Assembly: GCA_965216325.1 (NCBI GenBank)
Contig: OZ244160.1
Location: forward strand, 544,001 to 608,000
Reading direction: 5' to 3'
Source: Coraliomargarita sp.
GTDB taxonomy: Bacteria > Verrucomicrobiota > Verrucomicrobiia > Opitutales > Coraliomargaritaceae
Length of the DNA: 64,000 bases
Below are positions 1-64,000 of the stretch, one piece after another. How positions within the stretch are numbered: the first letter of the stretch is position 1; each line of letters starts with the position of its first letter. The position numbers and the translations under genes were made by a program. A model generated the notes under the pieces. That model saw only the letters and a list, made by a program, of their open reading frames with translations. It made no database searches and had not been told where the DNA came from.

Positions 1-182
1 GAGTGGAGTGAGTTTCATGGTCGTATCGATGCACTCTCTAGGTTGAGAGTTTCTGTCATTTGTCAACGTGTGTTGAGCCTTGGGGGCGGGCTCTAGCCGG
101 TTTTAGAATCTGATTAAAAGCTCCTAAAGGCCGGCCCCAATACCAAATAACTCGTTGCCCGTGTTCTCCTCCAGAAGTACGC

Positions 183-1811
<1,629 letters not shown>

Positions 1812-2129
1812 GTTTGAAAGAAGTCAGGAGTAAGGAGTCAGAAGTGGGAAGATGTTGCTCTGACCTGATGCTCGATTTGAGTTTGAATGGGCGGATTGAA
1901 CGAACCTACCCGTCGATGGCAAAGAAAAAGCCCGCAGCATGTGCTGCCCCGATCCTTAGCAGTGTAAAAGTTTTCTCTGTGTAGAGTGTTTTGTTCGTTT
2001 CGCGCAAGCTGGCGCATCCGAACGGGTAGTTCGGATCGTGATACGTGCTTCGGGTTACGGGATTCGGGCGGATTGGCAGTGCGAGCGGCTCAGCGTCCGC
2101 GTAGGGGTATCGGGGCAATTTGATCGGCA

Positions 2130-3500
2130 TCAGCCTGGCGAGGGGCGCAACTTGTAGAGCGCCGAGAGTGCGTCTAGTTCGTGGGCAAACTTGCGCCACC
2201 ATGGCAGCCAACGGCTGTTCACACAGCACACTGCTTTGAGCTGACGGGCATGGCGCTTGAAGGTTACAGGGATGAGCATGAGCACATGCAGCAGGGTGCG
2301 GATACGTATGGGCTGCTCGTGGTCGGGCAGGTGAATCAGTTTGATCGCTTGGAGCAGGTTGTGCGCGAGCGCGCCGATTGCATAGAAGACCTGATTGGCT
2401 GCCAGACTCTTGCATGGGGGATGGTGCAAATCCATGTCGGTGAGCACTTGTGAGAACTGGCGCTCCCGGTCGCCTTTGAGCTTGTGCCGCTCCACGGCCA
2501 TATCGGCGCGCCCCTCACGCCCCGACTCACAGCAGATGAAGGCATAGCGCCCGAACAGTTCCCCATCGGCCAGTTGGTGACGCGTCACCGCAAAGAGCTG
2601 TGGCTGCTCGCAGCCCTCCGGCTGATAGCGCAGCCAAGCGTGCTGGGCACGGTGTTCTTTGCCATCGCGCCAACGCACGATCTGCTCGTCGCTCCACGCC
2701 GACTCCGGCAACTCTTTGGCGCAGCGCTCCGGTCCTTCAGTCCACTTGTTGTAACTGACGCTGAAACGATCCACTGTTTCGCCCAGTTTGTTGAGATAGA
2801 CCCCGGCACTGGACCCACTGTCTGCATACAGGTAACTCTTGTAGCTGCCAAGCAGGGCTTCGCATTGCTCCAACTGTTCGGGCAAAAGTTCGCTGCAATC
2901 GCGACTGCCTTTGCCCTGCCAACCGCAGGCCAGAAACGGCCCAACCCACAGCGTCTGCCAGGACAAAGTCGTATTGCCCTCGTAGTTGATCGCCGCTGAT
3001 TCGAAGCACTTGCCAGTCACCTCCAATTGCGTGTCGTCGAAAAACCACTCGAGTTCTCCACCATGCAAGAGCCGCCCGGGCACAATGCGATCCATCGCCC
3101 AGACAATGAACTCACGGTTGATCTGCAGCAAGGCTTCCGCCCCGTCCTTGCCAATGGCACGCATCCACTGCCCCAGTGTCGTTTCATCAGGGAAACGCTC
3201 AATCCCCAGAAAACGCTTCAATCCCGCCTCGTCGTTGAGACGCTCAAAGTCAGCCATACTCGCCCCGCCGCTGGCAAAACCAAACAGAAACGTCGCCACG
3301 TAAACAACCGGATCGTAACCCTTGCTCGTGTCCTTACGCGACTCCAACGCCGCTTCAGCACGCACACGCTCCCAGAGCCCACACTCCTGCGCAAAAGCCT
3401 TGATCGCGAACACACCGCCCTTGGCCGTCGCTTCTTCGCTGCTGCGAAACTCCACCTCGATTCGAGGGTTCTTCATACGGTAATGCTTCGACATGCACAC
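2130..3500 (-). mobile_element. IS1380-family-like DDE transposase (456 aa); element ends not resolved (candidate left end GGATTTAAGG at 3676-3685)
   Basis: N-terminal TAKGG motif, FPDETTL, FFDDT, ADSG, RHKLKGDRERQ and ANQVFYAIGALAHNLL resemble IS1380/DDE_Tnp_1_4 proteins. Confidence 0.75.
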
Positions 3501-3993
3501 TGCATAGCAAGTTTTTCACCATTTGGTGAACGAATCCCTGCCACTCTAAGGATTGGGGCGGCTAGTGACTGGGCATCGGCTCGGCCACGGTCGAGCGCAA
3601 TAGTGCCGGTGCTCCGCGCTCGCAGCATTACAGCAGGCTTTCCATCGAAAATGAAACTCATACAGTGAACAGCCAGGATTTAAGGATTCCGACAACCGCA
3701 GACCAAGTGTCATTGCTCAGTGCAGATAAACAATTAACCAACACTAATAGCTTTACTCCTCAATCTTTGGCGTAGGCTGTCTCAATTCGCGATCTCTGAT
3801 GAGGCTCCAGTAATTAGGAGCTACAGGTGTTGTTGCGAATATAGTTTACTCTCATTCGAAACATAATTGACTTTGGCCCTTAGTTGGCCGTCTATGGCCA
3901 CAAAACTGTGCTGCCGACTCGGGCGAGCTTTTGTAAGAGTCAGGTCGTTGCTGGGTTGTAGGTCACGACGTCAAAACATCGTCGTGAAAAAAA

Positions 3994-4506
3994 TCAATAA
4001 TACCCTGTGTGGCGAGTCTTTCGAGTCCATTGGTGCAGTAGGTCGCGGAAGAAGCTCGTCCTCTGTCTACTAACTTTTTCAGGAATGGCAGGTTGCGGCA
4101 TGTGGAGTCGATCAATGTAATGTTCTACTACATCAAAGGCGGCCTCACTTTTCCGTGGTTCATTCTTGTCATAGAACGCATCACATCCGCTTCCTCCGAA
4201 CTCTTCTTTTGTCGCTGCGTCTATCCCTGCTGAGACAATTATGACGGGGGCTTCAGGATTTACCGAACGAATTTCTTTGAGTTGGTTTAAATCCATCGGT
4301 TGGCCGTCGAAGTTGTTGTCGACAAAATAGATGTCTAGGTTCGGAGGCGCGATTGGTTTAGTAAAAATCGATACTCGGCAAACGGGAAAGCGCAGTTGTA
4401 TGCGCGCGCGCATCAATGCGGCTGCTGAGGAGTCACCATCAATGATGCCGACGCTTGGACAATATGCGGAATCGCAGAGATCGGGGTAGGAGTAGTATTG
4501 GCCCAT
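3994..4506 (-). CDS. Atypical single receiver-domain (response regulator-like) protein
   Basis: IIDGD ... DIYFVD ... PVIIVSA ... DAFYDK follow the CheY-like fold pattern. Confidence 0.6.
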   Translation of the reverse strand: MGQYYSYPDLCDSAYCPSVGIIDGDSSAAALMRARIQLRFPVCRVSIFTKPIAPPNLDIYFVDNNFDGQPMDLNQLKEIRSVNPEAPVIIVSAGIDAATKEEFGGSGCDAFYDKNEPRKSEAAFDVVEHYIDRLHMPQPAIPEKVSRQRTSFFRDLLHQWTRKTRHTGYY

Positions 4507-4703
4507 GCTAAACTCATATCATGCGCCATGCCAATTTTGTTTTATTATCACCCAAGTAGCTGATATGCAGGCATATGAGGGTTTTTTTTATCTAATTCTA
4601 TCTAGCGGTTCTCCATCGTGTTTGTGTAAAAATTACAGCATCCGACGCGCTTTAAAGTCCTCTCAGCTTGAAATCTGTAAAAACTACAATAGCCTCAGTC
4701 CTC

Positions 4704-4964
4704 ATGAAAGGTTTGGTGTTCACAGAATTCCTTGAGATGGTGGAATCTAAGTTCGGATATGAAGTGTTGGACCGTTTGACGTCTTTGCCATCCTTAAAGG
4801 GCCATGGAGCTTACACTTCGGTTGGAAACTATCCGCATGGTGAGATGTTGAAAATGCTCGACGAGCTGCATGGCGCGGTTGGGCTGCCACACCAAGAGCT
4901 GATCATGGCTTTCGCGGAGTGGCTATTCGGGACTTTTCTGAAGGTCCATCCGGAGTTTTTTGAG
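4704..4964 (+). pseudogene. Truncated heme-NO-binding (H-NOX/HNOB) domain protein, N-terminal ~87 aa only
   Basis: MKGLVFTEFLEMVESKFG...AYTSVGNYPHGEM...FAEWLF...HPEFF is a typical HNOB N-terminus; after ~4964 the frame runs into the antisense of the neighbouring gene. Confidence 0.75.
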
Positions 4965-5347
4965 CGGGCTTCGCTGCCGCCGCTCGTGCTCGGAGTGCCT
5001 TTGCCGGGGCCGCGACCTTCGCCGCCGTTTTCAGCGCGTTTTGCTTCGTGGAAGGCGCGCATTTCTTCGCGGGTGATGTTGCCATCGCCATCCGTGTCGA
5101 TCTCGGAGAAATTCTCCAGCAGGCGCTCGGCGTTGGCAGCCTCCGCCTCGTCGAGGGAGATCTGGCCATCCTGATTCGTGTCCATCTTTTTCAGATGCTG
5201 GGCGCGCTTCTGCTTCATGCCCTTTTTGCCACCTTTTTCGCAGTGCTTACCGTTGGTGTCGTCGCGGGTGCTACTGTCTTGCGCGCTTGCAAAGGCGGGG
5301 ATCAAGAGGGCGGCCAGTGCAGTGATGAGGAGTGTTTTGATTTTCAT
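4829..5347 (-). CDS. Secreted EF-hand protein; native C-terminus probably lost at the ~4965 junction
   Basis: Signal peptide MKIKTLLITALAALLIPAFASA; two EF-hand loops DTNQDGQISLDE and DTDGDGNITREE. Confidence 0.75.
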   Translation of the reverse strand: MKIKTLLITALAALLIPAFASAQDSSTRDDTNGKHCEKGGKKGMKQKRAQHLKKMDTNQDGQISLDEAEAANAERLLENFSEIDTDGDGNITREEMRAFHEAKRAENGGEGRGPGKGTPSTSGGSEARSKNSGWTFRKVPNSHSAKAMISSWCGSPTAPCSSSSIFNISPCG

Positions 5348-5459
5348 GGGATGTATTTGAGTGAATGCTTCAAAATCGCCGTTGGTGGCGTGTTCATCCC
5401 TAATATCGTGAGCCGTTCCGGAAAGTTGCAGCGAATTGTCGGCTCGCTGTTCCAAAAAC

Positions 5460-5559
5460 GGTTCGCCCCAAAGACATCGGGTTCATTCCATGGCATTGCG
5501 CCATACAAGTGTTACCGATGTCCTTGTGCTATCTGTTACCGATGTCTTTGGGGCGAACC
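5460..5559. repeat. Perfect 21-bp inverted repeat (GGTTCGCCCCAAAGACATCGG / CCGATGTCTTTGGGGCGAACC) with a 58-bp spacer
   Basis: Arms at 5460-5480 and 5539-5559; TGTTACCGATGTC occurs twice at the right side. Confidence 0.8.
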
Positions 5560-5700
5560 AATGATGATACCCGTCTTTACTGCCGACATAATTCCAGATA
5601 CTAACCTTGGGTTCCTGCCATTGACCTTTGGCTTGTTGAACTCCGGCACAAAAAGAAAACGCATTAAGGCCATCCTGAGCCAACAGGCGCTCAGCGGCTT

Positions 5701-5763
5701 GTTCAACCATCGTTCAAGGCCGAGCTTCGTCCCTCAGCTCGGCTAGAACGTTTATTGTTCGGC
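5701..5763 (-). other. attC site 1 (end of the yefM-yoeB cassette)
   Basis: Minus strand: GCCGAAC (R'') directly after the yoeB stop, palindrome CGTTCTAGCCGAGCT...AGCTCGGCCTTGAACG, then GTTGAAC (R'). R'' is the exact complement of the cassette start GTTCGGC at 6312-6318. Confidence 0.85.
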
Positions 5764-6018
5764 TCAGTAGTGGTGTCGTAGTTGAGCAATCTGAATTTCA
5801 TCTCCTTCGATTCGATAAACAATTCGATGCTCTTCATTTATTCTTCTAGACCAAAAACCTGAAAGTGTGTGCTTCAGTGGCTCTGGCTTACCGATTCCTT
5901 CATGTCGATTACGGTCAATATCCTTAATTAGCTCATTTACCTTCTTGAGCATTCTTTTGTCTGTTTTCTGCCAGTAGAGATAATCTTCCCAAGCTCGGTC
6001 CGAGAATATTTTCTTCAT
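5764..6018 (-). CDS. yoeB: Txe/YoeB-family toxin
   Basis: FSDRAWEDYLYWQ...GIGKPEPLKH.LSGFWSRRINEEHRIVY...HY; its start overlaps the antitoxin stop. Confidence 0.93.
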   Translation of the reverse strand: MKKIFSDRAWEDYLYWQKTDKRMLKKVNELIKDIDRNRHEGIGKPEPLKHTLSGFWSRRINEEHRIVYRIEGDEIQIAQLRHHY

Positions 6019-6266
6019 TCAATCAATTCTCTTTCAGTTCCTTTTTTGGCATTCAATTGCTCGATGGAATCAATAAGTCGCTTTGCATTCTTTGGGCTTC
6101 TGAGCAGATAGGTAGTCTCCTGCATAGATTCAAAATCTTCCAGAGACATCATGACTACAGCATCCGTGCCTTTCTTTGTGATGATGACAGGGTCGTGGTT
6201 CTCGCAAACTTGAGTGATTGTGTTGGCCAGATTTTCTCTCGCGTGTGAATAGGTGATGGCGTTCAT
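6015..6266 (-). CDS. yefM: Phd/YefM-family antitoxin
   Basis: MNAITYSHARENLA...HDPVIITKKG..AVVMMSLEDFESMQETTYLLRSPKNAKRL. Confidence 0.93.
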   Translation of the reverse strand: MNAITYSHARENLANTITQVCENHDPVIITKKGTDAVVMMSLEDFESMQETTYLLRSPKNAKRLIDSIEQLNAKKGTERELIE

Positions 6267-6372
6267 GGTTGTCCAATATGCTGGACAATTGCATGCGGTC
6301 AAATTCTTTCTGCCGAACGTGGAGGATGAGCGATTAGTGGGCGCAGCACACTAGTTGCTCAATGCGACTGGG

Positions 6373-8278
6373 GTGTGCCGAGCATGCGCTCGATGTAAAA
6401 GTGGTTAAAGTCCGCTATAGTAAGAACCTAATCATAAAATGAAAGAACTATTACCAGATGCCAAGGGCGTTGTCGTGAGGCAGGGTCTGAAGGAAGGCTA
6501 TGGGAAAGCTGCGAGCTGATGAACAAAAACTGCATAGAAGGCCGACGTGGTCTGGTGAGCTGGCACCACACAGCGAAACCGCTAGGTTCAGCCACGCAGG
6601 TAAATGCAGCAGTTGTGCAGCGGAGCATCGAGTGCTTACCTCGGGAGGCCTCAGCGAGTGGCATGGGTTGGCTTAAAGGTGTCAATCAAGCCCATGCACC
6701 TGAGTCAGTAATGACACAGGCGGCACTGGTTGAGGAGTCAGCAGCGAGCATAGTAGTCATGGAACCGCGAGCCATGAGTAGGTCGATAGGCCGAAGAGCA
6801 TGGAGGTCTCGAACGTGATGAAGGCTCAAACCGTATATGGGCAGTCCGACCCGCAGGCAGGTTCACCTCTCACTGGCACAGACCCGTGTCGAGAGTTGGG
6901 CGATGTTTGTGCAGGGAAGCATGGGGCTGCCGAGCAAGAACTACTGGAGTTGATGCTGGACCGCGCTAATCTGAACGCAGCTTGGCGGCGTGTGCGCAGC
7001 AACGGTGGAGCTTCTGGCATCGACGGTATGTCGATCGAGGACTTTCTGCCGTTTGCGCGCGAGCACTGGTCGCGGATCGAGACTCAACTGAAAGAGGGAA
7101 CCTACCAGCCAGCCGCGGTGCGCCGCGTCTGGATACCGAAGGACAATGGGGAGAAGCGCCCACTGGGCATCCCCACGGTGTTGGATCGTGTGATCCAGCA
7201 AGCCATCGCTCAGGTAATTGCGCCGATCTTTGAGGCACAGTTCAGTGAGCACAGCTTCGGCTTTCGTCCAGAACGCCGAGCTCATGACGCAGTCAAGTCG
7301 ATCCAAAGCGCAGCCGCCAAAGGTCACGTGTACGCGGTCGATTGTGACCTGAAGTCATTCTTCGACACGGTCGATCATCGTGAATTGATGCAGCGTCTAG
7401 CGCGCCGGATCAAAGACGGGCGCGTGTTGCGCCTGATCTACCGCTACCTGAAAGCAGGCATCCGCTTGCCCGATGGCAACACCGAGGCAACCGCCGAGGG
7501 GGTGCCACAGGGGGGACCGCTCAGTCCGCTACTGGCCAATATCATGCTCGATGACCTCGACCATGAACTCGAACAACGCGGGCACCGTTTCGCACGCTAC
7601 GCCGACGATTTTGTTATCGTCGTCCAAAGCAAGCGAGCGGCTGAGCGCGTGATGCACAGCATCAGTGGCTTCATCGAAGCGAAGCTCAAACTGATCGTGA
7701 ATCGCGAGAAAACGAAGGCGGGTCGGCTGACACAGTGCAGCTTCCTCGGATTCGTGATCTCGCCCAAGCGTATCCGCTGCTTGGATACCAAACTGCACAC
7801 GTTCAAGAAGACCATCCGTCAAATCACCTGTCGCAGTTGGGGCATCTCCATGGAGGAACGCCTCGAACGTCTACGACTGTATGTGAATGGCTGGCTGGGT
7901 TACTTCGCTATCGGTGTGCCGTTCAAGGATATCCGCAGCATGGATCAATGGCTACGAAGGCGTGTGCGCTTGTGCTACTGGAAACAGTGGCGTTTACCGC
8001 GCACGCGCTACCGCAAGCTACGCGCGCTTGGGATCAACCCGAAGACGATTAAGCAGGCTAGTCGTTGTCGAAAAGGCTACTGGCGCTGCAGCAAACTGCG
8101 AGTGGTCAGTATCGCGATGAACAACCAATGGCTCGCCGAACAAGGCTGCCCCTCAATCAAAGAACAGTGGCTCAAACTCTGCTATCCAAACGGATAGCCC
8201 TAACGGAACCGCCGTGCTACGGAGCCGTATGGCCGGTGGTGTGGGGGCGGGAGTCAGTGATGGCTCCCGCTACCCGAT
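6373..8278 (+). mobile_element. Group II intron A, copy 1 (IIC-like, attC-inserted), 1906 nt
   Basis: 5' GTGTG; domain V CCGCCGTGCTACGGAGCCGTATGGCCGGTGG; domain VI ending TACCCGAT; boundaries defined by near-identity with the copy at 10953-12858. Confidence 0.9.
6800..8197 (+). CDS. ltrA: Intron-encoded reverse transcriptase/maturase of intron A (no endonuclease domain; true start may be ATG 6818)
   Basis: RPLGIPTVLDRVIQQA, SFGFRP, DLKSFFD, GVPQGGPLSPLLANI, RYADD, maturase X domain GWLGYF...YWKQW. Confidence 0.93.
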   Translation: MEVSNVMKAQTVYGQSDPQAGSPLTGTDPCRELGDVCAGKHGAAEQELLELMLDRANLNAAWRRVRSNGGASGIDGMSIEDFLPFAREHWSRIETQLKEGTYQPAAVRRVWIPKDNGEKRPLGIPTVLDRVIQQAIAQVIAPIFEAQFSEHSFGFRPERRAHDAVKSIQSAAAKGHVYAVDCDLKSFFDTVDHRELMQRLARRIKDGRVLRLIYRYLKAGIRLPDGNTEATAEGVPQGGPLSPLLANIMLDDLDHELEQRGHRFARYADDFVIVVQSKRAAERVMHSISGFIEAKLKLIVNREKTKAGRLTQCSFLGFVISPKRIRCLDTKLHTFKKTIRQITCRSWGISMEERLERLRLYVNGWLGYFAIGVPFKDIRSMDQWLRRRVRLCYWKQWRLPRTRYRKLRALGINPKTIKQASRCRKGYWRCSKLRVVSIAMNNQWLAEQGCPSIKEQWLKLCYPNG

Positions 8279-10175
8279 TATGCCCGGCATGTTGTTAAAG
8301 TTGTGAGGTGTAAGTCCTCTGTGAGTATGTCCAAAATAACAATTCAATCACTAGTGAAGCACAAGGGCAAAGTCGTGAGGCTATTGTCTGGAAGCAGTGT
8401 GGATCAAAGGCATGAGCCGATGCACAAAAACGGCATAGGAGGCGTGTGCAGTGGGATGAGCGGGCCCAGGATCGCGAAGTCCTCTTTTGGACGAACTGTA
8501 TGCGTAAATGTCGCGGTTGTGTGCCGAAGGTTTAACAACTTATCCGGGGAGGCCTCGGCCAGTGGCGTCAGTGAGCTTAAATGTGCTCGTCGTAGCTGCC
8601 GCAGCGGATGCAGTGATGCATGCGTGATCATGGGCCGAGGAGTCAGCAAAGGGCATAGTAGCCGCGGAGACGAGCTTGTCAGTGGCAGGACGGACTCACG
8701 CAGCGGTGAAGGCCTGCAATACGTATGGCAAGCGGACTTGCCTCTGGAACCCACCCATAAACGCCGACCGGCGCGCGGGCACGAGGAACTGGAGCAACAC
8801 AGCCGCTTGCAGCCGGAGCTAATGGAGGCGATCTTCAGTAGCTCCAACCTCGATGCGGCGTATCGCCGCGTCAAAGCCAATGGTGGTGCCGCTGGTGTGG
8901 ATGGCGTGAGTCTGAGCAAATTTACGCTGTGGTTTCGACTGCGGCGTGATCGCTTGCTGCGCCGTCTGCATCTAGGTAACTACCGTCCGAGTCCGGTTCG
9001 CCGGACTTACATTGCCAAGTCGAACGGGAACAGGCGCCCTCTGGGTATCCCAACTGTGTTCGACCGAATCGTGCAACAAGCGATTCATCAAGTGCTCTGT
9101 CCGTTATTGGATCCGAGCTTTAGTGTCCACAGCTACGGTTTCCGTCCGAACTGTCGTGGCCACGACGCGGTGCGCCGCATCATGACTACGAACAAGGAAG
9201 GCTACCGCTGGGCAGTGGACATCGACCTGAAGAGCTTTTTCGACAAGGTCCCGCAAGCGCGTGCGTTGGAAGCACTACGCGAGCGTCTCGGTGGGGATGG
9301 TCCCGTCGTGCGCTTGATTAAGCGCTATCTGCAAGCGGGCTACGTCGAACTGGGCAGCTTCAAAGCCACACCCGAAGGCATGCCGCAAGGTGGACCGCTC
9401 TCGCCGCTGCTGTCCAATCTGGTGCTGGATGCGCTGGACAAGGAATTGGAGCAGCGCGGGCATCGCTTCGTCCGCTATGCCGACGACTTCGTGGTGTTGG
9501 TCAAAAGCGAACGCGCCGCACAGCGCGTGTTCGCGAGCCTATGTCGTTTCATTGAGAAGCGACTCGGTCTGGAAGTGAACCGCGACAAGAGTGCGGTGCG
9601 TCCGATTCGTGAGCTGAGCTATCTCGGCTTCAGTTTTCGATTGGGCAAGATTGCGGTCAGCGAAGCTTCGCTGGCCGAGTTCAACTACCGTCTCAAGCAA
9701 TACACCCGTCGTAACTGGAGTGTGAGCATGGAATATCGTCTGTATCAGATCCGCCAATACGTGCGGGGCTGGATGGGCTACTTCGGACTCAGTGAAAACT
9801 CCAGTTTATGGATCTGGATTGACCGCTGGCTTCGCAGGCGAGTTCGCATGTGCTACTGGCGCATGTGGAAACGCCCGCGACGTCGCTATCTCAATCTGGT
9901 GAAAATTGGCTCCAATAGTAAGTTTGCTGGTGGCTTTGCTAAAAGCTCAAAGGGCTACTGGCGTCTGGCTCAAGCGCTGGGCACACAAACGGCAATGAGC
10001 AATCAATGGCTAGAGGAACAAGGCCTGATCAACATCAGGCAACAATGGTGGAGTTTAAAGCTCCTGCGTATAACCGCCTTAAAACAGACTGCGTAACACT
10101 GTGATCAGTCTGGCTGCGGACCCGCACGGCAGGTGGTGTGAGAGCCGGGGGACTTAGTGCCCTCGGCTACTCGAT
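8279..10175 (+). mobile_element. Group II intron B (distinct sequence); its first nucleotide G is apparently displaced to 6372 by intron A
   Basis: (G)TATGCCCGGCATG resembles IIC 5' ends (GTGCGCCCGGCATG); domain V/VI at ~10105-10175 ends TACTCGAT, followed by the attC remainder TTCTAC. Confidence 0.85.
8822..10096 (+). CDS. ltrA: Intron-encoded reverse transcriptase/maturase of intron B (start uncertain; the upstream part of the 597-aa ORF is ribozyme sequence)
   Basis: RPLGIPTVFDRIVQQA, SYGFRP, DLKSFFD, GMPQGGPLSPLLSNL, RYADD, GWMGYF...YWRMW. Confidence 0.9.
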   Translation: MEAIFSSSNLDAAYRRVKANGGAAGVDGVSLSKFTLWFRLRRDRLLRRLHLGNYRPSPVRRTYIAKSNGNRRPLGIPTVFDRIVQQAIHQVLCPLLDPSFSVHSYGFRPNCRGHDAVRRIMTTNKEGYRWAVDIDLKSFFDKVPQARALEALRERLGGDGPVVRLIKRYLQAGYVELGSFKATPEGMPQGGPLSPLLSNLVLDALDKELEQRGHRFVRYADDFVVLVKSERAAQRVFASLCRFIEKRLGLEVNRDKSAVRPIRELSYLGFSFRLGKIAVSEASLAEFNYRLKQYTRRNWSVSMEYRLYQIRQYVRGWMGYFGLSENSSLWIWIDRWLRRRVRMCYWRMWKRPRRRYLNLVKIGSNSKFAGGFAKSSKGYWRLAQALGTQTAMSNQWLEEQGLINIRQQWWSLKLLRITALKQTA

Positions 10176-10263
10176 TTCTACCAGACAGTCTGTGGGTTGT
10201 GGGTGGAGTGACGATTCATACTGCTTCTCTTCGTCATGCTAGTTTTCTTCTGTCCGATCGGAT

Positions 10264-10500
10264 TCAATGCTTCTTTTTTCGAATGCAGGTGTAGGTCGCG
10301 AAAATAAAACCAAGCCCAGCCCCGACGAGCGGATCTCTGACGAAACCTGCTCTATACTCTTCTTTTGTTATTGGCTCCCAGTGAGATGAGTTCTGAGTGC
10401 TTCGTGTGTCGAAGAAACCTAAGATGCCGCTAGCCCAGACGAGTCCTCCTATGGCTCCAAAAATGAAGTAGAAGAGATATATGTTTAAGTTCTGTTTCAT
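10264..10500 (-). CDS. Cassette gene: small two-TM membrane protein of unknown function (78 aa)
   Basis: ATG 7 nt after the cassette start with GAAGGA RBS; two hydrophobic segments; bounded by attC3 and attC2. Confidence 0.7.
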   Translation of the reverse strand: MKQNLNIYLFYFIFGAIGGLVWASGILGFFDTRSTQNSSHWEPITKEEYRAGFVRDPLVGAGLGFIFATYTCIRKKKH

Positions 10501-10506
10501 TCCTTC

Positions 10507-10612
10507 GTAGAACGTGAAGAGTAGTCGATGCGAGCCTAACGGGTCAATCGTGCAAATGATTCTCGGATAACCCAGCGGCTGATCTCGCATTGACTAGCTC
10601 GACTGGTTGGCA
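10507..10612 (-). other. attC site 3 (intact, 106 bp)
   Basis: Plus strand GTAGAAC...TAGTCGATGCGAG...CTCGCATTGACTA...CGACTGGTTGGCA; GTTGGCA is the exact complement of the cassette start TGCCAAC at 10893-10899. Confidence 0.85.
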
Positions 10613-10626
10613 TCCCCCGCTTCGAT

Positions 10627-10878
10627 CTAAAAGGGTGTGTCGATTTCATCGTCATCGCTCGTCGGCTCATCGGTCATATACTCCCACATTTCATTTTGGT
10701 GCAACCAGATTGGGTCTGCATTCCGACGAATAAAATCATCCTGAGGGATCCCTTCAACTAGTGGCTGTATTCTTTTAACTCTCTTTTGTTTGCCTCCAAC
10801 GAAAACGGTCTCGTAGAGCTCACGGCGCCTCTTCTTTTCTGCCTTTTCTGATGGTGTGAGTTTTCGCTTTCTTCCCAT
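10627..10878 (-). CDS. Cassette gene: small basic/acidic hypothetical protein (83 aa)
   Basis: MGRKRKLTPSEKAEKKRRRE...FIRRNADPIWLHQNEMWEYM; bounded by attC4 and attC3. Confidence 0.75.
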   Translation of the reverse strand: MGRKRKLTPSEKAEKKRRRELYETVFVGGKQKRVKRIQPLVEGIPQDDFIRRNADPIWLHQNEMWEYMTDEPTSDDDEIDTPF

Positions 10879-10952
10879 TTTTAATTCATTTTTGCCAACG
10901 TAAAGAGGGGTAATCACTGGGCGCAGCACAGTGATTGACCCTCTCGACTGGT

Positions 10953-12858
10953 GTGTGCCGAGCATGCGCTCGATGTAAAAGTGGTTAAAGTCCGCTATAG
11001 TAAGAACCTAATCATAAAATGAAAGAACTATTACCAGATGCCAAGGGCGTTGTCGTGAGGCAGGGTCTGAAGGAAGGCTATGGGAAAGCTGCGAGCTGAT
11101 GAACAAAAACTGCATAGAAGGCCGACGTGGTCTGGTGAGCTGGCACCACACAGCGAAACCGCTAGGTTCAGCCACGCAGGTAAATGCAGCAGTTGTGCAG
11201 CGGAGCATCGAGTGCTTACCTCGGGAGGCCTCAGCGAGTGGCATGGGTTGGCTTAAAGGTGTCAATCAAGCCCATGCACCTGAGTCAGTAATGACACAGG
11301 CGGCACTGGTTGAGGATTCAGCAGCGAGCATAGTAGTCATGGAACCGCGAGCCATGAGTAGGTCGATAGGCCGAAGAGCATGGAGGTCTCGAACGTGATG
11401 AAGGCTCAAACCGTATATGGGCAGTCCGACCCGCAGGCAGGTTCACCTCTCACTGGCACAGACCCGTGTCGAGAGCTGGGCGATGTTTGTGCAGGGAAGC
11501 ATGGGGCTGCCGAGCAAGAACTACTGGAGTTGATGCTGGACCGCGCTAATCTGAACGCAGCTTGGCGGCGTGTGCGCAGCAACGGTGGAGCTTCTGGCAT
11601 CGACGGTATGTCGATCGAGGACTTTCTGCCGTTTGCGCGCGAGCACTGGTCACGGATCGAGACTCAACTGAAAGAGGGAACCTACCAGCCAGCCGCGGTG
11701 CGCCGCGTCTGGATACCGAAGGACAATGGGGAGAAGCGCCCACTGGGCATCCCCACGGTGTTGGATCGTGTGATCCAGCAAGCCATCGCTCAGGTAATTG
11801 CGCCGATCTTTGAGGCACAGTTCAGTGAGCACAGCTTCGGCTTTCGTCCAGAACGCCGAGCCCATGACGCAGTCAAGTCGATCCAAAGCGCAGCCACTGA
11901 AGGTCACGTGTACGCGGTCGATTGTGACCTGAAGTCATTCTTCGACACGGTCGATCATCGTGAATTGATGCAGCGTCTAGCGCGCCGGATCAAAGACGGG
12001 CGCGTGTTGCGCCTGATCTACCGCTACCTGAAAGCAGGCATCCGCTTGCCCGATGGCAACACCGAGGCAACCGCCGAGGGGGTGCCACAGGGGGGACCGC
12101 TCAGTCCGCTACTGGCCAATATCATGCTCGATGACCTCGACCATGAACTCGAACAACGCGGGCACCGTTTCGCACGCTACGCCGACGATTTTGTTATCGT
12201 CGTCCAAAGCAAGCGAGCGGCTGAGCGCGTGATGCACAGCATCAGTGGCTTCATCGAAGCGAAGCTCAAACTGATCGTGAATCGCGAGAAAACGAAGGCG
12301 GGTCGGCTGACACAGTGCAGCTTCCTCGGATTCGTGATCTCGCCCAAGCGTATCCGCTGCTTGGATACCAAACTGCACACGTTCAAGAAGACCATCCGTC
12401 AAATCACCTGTCGCAGTTGGGGCATCTCCATGGAGGAACGCCTCGAACGTCTACGACTGTATGTGAATGGCTGGCTGGGTTACTTCGCTATCGGTGTGCC
12501 GTTCAAGGATATCCGCAGCATGGATCAATGGCTACGAAGGCGTGTGCGCTTGTGCTACTGGAAACAGTGGCGTTTACCGCGCACGCGCTACCGCAAGCTA
12601 CGCGCGCTTGGGATCAACCCGAAGACGATTAAGCAGGCTAGTCGTTGTCGAAAAGGCTACTGGCGCTGCAGCAAACTGCGAGTGGTCAGTATCGCGATGA
12701 ACAACCAATGGCTCGCCGAACAAGGCTGCCCCTCAATCAAAGAACAGTGGCTCAAACTCTGCTATCCAAACGGATAGCTCTAACGGAACCGCCGTGCTAC
12801 GGAGCCGTATGGCCGGTGGTGTGGGGGCGGGAGTCAGTGATGGCTCCCGCTACCCGAT
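10953..12858 (+). mobile_element. Group II intron A, copy 2 (1906 nt)
   Basis: Near-identical to 6373-8278 (about 8 substitutions counted by eye); inserted at GT|T of the attC R'' bottom strand. Confidence 0.92.
11380..12777 (+). CDS. ltrA: Intron-encoded reverse transcriptase/maturase of intron A copy 2
   Basis: Identical to the 6800-8197 protein except AK->TE near residue 173. Confidence 0.93.
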   Translation: MEVSNVMKAQTVYGQSDPQAGSPLTGTDPCRELGDVCAGKHGAAEQELLELMLDRANLNAAWRRVRSNGGASGIDGMSIEDFLPFAREHWSRIETQLKEGTYQPAAVRRVWIPKDNGEKRPLGIPTVLDRVIQQAIAQVIAPIFEAQFSEHSFGFRPERRAHDAVKSIQSAATEGHVYAVDCDLKSFFDTVDHRELMQRLARRIKDGRVLRLIYRYLKAGIRLPDGNTEATAEGVPQGGPLSPLLANIMLDDLDHELEQRGHRFARYADDFVIVVQSKRAAERVMHSISGFIEAKLKLIVNREKTKAGRLTQCSFLGFVISPKRIRCLDTKLHTFKKTIRQITCRSWGISMEERLERLRLYVNGWLGYFAIGVPFKDIRSMDQWLRRRVRLCYWKQWRLPRTRYRKLRALGINPKTIKQASRCRKGYWRCSKLRVVSIAMNNQWLAEQGCPSIKEQWLKLCYPNG

Positions 12859-13781
12859 TGGGTCTTTAATTCTCTAGCCATTCCGACAGCAGCAAAATCT
12901 GCCTTATCGAAGTCTATAGTCTGATTTTTAATCAGCGAGGAGTCTGTCACGACTGCAATATTCACGGACAAACTTGAGATGCCTTTCTCTATTTTTTGTC
13001 CTACTAATCTTGCACCCACGACCAAATGTTTGGTTCCTGAGCCTTTCCAATTGATTGGTTCACTCAACTCGGAAAGCACATAATCCGATCCATCTTCCGA
13101 AGAGAACCTCTTCAAGCACTTTACTTTCAGCGGGAGTAATTGCTCCAGTTCTTCAGGACCTGAGTCGGTAGAGTAGATTTCAATCTCCAAGTCGGATATC
13201 TTAGCAGAAGAGGAGGAGTTCATCGCAATCTCTTTGAATTTAGCATAGAGATCAGGTGGCATGATATACTCGAAAGTTTCATGTTTCGGGTTTATTACCA
13301 ATCCAATGTCTCCACCAAATGCAGTAAGAATACTCTTCATTGGCGCCCAAGCCATATAGCGATAATCCTTCTTCTGCTCCTCGAGATTATCTGCGTATTC
13401 GTTCCTCGTGAAAATGGGCAAGAGTGGCCTGTTCTCTGAGTCGGCAAGTAGGAGGACGCTGTTTAAATCATTTGGGTCCTTGGTAAGCATGCCGACTTCG
13501 GCTTCTTCGAGCGATTTTAGGAAGCCAGGGAGGTATTCCTTCATGCCCATTTTGATTAGTCCGATGGCTGCATCGACGTCATTGCCTTCTGACTTGGCGT
13601 GCTTTTCTAGCTCTGTCGCAATGTCTTTCTTCTGGTTAGGCGACAGGTCCTGTTTCTTTGTCGATCTTGCAGGCTCTCCAGTAGCTTGCTCTTTTTTTCT
13701 TTTATTCTTCTTCGGAAGATAAACGAAAAAATAGAGACCTAGGATTAATAGTAAGACAGGTATTAGGCTTCCATCATTCAT
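12834..13781 (-). CDS. Cassette gene: N-terminally membrane-anchored SseB-like domain protein
   Basis: N-terminal TM helix; LLLADSENRPLLPIFT...GLVINP resembles the SseB N-terminal family; AT-rich; lies between attC5 and attC4. Confidence 0.6.
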   Translation of the reverse strand: MNDGSLIPVLLLILGLYFFVYLPKKNKRKKEQATGEPARSTKKQDLSPNQKKDIATELEKHAKSEGNDVDAAIGLIKMGMKEYLPGFLKSLEEAEVGMLTKDPNDLNSVLLLADSENRPLLPIFTRNEYADNLEEQKKDYRYMAWAPMKSILTAFGGDIGLVINPKHETFEYIMPPDLYAKFKEIAMNSSSSAKISDLEIEIYSTDSGPEELEQLLPLKVKCLKRFSSEDGSDYVLSELSEPINWKGSGTKHLVVGARLVGQKIEKGISSLSVNIAVVTDSSLIKNQTIDFDKADFAAVGMARELKTQSGSGSHH

Positions 13782-13791
13782 AATTTATTTT

Positions 13792-13847
13792 TGCTAACGT
13801 GGAGCATGAGCGACGGCGTAGCCGTTGCTCAATGCGCCTTGTTGGGT
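13792..13847 (-). other. attC site 5 (intact, 56 bp)
   Basis: Plus strand TGCTAAC GTGGAGCATGAGCGACGGC GTA GCCGTTGCTCAATGCGCCTT GTTGGGT, abutting the nucleotidase stop; GTTGGGT complements the cassette start ACCCAAC at 14784-14790; arms resemble attC2. Confidence 0.88.
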
Positions 13848-14771
13848 CTATTTATTTGCAATTCCAAATGGGATGTGAACCAGAGGGACATCTTTAAGGT
13901 CTGTATCCAGATGAGATACTTGATCGTCAAAGAACATGTGTGGCTTCATTATCTCTAAGAACCTCTTCTTTTCGATTCCTCCAGTTAAAATCATTTCATC
14001 TACTTCCACATTCCATGCTTTCAAAGTATTGATCGCTCGCTCATGCGATGGAGCATTTCGTGCGGTAAGAATCGATGTTTTCAGCATCTTCTGATACGAT
14101 GGATCCTTCCTCCTTTTCTTTGTTTCTAGCTTTTGGAAAAACGATAACTTCTTGAAGAAGTCAGCTAATAGTCCCGGGTTTAGAGGTATGTCTGATTTTG
14201 TGGTTTCGTGCTGATGGAACATGTCCAACTGTCCGGTAGTTTTATAGACGATTTCCGCCTCATCATCTGCAAGAACACCGTCAAAGTCGAATGCCACTCT
14301 TAGTTCGCTATCATCATTGTCACTAACGTCAGTATGCAGCATTAAGCCCGCTGGGTGGGAGCTCTCTATTGCTTCTTTAACATCATGTTGATTCGTTGAT
14401 AAGAACAATGAGATGTTAAAGGCAGGGATGTAACGAAATGGCGCAGCACCAGTAGTAAAGCATGCACGTGAGATATCTAAACCATGCTCTTTGATTGAAT
14501 TGAAGGCTCTGATGCCAGTTTCGGGGCTATTTCTTGATAGGAGCACAACCTCAACGGGCTGTTCTTTTGAGTAGACCTTATTGATCTCCAGGAAACGCCG
14601 AATGAATGGAAACGCTGTCCCTTTTTCTAATGGCTTATTCTTATTTTCGATCTGATACTTCATGTAGGCTTCCACACCATTATTTTTGTATATGGAATCC
14701 TCGTGCCTAAGATCGAATAGGGCGTTTGTGGAAACTCCTACGACTAGAGTTCTGTCAATCGGATATGGCAT
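13848..14771 (-). CDS. Cassette gene: 5'-nucleotidase (cN-I-like HAD family)
   Basis: LVVGVSTNALFDL, VEVVLLSRNSPETG, LRVAFDFDGVLADDEAE, TARNAPSHERA, PHMFFDDQ. Confidence 0.85.
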   Translation of the reverse strand: MPYPIDRTLVVGVSTNALFDLRHEDSIYKNNGVEAYMKYQIENKNKPLEKGTAFPFIRRFLEINKVYSKEQPVEVVLLSRNSPETGIRAFNSIKEHGLDISRACFTTGAAPFRYIPAFNISLFLSTNQHDVKEAIESSHPAGLMLHTDVSDNDDSELRVAFDFDGVLADDEAEIVYKTTGQLDMFHQHETTKSDIPLNPGLLADFFKKLSFFQKLETKKRRKDPSYQKMLKTSILTARNAPSHERAINTLKAWNVEVDEMILTGGIEKKRFLEIMKPHMFFDDQVSHLDTDLKDVPLVHIPFGIANK

Positions 14772-14783
14772 TTATTTTATTCT

Positions 14784-14820
14784 ACCCAACAGTGTTATGT
14801 AACGGACTCAGTCCGTGATT
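14784..14820 (-). promoter_or_regulatory. Putative attI-like site at the head of the cassette array
   Basis: The first cassette begins with GTTGGGT but is preceded by GTTACATAACACT and a 7-1-7 palindrome instead of an attC. Confidence 0.5.
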
Positions 14821-15163
14821 AGCTGGTTTAGGGATTTGTAAAAAACTTACGTTTTTTGATTTAAGTGATCTTGTTAAGGGGCGTTACACCAGTAGTAGAG
14901 GCAGATTGGAATCGGATCATGGTTTTGAGGTAAGGCAAAATGGCTTCTTTTCGCAAGGTTTGTTTCCTGCAAATGACGGACTCAGGGACGCATTTTGGTA
15001 TGAGTCCGTGATTGGCAGGAAACTGCTTGGGTAGCTTGGATCTCTTGCGGTGTGTCAAGTCGTTGTGTGCCAATTGTATCCGAGTGAATTCGCCTTGTGA
15101 GTCGATTTTGCGAGTTCGTAAATTCACGGACTCGTGGGGTGGCAGCTGAGCTTTTTGAGCAAC

Positions 15164-16111
15164 TTATTGATTGCGGCTGATCGTGCTGCTGGCGGGCAGG
15201 ATTTCTTCGAGGTCTTCGGCGGCTTCGAGGGCGCTGTGGTCACCGGTAGCCCAGGTCTCTATGCCGGGGAGTTTCCTGTAGAGAATACGATGATAGAGGG
15301 CGCGGGGCACGAGTCGTGTCATGAGGGTGAAGAAACGGGCGTCGAGGCTGGCGGGGATGCGTAGTGGTGGATTTTTACGTTGCATGGTGCGTAGGATCAC
15401 TGCGGCAATATGCTCCGGTGTAGCACGGGCGTTGTTCATGTAATGCGAAATGAAATGCCCCATATTCCAATAGTAGTTGGCGTAGGTTTGGGAGCCTTCG
15501 ACCGCGTCTTTGGCGGCGCTGCTGATATAGACGTTTTTAAAGGACTTGGAGCGAACGAAGCCGGGTTGCACCAGAGAAACGTGCACGCCCCAAGGCTTCA
15601 TCTCGTAGTAGAGGGCTAAGGAAATACCCTCGAGGGCGAACTTGGATGAACTATACAGGCCCATGGTGGGCATGGCCATCATGCCGCCGACGGAGGAGAC
15701 GTTGATGATGCGGCCACTGCGTTGGCTGCGCATGTGGGGCAAGCAGAGGCGTGCGAGGTGGAGTGGGCCAAAGAGGTTGGTGCGGAACTGCAGTTTGACG
15801 TCTGCTTCGCTGAGGTGCTCGACCACCGAGCGGTAGGAGATGCCTGCGTTGTTGATCAAGATGTCGACGCTACCCCAGCGTTGCGCGACTGCGTCAATCG
15901 CGGCCTTGCGGGAGTCGGGCTCGGTCAGCTCCATGGCTTGGAAGCGTAAGTGCTCGGATTCGCTCAGGTCCGCGGCGATGAGCTTCTCGACTGAGCGCGC
16001 ACTGGCCACTACGCGGTAGCGGTCGGGGAGGGCCGCGAGTTGCCGAACCAGGGCCAAGCCAATCCCAGAGCTGCTTCCGGTGACGAACACGACTGACGCT
16101 TGGTTGGGCAT
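15164..16111 (-). CDS. Short-chain dehydrogenase/reductase (SDR)
   Basis: TGSSSGIG, NNAG, NVSS, YSSSK. Confidence 0.92.
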   Translation of the reverse strand: MPNQASVVFVTGSSSGIGLALVRQLAALPDRYRVVASARSVEKLIAADLSESEHLRFQAMELTEPDSRKAAIDAVAQRWGSVDILINNAGISYRSVVEHLSEADVKLQFRTNLFGPLHLARLCLPHMRSQRSGRIINVSSVGGMMAMPTMGLYSSSKFALEGISLALYYEMKPWGVHVSLVQPGFVRSKSFKNVYISSAAKDAVEGSQTYANYYWNMGHFISHYMNNARATPEHIAAVILRTMQRKNPPLRIPASLDARFFTLMTRLVPRALYHRILYRKLPGIETWATGDHSALEAAEDLEEILPASSTISRNQ

Positions 16112-16442
16112 AGCTTACGCTAATTTCGCTTTGGTGATGTGTCAAATGGGGCTGGCGCGGTGTGAGCGCACAGAGTGCGCTGAGAGTGGAAAGTTGATAT
16201 TAGGTATGGGCTGTGCTGGCTAGCGGGTGACATACCGCGCTGGTGCATGGCTCACTCATTACACGAATTGACGCGAATCGCTTAAGGATAGCTTCCTGGG
16301 GATTCGTGAGATTGGTGGGCGGATTTTAACTCTAGCTGTTGGTATCCAGTCGTTTAAGTGGGGGTTGGGGTGCTCGGGATGAATGATGCTTTGCGTTAGT
16401 TATCGATTTTATTCATGTAAAACGTCGTTCTATGAATTGAGT

Positions 16443-16458
16443 TGGCATGCGATTCGCT
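16443..16458 (+). promoter_or_regulatory. Putative sigma-54 (-24/-12) promoter of nirBD
   Basis: TGGCATGCGATTCGCT has correctly spaced GG-N10-GC, ~60 nt upstream of nirB. Confidence 0.6.
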
Positions 16459-16517
16459 ATTTATCCGTACATCACTGGCTGATCTGGCCGCACACTTAGA
16501 CTACCCTCAGCAACAAC

Positions 16518-19028
16518 ATGAGCACACAAAACATCGTCGTAATCGGAAATGGCATGGTCGGCTGCAAATTTTGCGCCCGCCTGATCGAGAAGGACACCGA
16601 TAAGCAGTTCAATATCATAACTTTCTGTGAAGAGCCACGCCCGGCCTATGACCGCGTGCACCTCTCCGAATACTTCTCCGGCAAGACAGCGGAGGACCTG
16701 ATGCTACAGCCGCTCAAGTGGTATGAGGACAACGGCATTATGATCCACTTGGAGGACAAGGCGGTCAAAATTGACCGTGAGGCGAAAAAAGTGATCTCCG
16801 AGAAGGGCGTCGAAGTCAGCTACGACAAGGTGATCATGGCGACCGGTTCGTTGCCGTTCGTGCCCCCAGTGCCGGGCATCGAGAAGCAGGGCGTGTTTGT
16901 CTACCGTACCATCGAAGACCTGGAGGGCATGATGGAGCATGGTAAGTCCGCGACCAAGGCTGCGGTGATCGGCGGTGGTCTGCTTGGTTTGGAAGCTGCG
17001 AAGGCAGCACAAGACATGGGTATGGAAACCCATGTCGTTGAATTTGCGCCACGCCTGATGGCGAGGCAGGTCGATGAGGCCGGAGGGGAAATCCTTTGTA
17101 ACATCATCGAGAACCGTGACATCCAGGTGCACCTGAGCAAGGCCACCACGAACATCAAGGGGGGCGAGACCGTCACCGGTATGGAGTTCAAAGATGGCAG
17201 CGAGCTCGATGTAGACATGATAATTGTTTCTGCTGGTATCCGTCCGCGCGATGATCTGGCCCGGGATTGTGGTCTCGAGGTCGGGGAGCGCGGCGGTATT
17301 CTGGTCAATGACCAGTTGCTGACCAGCGATCCGGACATTTACGCGATTGGCGAATGTGCGCTGTATAACAACTTCATCTACGGTCTGGTGGCTCCGGGCT
17401 ATACCATGGCCGACGCGGTGGCGACCCAGCTGGTCGGCGGTGAGGCGAGCTTTACCGGGGCGGATATGTCGACCAAGCTCAAGTTGATCGGCACTGACGT
17501 AGCGAGCTTTGGTAACATTGAACCACAGGGCGAGCACAAGAATATCACGATTACGGATCCGCACAGCGGTGTGTATAAGCGCCTGATCCTGACGGAAGAC
17601 GGCAAGCACCTGATCGGTGGTATTCTGATTGGCGATGCCGAAGCCTATGGGAACTTGTTGCAGATGACGCTCAACAATATGGAGCTTCCGGAGGACCCGA
17701 TGAAGTTGATCCTGCCTGCGAGCGATGGTTCGGAAGACATCGGTGGTGGACCCGCAGCGCTGCCAGACTCCGCAACGATCTGCTCCTGTGAGAATGTCAG
17801 TAAGGGCATGATTTGCTCTTCGATTGTGAACGACGGCGTGCGCACGATTGGCGAGATCAAGAGCGTGACCAAGGCTGGCACGGGCTGTGGTGGCTGTGTG
17901 CCGCTGGTTACCAAGCTCCTCAATCATCAGCTCTCCGAGCTTGGTGAAGAAGTGAACACAGACCTTTGTGAGCACTTCCCGTATACGCGGACGGAACTCT
18001 ACGAGATCGTCAAGGTGTCCGGAATTAAGACCTTCGACGAGTTGCTGGGCACCCACGGTAAGGGTGAGCACGGTTGTGAACTCTGTAAGCCTGCGGTCGC
18101 ATCGATCCTCGCCTCGGTGCACAACGATAAGATCATTTCCAAGGACAACGCGAAGCTGCAGGACTCCAATGATCGCTTCCTTGCGAACATCCAGAAGAAC
18201 GGCACCTACTCAGTGGTGCCACGTGTGCCGGGCGGTGAGATTACGGCCGACAAGCTGATCGTGCTCGGTGCGGTGGCCAAGGAATTTGACCTCTACGTAA
18301 AGATCACCGGTGGTCAGCGCATTGACCTCTTCGGTGCGAAGGTGAACGATCTGCCCACAATCTGGCGCAAGTTGATCGATGCTGGTTTCGAAAGTGGTCA
18401 CGCTTACGGTAAGGCGCTGCGCACGATTAAGTCCTGTGTCGGCTCGACCTGGTGTCGCTTCGGTGTGCAGGACAGTGTGGGCCTCGCCATCCGTCTGGAG
18501 AACCGCTACAAGGGCATCCGTGCGCCGCACAAGATCAAGTCCGCTGTCAGTGGCTGCACTCGTGAGTGTGCGGAAGCGCAGAGCAAGGACTTTGGTGTGA
18601 TTGCAACCGAGAAGGGTTACAACCTCTACCTCGGTGGTAATGGCGGTATGAAGCCTCGCCACGCAGACCTCTTTGCGACTGATCTCGATGAGGCAACCAT
18701 CACCAAGTATATCGACCGCTTCCTGATGTATTACATCAAGACCGCCGATAAGTTGACCCGCACCTCGGTTTGGGTGGAGTCGCTCGAGGGCGGGATGGAT
18801 CACCTGCGCGAAGTCATCGTTGATGACAAACTTGGTATTTGCGAGGAGCTCGACAAGCAGATGCAGCACTTGGTCAATACCTACCACTGTGAGTGGAAGG
18901 ATGCGATTGAAGACGAGGAGAAGGTGAAGCTCTTCAAGCACTTCGGTAACAGCGATAGCGATGACCCAACGGTCAAGTTCACCCGCGAGCGCACGCAAAT
19001 CAAGCCGCTCCTGGCTCCGCTTAAATAA
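16518..19028 (+). CDS. nirB: NADH-dependent nitrite reductase large subunit
   Basis: IGNGMVG FAD motif, GGGLLGLEAA, BFD-like CSC...CGGC, CVGSTWC...GCTREC siroheme/4Fe-4S ligands. Confidence 0.96.
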   Translation: MSTQNIVVIGNGMVGCKFCARLIEKDTDKQFNIITFCEEPRPAYDRVHLSEYFSGKTAEDLMLQPLKWYEDNGIMIHLEDKAVKIDREAKKVISEKGVEVSYDKVIMATGSLPFVPPVPGIEKQGVFVYRTIEDLEGMMEHGKSATKAAVIGGGLLGLEAAKAAQDMGMETHVVEFAPRLMARQVDEAGGEILCNIIENRDIQVHLSKATTNIKGGETVTGMEFKDGSELDVDMIIVSAGIRPRDDLARDCGLEVGERGGILVNDQLLTSDPDIYAIGECALYNNFIYGLVAPGYTMADAVATQLVGGEASFTGADMSTKLKLIGTDVASFGNIEPQGEHKNITITDPHSGVYKRLILTEDGKHLIGGILIGDAEAYGNLLQMTLNNMELPEDPMKLILPASDGSEDIGGGPAALPDSATICSCENVSKGMICSSIVNDGVRTIGEIKSVTKAGTGCGGCVPLVTKLLNHQLSELGEEVNTDLCEHFPYTRTELYEIVKVSGIKTFDELLGTHGKGEHGCELCKPAVASILASVHNDKIISKDNAKLQDSNDRFLANIQKNGTYSVVPRVPGGEITADKLIVLGAVAKEFDLYVKITGGQRIDLFGAKVNDLPTIWRKLIDAGFESGHAYGKALRTIKSCVGSTWCRFGVQDSVGLAIRLENRYKGIRAPHKIKSAVSGCTRECAEAQSKDFGVIATEKGYNLYLGGNGGMKPRHADLFATDLDEATITKYIDRFLMYYIKTADKLTRTSVWVESLEGGMDHLREVIVDDKLGICEELDKQMQHLVNTYHCEWKDAIEDEEKVKLFKHFGNSDSDDPTVKFTRERTQIKPLLAPLK

Positions 19029-19085
19029 ACACCACGAACCCCGAGACTCACTCAGACGACAATGAACGGAGCAATACGTATACTT

Positions 19086-19182
19086 GTAGGGGCTTTGCTT
19101 GCGAAGCCCGCAGTCTGCAAGGGTGACTCTGACGCTGAGGGCGTCGCAAGCAACGCCCCTACGTTTTTCAGTTCAATCGCTT
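19086..19182 (+). repeat. GTAG-type REP doublet (family 1) with tail; inverted copy at 51885-51980, degenerate copy ~28908-29023
   Basis: GTAGGGGCTTTGCTTGCGAAGCCC...GGGCGTCGCAAGCAACGCCCCTAC plus TTCAGTTCAATCGCTT tail shared with the 51.9-kb copy. Confidence 0.8.
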
Positions 19183-19221
19183 GAGCTTGTCGCCTCTTAC
19201 CACGAAACACACTTTTTCATT

Positions 19222-19566
19222 ATGACATCAACAATGGACGCACCCACTTGGATTGAAGCCGGTCTCGCCAGCGATTTCCCCGAAGGCCTCGGCATTTGTA
19301 TTCAGCACGGTGATCAGCAGATCGCAGTGTATAACTTCAACGGCGACGAGTGGTATGCGGTGCAAAACCGCTGCCCTCACGAGAACCAGATGGTGCTCTC
19401 TCGCGGCCTGACCGGCACCGAGAACGGCGAGCCAAAGATTGCCTGCCCGCTGCACAAGCGCGCGTTCTCTTTGCGCTCCGGTAAGTTTCTGGGCGAGGGG
19501 GAGATGGCTTGTCTAAGCACTTACGAAGTGAAGTTGGTTGGCGACAAAGTCTTTGTACAAGTTTAG
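19222..19566 (+). CDS. nirD: Nitrite reductase small (Rieske-type) subunit
   Basis: YAVQNRCPH...VLSRGL...KIACPLHKRAFSL; follows nirB. Confidence 0.92.
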   Translation: MTSTMDAPTWIEAGLASDFPEGLGICIQHGDQQIAVYNFNGDEWYAVQNRCPHENQMVLSRGLTGTENGEPKIACPLHKRAFSLRSGKFLGEGEMACLSTYEVKLVGDKVFVQV

Positions 19567-19760
19567 GCGGCCCCTAATCGTAATCATACTCCTTATCTTA
19601 ATCTCCGAAGGGCTGCCTGGGGTAGGATTAGGATTCAGCGTAGGATTAGGAGTCAGGCTTACCCTTGCAACAAATCGATTGTTTTGCTTGTTTGAGTTGA
19701 ATCGGTTCCGGTAAGTGTATTTATTATTCAGTAACTACCTTACTGACTGGGACGACTGCG

Positions 19761-20243
19761 ATGAACGTATTATTTATTGAAGACGAGGAAGATCTCTCCG
19801 CGAGCGGTGTGCTCCAGATGGGGGCGCATGGTTGTCAGGTTACTCCTGCGTATGACTTGGCGCAAGCACGTGAATTACTGGAGTCGGGGCAGAAGTTTCG
19901 TCTCGTCATTGCGGACCACCGTTTGCCTGATGGCTTGGGTATTCAATTTGTCGCTGAGATGAAGGAGCTGTATCCGAAGGTGCAGTTTGTTGTGGTTTCC
20001 GGCTGCCTATCGGATGAGGACGTAGTCAAATTGGATGAGATTCAGATTCCGTCCTATCGTAAGCCATTGCTTTACAGTAAGATTGTGGATAAATTACGTC
20101 GCGATTTAGTGATGAATGCTCCAGTTGCCGAGCCCACCCCGCCGCCGGAAACTGAAGCGGCAGGTGAGGCACCAGCGTCTGAGCCAGAAGCTGAATCGGA
20201 GACACCTGAGCCAAAGCGTAAGAAGTTTTTTGGCCTCTTTTAA
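19761..20243 (+). CDS. Single-domain response regulator with Pro/Glu-rich tail
   Basis: VLFIEDE, LVIADHRLPDG, VVSG, RKP. Confidence 0.85.
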   Translation: MNVLFIEDEEDLSASGVLQMGAHGCQVTPAYDLAQARELLESGQKFRLVIADHRLPDGLGIQFVAEMKELYPKVQFVVVSGCLSDEDVVKLDEIQIPSYRKPLLYSKIVDKLRRDLVMNAPVAEPTPPPETEAAGEAPASEPEAESETPEPKRKKFFGLF

Positions 20244-20254
20244 ATCCCGCTTGA

Positions 20255-20920
20255 ATGGACGTCAGTGCTCAGCGGTATGGTGATGCAGGGCTACTGGTCT
20301 CTGCGCCGGAGTTTGAGGATTTGGCATTTCGACAGCGTCTGGGCCGAGCATTGTTAGAGCATCCGCCTGCGGGCTATTTGGAGCATGTTTTGGGGGCGGG
20401 AAATCTTCTCTTGCTCTTTCATGGGGCCATTTCGGAGCGATTGGCGCTGGATTGGTTTGCGGGTCTCGAGCCGTTCTCTGAGAGTGTAGGCGAGGTGCCG
20501 CGTTTGCATGAGGTGCCGGTTGTTTATGAGGGGCCTGATTTGGCAGAGGTCGCAGAGGCGACGGGGTTGACTATTGATGAGGTCATTCATTTGCACTCCG
20601 ATCCTGAGTATCAGGTTCGGATGATGGGCTTTAGTCCGGGCTTTCCCTATCTGGATGGGCTGAATCCACGCTTGCACCTGCCGCGGCGCGGATCGCCGCG
20701 CAAGCGCATTGAGCCGGGCACGGTAGCGATTGGTGGGCCGCATGCGGGCATTTACTCGATTGCGAGTCCGGGTGGATGGCATCTGTTGGGGCGCACTGAG
20801 TTGCGCTTGTTTAAGCCCGAGCATGCGGTCGGCTCTACGGTGGATGCGGCCCAGGTGTTTTGCTTCAGGCCGGGGGATCGCCTTCGCTTTGTGCCGGTAT
20901 CAAGGGGGACGAGTGGATGA
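20255..20920 (+). CDS. pxpB: 5-oxoprolinase subunit B (allophanate hydrolase subunit 1-like)
   Basis: YGDAGLLV, EVPVVY.GPDL, GFSPGFPYL, SPGGWHLLGRT. Confidence 0.88.
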   Translation: MDVSAQRYGDAGLLVSAPEFEDLAFRQRLGRALLEHPPAGYLEHVLGAGNLLLLFHGAISERLALDWFAGLEPFSESVGEVPRLHEVPVVYEGPDLAEVAEATGLTIDEVIHLHSDPEYQVRMMGFSPGFPYLDGLNPRLHLPRRGSPRKRIEPGTVAIGGPHAGIYSIASPGGWHLLGRTELRLFKPEHAVGSTVDAAQVFCFRPGDRLRFVPVSRGTSG

Positions 20921-21065
20921 CACGCCTCTCTGCAACCAGAATGGGAGGGCAATGCTTCGCCATTGCCACGATTCGTTTTACGGCAACGACGGAGCGCTGC
21001 CCTCCAATAGTTCCTGCCTGTGATCGTATGTGCTTCAAATTTTTGCTGCAGAGAGGAACCGTATC

Positions 21066-21929
21066 ATGAGTGCGCAGTTTGAGGTCCTTGCGACCGGCGT
21101 TGGGCTGTCGATTCAGGATGCTGGCCGTGTCGGTTGGCGTGGTTATGGTGTGCCGTCTGGTGGCGCGATGGATCGGGCAGCGGCGCGCATGGCGAATGAG
21201 CTGCTGGGCAATACGCCAACAGCACCCGTGTTGGAGCTTGCCTTACAAGGGGCTCGTTTGCGTGTGCTGGAAGATTGCTGGGTGGCACTCTGCGGGGCGG
21301 AGCTTGGGACAAGTTTGAAACCATGGTCGGCACAATTGCTTAAAGCCGGTGACGTTTTGGATTTTCGCGGTGGGACGAGTGGCCTTTGGGCCTACCTTGC
21401 AGTGCCGGGCGGGTTTGTGGCCGAGCGCTTCTTCGGTAGCGCTTCGGTTGATTTGCGCAATGGCCTCGGGCAGGCGCTTGTGCGGGGGAGCCTGCTACAT
21501 GCGGCAGAGCCAGCGCCACGTATTTCAGATGATGGCGTCGTGACGCGACAGTGGATTCCTGAGATGCAGCGGCACTATGCGACCAAGTTGACGGTCGACT
21601 TGCTGCCTGGCCCGCAGTTTGACTTATTTACTCACTCATCTCGTGAGCAGCTGGTCGCATCCGACTGGATCGTGAGTCCTGCAATTGACCGCACGGGATT
21701 TCGTTTGGAGGGGCCTGTCTTGGAAGTGCCTGAGTCCATCCCAAGTGAGCCGGTCATTCCGGGGAGCTTTCAGGTGCCGGGCAACGGACAGCCAATTATT
21801 ACGATGGCGGATGGTCCGACTGTGGGGGGCTATGCCAAGATTGCGGTATTGAAGGACGCGGATTTGGATTGGGTTGCGCAATGCCGACCGGGAACCAAGC
21901 TGAAGTTTCGATGGGCCGATTACTCTTAA
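21066..21929 (+). CDS. pxpC: 5-oxoprolinase subunit C
   Basis: SIQDAGR.GW..YGVPSGGAMD, DRTGFRL, DGPTVGGYAKI. Confidence 0.9.
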   Translation: MSAQFEVLATGVGLSIQDAGRVGWRGYGVPSGGAMDRAAARMANELLGNTPTAPVLELALQGARLRVLEDCWVALCGAELGTSLKPWSAQLLKAGDVLDFRGGTSGLWAYLAVPGGFVAERFFGSASVDLRNGLGQALVRGSLLHAAEPAPRISDDGVVTRQWIPEMQRHYATKLTVDLLPGPQFDLFTHSSREQLVASDWIVSPAIDRTGFRLEGPVLEVPESIPSEPVIPGSFQVPGNGQPIITMADGPTVGGYAKIAVLKDADLDWVAQCRPGTKLKFRWADYS

Positions 21930-22750
21930 ATTGCGATTTGGGTGAGAACGAGTCTGCAGAGCAGACGCGGGCGCTGATGCAGTGCGTGGATGCCGCGAAC
22001 ATTGGCTGTGGAGTGCATGCTGGATCCTTGCAGAAGACGCGCGACACCTTGCAGCTGGCGCAGGAGTTTGGTGTCAAGGTTGGCGCCCATCCTGGTCTGG
22101 CTGCTGCTGGCGGACGTGGGGCTGAGCTGCCGAGTCCAATGGAATTCAGAGAGTTGTTAAGTCTCCAGTTGGAGACTTTCTTTGAAGCCGCCGAATCGGT
22201 CGGCGCGGATGTGCACCATATCAAGCTGCACGGTAGTCTTTATTCGGCTGTCGAGCGGGATACCACATTGGCTGACGTTTACTTGGAGCAGTTACGCGAG
22301 TTCTCGGATCGAGCGGCAAGGCTCTCGGTTCATGTGAGTTGCAAACCCCTCCCATCTGACAAGCAGATGACCTCCCCTTTGCAGGGGAGGAGCTCAAAAA
22401 GCACCCCTCCTTGTCGAGGAGGGGTGACTGGTCCGGGTTGTCTTAAAGTCTTTGCGCTGTCCGGTGGGGCATTTTCGCACCGTGCGATCGATGCAGGGAT
22501 TGAAGTGATTCCGGAGTTATTTGCTGACCGTGGCTATCAGGCCAATGGCATGTTGGTGCCGCGTTCAGAACCGGGTGCCTTGATTCACTCGGTCGATGCA
22601 GCTGTTGGGCGGATTCGAGTTTGGCAGGAGAGTGGGGCAATGCCAACGGTCAGTGGTAGCGTGATACCGCTTGAGGGGAGCACCCTGTGTGTGCATTCGG
22701 ACTCGCCGCAGGCTCTGGAGCTGTTACGTGCGTTGCGAGCTGTTTGTTGA
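21911..22750 (+). CDS. pxpA: 5-oxoprolinase subunit A (LamB/YcsF family) with an internal repeat-derived insertion
   Basis: LNCDLGE, ANIGCGVHAG, GAHP, HIKLHGSLY, ELFADRGY, TLCVHSD. Confidence 0.88.
   Translation: MGRLLLNCDLGENESAEQTRALMQCVDAANIGCGVHAGSLQKTRDTLQLAQEFGVKVGAHPGLAAAGGRGAELPSPMEFRELLSLQLETFFEAAESVGADVHHIKLHGSLYSAVERDTTLADVYLEQLREFSDRAARLSVHVSCKPLPSDKQMTSPLQGRSSKSTPPCRGGVTGPGCLKVFALSGGAFSHRAIDAGIEVIPELFADRGYQANGMLVPRSEPGALIHSVDAAVGRIRVWQESGAMPTVSGSVIPLEGSTLCVHSDSPQALELLRALRAVC
22345..22426 (-). repeat. CCCCTCC/GGAGGGG multi-hairpin repeat inside pxpA; intergenic copies at 51769-51854 and 55849-55930
   Basis: Reverse complement CCCCTCCTCGACAAGGAGGGGTGCTTTTTGAGCTCCTCCCCTGCAAAGGGGAGGTCATCTGCTTGTCAGATGGGAGGG aligns closely with 55849-55930. 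Confidence 0.85.
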
Positions 22751-22914
22751 GGGGAGGGTTCGATATCCTGCCCGACCTGAGTTGGCCGAAGGTATCGAAC
22801 CGTACTGCTGTAGTGGCCGGCACGTTAAGGATAACGCGCCCTGCCAAACAAAAACGCCCCAAATAATTGGGGCGGCAAAGGTTCAGTATGCGCCGCGAGA
22901 CGCGGCTGCGCTAC

Positions 22915-23556
22915 CTATAGACTACGCACGACGGCTTTCGCGACGCCTTGAACAGTGAGTTCGGTGATCGGGAAGAGCTCCGGATAGAATTTGTTCTCTG
23001 CCTTGAGGTAGGGCGGTTCGCCGGGGTTTTTGATGTAGCGCTTGAGGGTGGTTTCCTGGTCGATCAGTGCGGCGACGATGTCTCCATTTTGCGGCTCGCG
23101 CGGCTCGATGATCACCATGTCGCCATCGTAGATCTCGGCGTCGACCATACTTTCGCCGCGCACTTGGAGGGCGAAGCTCCGGCGACGGCTACTAAAGCCT
23201 GCGCTACCGATGTCGACTTGCAGGCGGCCGATTTCTCCACCGGACTCGACACGGTCGGGATAGCCCGCTGCGATGGCACCCACGACGGGGATGTCGACCA
23301 CTTCGGTGGCGTCGGATGGCATGTCCGGCACTTCAGGATCGTCGGGACGGTTGATACGGAAGGTGCGGGCCTGACCGGGGATACGCTCCAGCACGCCCTT
23401 TTTCTCCAGAGCGCGGAGGTGGCCCATTACGGCGTTGGTGCTAGCGAAGTTGAACTTGTCTTGAATCTCACGAATGCTCGGCCAGAAGCCGTTGCGCCAC
23501 TCGTGGTGCTCGATGAACTCGAGAATTTCCTTTTGCCGGGCAGTCAGATCTTTCAT
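22915..23556 (-). CDS. lexA: SOS repressor LexA
   Basis: LTARQKEIL...PSIREI wHTH, AAG cleavage site, GESM Ser, TLKR Lys. Confidence 0.95.
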   Translation of the reverse strand: MKDLTARQKEILEFIEHHEWRNGFWPSIREIQDKFNFASTNAVMGHLRALEKKGVLERIPGQARTFRINRPDDPEVPDMPSDATEVVDIPVVGAIAAGYPDRVESGGEIGRLQVDIGSAGFSSRRRSFALQVRGESMVDAEIYDGDMVIIEPREPQNGDIVAALIDQETTLKRYIKNPGEPPYLKAENKFYPELFPITELTVQGVAKAVVRSL

Positions 23557-23566
23557 GGTGTCCAAG

Positions 23567-23580
23567 TGTTTAGGTGAACA
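23567..23580. promoter_or_regulatory. Putative LexA operator (Verrucomicrobia-type TGTTC-N4-GAACA, one mismatch)
   Basis: TGTTTAGGTGAACA lies 10 nt upstream of the lexA ATG. Confidence 0.7.
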
Positions 23581-23748
23581 AGTGTCCATTGTCAAGCGCA
23601 CGAGTGTGCGAGTGAATGGGAGAGTGAAAGTGCGGATGCTCTCAATCGTCATCTTACGCTGAATCCTTATTCATGGCTCAGGTGATTCAGATTAAGGGCA
23701 GCAAAAGAGTTGAACAAAATCGTCAGGCACCTTTCGTAGGGAGGTTTA

Positions 23749-25581
23749 ATGGCTACTGACACCTGTCCTCACATTCCACTCTACCTGCGACTGCTGGCGA
23801 CAGCATGCTGTTTGTTGATCGTCGGATGTGGCGAGCCTCCGAAGATCGTGCGCGAGGCGATTCCCTTACCGGAGGATGTGGCGATTACTTCGTCCGAGCC
23901 TGGCCAGTATGGTGGCATCTTAGTGCTCAATGAAACGACCCAGCCGACGACCTTTAATCCGCAGGTGCCCAACAACATGGTCACCAATTTGATCCTCTCG
24001 AGAGTCTTCGCAAGTTTGGTTGAGTTTGATCCACGCACCGGTGAATTTGTGCCGGGCTTGGCAACATCCTGGGAGGTGGGGCCCGATCAGAAAAGTTATA
24101 CCTTTTATCTGCGCAAGGGGGTGCGGTGGAGTGATGGCGAGCCCTTTACTGCCGATGATGTGATCTTCACCTTTGATTGTATCCTCGCGGAAGAGTTGGA
24201 TCCCAAGACGGGAAAGATGCGCCCCAAGTTCCCATCGCGTTATTATGAGCAGTATCACATCAATGGTGAGAAGCTACGCTATGAGAAGATCGATGCGCAT
24301 ACGGTGCGTTTCGAAACGAGCGCGGTCTATGCTCCCTTTATTTACGATATTGGTCAGCTCATCTTGCCAAAGCATAAGCTCGGGTTCGCATTGGAAGATG
24401 GGAGCTTTACCAAGCAGTGGTCGACACAGGTTGCGATCGAAACGCCAAGTGAAATTGTAGGCCTTGGGCCCTTTGTCGTTAGCTCCTATAAGCCAGGCGA
24501 ACGTTTAGTCATGACGCCAAATCCGCATTTCTGGAAAGCGGATCGTGAGGGCCAACGCTTGCCGTATCTGGATTATTTCGTGTTCAAGTTTGTCGCCGAG
24601 TCGAACACCGAAGTGGCTCATTTTGCGACTGGTAAGAGTGATGCCGCAGGGATTGGTGCTGCGGATTATGCCTGGGTGCAGCGGGCCGCGGAAACTTACG
24701 ACTTTACCATTTATGATCGTGGGCCCTCGGCGAGTGTGAACTTCTTTTGGTTCAATCAGCATCCGGGTAAAAATGATGCGGGCGAGCCGTATTTGGCACC
24801 GCACAAGTATCGTTGGTTCACCGATAAGAACTTTCGTCAAGCGGTGCAATATGGGCTGAATCGCCAGGGGATTATCGATGCCATTCTTTTTGGCAAAGGC
24901 GAGCCGCTTACGTCGATCATTCCACCCGCGCAGGGTAAATGGCACAACCCGGACTTGCCGCGCTACGACTACAACCCGCAGGCAGCGCGCGAGCTACTCA
25001 AGCAGTCTGGTTTCACCTGGAATCAGGCTGGGAAATTGATCGATTCTGAGGGAGTTCCCGTGGCCTTTGACTTACTGGCAGTCGACGGAGTGGCATCTGC
25101 AGACACGATTGCGGTGACTTTCATGGAAAATATGAAGGAGTTGGGCATGGAGGTTGGTTTATCCAAGGTCGACTTCGCCACGCTGTTACGGCGCACAGAT
25201 GACACCTTCGACTACGATATCACATTCTTGGGATGGGGTTCGAGCAGTGCGGCTTATGACCCGAGCGGGAGTAAGCCTTTGTATTTGAGTAGTGGCGTGT
25301 ATCACCAGTGGTATCCTGAGCAACCGGAGCCTGCGACTGAATGGGAGGCTCGGATCGATGAATTAATTGCTTTGCAAGAAATCACTTTGGACGCTGAGCA
25401 ACGCTATGCGTATATGCACGAGGTGCAGGCGATTCTCGCGGAGCAATTGCCACTGCTGTTTATCTTTTCACCGACCAGCTATGTGGGCGTGAAGAACAAA
25501 TGGCAGAATATCTATGTGCCAAGCTCGGGCACCTCACTCTGGAATATCGAGGAAATTTGGACCGACGAATCTGAGCACTAA
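23749..25581 (+). CDS. Peptide/nickel ABC transporter substrate-binding lipoprotein (family 5)
   Basis: Lipobox LIVGC; LATSW...YTFYLRKGVRWSDGEPFTADDV signature. Confidence 0.92.
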   Translation: MATDTCPHIPLYLRLLATACCLLIVGCGEPPKIVREAIPLPEDVAITSSEPGQYGGILVLNETTQPTTFNPQVPNNMVTNLILSRVFASLVEFDPRTGEFVPGLATSWEVGPDQKSYTFYLRKGVRWSDGEPFTADDVIFTFDCILAEELDPKTGKMRPKFPSRYYEQYHINGEKLRYEKIDAHTVRFETSAVYAPFIYDIGQLILPKHKLGFALEDGSFTKQWSTQVAIETPSEIVGLGPFVVSSYKPGERLVMTPNPHFWKADREGQRLPYLDYFVFKFVAESNTEVAHFATGKSDAAGIGAADYAWVQRAAETYDFTIYDRGPSASVNFFWFNQHPGKNDAGEPYLAPHKYRWFTDKNFRQAVQYGLNRQGIIDAILFGKGEPLTSIIPPAQGKWHNPDLPRYDYNPQAARELLKQSGFTWNQAGKLIDSEGVPVAFDLLAVDGVASADTIAVTFMENMKELGMEVGLSKVDFATLLRRTDDTFDYDITFLGWGSSSAAYDPSGSKPLYLSSGVYHQWYPEQPEPATEWEARIDELIALQEITLDAEQRYAYMHEVQAILAEQLPLLFIFSPTSYVGVKNKWQNIYVPSSGTSLWNIEEIWTDESEH

Positions 25582-25590
25582 ACCATCCCT

Positions 25591-27897
25591 ATGTTCGCTT
25601 TTATTTTCAGACGCCTGCTCTCACTGATCCCCCTGATGCTCGGGGTGAGTTTACTGGTGTCGGTGCTCATGTATTTGGCGCCCGGTGATTTTCTAACTCA
25701 AGCGCGTGCGGCGAAGGATATTCCTGAAGAGGTCATCAAACAACAGGAGCGTCAGCTCGGCTTGGTCGATGATGAAGGGAATCCGACCCGTTGGTATGTC
25801 CGTTACGGGCGATGGTTGGCTAATGTGTCACCTATAAAGTATGGCCCGTGGGTTGGTGACGACGAGCGAGGCCTGCATGTCGGCATGCCCTATTTTGGAG
25901 AGTCCTGGACCTATAAGGTGGAGGTGCTAACTTTGCTGAAGCAGCGGATGCCGGCGACGCTGGTATTGTCGCTCAGTTCCATTTGTTTTGCATGGTGCAT
26001 TGCAATTCCACTGGGAGTGCTGGCGGCGATTTATAAGGATTCGATTTTCGACCGTCTTGCCGGGCTGCTGGCTTATGCGGCGCTCTCGATTCCAGAATTC
26101 TTTCTCGCGATTTTAGCGGTCTATTTTGCCGCCGTGACGGGTCTCTTCCCGGAAGGCGGGCGCTCTTCTGTGGAGAGTGAATTCTATCCCTTTGCCTTTC
26201 AGTTGGCGGATTATGCCTACCACTTGATACTACCCACAATTGTTTTGGGGATTGGTAGTGTCGCGGGGATGATGCGTATCATGCGGGCGAACTTTATCGA
26301 CTATATGCAGGCGGAATTTGCTACGACTGCTCGAGCGAAAGGGGTGCGTGAGCGTGTGATCATGTTCAAGCATGTGTTGCGCAATGCGATTAACCCGCTG
26401 ATCACGTCCTTTGGTTATTCCTTTGCGAGTCTTCTTTCCGGAGCACTTTTGGTCGAGAATGTCATGAATTATCCGGGCCTCGGTCAGTTGATCTATGATG
26501 CGATCGTGCGTCAGGATCAATATGTGGTCATGGCGGGCGTTTTGATGGGGGTCGTGATGTTGGTCTTTGGTAATTTGCTGGCCGACATGTTACTCGGTTG
26601 GAGTGATCCGCGTATTCGAGTCGAATCTCAAGGCGCATCCAGCGCGACCAGTGGCCGCAATGTGACCTATGTGTGGGGCTGCATCGTAGGAATCATCTTC
26701 CTCGAGATTGCGCTGGAGGCTTTTGCGCCGGGAATTTTATCCGTGGTTGGGCTTGTGTTGAAATATCTGGGGATGCTGCTGGCTGCCTTGCTCGCTTGTA
26801 GCTGTGTGCTCTTGGTCGGATATATTCTGTTTAACTTGTTTAAGAATTTGATCGGGCAGGTACTGCGTCGTCCGATGGGGTTCGCGGCTGTATTCGTTTT
26901 GGTGATACTCTACAGTGGGGCGGTTTTTGCGCCGCTGCTGGCGCCTTATCCGATTTCGAAGCAAAACTTGAAGCAGCCCTATCATCCGCCGTCGGGGTTG
27001 ACTTGGAAAGACGGTGGCTTGCACGCTAAGCTTTACGAAAAGGCGGACGTGGGATCGGCGGAGTATGTGCACCGCGGCGATGTATCGGCTCCGATTCAGT
27101 TCTTCGCGAAAGGAGAGCCTTACGAGTTGCTCGGCTTCATTCCGATGGAGCGGAAGCTCTTCCAATTGGCGACCGACAATCCAGATGCGCGGATTTATCT
27201 GCTTGGTTCGGATGATACGGGGCGCGATATTTTCAGTCGCTTGCTACATGGTGCGCAGATCTCGCTGTCGATTGGTTTTATCGGTATCTCGATTACGCTG
27301 ATTCTTGGATTTGTGGTGGGCGCGCTAGCGGGCTATTACGGTGGCACCGTTGATTTTGTGGCGATGCGCTTAGTCGAGTTGTTGATGTCGATTCCCGGAC
27401 TTTATTTGTTGTTGGCATTACGCTCCGCACTAATCAGCCCGGACTTCTCATCGGCTCAGGTCTATGTGATCATTATTGTGATCTTGGCGCTGATTGGATG
27501 GGCGGGGACTGCGCGTATCATTCGCGGCATGACCTTGTCACTACGCAATCGTCCTTTTGTCTTAGCGGCGGAGAGCATGGGGCAGTCGGTGCCTAAGATT
27601 CTGATTAAGCACATTCTTCCGAATCTCGCGAGTTACCTGCTGGTGGCCGCGACCTTGTCGATTCCCGGCTACATTTTGGCTGAGGCAGCCTTGTCTTTCC
27701 TCGGGCTAGGTATTTCGGAGCCGTCGGCGTCATGGGGCCTGATGTTGAAACAGTCGCAGGGCAATATGATCGTCTTCTTTATGAACTTCTGGTGGATGTT
27801 GACGCCTGGCTTCGCGATCTTTGTGACAGTCATTGCCTACAATGTGCTCGGAGATGTGCTGCGTGATATCGTCGACCCGAAGATGCAAACGAGGTAA
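25591..27897 (+). CDS. Fused OppB-OppC (DppB-DppC) double permease
   Basis: OppB motifs (TARAKG...KHVLRNA, DPRIR) followed in one frame by OppC motifs (LGSDDTGRDIFSRL, HILPN, GDVLRDIVDP). Confidence 0.9.
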   Translation: MFAFIFRRLLSLIPLMLGVSLLVSVLMYLAPGDFLTQARAAKDIPEEVIKQQERQLGLVDDEGNPTRWYVRYGRWLANVSPIKYGPWVGDDERGLHVGMPYFGESWTYKVEVLTLLKQRMPATLVLSLSSICFAWCIAIPLGVLAAIYKDSIFDRLAGLLAYAALSIPEFFLAILAVYFAAVTGLFPEGGRSSVESEFYPFAFQLADYAYHLILPTIVLGIGSVAGMMRIMRANFIDYMQAEFATTARAKGVRERVIMFKHVLRNAINPLITSFGYSFASLLSGALLVENVMNYPGLGQLIYDAIVRQDQYVVMAGVLMGVVMLVFGNLLADMLLGWSDPRIRVESQGASSATSGRNVTYVWGCIVGIIFLEIALEAFAPGILSVVGLVLKYLGMLLAALLACSCVLLVGYILFNLFKNLIGQVLRRPMGFAAVFVLVILYSGAVFAPLLAPYPISKQNLKQPYHPPSGLTWKDGGLHAKLYEKADVGSAEYVHRGDVSAPIQFFAKGEPYELLGFIPMERKLFQLATDNPDARIYLLGSDDTGRDIFSRLLHGAQISLSIGFIGISITLILGFVVGALAGYYGGTVDFVAMRLVELLMSIPGLYLLLALRSALISPDFSSAQVYVIIIVILALIGWAGTARIIRGMTLSLRNRPFVLAAESMGQSVPKILIKHILPNLASYLLVAATLSIPGYILAEAALSFLGLGISEPSASWGLMLKQSQGNMIVFFMNFWWMLTPGFAIFVTVIAYNVLGDVLRDIVDPKMQTR

Positions 27898-28004
27898 TTT
27901 GAACCGTTAATTTACGTGAATGAACGTTAATCTTTTATTCGTCTGTATAGCACCTTATCTCTCGTATTCACGTTAATTAACGTCCATTAACGGCTAAGCA
28001 TTTT

Positions 28005-28847
28005 ATGTCTGATTTATTGCAGGTTAAAGATCTTCGAATTGCGTTTCACTCGCGTGGTGAGGCCAATGAGGTGGTGCATGGTATCGACTTCTCGGTGGAG
28101 TCGGGTGGCAAAACCGTCGCGATTCTCGGTGAGAGCGGCAGTGGTAAGTCGGTGACCTGCTTGTCGCTCACCAAGCTATTGCCGAAGCCGCCTGCGTGCA
28201 CGGTGACCGGTTCGATCGAATTCGAGGGGCGCGACATTCTTGCCATGACTGAGGATGCGGTGCGCAAAGTGCGTGGTGAGGGGATTGCGTATATTTTTCA
28301 GGAGCCCTCTGCGTCGTTGAATCCGGTCTTCACGGTGGGCCACCAAATCGCGGAAGCGGTGAAGCTGCATCGTCCGGACATTAGCGATGTGAAAGCGCGT
28401 GTGGTCGAGTTGCTCGATCTTGTGGGGATTCGTGATGCGGAAGCACGCTACAAGGCGTACCCGCATGAAATGAGTGGTGGCATGCAGCAACGTGTGATGA
28501 TTGCGATGGCGCTGGCGTGTGAGCCGAAACTCTTGGTGGCCGACGAACCGACCACGGCCTTGGATGTCACCATTCAGGCGCAGATTATGGATTTGCTTCG
28601 CGAGCTACGTCAGAAGCTCGGGATGAGCATTGTGCTGATTACGCACAACTTCGGTATTGTGAGGGGCTTTGCGGATGAGGTCATCGTGATGTTCCGTGGT
28701 GACATTGTCGAACAGGGACCAGTTGATGAGGTGCTGGAGAATCCGCAGCATCCGTATACCCAAGCGCTCATTGCGTGTATTCCCAAGCTCGGAGCCAAGC
28801 AACGCCGCCTGACGACGATTGATCAGGAAATGGCTGCAGTGGAGTGA
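28005..28847 (+). CDS. Peptide ABC transporter ATPase (OppD/DppD-like)
   Basis: GESGSGKS, YPHEMSGGMQQR, ADEPTTALD, HPYT. Confidence 0.93.
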   Translation: MSDLLQVKDLRIAFHSRGEANEVVHGIDFSVESGGKTVAILGESGSGKSVTCLSLTKLLPKPPACTVTGSIEFEGRDILAMTEDAVRKVRGEGIAYIFQEPSASLNPVFTVGHQIAEAVKLHRPDISDVKARVVELLDLVGIRDAEARYKAYPHEMSGGMQQRVMIAMALACEPKLLVADEPTTALDVTIQAQIMDLLRELRQKLGMSIVLITHNFGIVRGFADEVIVMFRGDIVEQGPVDEVLENPQHPYTQALIACIPKLGAKQRRLTTIDQEMAAVE

Positions 28848-29034
28848 TTCAGAGCTCAGAAAGCAGAGGCCAGAAACCAGTAGAAAAGAAGGCTGAGGTT
28901 CGTGAGTTATAGGGGCTTTGCTCGCCGTTTCGGCAAGTTCAAGGCCCCGATTTTATCGAGGGGCGAAGCCCGCACCTTAGCTGAGCAATCTTGTTCTGAC
29001 GGGTGTCGTAGCAAGGCCCATACGGATTGCATTT

Positions 29035-29223
29035 TTACCTAAACTGCTGCTGCTCGGGCAGGTAGTCGTAGCCGGCATTGGCTAGGCGCTCGACTAGAAT
29101 TGCCTGGTCCATGTCGTGAACCTTGCAGAGGTCTTCTAAATCATCGCAGTGGTTGCGAATCGCGGTGTTGACCACGCCGACGAGTAGGTGTGGGTCCATC
29201 GCTTGATAGTTACTCAAATCCAT
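29035..29223 (-). CDS. Small DUF4250-like protein
   Basis: MDPHLLVGVVNTAIRN..DDLEDLC...L..AGYDY....QQFR. Confidence 0.7.
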   Translation of the reverse strand: MDLSNYQAMDPHLLVGVVNTAIRNHCDDLEDLCKVHDMDQAILVERLANAGYDYLPEQQQFR

Positions 29224-29230
29224 GGCGCGC

Positions 29231-29713
29231 TTATGGGTTGGCCTGTTTATAGATGCCAACGAATTCAGCCATGATTTCGCGTAGCTCGGCTTTGATGATG
29301 TCGATTTCCTCCGAGCCGCTGCTGGCTTTGGAGCTGCGCGAGAGTTCGAAGGTCTTTGCAATGGTGCGCTGTGAGTTACGCTCAATGGTCGCGTAGTCGA
29401 GGACTTTGAGGCTGATTTTGATCTGATCGGGTCCGGTATTGCTGACGGTCGCGACGTCGATTTGAAGAAGCGGAATGTTCTGGCTGGGCTGGTTTAAGAC
29501 GTAGGGTTTTAGGGTGATCGCGCCGCGTCGTAGTTGTAGTTCAACAATGTCGTTGAGGTCCATGCGTTGGCTGGAAGAGATACCTTGAGCATACGATGAG
29601 TCGACTCTCCAATGTAGGCCATCCATGCCTCTGAGGTTGTCGACATTGTCTGTCTGAGCGGAGCAAATGTTGGCGGTGACTAGGAGTGTTAATGCAAGTG
29701 CTAAACGGAGCAT
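29231..29713 (-). CDS. Secreted hypothetical protein
   Basis: Signal peptide MLRLALALTLLVTANICSA; 160-aa ORF. Confidence 0.65.
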   Translation of the reverse strand: MLRLALALTLLVTANICSAQTDNVDNLRGMDGLHWRVDSSYAQGISSSQRMDLNDIVELQLRRGAITLKPYVLNQPSQNIPLLQIDVATVSNTGPDQIKISLKVLDYATIERNSQRTIAKTFELSRSSKASSGSEEIDIIKAELREIMAEFVGIYKQANP

Positions 29714-29956
29714 GATGTGTCAGTGGTTTGTGTGGGTTTCTGTTTAGGAACAAATGATTGTGCAGCCTAGAATCTCTGTCCCTGATCACAATGCAAAAAC
29801 GCTAGGGTATTCGGCGTGGGTGGGTCGGGTCAGGCACGTAGCTTTCGTGGCACCTTTGTGTGCCGCGCCTGTCCGGTAACTACAGCTTGAAATCCATCGC
29901 ATTTTTACGTCGCATAGTCGGGCAGCTTCGCTTGAGTTTGTGACAGTCCACTATCC

Positions 29957-30769
29957 ATGTCTGATTCGAATCCATCCACTGAGCAGCCCTTGCTTTCCGT
30001 GCGTGACTTGAAAGTTCACTTTCCGGTCCGTGCGGGTATTTTACAAGGTGTGGTGGATCATGTGCGGGCAGTGGATGGCGTGTCCTTTGATGTGCCACGC
30101 GGCAAGACGGTTGGGCTCGTTGGAGAAAGTGGTAGCGGTAAGACGACCACGGGCCGAGCGATTGCGCGATTGGTGCCGATTACGTCCGGTAGCGTGCACT
30201 ACGGTGGTCAGAATCTGGCAACGCTCACGCGCTCGGAGTTCTTTGCGTATCGTAAGAAGATCCAAGTTATCTTTCAGGATCCCTTTGGTTCGCTCAATCC
30301 GCGCATGACGATTTATAGCATTATCGCCGAGCCACTGGATATCCATTTTAAAGACTGGTCGCGCTTGCAGAAAGAGCAGCGCGTCGCCGAGTTGCTGACG
30401 CAAGTCGGGCTGAGCCCTGATTTTATGCAGCGCTATCCGCACCAATTCAGTGGCGGGCAACGCCAACGGATCGGGATCGCGCGTGCCTTGGCGGTGGAGC
30501 CCGAGTTTATTATCTGTGATGAGCCGGTGAGTGCTTTGGATGTTTCGGTGCAGGCGCAAATTGTGAACCTGTTACAGGATTTGCAGGATCAGCTGGGCTT
30601 GACCTATCTATTTATTGCGCACGACCTTGCGGTGGTGGAGCACATCAGTGATGAAGTGCTGGTAATGACCGAGGGCAAAATCGTCGAGCAAGCCTCGGCG
30701 CAGGCGATCTACGAAAATCCGCAGCATCCCTACACCAAGAAGCTACTGGCTGCAGTGCCGAGTTTGTAG
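29957..30769 (+). CDS. Peptide ABC transporter ATPase (OppF/DppF-like)
   Basis: [29 protein letters not shown]. Confidence 0.93.
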
Positions 30770-30784
30770 GCTTCGAAACGAAGG

Positions 30785-31945
30785 GTGGCTGTGGCAGAAT
30801 TGTTGAATACACAACAGGCGCTTGGCGTCTATTGCCATGTGCCGTTCTGTGCATCGACTTGCGACTTCTGTGCCTTCTATCAGGAGAAACCGCGGCGCGG
30901 GGATCTGGATCGCTATCTCAATGCGATGGAGCTCGAGTTTGAGCAGCTGCCGCAGGATCGAGTGGTGGATACGGTGTTCTGGGGCGGGGGCACGCCGGGG
31001 CTGTTGGCAGCAAAGGATTTGGAACGTCTCGCAAGCGCATTACGTAGTCGCTTGAAGGAAGCCCCCAAAGAATGGACCATCGAGATGGCGCCTTCGACAG
31101 TGAAAGCCGACAAGTTGGCCGTGCTGCGCGATCTCGGTGTGACCCGCATTTCGATGGGCGTGCAGAGCTTTGATGCCGATCTGCTGGAATCACTGGGGCG
31201 GCTGCATCGACCGAACCAGATCTATAAGGCATGGGACTTGGTGCAGGCAGCGGGCTTCCCGCAGAACAATCTCGATCTGATGTTCGCGATTCCCAATCAG
31301 TCGATGGAGCAGTGGGAAGCCGCGATTCGCGAGGCTGCGCGTCTGGGGCCAAACCATCTTTCGACCTATTGCCTGACTTTCGAAGAAGACACTGCCTTGT
31401 ATGTGAAGCTGTCGAAGGGGGAGCTCAAGATCGATGAAGAGCGCGAGTTGCGTTTCTACGAGCGTGGCTGGGAATTACTCGGTGAGCTCGGCTATGAGCA
31501 GTATGAGATCTCGAATTTTTCCAAGCCTGGAGCCGAGTGTATTCACAACATCAATACTTGGCGGATGACGGAGTGGATCGGCTGTGGGCCCTCTGCCGCC
31601 AGCCAGTATCAGGGGCAGCGTTACCAGCGACCGTCGAATCTGGATCAGTGGGTGAGTGCCGTGGAATTGGGAGTCCTGCCCAAAGAGGAATTGGTTCAGT
31701 TGGACGAGGATACACTGTTTGCCGACTCGGTGGTCTTCGGGCTGCGCATGAATGCTGGAATCGACATGGACGAGCTGGCCGCTCGTTTTGCAGGAGCGGT
31801 CAATGTGGCAGCTATTCGTGGCTTGCTTGCGCAGTTGGAAGGTGAAGGGCTATTGGAGCAGGATGGCTCTACAGTTCGTCTGACGCATGCCGGTCGCCTG
31901 GTATGCGACGCGGTGGGCAGCGCTGTGTTGGAGGTGTCGATTTAG
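30785..31945 (+). CDS. hemW: Radical SAM heme chaperone HemW (HemN-like)
   Basis: YCHVPFCASTCDFCAF, GGGTP, RISMGVQSF, YEISNF. Confidence 0.88.
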   Translation: MAVAELLNTQQALGVYCHVPFCASTCDFCAFYQEKPRRGDLDRYLNAMELEFEQLPQDRVVDTVFWGGGTPGLLAAKDLERLASALRSRLKEAPKEWTIEMAPSTVKADKLAVLRDLGVTRISMGVQSFDADLLESLGRLHRPNQIYKAWDLVQAAGFPQNNLDLMFAIPNQSMEQWEAAIREAARLGPNHLSTYCLTFEEDTALYVKLSKGELKIDEERELRFYERGWELLGELGYEQYEISNFSKPGAECIHNINTWRMTEWIGCGPSAASQYQGQRYQRPSNLDQWVSAVELGVLPKEELVQLDEDTLFADSVVFGLRMNAGIDMDELAARFAGAVNVAAIRGLLAQLEGEGLLEQDGSTVRLTHAGRLVCDAVGSAVLEVSI

Positions 31946-31948
31946 GTT

Positions 31949-32067
31949 CTGGGTCGTCTCGTCTCGCCGAGGCGACCGTTCGCCAGTGTAGGCTGAGCTG
32001 ACGTTCCATCGTGTATTGGCTATCTGAGCTTGATCGGCGAACGGCAGCCTCGGCGAGGCTGCCCTAC
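31949..32067. repeat. REP doublet (family 2), left flank of the RAYT
   Basis: GGGTCGTCTC(GTCTC)GCCGAGGCGACCGTTCG...CGAACGGCAGCCTCGGCGAGGCTGCCCTAC. Confidence 0.85.
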
Positions 32068-32111
32068 CTGTTGATCGCATTTGCAGTTTGTGATCGCTGC
32101 GTTAGGTTTGC

Positions 32112-32567
32112 TTGATGTTGCCTGAAAGGAAGCGTTTGCCGCATGATCCGCCTCCGTGGGTTAAAGATGGCTCGATCTATTTCATCACGATCAACTGTGT
32201 GCCGCGAGGACAGAATCAGCTGTGTCGATCCGAAGTGGCAGTGGCTATTCGAGAGAGTATCATTTTTCGCCAGCAACGTGGAGATTGGTGGGTTCAGCTG
32301 TTTCTACTGATGCCAGATCATCTGCATGCGCTTGTTTCGTTCTCTCAAGCTTCGGGTATGAAGTCGACGATTTCGAACTGGAAACGATTTGCTGCGAAGC
32401 AAATGAGAATCAGCTGGCAAGTTGGTTTCTTCGACCACCGAATTCGCGATGTGCATTCGCTGGTCGAAAAGGAGCAGTATATTCGAATGAATCCAGTTCG
32501 GCAGGGGCTGTGTAATATCCCTGATGAATGGAGATATTGCTGGAATGCCGAAGGTTTGAAAGGGTAG
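32112..32567 (+). CDS. REP-associated tyrosine (Y1/HUH) transposase, RAYT-like (start approximate)
   Basis: YFITINC, LMPDHLHAL (HUH), WQVGFFDHRIR, YIRMNPVRQGL; flanked by REP doublets. Confidence 0.88.
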   Translation: MMLPERKRLPHDPPPWVKDGSIYFITINCVPRGQNQLCRSEVAVAIRESIIFRQQRGDWWVQLFLLMPDHLHALVSFSQASGMKSTISNWKRFAAKQMRISWQVGFFDHRIRDVHSLVEKEQYIRMNPVRQGLCNIPDEWRYCWNAEGLKG

Positions 32568-32677
32568 GGTCGTCTCGCCGAGGCGACCGTTCGCAGTGGT
32601 GGCTGAATTTGCCATCCATTGTGGATTGGTTCTCTGAGCCTGATCGGCGAACGGCAGCCTCGGCGAGGCTGCCCTAC
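32564..32677. repeat. REP doublet (family 2), right flank of the RAYT
   Basis: GTAGGGTCGTCTCGCCGAGGCGACCGTTCG...CGAACGGCAGCCTCGGCGAGGCTGCCCTAC. Confidence 0.88.
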
Positions 32678-32777
32678 CTCTACACGACCTTTTGCTTGAT
32701 CTCGCACAAGGTCTTTGTCTTTATCCGCGCCTTCCCCGCCAACAGTTCCCCTGTTGGCGTTTGTTTTTATAACTAGC

Positions 32778-34382
32778 ATGGCACAAGCAACTTACTTTCA
32801 ACAATGGTTCTCGAATCCGCGTAAAGACATTATCGCGGGCACGGTGGTCGCGCTCGCGCTGATCCCGGAAGCCATTGCCTTCTCGATTATCGCAGGCGTC
32901 GACCCGAAGGTCGGTCTCTTTGCCTCCTTCTGTATTGCAGTGACGATTGCGTTCCTTGGTGGCCGTCCGGGCATGATCTCGGCTGCGACGGGTGCGATGG
33001 CGGTGTTGCTGGTGACATTGGTCAAGCAATACGGCATCGAATACCTGCTGCCGGTCACGATTTTGACGGGTATTCTGCAGATAGGTGCGGGCTTCTTTAA
33101 ACTCGGGGGGCTGATGCGCTTTGTGTCGCGCTCGGTGGTCACCGGCTTTGTGAACGCGCTGGCGATCATTATCTTCATGGCCCAGTTACCGGAGTTTCAT
33201 GGGCAAGGGCTCATGATGTATGGCATGGTCGCTGCCGGCTTGGGTATTATCTACGGTCTGCCGCGCATTACGACGGCAGTGCCATCGCCGTTGGTTTGTA
33301 TCGTGGTGTGCACCATCGTTTCCATGGTCTTTGATCTGGCGGCTCCACTTCCGGAGCAGGACGAAGCCAATTCTGAAGTCCTTGAAGAACTCCTCATTTC
33401 GCCCGGTGCGGTGACCGCTGAGCTTGAACTCGCTGAAGTCGCGGAAGAGCCAGCCAAATTGGATGGCCTGCGCACCGTCGGGCACATGGGTAATTTGCCG
33501 ACGGGTCTGCCGCAACTCGAAGCGCTCAAGGTGCCGCTGAACTTGGCGACGCTGGCCATCATTTTCCCATTTGCGATCTCACTGGCCATTGTCGGCCTGC
33601 TTGAGTCGCTCATGACGGCGACCATTGTCGATGACTTTACCGATACCAGCAGTAACAAGAATCGTGAGTGTGTGGGACAGGGTGTCTCCAATATTGTCTC
33701 CGGTATCTTTGGTGGTATGGCGGGTTGCGCGATGATCGGGCAATCGGTGATCAACGTGAAATCGGGTGGTCGGGGTCGACTCTCCACCTTCGCCGCAGGT
33801 ATTATTTTGCTCATCCTGATCTTGGTCTTGGACAACTTTGTGCGCCAGATTCCGATGGCGGCGCTGGTTGCGGTGATGATCATGGTTTCGATCGGAACCT
33901 TTAGCTGGCAGTCGCTTCTGGACCTTAAGGTGCACCACAAGACTTCCAGTGTGGTGATGATCACCACGGTCTTGGTGACAGTCTTCTCCCACAACCTCGC
34001 GCTCGGCGTGGGTGCGGGCGTATTGCTCAGTGCCTTGTTCTTCGCATACAAGGTATCCCGTCTGCTGGAGATCGATTCGGCGCTCGAAGTTTCCAAGAAG
34101 GAGCGTGTTTACACGGTGCGTGGTCAACTGTTCTTCGTCTCGGCGAGCAGCTTTGCTGATTCCTTCGATTTTAGCGAGGTTCTGGATAAGGTGCGCATTG
34201 ATGTGTCCAACGCACACTTCTGGGACTTGTCAGCGATTAACGCCTTAGACCGTGTTGTCTTGAAATTCCGTCGTGAAGGCACTGAAGTAGAACTCTTCGG
34301 TATGAATGAAGCCAGCAAGACACTCGTCCTTCAGGTCGCTAAGCATGACAAGCCGGGCGCGATGGACGAAGTCGGTCACTAA
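32778..34382 (+). CDS. SulP/SLC26-family anion permease with STAS domain
   Basis: [37 protein letters not shown]-terminal GQLFF...D.SA STAS. Confidence 0.92.
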
Positions 34383-34405
34383 TCTTACCCCAAACAACAG
34401 ACATT

Positions 34406-35266
34406 ATGGCTAAGCCAAACATTCTCGCTTGCACCGACGGTTCGATCTACGCGCCGAGCATTTACGATCACGCTGCGTGGGCATCCAAGCAAATGGATGC
34501 GTCCGTGCACGTCTTGCACATGCTGAATCCTCATCATGAGGATCCGGTTAAAACCGACCTCAGCGGTTCGATGGGCTTCAATGCACGCAAGAACCTGATG
34601 GAAGACATCGTCGAACTCGAAGCAGCCAAAGCAAAGGTCGCGATCAAGCGCGGCGAGGCCATCCTCGAAGATGCAGAAGCGCAACTCCGCGACGCTGGGG
34701 TCAGTGAAATCCTTGCTGATCAAAAGCACGGCAAGCTCAGCGACTCTATCGAGAACTACGAGCGTGATGCAGACCTCGTGGTGATCGGAAAGCGCGGCAA
34801 CAATGCAAACTTTGAAAAGGGCCATCTGGGCAGTAATCTCGAGCGTGTGATTCGTAGTTGCCAGCACCCGGTGCTCGTGGCTGCACGTGAGTTCCAAAAA
34901 ATGGAGCGCTTCGTACTCGCGTTCGATGGCGGCGCGAGTGCCTTGAAGGCAGTCGACTACGTGGCAAGCGAGCCACTGCTCAAGGGCATGCACTGCTACC
35001 TACTGTATGTGGGCGAGGGCACTCCGAAGATCGAAGCAGCTCTCGCGGAAGCTGCGAAGAAGCTCGAAGCGGCTGGCTTTGAAGTGACGATTGAGCAGCG
35101 CGCGGGGGAGCCTGAGAAGGTGATCGAAGGCGTCGTGGCCCAGGATCATATCGATTTGTTGGTAATGGGCGCCTATGGGCACTCCAAGATTCGCCAACTG
35201 ATTGTCGGCAGCACCACGACTGCGATGATTCGCTCCGTGAAAATTCCAGTGCTGTTGTTCCGCTAG
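34406..35266 (+). CDS. Tandem universal stress protein
   Basis: ILACTDGS, DLVVIGKRG..LGSNLERV, DLLVMGAYGHS...GSTT. Confidence 0.9.
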   Translation: MAKPNILACTDGSIYAPSIYDHAAWASKQMDASVHVLHMLNPHHEDPVKTDLSGSMGFNARKNLMEDIVELEAAKAKVAIKRGEAILEDAEAQLRDAGVSEILADQKHGKLSDSIENYERDADLVVIGKRGNNANFEKGHLGSNLERVIRSCQHPVLVAAREFQKMERFVLAFDGGASALKAVDYVASEPLLKGMHCYLLYVGEGTPKIEAALAEAAKKLEAAGFEVTIEQRAGEPEKVIEGVVAQDHIDLLVMGAYGHSKIRQLIVGSTTTAMIRSVKIPVLLFR

Positions 35267-35393
35267 TTCTTGACGGAGTGCGGACACTCTTGTCCGCATC
35301 AATGGATGACAGCTTGTTAGGCAGCTGTGATGCTCAGGTGTGAGGAATGGCACAACCTTAAGGTGAGCTTGAGTTGCTTGCGGCTTCTTTAAG

Positions 35394-35541
35394 GTAGGGT
35401 CGCTTCGCCGAGGCGACCGTTCGGCAGACTATTCGGAATTCCCTGGCAATGTGGATTGCTACGCTGGACCAATGCGCCATCCTAAAAATATTGAGGAGCG
35501 CGTTATCTTAGCGAACGGCAGTCTCGGCGAGACTGCCCTAC
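35394..35541. repeat. REP doublet (family 2), third copy away from the RAYT
   Basis: GTAGGGTCGCTTCGCCGAGGCGACCGTTCG...CGAACGGCAGTCTCGGCGAGACTGCCCTAC. Confidence 0.85.
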
Positions 35542-35715
35542 CAAGCTATACCTCGCTTAAATGCTCTTAAGGTAGTGCCATTCCAGGAGTGAGCACCCTT
35601 CTGCTATGTTGTTTTTACAATTTCGATAATAGTAACATCAAGGGCGTCCCTTACTTGACTTAGGGCGCGTAGGCTTCTTTTCTCAAGGGCTCTACTTCTA
35701 CTTGTCATACGCCCT

Positions 35716-38700
35716 ATGAAGAAATTACTTGCCGCGAACCGCAGCGAAATCGCTGTCCGTATCTTCCGTAGTGCAACCGAGATGGGTTGCCGCACCGTAG
35801 CCATCTATGCGAATGAAGACCGCTTTGGTGTTCATCGTTTTAAAGCTGACGAAGCCTATAAGGTTGGCTCAGGAAAAGGCCCGGTTGCTGATTATCTAGA
35901 TATCGATAGCATCATCGATCTTGCTAAGGATAAGCAGGTCGACCTCATTCACCCCGGCTACGGTTTCCTCTCCGAAAATGCCGGCTTTGCCAACGCTTGT
36001 GAGGCCAATGGTATCAACTTTGTTGGTCCTAGTTCGGATCTGCTGGCGCGCATGGGCGACAAGATCGAAGCACGCAAGATTGCGGATCAAGCCAAGGTGC
36101 CCACCTTGCCCGGCACTGAGGACCCGATTGCAGACCCAAACAAGGCGCTCAAGACTGCCAAGAAGATTGGCTTCCCGTTGATCATTAAGGCCGCCTTCGG
36201 TGGTGGTGGTCGTGGTATGCGCGTGGTCAAGGATCCAAAAGATCTGAAAGCTTCACTCGAAGAAGCGCAGGGCGAAGCGCAACGTGCCTTTGGTAACTCC
36301 TCGGTCTTTCTTGAGCGTTACATCGAACGTGCCAAGCATATCGAAGTTCAGATCCTGGGTGATAAGCAGGGCAATGTGGTGCACTTGCACGAGCGTGACT
36401 GCTCGGTGCAACGTCGCCACCAGAAGGTAGTCGAGATTGCGCCGTCGATTGGCCTGCCGGATGATGTGCGCACCGCGCTGTGTGACGCAGCCGTGCAGAT
36501 CGCAAAGTCTATCGGTTATTACAGTGCCGGCACGGTTGAATTCCTCTACGACCTAGATACTGACGAGTGGTTCTTCATTGAGATGAACCCACGCATTCAA
36601 GTGGAGCATACCGTTACCGAAGTGATTACGGGTATCGATATTGTGCGTAGCCAAATCCTGATTGCGGAAGGTCACAGCCTGCATTCCAAGGAAGTTGGCA
36701 TTCCGCAACAAGCCGACATCCCGCGCAACGGCGTGGCGATTCAGGCACGTGTGACCACGGAAGACCCAGAGAAGAATTTTGCACCCGACTACGGTAAGAT
36801 CGTAAACTACCGCTCCGCGGCCGGTTTCGGTATTCGTCTTGACGGTGCCATGGGTGATACGGGGGCTGTGATTACACCGTTCTATGATTCGCTGTTGGTG
36901 AAGCTTACGGCATCGGCGAGCACCTTCGAGCTCGCGATCCAGCGTATGGAGCGCGCACTCAGCGAAATGCGTATCCGCGGTGTGAAGACCAATATTCCAT
37001 TCATTGAGAATGTGGTGGGGCATCCGATCTTTGTTTCCGGCAAAGCAACGACCACGCTGATTGATACCTCCAAGGAGTTGTTCAACTTCAAGCGCCGCCG
37101 CGACCGTGCGACCAAGATCTTGAATCTGCTCGGTGAAACGATCGTCAATGGCAACGAGCAGGTGAAAGGCCGCCCAGTGCCCACCATGGATTTGCCGGTG
37201 ATTGTTCCGGAACATGATCACACTTCGAAGCTGCCACTCGGCACCAAGGATTATCTGACGAAGCACGGCCCGGAGAAATTTGCCCAGTGGACTCGTAAGC
37301 AGAAGAAGCTGCTGGTCACGGATACGACGATGCGTGACGCGCACCAGTCCTTGCTTGCGGCTCGTATGCGCAGCTATGACCAGCTCAAAGTTGCCGATGC
37401 GATCGCGCAGCGTGCGGGCGATCTCTACTCGCTCGAATGCTGGGGGGGGGCGACCTTCGATACCTCGATGCGCTTCCTGCATGAGAATCCGTTCAAGCGG
37501 CTGCGCCGTCTGCGTGAGCGCATCCCGAACATCTGTTTCCAAATGCTGCTGCGCGGCGCCAACGGTGTTGGCTACTCCAACTATCCGGACAACGTTATCC
37601 GTGGCTTTATTAAGCACTCGGCCGAATCCGGAATGGATATCTTCCGTGTCTTCGACTCGCTCAACTATCTGCCGAACCTGAAGGTTGCGATGGAGTCGAT
37701 CCGCAAGGATACCAACTCCGTCTGTGAGGCGACCATCTGCTATACCGGTGACATCCTCGATGACCGTCGTGACAAGTATTCCCTCGAATACTATGTCAAC
37801 ATGGCCAAGGAACTGGAGAAGATGGGCGCACACGTGCTGGCGCTCAAAGACATGTCCGGCCTGTGCACACCGCATGCGGTCTTCAAGCTAGTCAAGGCGC
37901 TGCGTAGCGAGATCGGTATTCCGGTGCATTTCCATACCCACGATTCGTCCGGCATCGCTGGGGCGTCGATCATCAAGGCCGCTGAAGCGGGCGTCGATGT
38001 CGTTGACCTGGCAACTGCATCGCTGTCCGGCCTGACCTCGCAGCCGAACCTCAACTCCATCGTCAACGCACTGCGTGGCGACAAGCGCGATACCGGCCTC
38101 GATTTGGAATTTCTCAACGAGCTTTCCATTTACTGGGAAGCGGTTCGCCAGTTCTACGGTCCCTTCGACACCAGCCCGAAGTTTGGTTCGGCCGAAGTGT
38201 ACACCCACGAAATGCCGGGTGGCCAATACACCAACCTCCGCGAGCAAGCCCGTGCGCTGGGCCTCGGTGCCCGTTGGCCGGAAGTGGTGCGCTATTACCA
38301 CGATGTGAACGAACTGCTGGGTGATATCGTTAAGGTGACACCATCCTCCAAGGTGGTCGGTGATCTTTCAATGTTCCTGCTGACCAAGGGTGTGGAGCCC
38401 GCAGATCTGGTGAATCTCGAACCCGGAACAGCCTTCCCTGAGTCGGTGGTCGACATGCTTTCCGGAGGCCTCGGCCAACCAAAGGGTGGCTGGCCGAAGC
38501 AGGTGCAAAAGGTCGTGCTGGGCGACCGCAAGCCATTCAAGGGCCGCCCGGGCTCACGTGCTGAGAAGGTTGACATCAAGGCAACCCGTGCCGAGTTGAG
38601 CACTAAGTTCAAGCGCGAGATTAACGATGACGATCTCTATGCCTACCTCATGTATCCACAGGTCTTCACGGACTTGATCAAATATGTGAAGGAATACGGT

Positions 38701-39153
38701 CACGCACGCGTGCTGCCGACACCGGCATTCTTCTACGGCCTTCAGCCAGGCGAAGAAATCACCGTCGAGATCGAAGAGGGCAAGACCCTGATCATTAAAC
38801 TCATCTACGTCTCTGAGCCAAACGAAGACGGTGAGCGCACCTTGACCTTTGAGCTGAATGGTCGCGCCCGTGAGTGCGTGATTTTGGATAAGTCGATTAA
38901 GACCGAAACCAAGAAGCGTACCAAGGCCGATCCTGCGGACAAGATGCAAGTGGGCGCGCCAATTCCGGCGATGGTGAGCAGTGTCTCCGTTTCGGTTGGT
39001 CAGAAGGTCAAGAAGAAGGAAAAGCTCCTCGTCCTCGAAGCCATGAAGATGCAGACCACGGTCTATGCACTCGCCGATGGCGTGATTGACAAGATCGAAG
39101 TCCAAGCTGGCGATCAGGTCGACTCCAAGGACTTGTTGGTCAGTCTCCGCTAA
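35716..39153 (+). CDS. pyc: Pyruvate carboxylase (single chain)
   Basis: ANRSEIA biotin carboxylase, RDAHQSL/WGGATFD carboxyltransferase, HEMPGGQ, EAMKM biotinyl site. Confidence 0.97.
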   Translation: MKKLLAANRSEIAVRIFRSATEMGCRTVAIYANEDRFGVHRFKADEAYKVGSGKGPVADYLDIDSIIDLAKDKQVDLIHPGYGFLSENAGFANACEANGINFVGPSSDLLARMGDKIEARKIADQAKVPTLPGTEDPIADPNKALKTAKKIGFPLIIKAAFGGGGRGMRVVKDPKDLKASLEEAQGEAQRAFGNSSVFLERYIERAKHIEVQILGDKQGNVVHLHERDCSVQRRHQKVVEIAPSIGLPDDVRTALCDAAVQIAKSIGYYSAGTVEFLYDLDTDEWFFIEMNPRIQVEHTVTEVITGIDIVRSQILIAEGHSLHSKEVGIPQQADIPRNGVAIQARVTTEDPEKNFAPDYGKIVNYRSAAGFGIRLDGAMGDTGAVITPFYDSLLVKLTASASTFELAIQRMERALSEMRIRGVKTNIPFIENVVGHPIFVSGKATTTLIDTSKELFNFKRRRDRATKILNLLGETIVNGNEQVKGRPVPTMDLPVIVPEHDHTSKLPLGTKDYLTKHGPEKFAQWTRKQKKLLVTDTTMRDAHQSLLAARMRSYDQLKVADAIAQRAGDLYSLECWGGATFDTSMRFLHENPFKRLRRLRERIPNICFQMLLRGANGVGYSNYPDNVIRGFIKHSAESGMDIFRVFDSLNYLPNLKVAMESIRKDTNSVCEATICYTGDILDDRRDKYSLEYYVNMAKELEKMGAHVLALKDMSGLCTPHAVFKLVKALRSEIGIPVHFHTHDSSGIAGASIIKAAEAGVDVVDLATASLSGLTSQPNLNSIVNALRGDKRDTGLDLEFLNELSIYWEAVRQFYGPFDTSPKFGSAEVYTHEMPGGQYTNLREQARALGLGARWPEVVRYYHDVNELLGDIVKVTPSSKVVGDLSMFLLTKGVEPADLVNLEPGTAFPESVVDMLSGGLGQPKGGWPKQVQKVVLGDRKPFKGRPGSRAEKVDIKATRAELSTKFKREINDDDLYAYLMYPQVFTDLIKYVKEYGHARVLPTPAFFYGLQPGEEITVEIEEGKTLIIKLIYVSEPNEDGERTLTFELNGRARECVILDKSIKTETKKRTKADPADKMQVGAPIPAMVSSVSVSVGQKVKKKEKLLVLEAMKMQTTVYALADGVIDKIEVQAGDQVDSKDLLVSLR

Positions 39154-39175
39154 ACTGCGTGACCACTCTTAAAGC

Positions 39176-39202
39176 AAAGCCCGCCAACTCGGCGGGCTTT
39201 TT
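39176..39202 (+). terminator. Intrinsic terminator after pyc
   Basis: AAAGCCCGCC AACTC GGCGGGCTTTTT. Confidence 0.8.
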
Positions 39203-39359
39203 GTTTAGGTTGGGTTCCCTCCTTTAGGCGGATTCAGGAACAGGCTTTCGTCGCACAGGCATCTCGCCTGTGTTTTGAGGTCTACTAGGACACAGGCAAG
39301 ATGCCTGTGTTACGACTTTCCAGCTTGCACCGACGACGATTGAAACCAGCTTCGGTGAG

Positions 39360-40211
39360 ATGTCTCGTCTGTTTATTCTCTGTTCTCTTGTGATGGCCCT
39401 TGTTTGCGCGCAGAGCATTGCGGATCCGGTTGAGGGGCGCGTGTTGAGCCTTGATCCTAAAACACGCCTGCTGGAGCTGGAGCTGACCAAGTCGAAAAAT
39501 CAGGATCTCAACGTGGGCGAAACAGTTGTCTTCAAAGTGGGCCTCGGTGATGCAGCGATCGGTTATGTCGGCCGGATGATTCAAGGCAATGCGGCGAACT
39601 ACGCCAAACGCTGGAATCTGGAACAGGTCTTTCCTATCGATGGCGAGGGGGCTAAGGCGGTCAATGATGCGAACAAAAAACTGCGTGCGGAGACCGCTGC
39701 TATGTCGCGGCGTAAGTTTGTGCGTCAGGGCGACTTGATTCCAAATTTTGGCATGCTCGACCAGAATGGCGACTTTGTGCAAATCCGCCAGTATCGCGGT
39801 AAAGCCTTCGTGCTGAACTTTATCTTTACCCGCTGCCAAGTGCCAACCATGTGCCCAGCATCGACGACTCGCATGTCCGAGCTACAGGATACTGCCCGCG
39901 AAGCAGGGCTTGAGAACTTGGACTTTGTGACCATTACCTTTGACCCGCTGTTCGATTCGCCTGGGGTGCTGCGCCAGTATGCCAAAGGCTACGGTTTGGA
40001 GGGTGACAACTTTCACCTCTTAACCAATACGGATGAGAAAGTCATTGAGGATCTCCTGCGTCAGTTCGGGATCATGACGATCGAGGAAGACGGCACGATC
40101 AACCACACCATGGCCACGCTTTTGGTCGATGCCACGGGCCGTGTCGCCTATCGCAAAGAAGGCTCCAGCTGGACGGTTAAAGAATTCATGAAGGCAGCGA
40201 AAAAGCTGTGA
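39360..40211 (+). CDS. SCO1/SenC-family copper chaperone-like protein with an N-terminal extension
   Basis: FIFTRCQVPTMCP, TITFDP..DSP..L..YA, INHT. Confidence 0.85.
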   Translation: MSRLFILCSLVMALVCAQSIADPVEGRVLSLDPKTRLLELELTKSKNQDLNVGETVVFKVGLGDAAIGYVGRMIQGNAANYAKRWNLEQVFPIDGEGAKAVNDANKKLRAETAAMSRRKFVRQGDLIPNFGMLDQNGDFVQIRQYRGKAFVLNFIFTRCQVPTMCPASTTRMSELQDTAREAGLENLDFVTITFDPLFDSPGVLRQYAKGYGLEGDNFHLLTNTDEKVIEDLLRQFGIMTIEEDGTINHTMATLLVDATGRVAYRKEGSSWTVKEFMKAAKKL

Positions 40212-40257
40212 GTTGAACCGTTAATTTACGTTAATTAACGGTTCCCAAAATATCACC

Positions 40258-41154
40258 ATGACTCGTTCCAAGAAACTACCCCTGCTCAGTATCGCGATCA
40301 TCACGGTCGTATTCGTGGCTGCGTATTTTGCTTTGAGGGCGTTGCCGGATGCGCAGTGCGGCTTCCTGACCTATGAGGAAATTGTCCATGAGGACGGCAC
40401 CATCGAGTTTTGCGCGACCAACCATGCCGGCTTTTTGGATCTTTCACGCTTGGAGTATCCGATCTCGATGGATCTTGAAGTTACCGAAGATGCCAGTGCA
40501 GGAGAATCCGTTCCCGTCGCCCTTGTTCTTGAAACGAACAAGGGCCACACCATCGCGCCACATGAACTGGCGGTTACCCACGAGCGGAAGATGCATGTGA
40601 TGCTGATCGATCCAGCCATGGAGGACTACCATCACGTGCATCCGCAACCGGATGGTATTGGCGGGCGTTACACCTTTACCTTTGAGCCACAAGCAGATGG
40701 GCCGTATCGTATGTTTACCGAGATCGTGCCGATTCGCACACGTCGGCAGGTGATTGCTACGGGGGAGATTCCAGTGGGCACAGTCGGAAGTCCGCCAGAG
40801 TTTTCGCGCAGTCTGGAATCTGAAGTGGATGGCTTGCGCTTTCGCTTAACCGAGGTGCCTGAAACGCTGAAGATCAAGCGTGACTATCGTATTGAACTCG
40901 ATGTGAGTGCAGAAGATGGATCGCCGGCGCCGCTGGAAATGATCATGGGTGCTAAAGGGCATATGGTTGCCTTCGATGCCGCGGGTCTCGGCTTTGCGCA
41001 CATGCACCCGATCGACAGCTTGAAAGGGGCAGTGGATAGTGACCGCTTGGCCTTCTTGTTCAATGTGCCGAACCCGGGGTGGTATCGTCTCTTTGCACAA
41101 GTGCAGGTCGGGGGTCGCAGTATCTATGGCCGCTTCGATTTATTGATCGAATAG
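40258..41154 (+). CDS. His-rich exported protein, possibly metal-binding
   Basis: HERKMH...YHHVHP and MGAKGH...FAHMHP repeated domains; G.YRLFAQ. Confidence 0.6.
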   Translation: MTRSKKLPLLSIAIITVVFVAAYFALRALPDAQCGFLTYEEIVHEDGTIEFCATNHAGFLDLSRLEYPISMDLEVTEDASAGESVPVALVLETNKGHTIAPHELAVTHERKMHVMLIDPAMEDYHHVHPQPDGIGGRYTFTFEPQADGPYRMFTEIVPIRTRRQVIATGEIPVGTVGSPPEFSRSLESEVDGLRFRLTEVPETLKIKRDYRIELDVSAEDGSPAPLEMIMGAKGHMVAFDAAGLGFAHMHPIDSLKGAVDSDRLAFLFNVPNPGWYRLFAQVQVGGRSIYGRFDLLIE

Positions 41155-41200
41155 TGTTTCCACAGTTTGCAGATGACGCTGGATGTGCTCCTTATTCGGC

Positions 41201-41659
41201 ATGAAAACATCCAAGACACTACGCTTCTCTCTTCTGGTAACTTTATTGGTCGCGCTGGTTGCGCCGCAGATTGCTTCCGCGCACTGCCAAGTGCCCTGCG
41301 GTATCTATGGCGATCACGAACGTGTGCATGCCTTGCTTGAAGATGCTGAGACCGTCTCCAAAGCCTGCAAGATGATGGCAGAGCTTGCGGGTAAGGCCGA
41401 TGCCCAGTCGCAGCAGCAGTTTGTTCGTTGGGTGAATAACAAAGAATCACACGCTCAAAAGATTATCGAAATGATGAGCGATTATTACTTCACCCAGCGC
41501 ATCAAGCCGAGTCAGGGAGACTACACGGAGCGTCTGGTGGCCCATCACGCAGTGGTGCTTGCCGCGATGAAATCGAAGCAAAGCGCAGACATAAAGCATG
41601 CCGAAGCACTCTCTGAAGCGATTAGTGGCTTGATGCTCTATTATCCACACCAGCATTAA
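41201..41659 (+). CDS. sodN: Nickel superoxide dismutase precursor
   Basis: Ni-hook HCQVPCGIY directly after a signal-peptide-like leader ending ASA; RWV.NKESHA. Confidence 0.9.
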   Translation: MKTSKTLRFSLLVTLLVALVAPQIASAHCQVPCGIYGDHERVHALLEDAETVSKACKMMAELAGKADAQSQQQFVRWVNNKESHAQKIIEMMSDYYFTQRIKPSQGDYTERLVAHHAVVLAAMKSKQSADIKHAEALSEAISGLMLYYPHQH

Positions 41660-41787
41660 GTGTGAAGCGCGGTAGCAGGAGCGTCCTCTGCTCCGCACCG
41701 ATTGACAAAGTGCGGTGGATTTGCTGCTATTCTGGCGAATTGCGCCGCGAGGACGCGGCTGCGCTACCTGTACAATCCAGAGTTCCC

Positions 41788-42324
41788 ATGAAGAGTTACG
41801 AAGCGTTTAAAGCCTCGCGCGAGAAGATGGATCCCAGCTCGCGTAAGATGAATGAGCATCAGTGGCAGCAAGCATATGCGGCCTATAAAAGCACTCGTGA
41901 GCGGGTTCGTTCCAGTCGATCTGAGGGGCGTAAGTCGTCTGGAAGTCGTGACAGTGCGGTTCCGGCTTCGGGTATGCACACACCCAGTAGCGTGACGCCA
42001 ACTGCCATGCTGCGACGCAAGGTGCGCGCGCTCTCTGGCTACGAAGAGGTGCGTTTGTTGATGAACTTACTGGCGTGGATCGGCATCGTCGTTGTGGCGG
42101 GGCACTTAGTCGCACAGTGCATTTTCTACTCATCTGCAGAGAGCTATCTAATGGCGGGAGTCTATGCTGCGATCCGTATTCTAGCGATTCTCTTCTTTAA
42201 AGCGATGGCACAAGTGCTTATCGATATCCCCGATATAGCGCTCTATCGGATGCATCTGGAGACTGCCGCGACTGAGTCGACCGAGTTGGATCCTGAATCA
42301 GTTGGTTCAGCGGACTCAGTGTAA
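41788..42324 (+). CDS. Hypothetical membrane protein
   Basis: 178-aa ORF with two C-terminal hydrophobic helices. Confidence 0.6.
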   Translation: MKSYEAFKASREKMDPSSRKMNEHQWQQAYAAYKSTRERVRSSRSEGRKSSGSRDSAVPASGMHTPSSVTPTAMLRRKVRALSGYEEVRLLMNLLAWIGIVVVAGHLVAQCIFYSSAESYLMAGVYAAIRILAILFFKAMAQVLIDIPDIALYRMHLETAATESTELDPESVGSADSV

Positions 42325-42455
42325 CTATTGAATTACACGCAAGCTTTCGGGTTGATGTGGATGTTCTGATTGTGGCATTTGCTGTCTGTTGCTAAGACCG
42401 CAAACTCGGGAAGTTCCTTGCGCTGGATTCGTCTGTGGTGCAGTTTCGCCCTCCA

Positions 42456-44393
42456 ATGAAAAAGATCCTGTTACCTTTGGCACTTAGTCTGGGAATCGTG
42501 ATCGGCTGGTTTGCCGGTGGGAATCGTGAACGGAGTGATTCTGTGGTTTTGGAGCAGCTTCCACAGCAGCCTAGCGTAGCTGTGAGTGACGAAACGGTTG
42601 ATGAGTCGAGTATCCTCCCGCCGGGAGAGCTCGAATTGGGTGTCGGTATTGACGAACTGGAGACATGGACACTGGACCAGAAGTTAGCGCGCATCGATAC
42701 GCTTAAAAAATCGCAGTCGTTGACGAACACGATCGCTTCACTGAATCTGATCGCCTCCATGTCAGAGACCGAGCTTAGGGACATGCTTGGAGAGGCTTCA
42801 AAGCGTGGCTTTGGCAGTATGGATGATTTCTTCATGCCTTATTACACCTTCTTGGCATGGGTAGAAAAGAATCCTGATAGTGCTTATGATTTTTACCTGA
42901 ATGAGGCACAGCCGATGCAAAAGCAGATGTATTCACAGTCGCTTTTCTCGGCATGGGCGACACGGGATGCGGAGGGCGCAATTGCTGCGGCTGATCAAAT
43001 CGAGTCGGAGCACGAGCGTGCTCAAGCGATGGGAGCGATTGCGATGTCGTTGGCAGGATCGGACCCGGAGGCTGCCGTTGATTTGCTGCAGTCGAGGGAT
43101 GATACGAAACCATGGAATTATCAGACCGTTTTTATGATGTGGGCGGGGTCCAATCCGGATAAAGCGTTTGCGAAGTTGGAGTCGCTGCCTGAGGGGCAGG
43201 AGCGGGAAAATGCGTTTCAGGGCTATATTCGTGGAATTGCGAGCAAGGACGTGACTAAAGCGGCTGACATGGCGATCAATCTAGAAAATGAAAGGGATCG
43301 CGCTCAGGCCCTACAGAGTGTCATGCATCTCTGGCTTAATTCTGATTCCGACGCGGCATTTGATTTCCTAACTCGGCTGGACGAAGGCAAGCTGAAGAAT
43401 GACTTACTGCGTAATTCGATCTGGAATCTCACACGCCAGGACCCCGAACTTGCGCTTCGAGTGGTGAATGAGCAAATGACTGGGCGTGCACGCGATGATG
43501 CTTTGGGGAATGTGATCAATCAGTTGGCCAACGACTCTCCGGAAAAGGCAGTGGCGGTTGTTGCGACCTTGCCCTATGGTCGTGTCTACGAGAACGCGGT
43601 CCGCAACATTGCCAGTAATTGGGGGAGGAAGGATCCAGTGGCTGCATTGAACTGGGTGCACAGTCTTGAAGAGGGGCAGGAGAAGGACAGCGCCCTCAGT
43701 AATGTGTATAGTTCTTTTGCGAACGCGAAGACCGATGAGGCTCAGGCTTATTTAGTCGCGATGCCGGATGGTGATGAAAAGAAGAAGCTGGTGGATGCCT
43801 TGGGGGCTAAGCTTGCGCAGACGGATCCCCAAGCAGCAATCCTTTGGGCGAAGTCGATGGCTACGGAGGAATACGTGAAGTTAGCGCAAGATCGTGTGAT
43901 TAGTGCGTGGGCTCAGGAGAAACCTTTGGAGGCGATTCAGTATTTAGAGGCTACCGGAGATACCGAGCGTTTAAACGATCAGATTTGGTCACTCGCCAAT
44001 GGTTACGCTCGTCAGGACGTGAAAGCTGCGGCGGATTGGGCGGGCACGATTGAGGATGAGGATGCGCGTCGGAAGGCCTATGAGCGCGTTGCCGACGAGT
44101 GGTTGCAGCACAATACCGAGGAAGCATCTATTTGGATCGCGGGTCTCGAAACGAGCCCGGAACGTGATAGCTCCGTACGCAAGCTAGTAGATAAAATCTA
44201 TCGTTCAGATCCCGATGCGGCCTTTCAATGGGCTGCAACGATCGAGAATCAGAATGAACGGCGCAATGCCACACGCCGAGCGATCGACTTTCTCAGCCAT
44301 AGTGATCGTAAGGAGGAAGCACAGGCACTGATCGATGGTAGTGAGCTAAGTGAAGCCGATAAAGAGCACCTCCAGAAGCGACTGGGTAAATAG
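42456..44393 (+). CDS. Exported alpha-helical repeat protein (W-x-x-x-D-P-x-x-A repeats)
   Basis: N-terminal hydrophobic leader; many repeats such as WVEKNPDSA, WAGSNPDKA, WGRKDPVAALNW, AQTDPQAAILW. Confidence 0.75.
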   Translation: MKKILLPLALSLGIVIGWFAGGNRERSDSVVLEQLPQQPSVAVSDETVDESSILPPGELELGVGIDELETWTLDQKLARIDTLKKSQSLTNTIASLNLIASMSETELRDMLGEASKRGFGSMDDFFMPYYTFLAWVEKNPDSAYDFYLNEAQPMQKQMYSQSLFSAWATRDAEGAIAAADQIESEHERAQAMGAIAMSLAGSDPEAAVDLLQSRDDTKPWNYQTVFMMWAGSNPDKAFAKLESLPEGQERENAFQGYIRGIASKDVTKAADMAINLENERDRAQALQSVMHLWLNSDSDAAFDFLTRLDEGKLKNDLLRNSIWNLTRQDPELALRVVNEQMTGRARDDALGNVINQLANDSPEKAVAVVATLPYGRVYENAVRNIASNWGRKDPVAALNWVHSLEEGQEKDSALSNVYSSFANAKTDEAQAYLVAMPDGDEKKKLVDALGAKLAQTDPQAAILWAKSMATEEYVKLAQDRVISAWAQEKPLEAIQYLEATGDTERLNDQIWSLANGYARQDVKAAADWAGTIEDEDARRKAYERVADEWLQHNTEEASIWIAGLETSPERDSSVRKLVDKIYRSDPDAAFQWAATIENQNERRNATRRAIDFLSHSDRKEEAQALIDGSELSEADKEHLQKRLGK

Positions 44394-44528
44394 AGAGGTT
44401 GAGCTGTGCTCTGTTCAGATGTGTCACGTACCTATGTTTAATAGAACTGTTTGAGTGAAATGAGCTTGTCGGCTGAGGGAAGGGCATACGGCCAACTTGA
44501 GCGTGCTACAGTTCTAAAGCTGCCACTC

Positions 44529-44726
44529 AGGCTATTCAACCGTGACCGACTTGGCTAAGTTGCGTGGCTTGTCGACATCACAGCCGCGAGCGAGCGCGAT
44601 GTGGTAGCTGAGCAGCTGCACCGGAATGCTCATGAGAATTGGACGGGCGATGTCGTGGCTTTCCGGAACGACGATCAGATCGTCGATCAGATCTTCCGGC
44701 ATCTCGCAGTCAGCGCTCGCGATACA
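44529..44726 (-). repeat. 198-bp duplicate of the glmS 3' end (direct repeat with 46034-46231)
   Basis: Base-by-base match with 4 substitutions, all synonymous in the glmS frame. Confidence 0.92.
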
Positions 44727-44814
44727 TGGAACGCTTAAAAGGAACGCTTAAAAGGGACAGGCTAAAAGTAGCAGGTTGAGTTGCGTCTTATTCAGTAGTG
44801 GTTATGCTGTTTTT

Positions 44815-45837
44815 ATGCGACAGCGACGACTCAAGGTCGGTGGACGGGAAGCGATCTATCACTGCATGACTCGCACCGTGAATGGTGAGCTTCTCTTTAA
44901 GGATAGAGAGAAAGAGATGCTCCGGAAGATGATGCACATAGTTGCAGACTTTTGTGGGGTGCAGGTGCTCACATTCTGCATTATGTCAAATCATTTTCAC
45001 GTGCTCGTGAAAGTGCCAGCCTCACCGAGAGTATCTGATCAAGAGCTGATGCGGCGTTATCGGGTGCTGTATCCGAAACCGACGAAATATCAGGCTGAAT
45101 CTGCGAAACAGATGGAGCTGACGCTATCTGATGGCGGCGAGGATGCGGAAGTGATTCGTGCGAAGTTGTTGGCCCGAATGGCGGATGTCTCGGAGTTTAT
45201 GAAGGCGCTGAAACAGCGCTTCTCGGTCTGGTATAATCGTAGTCACCGTCGTTATGGAACTCTCTGGGCGGAGCGCTTCAAGTCGGTCTTGGTGGAAGGC
45301 GAGGGCAATGCCTTGCAAACCATGGCGGCCTATATCGATCTGAACCCTGTCCGGGCGGGATTAGTCGAGGATCCAAAGGATTACCGTTTCTGTGGCTATG
45401 CAGAAGCCGTTGCGGGAGTCTCTGAAGCCCGCATTGGTTTGAAGTGTATTTGGGCTGATCATGCTGGAGCGGACTCGAGTGAAGTGACGCACAAGTGCGC
45501 ACGCTACGGGTCTGTCATGAAGGCGCACCGCCAGTTGCTTTTCGGGAAAGGGGCGAGTCCGTGGACACATCACGGTAAAGTCATCAATCGCAAACAAGCG
45601 CTTAAGGTGCTGGAAGAGCAGGACGGCCAGCTGTCTAAAGCTGCAGTCTTGCGTTGCCGGGTTCGCTATTTCACGGACGGGGCCATTCTTGGCTCATCGG
45701 AATTTGTTCGAGGCTTTGCTGGCGCTTGGCAGTTGGACCGCGGGCGGAAGCATCCTCCTAAGACGAATCGCCTCCGTGGAGCCGATTGGGGCGATTTGTC
45801 TGTGATTCAAGGCCTACGACGGCAGGTGTTTGGCTAG
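44815..45837 (+). mobile_element. Large Y1/HUH transposase (IS200/RAYT-related), copy 1
   Basis: IYHCMTR, CIMSNHFHVL (HUH), GTLWAERFKSVLV, AYIDLNPVRAGLV.DP.DY. Confidence 0.85.
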
Positions 45838-46036
45838 CTTCGCGGACCAATGGTTCCCTTGTTTTTGCAGATGAGTAACTGGGCGGGCAGTCTGGAGACA
45901 TGCGGGTCTTGAGAGATATCCCAAGCATTCTGGGGAACTAGACCTGCCGACGTGTGGTTGAGCTAGGTGGGAAAACGCCCACTGTTTCAAGGTGGACGTT
46001 GATAACACTTAAGCTCTTGTTTGGCTTCCGCTGAGG

Positions 46037-47884
46037 CTATTCCACCGTGACCGATTTGGCTAAGTTGCGCGGCTTGTCGACATCACAGCCGCGAGCGAGC
46101 GCGATGTGGTAGCTGAGCAGCTGCACTGGAATGCTCATGAGAATTGGACGGGCGATGTCGTGGCTTTCCGGAACGACGATCAGATCGTCGATCAGATCTT
46201 CCGGCATCTCGCAGTCAGCGCTCGCGATACAAATGACCTTACCTTTACGCGCTTTGACCTCCTGAATGTTTGCTAGACTCTTCTGGAAGATTTCACCGGA
46301 TGCAGCGAGGAAGACACTTGGGCAGTCTTCGCTGATCAATGCGATCGGGCCGTGTTTCATCTCCGCTGCAGGGTAACCTTCTGCGTGAATGTAAGAGATT
46401 TCTTTCAGCTTGAGCGCACCTTCCAAGGCAATCGGGAACATAAACTGACGGCCGAGGAAGAGGCAGTCTTCGTAGTGTGCGTAACGCTTTGCGATTTCCT
46501 CGATCTTGCCGTTCTGCTTGAGCACCTCGCGGACCTGATCCGGGAGGGCCTTGAGCGCTTTGACTATATCGGCACCGTCGCTGTAGCTCAAGTCTCGGAG
46601 GCGGCCGAAGTATAGTGCGACCATCGCACCGAGCAGCACTTGGGAAGTAAATGCTTTGGTTGAGGCCACACCAATTTCCGGGCCTGCGTGCTGGTAGATA
46701 CCACCGTCACATTCGCGAGCGATGGTGGAGCCGACACTGTTGTTAATTGAAAGCGTGCGATAGCCTTTACGCTTGGCTTCACGCAGCGCAGCCAGTGTGT
46801 CGATGGTTTCACCGGATTGGCTGATCGCAAAGACCAGGGTGTTCTTGTCCAGAGGTGCGTTGCGATAACGGAACTCGGAGGCGTATTCGACTTCAACAGG
46901 AATGCGCGCATAGCGCTCGATCAGATACTCCGCCATCAAGCAGGCGTGCCATGCGGTGCCACAAGCGAGGAAGAGAATGCGGTCCACATTGCGCAGGTCC
47001 TGTGGGCTCAGATTTAGTCCACCAAAGAAGGCGGTGCTGCCGTCGTCCGAGAAGCGGCCACGCATACCGTTTTCGAGCGCGGTTGGCTGCTCGAAAATTT
47101 CCTTCTCCATGAAGTGACTGTAGTTGCCGAGTTCTGCTTCGCTAGTGTCCCAGTCGACTTGTTGGATGACTGGCTCAACGTCCTTACTGGATGCAGTGGT
47201 AATCGAAAAGTCGTCGTCACGGAGGTGCACGACTTCGTTGTCGTTCAAATAGATGACGTTCTGCGTGCAATGGGTGATCGCGTTTACGTCGGAGGCAATG
47301 AGGTTCTCGCCCTTGCCGATGCCGACGATCAGAGGAGAGCCTTTGCGTGCGCCGATGAGTTCGTTCGGGTAGTCGCTGCAGAGCACTGCGATGCCGTAGG
47401 TGCCTTCTACATGGCTCAGGCTTTTGCGCACGGCTTCCAAAAAGCGGTTTTTGCCCTTGGACTCAGGTTCCTTGTCGTAGTGGTAGGCGATCATATTGGA
47501 GAGCGCCTCGGAGTCGGTTTCGGAGCTGAAGGTGTAGCCTTTCTCTGTGAGAAAGTTCTTCATGCCGAGGTAGTTTTCGATCACCCCGTTGTGCACTAGC
47601 GCAATTTTTCCATCGCTGCTGACGTGTGGGTGGGCGTTGGCTTCAGTGACATCACCGTGAGTGGCCCAACGTGTGTGGCTGATTCCGAGCGTGCCGCCTA
47701 AATCTTCACCTAAAGCGCGCTCCAATTCCTTGACGCGGCCCGTTCTACGTATAGTGCTAAAGCCGTTACTGCTACTAATGGTCATTCCCGACGAATCATA
47801 CCCTCGGTATTCGAGGCGCTTTAATCCATCCAGCATCACGCTACCCGCACGGGAGCGACCAATATATCCTACGATTCCACACAT
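46037..47884 (-). CDS. glmS: Glutamine--fructose-6-phosphate aminotransferase
   Basis: MCGIVG, YRGYDS, HTRWATHG, SQSGET, C-terminal [11 protein letters not shown]. Confidence 0.97.
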   Translation of the reverse strand: MCGIVGYIGRSRAGSVMLDGLKRLEYRGYDSSGMTISSSNGFSTIRRTGRVKELERALGEDLGGTLGISHTRWATHGDVTEANAHPHVSSDGKIALVHNGVIENYLGMKNFLTEKGYTFSSETDSEALSNMIAYHYDKEPESKGKNRFLEAVRKSLSHVEGTYGIAVLCSDYPNELIGARKGSPLIVGIGKGENLIASDVNAITHCTQNVIYLNDNEVVHLRDDDFSITTASSKDVEPVIQQVDWDTSEAELGNYSHFMEKEIFEQPTALENGMRGRFSDDGSTAFFGGLNLSPQDLRNVDRILFLACGTAWHACLMAEYLIERYARIPVEVEYASEFRYRNAPLDKNTLVFAISQSGETIDTLAALREAKRKGYRTLSINNSVGSTIARECDGGIYQHAGPEIGVASTKAFTSQVLLGAMVALYFGRLRDLSYSDGADIVKALKALPDQVREVLKQNGKIEEIAKRYAHYEDCLFLGRQFMFPIALEGALKLKEISYIHAEGYPAAEMKHGPIALISEDCPSVFLAASGEIFQKSLANIQEVKARKGKVICIASADCEMPEDLIDDLIVVPESHDIARPILMSIPVQLLSYHIALARGCDVDKPRNLAKSVTVE

Positions 47885-47959
47885 AAGGGGGCATATCTGT
47901 ATGCTGCCCCATGCTGGAGGCAAGACCCTAATTTCTCTGTATACTCCACTAACATTACT

Positions 47960-49255
47960 ATGAAAAAACGTAAAGTCGTCTGTATTATCATGGGAGGTGG
48001 CCGCGGCACACGCCTGGTTCCTTTAACGCAAGAGCGCTGTAAGCCTGCTGTGCCGCTGGCTGGCAAGTATCGCTTGGTTGATATCCCCATTAGTAACTGC
48101 CTGAACTCAGGCTTTAATCAGATTTATGTGTTAACTCAATTTAACACGGCGTCACTTCACCGCCACATTCAGGAGTCCTTTAAGTTCGATCCCTTTGGTG
48201 GGGGGTGTGTCGATATCTTGTCTGCTGAGCAGACTGATAAGGACGATGGCTGGTATCAGGGCACTGCGGATGCGGTTCGCCAAAATATGAATCACTTCGG
48301 TGAGATGGGCGAGGGCGACCTCTATATTATCCTCTCCGGTGACCAACTCTTCCGTATGGATTTGGCGAGCGTGGTTGCTGAGCACGACGCAAGTGGCGCG
48401 GAAGTCACCATCACCGCGAAGCCGCTTGGTTTGGATGAAGCGGAAGGCCTGGGCCTGATGCGCATTAACGACGATTTGGAAATCACCGAGTTCGTCGAAA
48501 AGCCAACAGACCCTGAGGTGATCAAGGGCCTTGCCGTTGGAGAGAGTGTTACCAGCAAGATGAACAACCCTGGCGATCGCGACTACTGCCTGGCGTCCAT
48601 GGGCATTTATGTGTTCAACGCGCCAACTCTGGATAAAGCGCTCGATTCGGACACGACGGACTTCGGTAAGGAAATTATCCCCGGGCTCTTGGGCCAAGCG
48701 AAGATGTGTAGCTATGTCTTCGATGACTATTGGGAAGATATCGGAACCGTAAAGGCATTCTTCGACTGTAACCTACGCCTGACGGATCCGGTGCCGCCAT
48801 TTAATTTCTTCAACGAAGATGCGAAGATCTACACGCACGCACGCTTCCTGCCTGCGGCGAAGATGAATTCCTGCAAGATTGACCGTGCGGTGGTTGCAGA
48901 CGGCTCGATCGTGACGGACTCTGCGCTGACACGCTGCTCGCTCGGTGTGCGTTCGGTTATCAACGAGGGCTCTGTGCTGGAGAATGTTGTGATGATGGGG
49001 GCGGACTTCTATGAGAACGATGAGGATCGTAGTGAGAATGCTTCGCTTGGTCGTCCAGCAGTCGGCGTCGGTAAGCATTCAAGCATCAAAAATGCGATTC
49101 TAGATAAGAATGTGCGTCTTGGTGACAATGTTGTGATCGACCCAACTGGCTTGCCGGATAAGTTTGGCCCTGGTGTCGATGTTGCCATCCGTGACGGCGT
49201 TTGCGTGGTTTGTAAGGGCGCAGTTATTCCTGATGGATTTGTGCTGAAAGCCTAG
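47960..49255 (+). CDS. glgC: Glucose-1-phosphate adenylyltransferase
   Basis: GGGRGTRL.PLT..RCKPAVP, WYQGTADAVRQ, FVEKP, DFGKEIIP, YWEDIGT. Confidence 0.95.
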   Translation: MKKRKVVCIIMGGGRGTRLVPLTQERCKPAVPLAGKYRLVDIPISNCLNSGFNQIYVLTQFNTASLHRHIQESFKFDPFGGGCVDILSAEQTDKDDGWYQGTADAVRQNMNHFGEMGEGDLYIILSGDQLFRMDLASVVAEHDASGAEVTITAKPLGLDEAEGLGLMRINDDLEITEFVEKPTDPEVIKGLAVGESVTSKMNNPGDRDYCLASMGIYVFNAPTLDKALDSDTTDFGKEIIPGLLGQAKMCSYVFDDYWEDIGTVKAFFDCNLRLTDPVPPFNFFNEDAKIYTHARFLPAAKMNSCKIDRAVVADGSIVTDSALTRCSLGVRSVINEGSVLENVVMMGADFYENDEDRSENASLGRPAVGVGKHSSIKNAILDKNVRLGDNVVIDPTGLPDKFGPGVDVAIRDGVCVVCKGAVIPDGFVLKA

Positions 49256-49277
49256 TCTTGAACACAGACTTTTTCCT

Positions 49278-49307
49278 AAACGGCGATTCGTTAGAATCGC
49301 CGTTTTT
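49278..49307 (+). terminator. Intrinsic terminator after glgC
   Basis: AAACGGCGATT CGTTAG AATCGCCGTTTTT. Confidence 0.75.
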
Positions 49308-49391
49308 CGTTGCTAAAACAGGGATTCAGCAGCATACTAAAATTTAGAAAACGACGTTCTGCTTGATTCACTGTTTAACCCCATATTTCTG

Positions 49392-50240
49392 ATGAAACGC
49401 TTATTAGTCTGCACCGATGGTTCTGCTTACTCCCAAGAATGCTGCCGCTATGCAGCTTGGCTTGCGCAACAGGATCCTGAAATTGAAATACTGGCTCTGT
49501 ATGTGACGGACCTTCGGCAGTTCGAGGTGCCGGCAGTGGCTGATTTGAGCGGTAGTCTGGGGATTCAACCATTTGATGGGATGATTGCTCAGCTTCAAGA
49601 GGTCGAAGAGATCAAAGCGAAGTTTGTCGAGGAGCAGGCAAGTAAGGTCTTTCAGGAGGCGGATATTCAGGATCGAGTCACCTTTCAGCATGACACCGGA
49701 CTGTTGGTCGACGCCATAGCCGAGTATAACGCAGATACGGATCTGATTCTGCTCGGTAAGCGTGGTGAGAATGCAAACTTTGCGACCGAGCATCTTGGTT
49801 CGATGCTGGAACGGGTAGTGCGCTCTGCGAGTAAGCCCTGTTTGGTGACGACGCGCACGTTCAAGGCCTTTACCCGTGTGGCAATTGCTTATGATGGTGG
49901 TGAGAGCTGCCAGAAAGCATTGGAGTATTTGTCGGAACTGAGCTTGTTCGAGTCCTTGGATCTACACGTGATCACTGTGGTGGAGGGCCATCACGAAGAT
50001 TTGGCGGCAAGCCGTTTAACTGATGCTGAAGCTCAGTTGAATGCCAATGGCCTGCAGCCAACCTGTCAGGTGCTCTCGGGCAATGTCGAGGAGGCGATCT
50101 CTAATTATGTCACGAGTGCCAGTATCGACCTGTTGGTGATGGGCGCGTATGGCCACAGTCGTATTCGTGAACTGTTGATCGGTAGCACAACGACGGAGCT
50201 TTTGCGGCGCTGCCATGTGCCAGTGCTCTGCCTGCGCTAG
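49392..50240 (+). CDS. Tandem universal stress protein (paralog of 34406-35266)
   Basis: LLVCTDGS, LILLGKRG..HLGSMLERV, DLLVMGAYGHSR...GSTT. Confidence 0.9.
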   Translation: MKRLLVCTDGSAYSQECCRYAAWLAQQDPEIEILALYVTDLRQFEVPAVADLSGSLGIQPFDGMIAQLQEVEEIKAKFVEEQASKVFQEADIQDRVTFQHDTGLLVDAIAEYNADTDLILLGKRGENANFATEHLGSMLERVVRSASKPCLVTTRTFKAFTRVAIAYDGGESCQKALEYLSELSLFESLDLHVITVVEGHHEDLAASRLTDAEAQLNANGLQPTCQVLSGNVEEAISNYVTSASIDLLVMGAYGHSRIRELLIGSTTTELLRRCHVPVLCLR

Positions 50241-50342
50241 GGCAAACTTGGTATTTGGGCTATTTCTGGCTGGTGATCTGCTAGGGGATACGCATAGGCA
50301 TAGAGCTACAACTGCACTTTCCCTACCACTTATATTAACCGC

Positions 50343-51734
50343 ATGGCTAATCGCAGCATTCCGACAACTTACGAAAAAGCACTTTCTCTCAATCTCGATA
50401 ACGGCACTTACGGTGTGTTTGCTGAGATTGGCGCAGGGCAGGAAACCGCCAATTGGTTCTTCCGTGTCTCAGCCAGTGCGGGCACTGTTGCTAAGACGAT
50501 TTCGGCCTATGATATGACGATGAGCGATGCGCTGTATGGCAAAGCGCAGCGCTACGTTTCTCAGGAACGTCTACACTCCATGCTCGAGTATGAGTATGAT
50601 TTGTTGGAGCAGCGTCTGGGCGAGGCGCGCGGCAAAGATACGACCTTCTTTTCCTTTTGTAATACGGTGCGCGCACGCGGCTATAAAGATACCGCAGAAT
50701 GTCACGGCTGGCTCGGGGTGCGTTTTCAGTTAAAGCCTCAGACCGAGCCGGTAGAAATTGTGCTGCACGTGCGCTTGCTGGACGAAACCAATGCCGAGCA
50801 AATGGACGCACTTGGCAAGGTCGGCGTGAATTTGATTTATGCCGCATTCAACTACCGCGAGAGTTTGCAGAATTTCGTCGAGTCCTTGGCAGATGATCTG
50901 GCGCCTCGACGCATTGAGGTCGACATGCTGCGCTTTAGCGGTGAGGGCTTCCGATACGTGGATAATCGTCTTTGCGCCCTGCAGCTAGTTCAAAGCGGCC
51001 TGACCGATGCGGCGATGTTCAATGAGGCGGGCGAAGTCGTGCAGGCGGCAGATGCGCTGTATAAACGTCCGATTTTGCTGTTGCGGGGTAGTTTTAATCC
51101 CGTGCTGAAGCTGCATTTGGATATGATCCGCCAGGCACGTAGCGTGTTCTCCACCGGCCTGAGTGGGGCCGAGCAGGAGCGCTCGATTGAACTGTGCGAA
51201 ATCAGCACCAACAATCTCTTGCGCGATGGTGAGCTGGATCACGAAGACTTTATTGATCGCGCGGATGCCTTGCAGGCGCTTGGCAAAACGGTGCTGATTT
51301 CAAGTAGTGCGGAATTCCACCGAATTGCCACTTATCTGAGCCGCTATACTGCAGAGCCAATCGCGATTATTCTAAGTATTGGCCTGCTCAATGAGCTGTT
51401 TAAGCCAAAGTGGTCGGCCAACCTGCCGGGTGGTATTCTGGAATCCTTTGGCCGTCTGTTCAAAAACCGTGTGCAGCTCTATGTCTACCCATGGCACAAC
51501 ACCAAGAGTATGGAGTTGGTCACTGCGGAGAACTTCAAGGCGCCAGAGAATTGGCAGTATTTCTATCGCCACCTGTTGCAGAATGAGCGAATCCGCACGG
51601 TTGGAGTGGGGGATCCGTCACTTCTGGCTAAAACGGGACGCAAGATTCTTGATGAAATCCATGCCGGTAAGCCGGGCTGGGAAGATTGGGTGCCTGTCGA
51701 GGCGCATGAGATGGTGCGCCGTAAACACGTCTAA
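50343..51734 (+). CDS. Conserved protein with a nucleotidyltransferase-like C-terminal domain; function uncertain
   Basis: YGVFAEIGAGQE..WFFR...AGTVAKTISAYDM..SD; LRGSFNPV...H. Confidence 0.65.
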   Translation: MANRSIPTTYEKALSLNLDNGTYGVFAEIGAGQETANWFFRVSASAGTVAKTISAYDMTMSDALYGKAQRYVSQERLHSMLEYEYDLLEQRLGEARGKDTTFFSFCNTVRARGYKDTAECHGWLGVRFQLKPQTEPVEIVLHVRLLDETNAEQMDALGKVGVNLIYAAFNYRESLQNFVESLADDLAPRRIEVDMLRFSGEGFRYVDNRLCALQLVQSGLTDAAMFNEAGEVVQAADALYKRPILLLRGSFNPVLKLHLDMIRQARSVFSTGLSGAEQERSIELCEISTNNLLRDGELDHEDFIDRADALQALGKTVLISSSAEFHRIATYLSRYTAEPIAIILSIGLLNELFKPKWSANLPGGILESFGRLFKNRVQLYVYPWHNTKSMELVTAENFKAPENWQYFYRHLLQNERIRTVGVGDPSLLAKTGRKILDEIHAGKPGWEDWVPVEAHEMVRRKHV

Positions 51735-51768
51735 TACCGAATCGATCAGGGGTTGGCCTAAATGCCAC

Positions 51769-51854
51769 CACCTCTCCTTGCCAAGAAGGAGGGTCTAAAA
51801 AAGCTCCTCTCCTGCTAAGGGGCGGTCATCCCGCTCCGCAGGATGGCAGGGGTG
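51769..51854 (+). repeat. CCCCTCC-family multi-hairpin repeat, intergenic copy
   Basis: CCTCTCCTTGCCAAGAAGGAGGG...GCTCCTCTCCTGCTAAGGGGCGGTCATCC...GGATGGCAGGGG. Confidence 0.7.
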
Positions 51855-51884
51855 TTTCGGATCATACCGGAATAGCACTAACTT

Positions 51885-51980
51885 AAGCGATTGAACTGAA
51901 GAACGTAGGGGCGTTGCTTGCGACGCCCGCCCGAGCCAAAGCCCTCTCTTCGTGAACGGGCTTCGCAAGCAAAGCCCCAC
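51885..51980 (-). repeat. GTAG-type REP doublet (family 1), inverted copy of 19086-19182
   Basis: AAGCGATTGAACTGAA..CGTAGGGGCGTTGCTTGCGACGCCC...GGGCTTCGCAAGCAAAGCCCC. Confidence 0.8.
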
Positions 51981-52070
51981 AATGATACGGATAGCCACGG
52001 TTATTATCGCCTTAAGTCAGGGCCATTCGAGGCATCGCTTTTTCACTATGTTATAGAAACTCTCTTTCCC

Positions 52071-52096
52071 AAAGCGGCCATTAGGCCGCTTTTTTT
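52071..52096 (+). terminator. Intrinsic terminator-like hairpin
   Basis: AAAGCGGCC ATTA GGCCGCTTTTTTT. Confidence 0.7.
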
Positions 52097-52211
52097 CTCT
52101 AGAGGCTGCCGTTGAGCTGCAGTAGGGCCTGGCATTTGAAAAGCGGAACTTTCCGGTTATTCTATGTTATTCCACTTGACCGGCTCATGTCTTTGTTTAG
52201 ATTTTCTAATT

Positions 52212-55200
52212 GTGAATAAGCGAGATATTAGCCCTGCTGCTTGTATGTCTGATGCAACCGAGGCGGTTGCATCGGTTGCCTACCGCGCCTCTGAAGTCAT
52301 TGCAATCTACCCCATTACTCCATCTTCGGGCATGGCCGAAGTTTGTGACGAGTGGGCCTCTGCCGCTCGCCCGAATATATGGTCGGATGTGCCTGAAGTT
52401 GTTCAACTCCAATCAGAAGCCGGTGTTGCGGGGGCCTTGCATGGCTCACTGCAGGCGGGTGCACTGGCCACGACCTTTACGGCATCGCAGGGGCTCTTGT
52501 TGATGATCCCCAATATGTATAAGATTGCGGGTGAATTGACCCCATTCTGTATGCATGTGAGTGCGCGTGCGCTGGCGACGCATGCATTATCGATTTTTGG
52601 CGATCACTCCGATGTGATGGCCTGCCGCCAGACTGGATTTGCGATGTTGGCATCCAATTCAGTGCAAGAGGCTCAGGACATGGCTTTGATTGCCCATGCC
52701 GCTACCTTGAAGACGCGTGTGCCGTTCCTTCATTTCTTCGATGGCTTCCGCACTTCGCACGAGATCAACAAGATCGAGCCACTGGACAACTCGGTGATTG
52801 AGGCGATGATTGCGCCTGAGGAAATTGCACGCATCCGGGCGAATAGCCTGTCGCCGGACCATCCGACGATACGTGGCACTGCACAAAACCCAGATGTGTT
52901 TTTTCAGGCACGTGAGGCAGTCAACCCATTTTACGATACCTGTGCGGATGATGTAGAAACTGCGATGAATCAGTTCGCAGAACTGACCGGACGCCAGTAT
53001 GCGCTCTACGAATACGCTGGGGCCGAGGATGCCGAGGAAGTCATCATTATCATGGGCTCCGGAGCAGAGACTGTGGAGCAAACCGCAGCTCATTTGAATG
53101 GCTCAGGCCGTAAGGTCGGTGTATTGAAGGTGCGCCTCTATCGTCCACTGGATTTGAAGCGCTTGATTGCAGCTTTGCCGAAAACCGTGCAACGCATTGC
53201 CGTGCTTGATCGTTGCAAAGAGGCGGGTGCTCTGGGTGAACCGCTGTTTTTGGATGTGGTCACTTCAATCGAAGAGGCACGTCAGACTGGACTGGTGGCC
53301 GATTCATTCTGCCCAACGATTGTTGGTGGTCGCTACGGCCTAGGCTCCAAGGAATTCACGCCGGCAATGGTCAAGGCGGTCTACGAAGAACTTGCTTCGG
53401 CGAAGCCGAAGCGTCGTTTCACCATTGGTATCGTCGACGATGTATCCGGTTTATCGCTACCGATTGATGATGCATTCGACATTGAGAATGAGGACGTGGT
53501 CCGTGCGGTGTTCTTTGGTCTCGGTTCGGATGGCACTGTGGGTGCCAATAAGAATTCCGTAAAGATCATTGGAGAGGGCACATCGAATTACGCTCAGGGC
53601 TATTTTGTTTATGACTCGAAGAAGTCGGGAGCGGTGACGATCTCGCACCTACGCTTTGGCCCACAGCCGATTCATGCTCCGTATTTGATTAAGAATGCCA
53701 GTTTTGTGGCCTGCCATCAATCGCAGTTTCTGGATCAATACGATGTGCTGGATTTAGCAGCACCGAATGGTGTCTTCCTATTAAATTCGATTTACGCAGC
53801 TGATTCAGTCTGGTCTGAGATGCCACGCACTATTCAGGAGGCGCTCATCGAGAAGCAACTCAAATTCTATGTGATCGATGCTTATCAGGTGGCACGCGAG
53901 GCCGGTATGGGCGGGCGGATTAATACCATCATGCAGACCTGCTTCTTCGCGATCTCAGGTGTCCTGCCAAAGGATGAGGCGATAGCCAAGATCAAGGAGG
54001 CGATTGAGAAGACCTATGGTAAAAAGGGCCCGGAGGTAGTGCAGAAGAATTTCGCGGCGGTTGACCATACGCTCGCAGCCTTGGCATTGGTTGAAGTGCC
54101 TGCCGAGGTGAGTTCTACCCGCGAGCGTCCACCTGTGGTTTCATCCGCAGCTCCCGACTATGTGCAGCGAGTCACTTCTGTGATGTTGGAAAATAAGGGC
54201 GACGCTCTGCCCGTGAGTGCTTTTCGTCCGGACGGTGTTTGGGATGTCGGCACTAGCAAGTGGGAGAAGCGCAATATCGCACAAGAGGTTCCGATCTGGG
54301 ATCCTGCTGTGTGTATCCAATGTAATAAGTGTGTTCAGGCCTGCCCGCACTCAGCGATCCGCTCGAATTTCTATGATCCGGTCGCGTTGGCGGGGGCACC
54401 TGAGGGCTTCCGTTCGGTCGATTTCAAGGTGCGTGACTTTAAGGGCTCGAAGTTTACCATTCAGGTGGCTCCTGAAGATTGCACGGGATGTTCGCTCTGC
54501 GTTGCGGTCTGTCCGGCGAAGAACCGTTCGAATCCACGTGAGAAGGCGATCAATATGCGTGAGCAAGCGCCTCTGCTGGATACGGAACGCGCGAATTATG
54601 AATTTTTCCTCGATCTGCCGCAGCCGGATCGCCGCGCTCTGAAGGACGATGTAAAATTCACGCAGTTTAAGGAGGCACTCTTCGAATATTCAGGTGCCTG
54701 TGCGGGCTGTGGTGAAACACCGTATATTAAGTTACTCACACAAATTTGTGGTGACCGCTTGCTGATGGCAAATGCCACCGGCTGCTCGTCGATCTACGGT
54801 GGTAATCTACCGACGACACCCTACACCTGTAATAGTGACGGTCGTGGCCCCGCGTGGGCCAACTCCTTGTTCGAGGACAATGCGGAATTCGGTCTCGGCA
54901 TGCAGGTTGCAGTTGAGAAGCAACAAGCCATTGCACTGGGTATGTTGCAGTCGCTCAGCAGTGAACTCGATGCGGATCTGGTGAAGCAACTGATTGAAGC
55001 TGACCAATCCGACGAAGCTGGGATCGCGGCGCAGCGCCAGCGTGTCGAGCAACTCAAAGTTGCTTTGCATGCGATCAACAGTTCGGCTGCGAAACGCCTG
55101 CTTGATGTGGCTGACTATCTGGTTGAGAAATCAGTCTGGATTGTCGGTGGCGACGGCTGGGCCTATGATATTGGCTTCGGTGGTGTCGATCATGTGCTTT

Positions 55201-55796
55201 CCTCTGGGCGCAATATCAATATCCTCGTGCTGGATACAGAGGTCTACTCCAACACCGGCGGTCAGCAAAGTAAGTCCACGCCGATTGGAGCGATCGCCAA
55301 GTTTGCCTCCGGTGGCAAGGCCGTTGGTAAGAAGGACCTCGGTCTCATTGCTATGAATTATGGCAATGTGTATGTGGCGAAGGTTGCGATGGGTGCCAAA
55401 GACACCCAGACGGTCAATGCGTTCTATGAAGCGATGCGCCATCCGGGCCCTTCCTTGATCATCGCTTATAGCCATTGTATTGCGCACGGTTATAATCTGT
55501 CCGCTGGATTCGAGCAGCAGAAGCTCGCGGTGAGCACTGGTGCATGGCCATTGTATCGCTACGACCCAAGCCGTGGCGAAGTTGGGGAGAATCCACTTAA
55601 GTTGGATTCGAAAGCGCCGAAGGAGCCGCTCTACACGTATACGGACAACGAGGCGCGCTTCCGTATGCTGAAACTGAAAGATCCTGAGCGCGCCAAGGAG
55701 CTGAAGCAGACCGCGCAGGACTTTGTTGACCAGCGCTATGCACTCTACGAGCGTCTCGCCAAACCCTACGAAAAGCCTGAACCCGACTCGGAATAA
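52212..55796 (+). CDS. nifJ: Pyruvate:ferredoxin(flavodoxin) oxidoreductase (start approximate)
   Basis: YPITPSS, two CxxCxxCxxxCP motifs, GACAGCGETPY, GGDGWAYDIG, YSHCIAHG. Confidence 0.96.
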   Translation: MNKRDISPAACMSDATEAVASVAYRASEVIAIYPITPSSGMAEVCDEWASAARPNIWSDVPEVVQLQSEAGVAGALHGSLQAGALATTFTASQGLLLMIPNMYKIAGELTPFCMHVSARALATHALSIFGDHSDVMACRQTGFAMLASNSVQEAQDMALIAHAATLKTRVPFLHFFDGFRTSHEINKIEPLDNSVIEAMIAPEEIARIRANSLSPDHPTIRGTAQNPDVFFQAREAVNPFYDTCADDVETAMNQFAELTGRQYALYEYAGAEDAEEVIIIMGSGAETVEQTAAHLNGSGRKVGVLKVRLYRPLDLKRLIAALPKTVQRIAVLDRCKEAGALGEPLFLDVVTSIEEARQTGLVADSFCPTIVGGRYGLGSKEFTPAMVKAVYEELASAKPKRRFTIGIVDDVSGLSLPIDDAFDIENEDVVRAVFFGLGSDGTVGANKNSVKIIGEGTSNYAQGYFVYDSKKSGAVTISHLRFGPQPIHAPYLIKNASFVACHQSQFLDQYDVLDLAAPNGVFLLNSIYAADSVWSEMPRTIQEALIEKQLKFYVIDAYQVAREAGMGGRINTIMQTCFFAISGVLPKDEAIAKIKEAIEKTYGKKGPEVVQKNFAAVDHTLAALALVEVPAEVSSTRERPPVVSSAAPDYVQRVTSVMLENKGDALPVSAFRPDGVWDVGTSKWEKRNIAQEVPIWDPAVCIQCNKCVQACPHSAIRSNFYDPVALAGAPEGFRSVDFKVRDFKGSKFTIQVAPEDCTGCSLCVAVCPAKNRSNPREKAINMREQAPLLDTERANYEFFLDLPQPDRRALKDDVKFTQFKEALFEYSGACAGCGETPYIKLLTQICGDRLLMANATGCSSIYGGNLPTTPYTCNSDGRGPAWANSLFEDNAEFGLGMQVAVEKQQAIALGMLQSLSSELDADLVKQLIEADQSDEAGIAAQRQRVEQLKVALHAINSSAAKRLLDVADYLVEKSVWIVGGDGWAYDIGFGGVDHVLSSGRNINILVLDTEVYSNTGGQQSKSTPIGAIAKFASGGKAVGKKDLGLIAMNYGNVYVAKVAMGAKDTQTVNAFYEAMRHPGPSLIIAYSHCIAHGYNLSAGFEQQKLAVSTGAWPLYRYDPSRGEVGENPLKLDSKAPKEPLYTYTDNEARFRMLKLKDPERAKELKQTAQDFVDQRYALYERLAKPYEKPEPDSE

Positions 55797-55848
55797 GCCT
55801 AAGATCTGACTTTAACCAATGAAGCAAAACACCACCCCGCCTGTTAGG

Positions 55849-55930
55849 CCCCCTCCTCATCAAGGAGGGGAGTCTTTTAGAAACTCCTCCCCTGCTAAGG
55901 GAGGTCATCCGCTTGTCGGATCGGAGGGAG
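55849..55930 (+). repeat. CCCCTCC-family multi-hairpin repeat, intergenic copy
   Basis: CCCCTCCTCATCAAGGAGGGG...CTCCTCCCCTGCTAAGGGAGGTCATCCGCTTGTCGGATCGGAGGG. Confidence 0.8.
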
Positions 55931-55962
55931 ATACACTAAAGCCATTCTGAGATACCATTGCC

Positions 55963-56958
55963 ATGCAGTTAGAAACCAATTACCTCGGCCAGAAGCTAAA
56001 GCATCCTTTGATCGTTGGCGCCTGCCCATTGTCTGACGACCTTGATAAGGTGCGCGCGTGCGAAGACGCCGGCGCGGCTGCCATCACCATGTATTCACTG
56101 TTCGAGGAACAGATCGTGCACAATACGGTTGGTGCTGAAGCGCATATCGATGCGTATGAGAATTCGTTCTCTGAGGCGGCATCGTATTTTCCGAATGTTG
56201 ATTTGTTCGATTTAGATGTGGATACCTATCTCGGCCAACTGCAGAAGGTGAAAGATGCGGTGGATATCCCGGTAATCGGTTCGCTCAACGGCACACGCGA
56301 AGGGGAGTGGGTGAACTATGCAAAGCTGATTGAGCAAGCAGGTGCCGATGCGCTGGAGTTGAATCTTTATTTTCTAGCGACTGACATTGATGAAAGTGCA
56401 TCTGACCTAGAGGACCGCTGCATTCGTATTGTTGAGTCGGTGAAGGACAAAATTCAGATTCCATTGGCGGTGAAATTGTCACCGTTCTTTACAGCACTCC
56501 CACAGTTCGCGACACGACTTGCAGTTGCCGGTGCTGACAGTCTGGTCTGTTTCAATCGCTTTTATCAGCCCGACATTGATACGGACGAGCTGACGATTGA
56601 GCCGCGCTTATTATTGTCCAACTCCACTGAGCTTCGACTGCGCTTGCGCTGGTTGTCGCTCTTGCGCGAGCGTGTGGACACGCAACTCTCTGTCTCAGGG
56701 GGTGTGCATACCGGAATCGATGCGGTCAAAGCAGTGATGGCTGGTGCGGATAGTGTTCAGCTGGTCTCAGCTCTATTGATGAATGGCCCCGATCATCTCG
56801 GCGATGTTCTCACTGAACTGAAGCAGTGGATGGAGGAGAAGGAATACCAAAGTATCGATGAACTGCGTGGCTGTATGAGCTACTTGCGTTGCCCTGATCC
56901 GGAAGCGTTGGAACGTGCGAACTACTTGCGGATTCTGAAGAGCTGGCGTTCGAATTAG
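55963..56958 (+). CDS. Dihydroorotate dehydrogenase-like flavoprotein
   Basis: T.YLG..LKHPLI, GADALELN, VKLSPFF, FNRFYQPD, SGGVH, ERANY. Confidence 0.85.
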   Translation: MQLETNYLGQKLKHPLIVGACPLSDDLDKVRACEDAGAAAITMYSLFEEQIVHNTVGAEAHIDAYENSFSEAASYFPNVDLFDLDVDTYLGQLQKVKDAVDIPVIGSLNGTREGEWVNYAKLIEQAGADALELNLYFLATDIDESASDLEDRCIRIVESVKDKIQIPLAVKLSPFFTALPQFATRLAVAGADSLVCFNRFYQPDIDTDELTIEPRLLLSNSTELRLRLRWLSLLRERVDTQLSVSGGVHTGIDAVKAVMAGADSVQLVSALLMNGPDHLGDVLTELKQWMEEKEYQSIDELRGCMSYLRCPDPEALERANYLRILKSWRSN

Positions 56959-56981
56959 CGTAGCTGAACTCTGAATACAGG

Positions 56982-57062
56982 GTAGGGATCGTTATTCTTA
57001 ACGATCCGTCTAGTTATAGAAGCCGTTCCGCCATTCGGCGCGTTAAGGATAACGCGCCCTAC
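56982..57062. repeat. GTAG-type REP doublet (family 3); related arm at ~22817-22844
   Basis: GTAGGGATCGTTATTCTTAACGATCCG...CGGCGCGTTAAGGATAACGCGCCCTAC. Confidence 0.75.
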
Positions 57063-57066
57063 CGCA

Positions 57067-58071
57067 TCATTTCTGCTTCTCCCTGAGCTGCTCCTCAAGG
57101 TTGACTAGGTCGCGTGGGAATTTGCTGCGGAAGCGCTTGGTTTTACCGGTTTCCGGATGGATGAAGCCAATTGTGGATGCGTGCAGTGCTTGACGCTTGC
57201 AGCCATAGGGTTGGCCACCTTTGCCTTCGGTTGCCTTGATGAAGTCCGGGTGGTAATGGCGGTCTCCCAGCAGTGGCACGCCGGCACGAGCGGCATGGAT
57301 ACGAAGTTGGTGCTTGAGTCCTGTTTGCAGGCGCAGACGAAGGCGGCTGATACTGTGCTGTTTACCATCCTTCGTTGGCCACGAAATTTCGTCGACCACT
57401 TCATAGCGGCTAACCGCTTCAGTCGCACCTTCGGTTGGCTCGTCGAACACAGCTTGATGCATTCCCTGGTCGTCGAGCTTGAACCAACTGCGCCAAGTGC
57501 CTTTTCGTTGTTCGAGATGACCGTCGCCAAGCGCCAGATATTCGCGTAAGAATGTGTGCTCGCGCACTTGCTTGACCAATTTCTCACGCGCTTGAGGATT
57601 CATTGCAAAGCAGAGCAGCCCGCTGGTATATTGATCGAGTCGATGGACGGGTAGAGGGGTGAGCTTTTTGCGGTTTACGCGGTTGCGGTCCAGTTCGGCC
57701 GAGCCTTTCCCTTGAAGGTAGTCGTCGAGTAACTTAAGCGCGGAGATTTGGTCTTTCTCGGGCAGGGGCACTGAGAGCAGGCCAGGCCCTTTGTTGACGA
57801 TCGCGAGTGAGCTGTCGATATATAGCAGATTCAGCTGGGCGTGGATGCGCGTCGGCATGCTCTTAAAGAAGATCTTCGCCGCAGGGTTGGGCTGGCCCAT
57901 GCTGAGGCGCTCGCCAGGATCTGTGAAACGCAGGTGATGCTTAAAAATGACTTCACCGTCGAGTTGGATGCGGCCTTTGGCGAACCACTCTTTTAGGCGC
58001 TTCTTCGGGCTGTCCGGGTATTGTTCGGCCAGCCACTCCAGCGCGGTCTTTTCTTCTGCGTTCTCAGTCAT
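57067..58071 (-). CDS. RluA/RluD-family pseudouridine synthase
   Basis: VNKGPGLL, VHRLDQYTSGL, TGLKHQLRIH, GDRHY, QALHA. Confidence 0.9.
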   Translation of the reverse strand: MTENAEEKTALEWLAEQYPDSPKKRLKEWFAKGRIQLDGEVIFKHHLRFTDPGERLSMGQPNPAAKIFFKSMPTRIHAQLNLLYIDSSLAIVNKGPGLLSVPLPEKDQISALKLLDDYLQGKGSAELDRNRVNRKKLTPLPVHRLDQYTSGLLCFAMNPQAREKLVKQVREHTFLREYLALGDGHLEQRKGTWRSWFKLDDQGMHQAVFDEPTEGATEAVSRYEVVDEISWPTKDGKQHSISRLRLRLQTGLKHQLRIHAARAGVPLLGDRHYHPDFIKATEGKGGQPYGCKRQALHASTIGFIHPETGKTKRFRSKFPRDLVNLEEQLREKQK

Positions 58072-58146
58072 TGCACCGATCATCGGCGAGCAAATGGCTG
58101 AGTGCAATGCTACGCTTTAGCAATCGAGGTCGTGTGCGTCTTGTGT

Positions 58147-59256
58147 CTAGCCATTCGGTAGAATGCAGAACACATGTGGAATGTTTTGCACACTGTTACG
58201 CTGAAATTGCAGTTCGCCAGTTGCTTGGTCGATTGCGAAGACGGCGACGGTGTTGGAGTGGGCACCCGCTGCGAAGAGCCAACGCCCGCTGGCATCCAAG
58301 TTGATATTGCGTGGCCAACTGCCGCGAATGGGTTCGACTTCGATCACGCTCAGTTCACCGGTTTCCGGATTGGCTCGGTAAGCAGTGACACTGTCATGCC
58401 CGCGATTGGCGGTGTAGACGAACTGACCACTTGGATGTACGAGAATCTCGGAGGCGGAGTTGTAGGATTCTTGAGCTTTGCAGTGTTCGCTCAGGCTTGG
58501 AGTGGTGCTCTGTCGTTGGGTGGTTCCTGCCGCAGCATCATATTTGAAGGTGGTGACTGATAAACTGAGTTCGTTTAAGAGATAGATGAAGTTGCCATCT
58601 GCAGAGAATTTCATGTGGCGTGGTCCTGAGCCGGGCAAGGCGGGCACGACACCGTGCGGCTCGATGCCCGAGTTGGTCACATTGACTTTGTAAACGACGA
58701 TCTCGTCGCATCCTAAATCGGGCACGAAGGCAAAATGTCCGTCGGGCGAAAAGCCCACCCAGTGTGGATGGGGACGGTTTTGGCGTTTCGGGTCCACCTT
58801 GGATCCGCCGCGATGTTCTAGGAGTTGACTGCGCGGGCCGAGTTTGCCGTCAGCTTCGATTGGGAATACGGCGACGGAGCCACCGCCATATTGAGCGGTC
58901 AGGAGAAATTGGCCAGATGGATGCACCGCAATGTGGCAGCCAGCTCCGTCGCCGATTGGCTGAGAGTTCAGCGATTCCAGTGCCCCATCCTCTACTATTC
59001 GGTAAGCGACAACAGCGGGCTCTGGATCGGGAGTGGCAACCGCATAGAGTGTTTTACGGTCGGGGCTGAATGCGAGGAAGCCCGGCGCATTGACTTCGGT
59101 AGCGAGACGAATGTCGGTGAGCGTGCCTTTGATCGGGTCGAACTCGGCCTGATAAATACCTGCTGCCGACCTTCCTCCAGTGCCGAAATAGAGATCAAAC
59201 GCATGCAGCGGGAGGGTGTAAAAAAAGAGCAGAGTGAACATCCATGGTGTGCGCAT
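58147..59256 (-). CDS. Lactonase family beta-propeller (6-phosphogluconolactonase-like), exported
   Basis: AQYGGGSV, PHPH, PDLG.D, GSGPRH, ANRGHDS, WPRN. Confidence 0.88.
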   Translation of the reverse strand: MRTPWMFTLLFFYTLPLHAFDLYFGTGGRSAAGIYQAEFDPIKGTLTDIRLATEVNAPGFLAFSPDRKTLYAVATPDPEPAVVAYRIVEDGALESLNSQPIGDGAGCHIAVHPSGQFLLTAQYGGGSVAVFPIEADGKLGPRSQLLEHRGGSKVDPKRQNRPHPHWVGFSPDGHFAFVPDLGCDEIVVYKVNVTNSGIEPHGVVPALPGSGPRHMKFSADGNFIYLLNELSLSVTTFKYDAAAGTTQRQSTTPSLSEHCKAQESYNSASEILVHPSGQFVYTANRGHDSVTAYRANPETGELSVIEVEPIRGSWPRNINLDASGRWLFAAGAHSNTVAVFAIDQATGELQFQRNSVQNIPHVFCILPNG

Positions 59257-59304
59257 GGTCGCTCACTCTGCGGTGGTTGTGCTGGGATGCAATCGATTTG
59301 TCTT

Positions 59305-60564
59305 TTATGCAGCCTCGGTCATGTGGAGTTGCTTGAGCACTTCCTTGAGGGTCTCGCCCGAAGCAGGGAGATTGCCCAGCACACTGTCGTGGTGGCTGAG
59401 TAGCCACGAGGCCGTTGCGTCGGAGGCAACGATGTGGTGGTCCAGATCGAGGCGACGCTTCCATTCGCCTAAGCAGTCGGCGTTGTAAGCGGCGAGGCGG
59501 AATTGGCGCACTTCGTCGCTCGTGTCGGTGCTGAGATGATCGACTAGATCTGCGGCTTCGAGCATTCCGGCATTCATACTCATGATGCCGCCGGGGTGCG
59601 TCATGTGCGCCGAATCTCCGGCCAGCCAGATGCGGCCCTTACCGAAGTTCTCGGCTAAGCGGTGCTCGAAGTGCACCATCATACGCCAGTTGATCTGTTC
59701 GACACTGCCGTGGAACCAAGGAGCATGCTGATCCAACAGCTCACGAAGGTGCTTGCGATTAAGCTCGGGCAGGTCCGTGCGACCACGACTGTATTGACGG
59801 TGGTCTTTGTCGATCGAATCGGCGTCGGCTGAATTGCTGACTTGGAAGCTGAAACGGCAACGTCCTCCGGGTAATGGCCAGAAGATGTGGGTTTGCTCGT
59901 CGTCGATGATGATACGCATCTCCCCAGAGAGCATGGCGTCGGTTTTGAACTCAAATACAGCATAGTCTTCACTCGGGCTGTATTCGGGGAACTCGATGCC
60001 TGCGCTACGACGTGCATTGGAATCATGACCGTCGGCACCGATGATGTAGTTGGTCGAGTATTCGAAGATCTTGTCGACCTGCATGTCGATGTAGGCAACG
60101 GCATAACCGGTCATGCCTTCCATCAGGCGATCCACGGTTAAGTTCAGGCAGGTTTCCCGTTCTTCGATGATACGAGCGCGGTGGTTCCAGAGCGGTTTGC
60201 GACCTTTCTTGGCGAGTGTTTGAACCAGAATATTTTCGAGTTCGTCTTGGCCAATCACTGCGAGGAAGGGATACTTCACGGGCAATTGACTGTAGTCGAC
60301 CAGTGATTTCGGCTGGTCGGCCTCATAGATGGCGACCCGCTGGAGTTGAATGGATTTTTCCAGCACGGGCTCGACGATGCCGAGTTTGTCGAGCAGGGCT
60401 AGGGTTTCTGGGTGGAGTGCGAGCGCATAGCTATGAGTGTTGGTGCGTTGCTCGCGGTCGATTAGTACGTAGTCCATATCGCGATCGGTGAGTGCGTGGG
60501 CTGCGGTCAGTCCTACGGGGCCCGCCCCTAGAACCATGATGTCGGTTGTTTTCTTATTGAACAT
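59305..60564 (-). CDS. FAD-dependent monooxygenase (PheA/TfdB-like)
   Basis: GAGPVGL, IGADG..S..R, LAGDSAH...P.G...MN.G. Confidence 0.85.
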   Translation of the reverse strand: MFNKKTTDIMVLGAGPVGLTAAHALTDRDMDYVLIDREQRTNTHSYALALHPETLALLDKLGIVEPVLEKSIQLQRVAIYEADQPKSLVDYSQLPVKYPFLAVIGQDELENILVQTLAKKGRKPLWNHRARIIEERETCLNLTVDRLMEGMTGYAVAYIDMQVDKIFEYSTNYIIGADGHDSNARRSAGIEFPEYSPSEDYAVFEFKTDAMLSGEMRIIIDDEQTHIFWPLPGGRCRFSFQVSNSADADSIDKDHRQYSRGRTDLPELNRKHLRELLDQHAPWFHGSVEQINWRMMVHFEHRLAENFGKGRIWLAGDSAHMTHPGGIMSMNAGMLEAADLVDHLSTDTSDEVRQFRLAAYNADCLGEWKRRLDLDHHIVASDATASWLLSHHDSVLGNLPASGETLKEVLKQLHMTEAA

Positions 60565-60841
60565 GACCTCTGTGTGTTGAAGTTGTGAAGTTGAGTGGCT
60601 GCATTGTTCGCTTTCGCGCTATCACTAGTGTATCCCATAAGTGCTTGAGGTCAAGGGTATTTGGCCTCCGTTGCAGGGCGGTGCACTGCTGGTTCGTCTG
60701 CAGCTACTGAGCCATTGAGCTGATCCAGACTACGGGTGAGTGCGCACTAGAGACTGAGGAAAGACGGAGAGACTCAGCACCGCAGACCGAGGCAGAAAAA
60801 ACGGAATTGTCTTGCCCGCTGAAACCTCGTTTCTTGGGCCT

Positions 60842-61354
60842 GTGCTACCCTACAAAAAGCTCTGTCTGCTACTTTATCTACTACCGCTCTACCTGCGTGC
60901 TGAGGTCGATTTGCAGGCTTTGCTGAAGAGTTATGTCGGCACATGGTCAGGCAAATACACGGTGCACTCGACTGCGACCGGGTTTACCGAAGCATTTGAA
61001 GTTCAACAGCAATACTGGCTTGAGGATGGTAAGTTGTATGGGGTCTCCGTGATGATCCGTGATGAAGGAATGCGGAGTGCGAATTCAGTGACTGTGCTCC
61101 ATGAAAATTATTATTATTCCGTGGTGAAACGCGCAGAGGTGGAAGAGGAATACCTGGGGGTGCCGAAGGACGGCGGCATTTTATGGGTGCCGCGTAATAT
61201 GGGCCGTGCCACGGATTACCAAATTCGCGAATGGGTGGAACAGTCCGATGGCACGCGTCGGCTGAAGACTGAAGGCTTTGATACCTATGTCTTCGCGGAG
61301 GGGATAGCGCACCTTGTGTATAAGGGCGAACTGCTAGAGGTGGAAGATCAATAG
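60842..61354 (+). CDS. Secreted hypothetical protein (start uncertain)
   Basis: Hydrophobic leader then YVGTWSG; 170-aa ORF. Confidence 0.55.
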   Translation: MLPYKKLCLLLYLLPLYLRAEVDLQALLKSYVGTWSGKYTVHSTATGFTEAFEVQQQYWLEDGKLYGVSVMIRDEGMRSANSVTVLHENYYYSVVKRAEVEEEYLGVPKDGGILWVPRNMGRATDYQIREWVEQSDGTRRLKTEGFDTYVFAEGIAHLVYKGELLEVEDQ

Positions 61355-61456
61355 GCTTCGGTCGCCAGGGGGCAGTCGCTCAACTAGCCGATGTCTCGTG
61401 ACGACTGGTTAGGCCTTCTTGTAGTTCTTTAAGTCTTTTCATGACTTCCAAAGGTA

Positions 61457-61738
61457 TGATATGTCCTGAGAAAAATGGACATGGGATTCTCTTAAGTAGA
61501 GGATCACACCATGCAAAGACGACGATACACTGCCGAGTTTAAAAACGAGGCCGTAAAGATGCTATTAATCGAGGGGCTCTCCGTGAAGGAGGTCTCTGAA
61601 CAACTCGGGGTTCCTAAGGGGATGCTGTATGCCTGGAAGGCGAAGCACCTCGACGATCTGGAGGCACAGACTCCAGAAGGAGCTCAAAGCCCGAAGGCCT
61701 TGGCCGCAGAGAACGATCAGCTACGTAGGGCTTCCTGA
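61457..61738 (+). pseudogene. IS3-family remnant: left end plus truncated OrfA (61511-61738), no OrfB
   Basis: TG-starting end TGATATGTCCTGAGAAAAATGGACA; RRRYTAEFKNEAV...SVKEVSEQLGV...LYAW HTH; coiled coil cut short. Confidence 0.75.
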
Positions 61739-61785
61739 AAAAGTTTAGGTTGGCATAGCGCCAGCGAGTTCACGCTGCAGTGCGA

Positions 61786-61934
61786 AACGTTTTAAAGGGA
61801 CAAACGTTTAAAAGGGACAGGCTAAAAGTAGCAGGTTGAGTTGCGTCTTATTCAGTAGTGGTTATGCTAACGTTTAAAAGGGACAGGCTAAAAGTAGCAG
61901 GTTGAGTTGCGTCTTATTCAGTAGTGGTTATGCT
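61786..61934 (+). repeat. Nested tandem duplications of the Y1 element 5' end (17 bp, then 66 bp x2)
   Basis: Units start with AACG at 61786, 61803 and 61869; 61803-61868 equals 61869-61934. Confidence 0.88.
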
Positions 61935-61940
61935 GTTTTT

Positions 61941-62921
61941 ATGCGACAGCGACGACTCAAGGTCGGTGGACGGGAAGCGATCTATCACTGCATGACTCGC
62001 ACCGTGAATGGTGAGCTTCTCTTTAAGGATAGAGAGAAAGAGATGCTCCGGAAGATGATGCACATAGTTGCAGACTTTTGTGGGGTGCAGGTGCTCACAT
62101 TCTGCATTATGTCAAATCATTTTCACGTGCTCGTGAAAGTGCCAGCCTCACCGAGAGTATCTGATCAAGAACTGATGCGGCGTTATCGGGTGCTGTATCC
62201 GAAACCGACGAAATATCAGGCTGAATCTGCGAAACAGATGGAGCTGACGCTATCTGATGGCGGCGAGGATGCGGAAGTGATTCGTGCGAAGTTGTTGGCC
62301 CGAATGGCGGATGTCTCGGAGTTTATGAAGGCGCTGAAACAGCGCTTCTCGGTCTGGTATAATCGTAGTCACCGTCGTTATGGAACTCTCTGGGCGGAGC
62401 GCTTCAAGTCGGTCTTGGTGGAAGGCGAGGGCAATGCCTTGCAAACCATGGCGGCCTATATCGATCTGAACCCTGTCCGGGCGGGATTAGTCGAGGATCC
62501 AAAGGATTACCGTTTCTGTGGCTATGCAGAAGCCGTTGCGGGTGTTGTGGAGGCTAGGGAGGGCTTGAGGCGTATTTGGGCCGATCATGGGCGGAATTAT
62601 CTCCAAGCACATCGCACGCTACTTTTCGGCAAGAGTGCGAGCCCATGGACACATCACGGCAAAGTGATCAACCGCAAGAAAGCTCTCCAAGTGCTCGAGG
62701 AGGATGGGGGACAGCTGTCTATAGCTGTGGTGCTGCGCTGCCGTGTACGCTATTTCACTGACGGTGCCATTCTGGGTTCGTCAGAGTTTGTGCGTGGCTT
62801 TACCGGTGCCTGGCAGCTTGAGCGCAGCCGAAAATATCCTCCGAAGGCGAATGCACTGCGTGGAGCGGATTGGGGAGATCTTTCAGTGATTCAAGGGCTG
62901 CGACGACAGGTTTTTAGCTAA
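61941..62921 (+). mobile_element. Large Y1/HUH transposase, copy 2
   Basis: Near-identical to 44815-45416 over the first ~600 nt, divergent afterwards. Confidence 0.85.
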
Positions 62922-63811
62922 ATACACTCAAGTATCTGGCTCAGAGTGGTGATCTCCAGGTCTGCGACTAAATCTGCGCAGTTGGGATGCTCTTTGCGGC
63001 GGCGCAGCGAGAGCGTGTCACCGGCGAAGAGGGCGGTTTTGAAGCCAACTTCGCTGGCGGGCCAGATGTCGTTGCGCATGTCGTTACCGATGTAGAGCAC
63101 TTCATGCGGCTCAATTCCGTGGTGCTGCTTCAGGTGTGCGGCTGACAGGCGGTAGAGCGCTTGAGAGGGCTTGCCCTCCAGTTCGCGGTAGGACCAGACA
63201 TTGATGCGTTCATCGAAGTGGAGTGTCTCCAAGTCCTTGGCGAGATAGGTGTCGAACAGCAGCCGTGTGTAAAACTGTGCGTTGGAAATGATGCCGAGCA
63301 CTTGATCACACTCGTGTAACTGGCTGAGGGTTGCTTCAAGCTCAGGCATCGCTTGCGTCGGGTTAACGCGACTTTCGTAGTCGATGATCAAAGTTTCGAT
63401 GTCGGCTTCAAAGTCTTCGGTGATGAGACCATCAGCGACGAGCGCTTGAATAAAGTCGACCCAGACTTCGCGGATCTCGACCTCCGGATATTCAATGCCG
63501 TCTTCCTTGCGGGCGGCCTGATGTGCATGGATGTGCTCGTGTAGGCGATCGTCTAAACGTGCCGTTTTGGCTTCGTCAGTGAGATGTATGCCGTTGTCAG
63601 ACAAGGTCGACTTGAGCTCGGCGTCACGGTACTGCTCGGTGGCCAGACTGATGTCGCCAACTCCGGAGCTAAACAGGGTGCCATACACATCGAAGATGAC
63701 GGCCCGAATGCCGCTGAGCTGTTGCAAGCGTGCTGTGACATCATCGGGCAAGGTGACCGGGCTGGTCTGGCAGCGTGAGCGGATGAGTTCTGTCCAAGTG
63801 TCTAAGCTCAT
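62918..63811 (-). CDS. HAD-superfamily hydrolase
   Basis: FDVYGTL, IISNAQFYT, GKPS, YIGNDMRNDI. Confidence 0.88.
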   Translation of the reverse strand: MSLDTWTELIRSRCQTSPVTLPDDVTARLQQLSGIRAVIFDVYGTLFSSGVGDISLATEQYRDAELKSTLSDNGIHLTDEAKTARLDDRLHEHIHAHQAARKEDGIEYPEVEIREVWVDFIQALVADGLITEDFEADIETLIIDYESRVNPTQAMPELEATLSQLHECDQVLGIISNAQFYTRLLFDTYLAKDLETLHFDERINVWSYRELEGKPSQALYRLSAAHLKQHHGIEPHEVLYIGNDMRNDIWPASEVGFKTALFAGDTLSLRRRKEHPNCADLVADLEITTLSQILECI

Positions 63812-64000
63812 ATTCGAAATTTCTGTGGGCGGACGCATGAGGGCATGCGTCCCTACCTTTTAGGTGCGTAGTAGGCGGAACGATTCTGGTTTTAGGAAAC
63901 CATTGAGCACTGCGTGTGGCGATAAGTAATCGATAGCGTCAGCGTTTTGGGTGCCGCTGATTTGTTTATAGAGTGTGGTTATGGTCTGTGCGTAGTTGGG

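Follow-up and report, generated by a model that had tools for sequence, protein, structure and literature searches.

Group II introns of the IIC-attC type, such as S.ma.I2 (Leon, Quiroga, Centron, Roy 2010, PMC3001079), insert in the R'' box of the attC bottom strand, where their target consensus is TTGT/T (IBS1/IBS3; here and below, the slash marks the insertion point) (PMC7923331). Furthermore, group II introns nested in one another, or twintrons, are reported from Euglena plastids, from bacterial intergenic sites and among the introns of Methanosarcina (Zimmerly and Semper 2015, PMC4424553), and the TeI3c/TeI4c twintron of Thermosynechococcus is named in PMC8643678. Another kind of double occupancy is known from the IIB1 intron EcKTE56.groEL, which integrates in tandem: G1 of the resident copy forms a wobble pair with EBS3(U), so that copies of this one intron come to lie exactly head to tail (PMC12584367). 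No twintron of class IIC or located in an attC site was found in the literature searched, which stops short of Quiroga and Centron 2009, Leon and Roy 2009 (two papers), Robart 2007 and Mohr 2018, where a prior description is possible.

Here, we describe two different introns, A and B, that occupy a single attC site of Coraliomargarita sp. in the window, i.e. the whole stretch of 64,000 nucleotides that was analysed (positions 544,001 to 608,000 of contig OZ244160.1). Sequence comparisons make it highly probable that this attC was struck twice by retrohoming, first by B and then by A, which would have nested after the first nucleotide (G1) of B and so formed a true twintron.

Organization of the locus and class of the two introns

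The region 6312-10181 corresponds to one attC bottom strand that includes, successively, nucleotide 1 of B, the whole of A, the remaining part of B and the attC remainder TTCTAC (Table 1). In the window sequence, the left junction reads ...caatgcgactgg-g(6372)-GTGTGCCGAGCATG, intron A starting at 6373, the junction between A and B reads ...ctcccgctacccgat(8278)/tatgcccggcatg(8279) and the right junction reads ...ggctactcgat(10175)/ttctac (10176-10181). The left and right junctions are exactly those described in the original prediction. The nesting is a deterministic sequence arrangement as read from the assembly and not a statistical signal. The 5' part of the attC constitutes the 5' exon of B, its final CTGG being IBS1 of B, and G6372 also serves as position -1 of the 5' exon of A. 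The attC pattern (RYYYAAC ... GTT) is read on the + strand, as are both introns, which therefore lie on the attC bottom strand, opposite to cassette transcription: the cassette ORFs on either side (yefM/yoeB at 5764-6302 and another at 10264-10590) are on the - strand. A scan of 4800-6900 for promoters and terminators gave three promoter-like sites, no informative excess over the 1.9 expected.

Table 1. Features of the twintron locus (positions in the window)
Feature	Position	Strand	Evidence
attC bottom strand, 5' part (R' box GCCGAAC, stem, ...CGACTGG)	6312..6371	+	sequence; nhmmer attC model, E 1.1e-12
Intron B, nucleotide 1 (G), separated from the rest of B by A	6372..6372	+	stand-alone copies, empty sites, intron-free alleles, EBS1 register
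Intron A, complete group IIC-attC intron, inner (GUGUG...CCCGAU, 1906 nt)	6373..8278	+	junctions, Rfam, copies
Putative EBS1 of A: ACCA, positions 3-6 of loop GCACCACA (6563-6570)	6565..6568	+	RF02001 alignment, covariation
RT/maturase gene of A, 465 aa	6800..8197	+	RVT_1 4.5e-42, GIIM 1.3e-15
Domain V of A	8208-8240	+	fold
Domain VI of A, bulged A	8242-8276	+	fold
Intron B, nucleotide 2 to 3' end, outer (UAUGCCCGGCAUG...CUCGAU)	8279..10175	+	junctions, Rfam, copies
Putative EBS1 of B: CCAG, positions 3-6 of loop GCCCAGGA (8464-8471)	8466..8469	+	RF02001 alignment, covariation
RT/maturase gene of B, 456 aa from ATG at 8726	8726..10096	+	RVT_1 8.8e-38, GIIM 8.1e-14
Domain V of B	10073-10137	+	RNAalifold consensus, 5 B-family sequences
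Domain VI of B	10139-10173	+	RNAalifold consensus, 5 B-family sequences
attC R'' box remainder TTCTAC, 3' exon of B	10176..10181	+	sequence; homologous intron-free boundaries in G002, G011
Second copy of intron A, in the next attC, cgactggt/A/tgggtc; shows the normal GT/T site of A	10953..12858	+	sequence, flanks

Both introns look intact. RF02001 of Rfam matches A at 6469-6634 (126.6 bits) and B at 8369-8538 (116.1 bits), and RF01998 matches B at 8602-8714 (47.9 bits). The domain V/VI family, RF00029, has no Rfam match in 6250-10300, even at a permissive threshold; these domains were taken from RNA folds. In the consensus of the five B-family sequences, the 5' strand of domain V of B contains an additional hairpin (10080-10112, about 33 nt). 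The two RT/maturases share 48% identity and, in both of them, RVT_1 and GIIM are the only families above cut-off, with no DNA endonuclease domain; the B protein also has a weak match to RdRP_1, below the cut-off of this family. The open frame of B extends upstream to a GTG at 8303.

The RT tree, proposed earlier for placing the introns in a subclass, includes one labelled reference, L104, an attC intron of a class 1 integron. With this single reference, A and B fall together with the known attC intron (clade of 29 rows, support 100/99) and not with the putative terminator-targeting IIC introns. The sister group comprises eight introns whose 5' exons are neither TTGT nor TGGT, seven of them being T-rich (e.g. 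tttt, gttt, tatt). Moreover, the RT of A shares 49% identity with the one encoded by an intron that occupies the last attC of a class 1 integron. By their RT sequences, A and B are group IIC-attC introns. Like the introns of this type, they encode an RT/maturase devoid of endonuclease domain, occupy, in antisense orientation to the cassettes, the R'' box of an attC bottom strand and would combine a short EBS1/IBS1 pairing with an upstream DNA hairpin, A being at the published GT/T position. Unlike them, B and its relatives are cut one base upstream (G/TT), apparently through a CCAG EBS1, two different introns share a single attC and the array that hosts them is a chromosomal cluster of cassettes with no integrase gene in the window.

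Assignment of G6372 to intron B

G6372 is, from four independent lines of sequence evidence (Table 1), part of intron B. Firstly, stand-alone copies of the B family, found in only one of the 60 relatives searched, keep this G, as they read CGACTGG/GTATGCC in all three cases in this genome (G000) and in one case in the relative G015; at the 3' end, TTC directly follows in 5/5 B-family copies. Secondly, attC sites were located by an nhmmer model, which replaced a regular expression (70 matches, only one of them a known attC), and eight empty sites of this genome end in CTGG, followed by TT in six and by AT in two. The claim that other attC sites have two G only thus holds, none of these eight sites having a third G. 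Thirdly, intron-free alleles that share the same 3' exon boundary in G002 (same genus) and G011 read ...gtctgg/ttctaccagac and not CTGGGTTC. The extra G is therefore absent from these alleles, and CTGGGTTCTAC, the form of an intron-free allele that would have spoken against the assignment, is not among these two boundaries, which are both gtctgg/ttctacc. In addition to the EBS1 register presented below, the 5' ends of A and B match base by base when the G is counted in (GUGUGCCGAGCAUG vs GUAUGCCCGGCAUG). The original prediction was therefore right to give the extra G to B.

Alternatively, A and B could be plain tandem introns, G6372 belonging to the host (an attC ending in CTGGG), B starting at UAUG and A being inserted exactly at the border between exon and B. 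One copy of A, at genome position 2274016 (ccggctggg/A/tctatat), has a 5' exon ending in CTGGG without any B, which indicates that such a G is possible without a B intron, and CCCAG at positions 2-6 of the B loop could pair with CUGGG. However, the rare GGG, encountered in 0/8 empty CTGG sites, would be required at each of the four B-family 5' ends of G000 and at that of G015, and the intron-free alleles of G002 and G011 (CTGG/TTCTACC) contradict it. Furthermore, loop position 2 is a conserved C while positions 3-6 are in register in 35 of 44 introns, and a UAUG start loses the G1 that aligns with G1 of A. Tandem introns are hence extremely improbable. As for the 2274016 site itself, a search of 60 relatives for an intron-free allele matched about 80 nt inside the query (276-370) but not the boundary. 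This site was also considered as a twintron that lost B and was rejected as such, since recombination between its two ...CGAT/T ends would leave TTCTAT whereas TCTAT is observed.

Intron A has five copies in the genome with 99.4-100% identity, the copy of the twintron being identical to the one at genome position 2762929. These identities indicate that A has been recently active. All five copies are located one base after CTGG and before a T (CTGGT/T in three, CTGGG/T in two). Such identity across 1.9 kb, more than a short-read length, could also have misled the assembly, wrong flanks being joined so that A would not be beside B in the cell. Against such an artefact, all five copies have distinct flanks on the one 3.06-Mb contig that makes up the genome, the sequence joining the 3' end of A to nucleotide 2 of B is unique and has to be present somewhere, and swapping the two CTGGG 5' flanks would give the same reading. 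We consider a misassembly to be most improbable.

Target registers and probable order of insertion

The EBS1 loops were located by alignment to positions 94-101 of RF02001 and compared in an nhmmer alignment of 44 distinct related introns, a strict hairpin regular expression having matched only two. Positions 3-6 of the loop form four out of four pairs with the last four exon bases in 35/44 introns, i.e. 165 of 176 pairs in total, while registers shifted by 1 or 2 give only 53-108. This covariation among the 44 introns (UUGU with ACAA, UGGU with ACCA, UCGU with ACGA, UUGG with CCAA, CUUG with CAAG) supports a 4-nt EBS1, preceded in the family by the conserved C at loop position 2. Mapped in this way, as had been suggested for both introns, EBS1 would pair with UGGU in A and with CUGG in B. 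At the twintron site, the pairing of A includes one mismatch (UGGG vs ACCA). The first base of the 3' exon is a T in 17/18 readable relatives (ends read by eye). An ORF-less relative in G015 (L006), riddled with insertions, fits the register poorly, as it has a CCAG loop, yet reads cgattggt/GTGTGCC.

The cut of A, GT/T, follows the TTGT/T rule, whereas B is inserted at CTGG/TTC in 5/5 junction pairs, which places its cut one base upstream of the consensus. Hence, B appears to be a member of the family by its mechanism and RT clade and departs from it by its position. According to the original prediction, A measured its site from the same hairpin as B and landed one base further on. The one-base shift stands, but the hairpin is probably not its sole cause, the offset being encoded by the EBS1 loops (CCAG/CUGG vs ACCA/UGGU). 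A would thus sit just behind the first base of B because the target-reading loops of the two introns are set one base apart.

The CCAG/CUGG register, the stand-alone copies, the empty sites and the intron-free alleles all suggest that B entered first, at G/TT. The sequences show that its lineage, whose EBS1 loop reads CCAG and pairs with CUGG, enters the R'' core of the attC bottom strand after the G and ahead of the TT (CTGG/TTCTAC), while A, whose ACCA pairs with UGGU, enters one base further on (GT/T). Once occupied by B, the site would read hairpin-CUGG-G/U-AUG, with the hairpin and its spacing unchanged. It would still allow three of the four IBS1 pairs of A (UGG) and would supply the U with which the 3' exon begins in all copies of A, making it a near-perfect copy of the target of A. 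Since all these signals are preserved, A would have reverse-spliced after G1 of B and not beside B. This order, which is the one first proposed, accounts for every base, since CGACTGG joined to TTCTAC restores the normal GTT core. The reverse order, A before B, was rejected: it would place B upstream of A, with a T left before A.

The 5' end of B (G1 joined to UAUG) would be restored only once A is excised and its flanks religated. This copy of B could therefore splice or move only after A, which implies an ordered splicing with A out before B. It is reasonable to infer that A silences B, A itself being presumably unaffected by the arrangement.

Another explanation is that A and B were selected as a unit, being either an ordered two-step splicing/RT system or an element that moves jointly. 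At two loci of a Verrucomicrobial metagenome genome (G061), an ORF-less intron ending in ...CCCGAT runs directly into a second intron that lacks G1, and this ORF-less intron was found only in this position. The same junction with different 3' exons would fit a moving composite, but the upstream junctions are at contig ends. Moreover, the A+B composite is the only one in G000, where the four other copies of A are not in B and three of the four B-family copies have no A. A selected composite is thus very unlikely. The nesting most likely arose as an accidental by-product of repeated homing by introns with two target registers one base apart; nothing indicates selection for the arrangement or a selected two-step system.

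To our knowledge, every group II intron starts with GU. An occupied attC would therefore present exon-G/U to attC introns whose register is one base further on and that need a U after their cut. Landing after nucleotide 1 of the resident intron might accordingly be a recurrent rule and not a one-off, as the junctions of this kind at the two loci of G061 might hint, but we regard this as unlikely. If it were recurrent, introns nested in this way could be maintained and perhaps even be mobile as a unit.

Comparison with known twintrons and significance

A twintron results from the insertion of one group II intron within another (PMC4424553); at this locus, A (6373-8278) lies between G1 (6372) and U2 (8279) of B. 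All structural steps of the nesting of A after the first nucleotide of a different intron in an attC, as originally predicted, are supported. As in known group II twintrons, the nesting would be born from insertion, the inner intron would have to be removed for the outer sequence to be restored and the site is intergenic, hence without cost to a host gene. Unlike in the twintrons described in these sources, the inner intron separates nucleotide 1 of the outer intron from nucleotide 2 and is not in a domain loop or ORF, and it would have been drawn by the flanking exon, the hairpin and the first two bases of the outer intron rather than by a homing site inside it.

The likeness to the tandem integration of EcKTE56.groEL (PMC12584367) is that the newcomer would enter an occupied site since the 5' exon signals outlast the first insertion, and that the outcome would be set by how it reads the first position past the cut. 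Here, by contrast, the newcomer is a different intron with a register one base further on, U2 of the resident would serve as first 3'-exon base and the result is nested.

The twintron is a real but minor variation on known intron-in-intron arrangements and no new kind of biology. As it occupies an intergenic position and runs antisense to the cassettes, no host function would depend on it. It nevertheless provides a clean natural example of target choice by IIC introns, in which the register of a four-base loop would decide between side-by-side and nested insertion, the same attC family hosting two intron lineages with cuts one base apart. Furthermore, it defines a branch of G/TT-cutting attC introns and its ORF-less derivatives, which may offer a simple test bed for separating the roles of the hairpin, IBS1 and the first 3'-exon base in IIC targeting.

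Layout of the nested introns and copies in the genome

The two introns nested in one attC site of the window, the inner intron A and the outer intron B, are both group II introns that look intact (Table). RF02001, the Rfam model of group II domain I, covers both bodies end to end (6469-6634, 126.6 bits in A; 8369-8538, 116.1 bits in B). RF01998 also matches B (8602-8714, 47.9 bits) and, weakly, A (6697-6784, 28.8 bits, under the gathering score). The intron proteins share 48% identity (212/446 residues), and in the folds of both introns, domain V is normal and domain VI bulges out an A seven bases before the 3' end. Domain V is the most conserved domain of group II introns and an insertion in it is unusual. 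That of the B family (10073-10137) contains in its 5' strand an additional hairpin (about 33 nt, CAGACUG...CAGUCUG) at a place taken in A by one bulged U. The reverse transcriptase (RT) gene of B has its stop codon within this hairpin, which is kept, with some paired changes, in five B-family members including a Pelagicoccus copy.

Features of the twintron site, its cassette array and related loci (window positions unless marked genome; a slash marks an exon/intron junction)
Feature	Position	Strand	Evidence
yefM/yoeB toxin-antitoxin cassette, next to the twintron attC	5764-6302	-	PhdYeFM_antitox 2e-23, YoeB_toxin 4.6e-38 (Pfam)
attC bottom strand, gccgaacgtggagg...caatgcgactgg	6312-6371	+	sequence
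Single G	6372	+	sequence
Intron A, complete group II, GTGTGCCGAGCATG...GCTACCCGAT, 1906 nt	6373-8278	+	sequence
A ORF, 465 aa, only RVT_1 and GIIM above cut-off	6800-8197	+	domain search
Second, different intron (B), start TATGCCCGGCATG, end ...GGCTACTCGAT	8279-10175	+	sequence
B ORF, 456 aa, only RVT_1 and GIIM above cut-off	8726-10096	+	domain search
TTCTAC	10176-10181	+	sequence
Cassette ORFs	10264-10590, 10627-10965, 12834-13781	-	neighbouring genes
Second A copy, next attC, cgactggt/A/tgggtc	10953-12858	+	sequence
ORF-less B derivative (L003:1500-2158)	genome 2272852-2273510		sequence
A copy without B, ccggctggg/A/tctatat (L008, L115; copy at 2274016)	genome 2273966-2275930		sequence
ORF-less B derivative (L007:1500-2151)	genome 2845060-2845711		sequence
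5'-truncated B fragment, last 473 nt, 99.4% identical, end ...CTCGAT/ttctgc	genome 2852453-2852925		sequence; about 1.2 kb from integrase gene at 2854084
Integron integrase genes (three), above TIGR02249 cut-off	genome 811175-812110, 2766502-2767434, 2854084-2855013		profile search of 3-Mb genome

Since the neighbouring cassette genes are on the minus strand, A and B occupy the bottom strand of the attC and run antisense to the cassettes. Toxin-antitoxin pairs of the yefM/yoeB type are common in chromosomal cassette arrays. Each of the three integrase genes of the genome adjoins a cassette array that also contains attC introns. None of them, located at 811, 2766 and 2854 kb, falls in the window (544-608 kb), whose array at 550 kb is therefore an integrase-less cassette cluster; the array at 2272 kb also has no nearby integrase.

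The source genome (one contig, 3.06 Mb) carries, as placed in the assembly, five A copies that are 99.4-100% identical. It also contains four B-family 5' ends, i.e. B, a full copy B2 (80% identical) and a pair of ORF-less derivatives (each about 650 nt). A further B element is the 5'-truncated fragment, whose 5' break borders a short direct repeat within an unrelated gene. Both ORF-less derivatives have retained the ribozyme domains, have their RT gene deleted and occupy their own attC at CTGG/.../TTC.

Assignment of the G at position 6372

The original prediction had attributed the extra G at 6372 to B, and the comparisons bear this out. The three stand-alone B-family copies of the genome all read cgactgg-G-TATGCCCGGCATG, and TTC comes directly after all five B-family 3' ends; a relative from another genus (genome G015) likewise has cgactgg/GTATGCCCGGCATG. 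An nhmmer model built from eight intron-bearing attC sites gave 26 matches in the genome: the eight seed sites themselves, eight empty sites ending in CTGG (followed by TT in six and AT in two), five sites of a second attC subtype with YCT at the alignment end (then TGTT in three, TGAT in one and CATT in one) and five weak, probably spurious matches. A third G was found at none of the eight unoccupied CTGG-ending sites of the whole genome (0/8). Furthermore, intron-free alleles, the comparison that the original prediction had called for, are available: homologues of the B 3' exon occur in two related genomes, both intron-free, with the boundaries ...ccacgtctgg/ttctaccagacagtctgtggg (G002, same genus) and ...catcgtctgg/ttctaccagacgattctgtgg (G011), that is, with two G and not three. 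In the alignment, G6372 lines up with G1 of A (GUGUGCCGAGCAUG vs GUAUGCCCGGCAUG). Stand-alone copies with the G, empty attC sites without a third G and intron-free alleles with two G thus show that G6372 is nucleotide 1 of B (GUAUG...).

EBS1 registers and family placement

The loop that caps the hairpin at RF02001 positions 90-105 is 8 nt long, GC-ACCA-CA in A and GC-CCAG-GA in B. Loops were compared among 80 loci with related RTs, taken from public genomes, supplemented with copies from another genome and from a class 1 integron plasmid; the 5' parts of the introns were aligned with nhmmer and 44 distinct introns were scored, G-U being allowed. Loop positions 3-6 paired with the last four exon bases at 4/4 in 35 of the 44 introns (165/176 positions in total). 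In exon windows displaced by 1 or 2 bases, the number of paired positions fell to 53-108, with at most two introns at 4/4. Exon and loop covary (UUGU/ACAA, UGGU/ACCA, UCGU/ACGA, UAUU/AAUA, UUCA/UGAA, UUGG/CCAA, CUUG/CAAG). The pairing, strongest in the unshifted register, and the covariation identify this loop as EBS1. The exon bases read in this register are CUGG for B and UGGU for A; one ORF-less B derivative has CCGG instead of CCAG, the CUGG pairing being preserved via G-U. The first 3'-exon base is T in 17 of the 18 relatives with a readable 3' end (end-calls corrected by eye), and each of the five A copies starts precisely one base past CTGG, with T next after the intron. According to PMC7923331, the consensus target of attC introns is TTGT/T in the R'' box; A cuts likewise at GT/T, whereas B cuts one base earlier, at G/TT.

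A maximum-likelihood RT tree was built from 41 sequences, namely 37 of the 40 loci entered plus A, B, B2 and the Pelagicoccus sequence. L056, L082 and L096 were dropped for having no ORF of at least 380 aa in the slice used; near-duplicates L036 and L038, the ORF-less L062 copy and L092 were left out. A and B fall within a 29-row clade (support 100/99) that has all but one of the tree's introns with TTGT or TGGT exons. One of its members comes from a Pseudomonas putida plasmid, where the intron occupies the last attC of a class 1 integron (RT 49% identical to that of A, gaattgt/GTACGCC, EBS1 ACAA). The sister group comprises eight introns from Bacillota and Bacteroidota, seven of them with other, mostly T-rich 5' exons. 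The closest relative of A is in an Opitutaceae metagenome genome and that of B in a Pelagicoccus genome (77% RT identity). In other branches, two introns (L063:258 and L096:1501) cut after ...TTGG or ...CTTG, with EBS1 CCAA or CAAG, and thus, like B, one base before the usual GT/T; this register has therefore arisen more than once.

Some junctions depart from this scheme. In G015, an ORF-less, insertion-ridden relative (L006) has a CCAG loop, yet reads cgattggt/GTGTGCC...CCCGAT/atctcc, which fits neither register cleanly. The A copy at 2274016 has a CTGGG 5' flank, so a G at -1 can occur without B. There, the attC partner box GCAGAAC predicts GTTCT and the site has GGTCT, the base before A being G where T is predicted. 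No intron-free allele of this site was found among 60 relatives, and simple loss of B would not yield the observed sequence.

Proposed order of insertion and predicted consequences

The order initially proposed, B first and A second, explains every base. B would have entered an empty attC at G/TT, CGACTGG and TTCTAC making up a normal attC end. The occupied site would then read hairpin-CUGG-G/U and would keep for A the hairpin, the spacing, the UGG of IBS1 (the last exon bases paired by EBS1) and the U after the cut, the only mismatch being G instead of U at position -1. The register of A and its need for U would place the newcomer one base inside B. The reverse order was rejected, as it would place B upstream of A with a T left before A. 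The twintron A and the A copy at genome position 2762929 do not differ in sequence, and the nesting is therefore recent.

A junction in G061, another genome compared, appears to be of the same kind: an ORF-less intron ending in ...CCGACCCGAT is directly followed by TGCGCCTGACATGGG, without the G present in 5/5 stand-alone copies of this second intron. The pair occurs at two loci whose 3' exons differ (L043:560-660 and L045:565-665; also L090 and L091), the upstream junctions falling at contig ends.

Since A separates nucleotide 1 of B from nucleotide 2, the two introns form a twintron as defined by Zimmerly and Semper (PMC4424553). According to PMC12584367, the exact tandems of the IIB1 intron EcKTE56.groEL are due to wobble pairing of its EBS3 U with G1 of the resident; here, by contrast, the newcomer is nested one base within B. 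Twintrons, attC introns and repeated insertion at one site are each already known. As far as could be seen, three points are new, namely a twintron of the IIC/attC type, nesting at position +1 and an account based on two EBS1 registers, in which one branch of the family cuts at G/TT: no prior report of any of them was found in the literature searched, which did not cover the primary attC-intron papers of 2007-2009.

Nothing suggests that the pair was selected, since the genome has one composite, the other four A copies lie outside B and A is absent from three of the four 5' ends of the B family. A scan for consensus promoters (4800-6900) gave three promoter-like sites where 1.9 were expected and was thus uninformative on plus-strand transcription. 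As RNA, the 5' end of B would exist only after A excision and joining of its flanks (CUGGG^UAUGCC); before that, nucleotides 2-5 past the B 5' splice site would belong to A. Hence, the nested B copy should be unable to splice or move ahead of A, and A should be little affected by the nesting. A second A copy follows an identical CTGGG at a site where B is absent.
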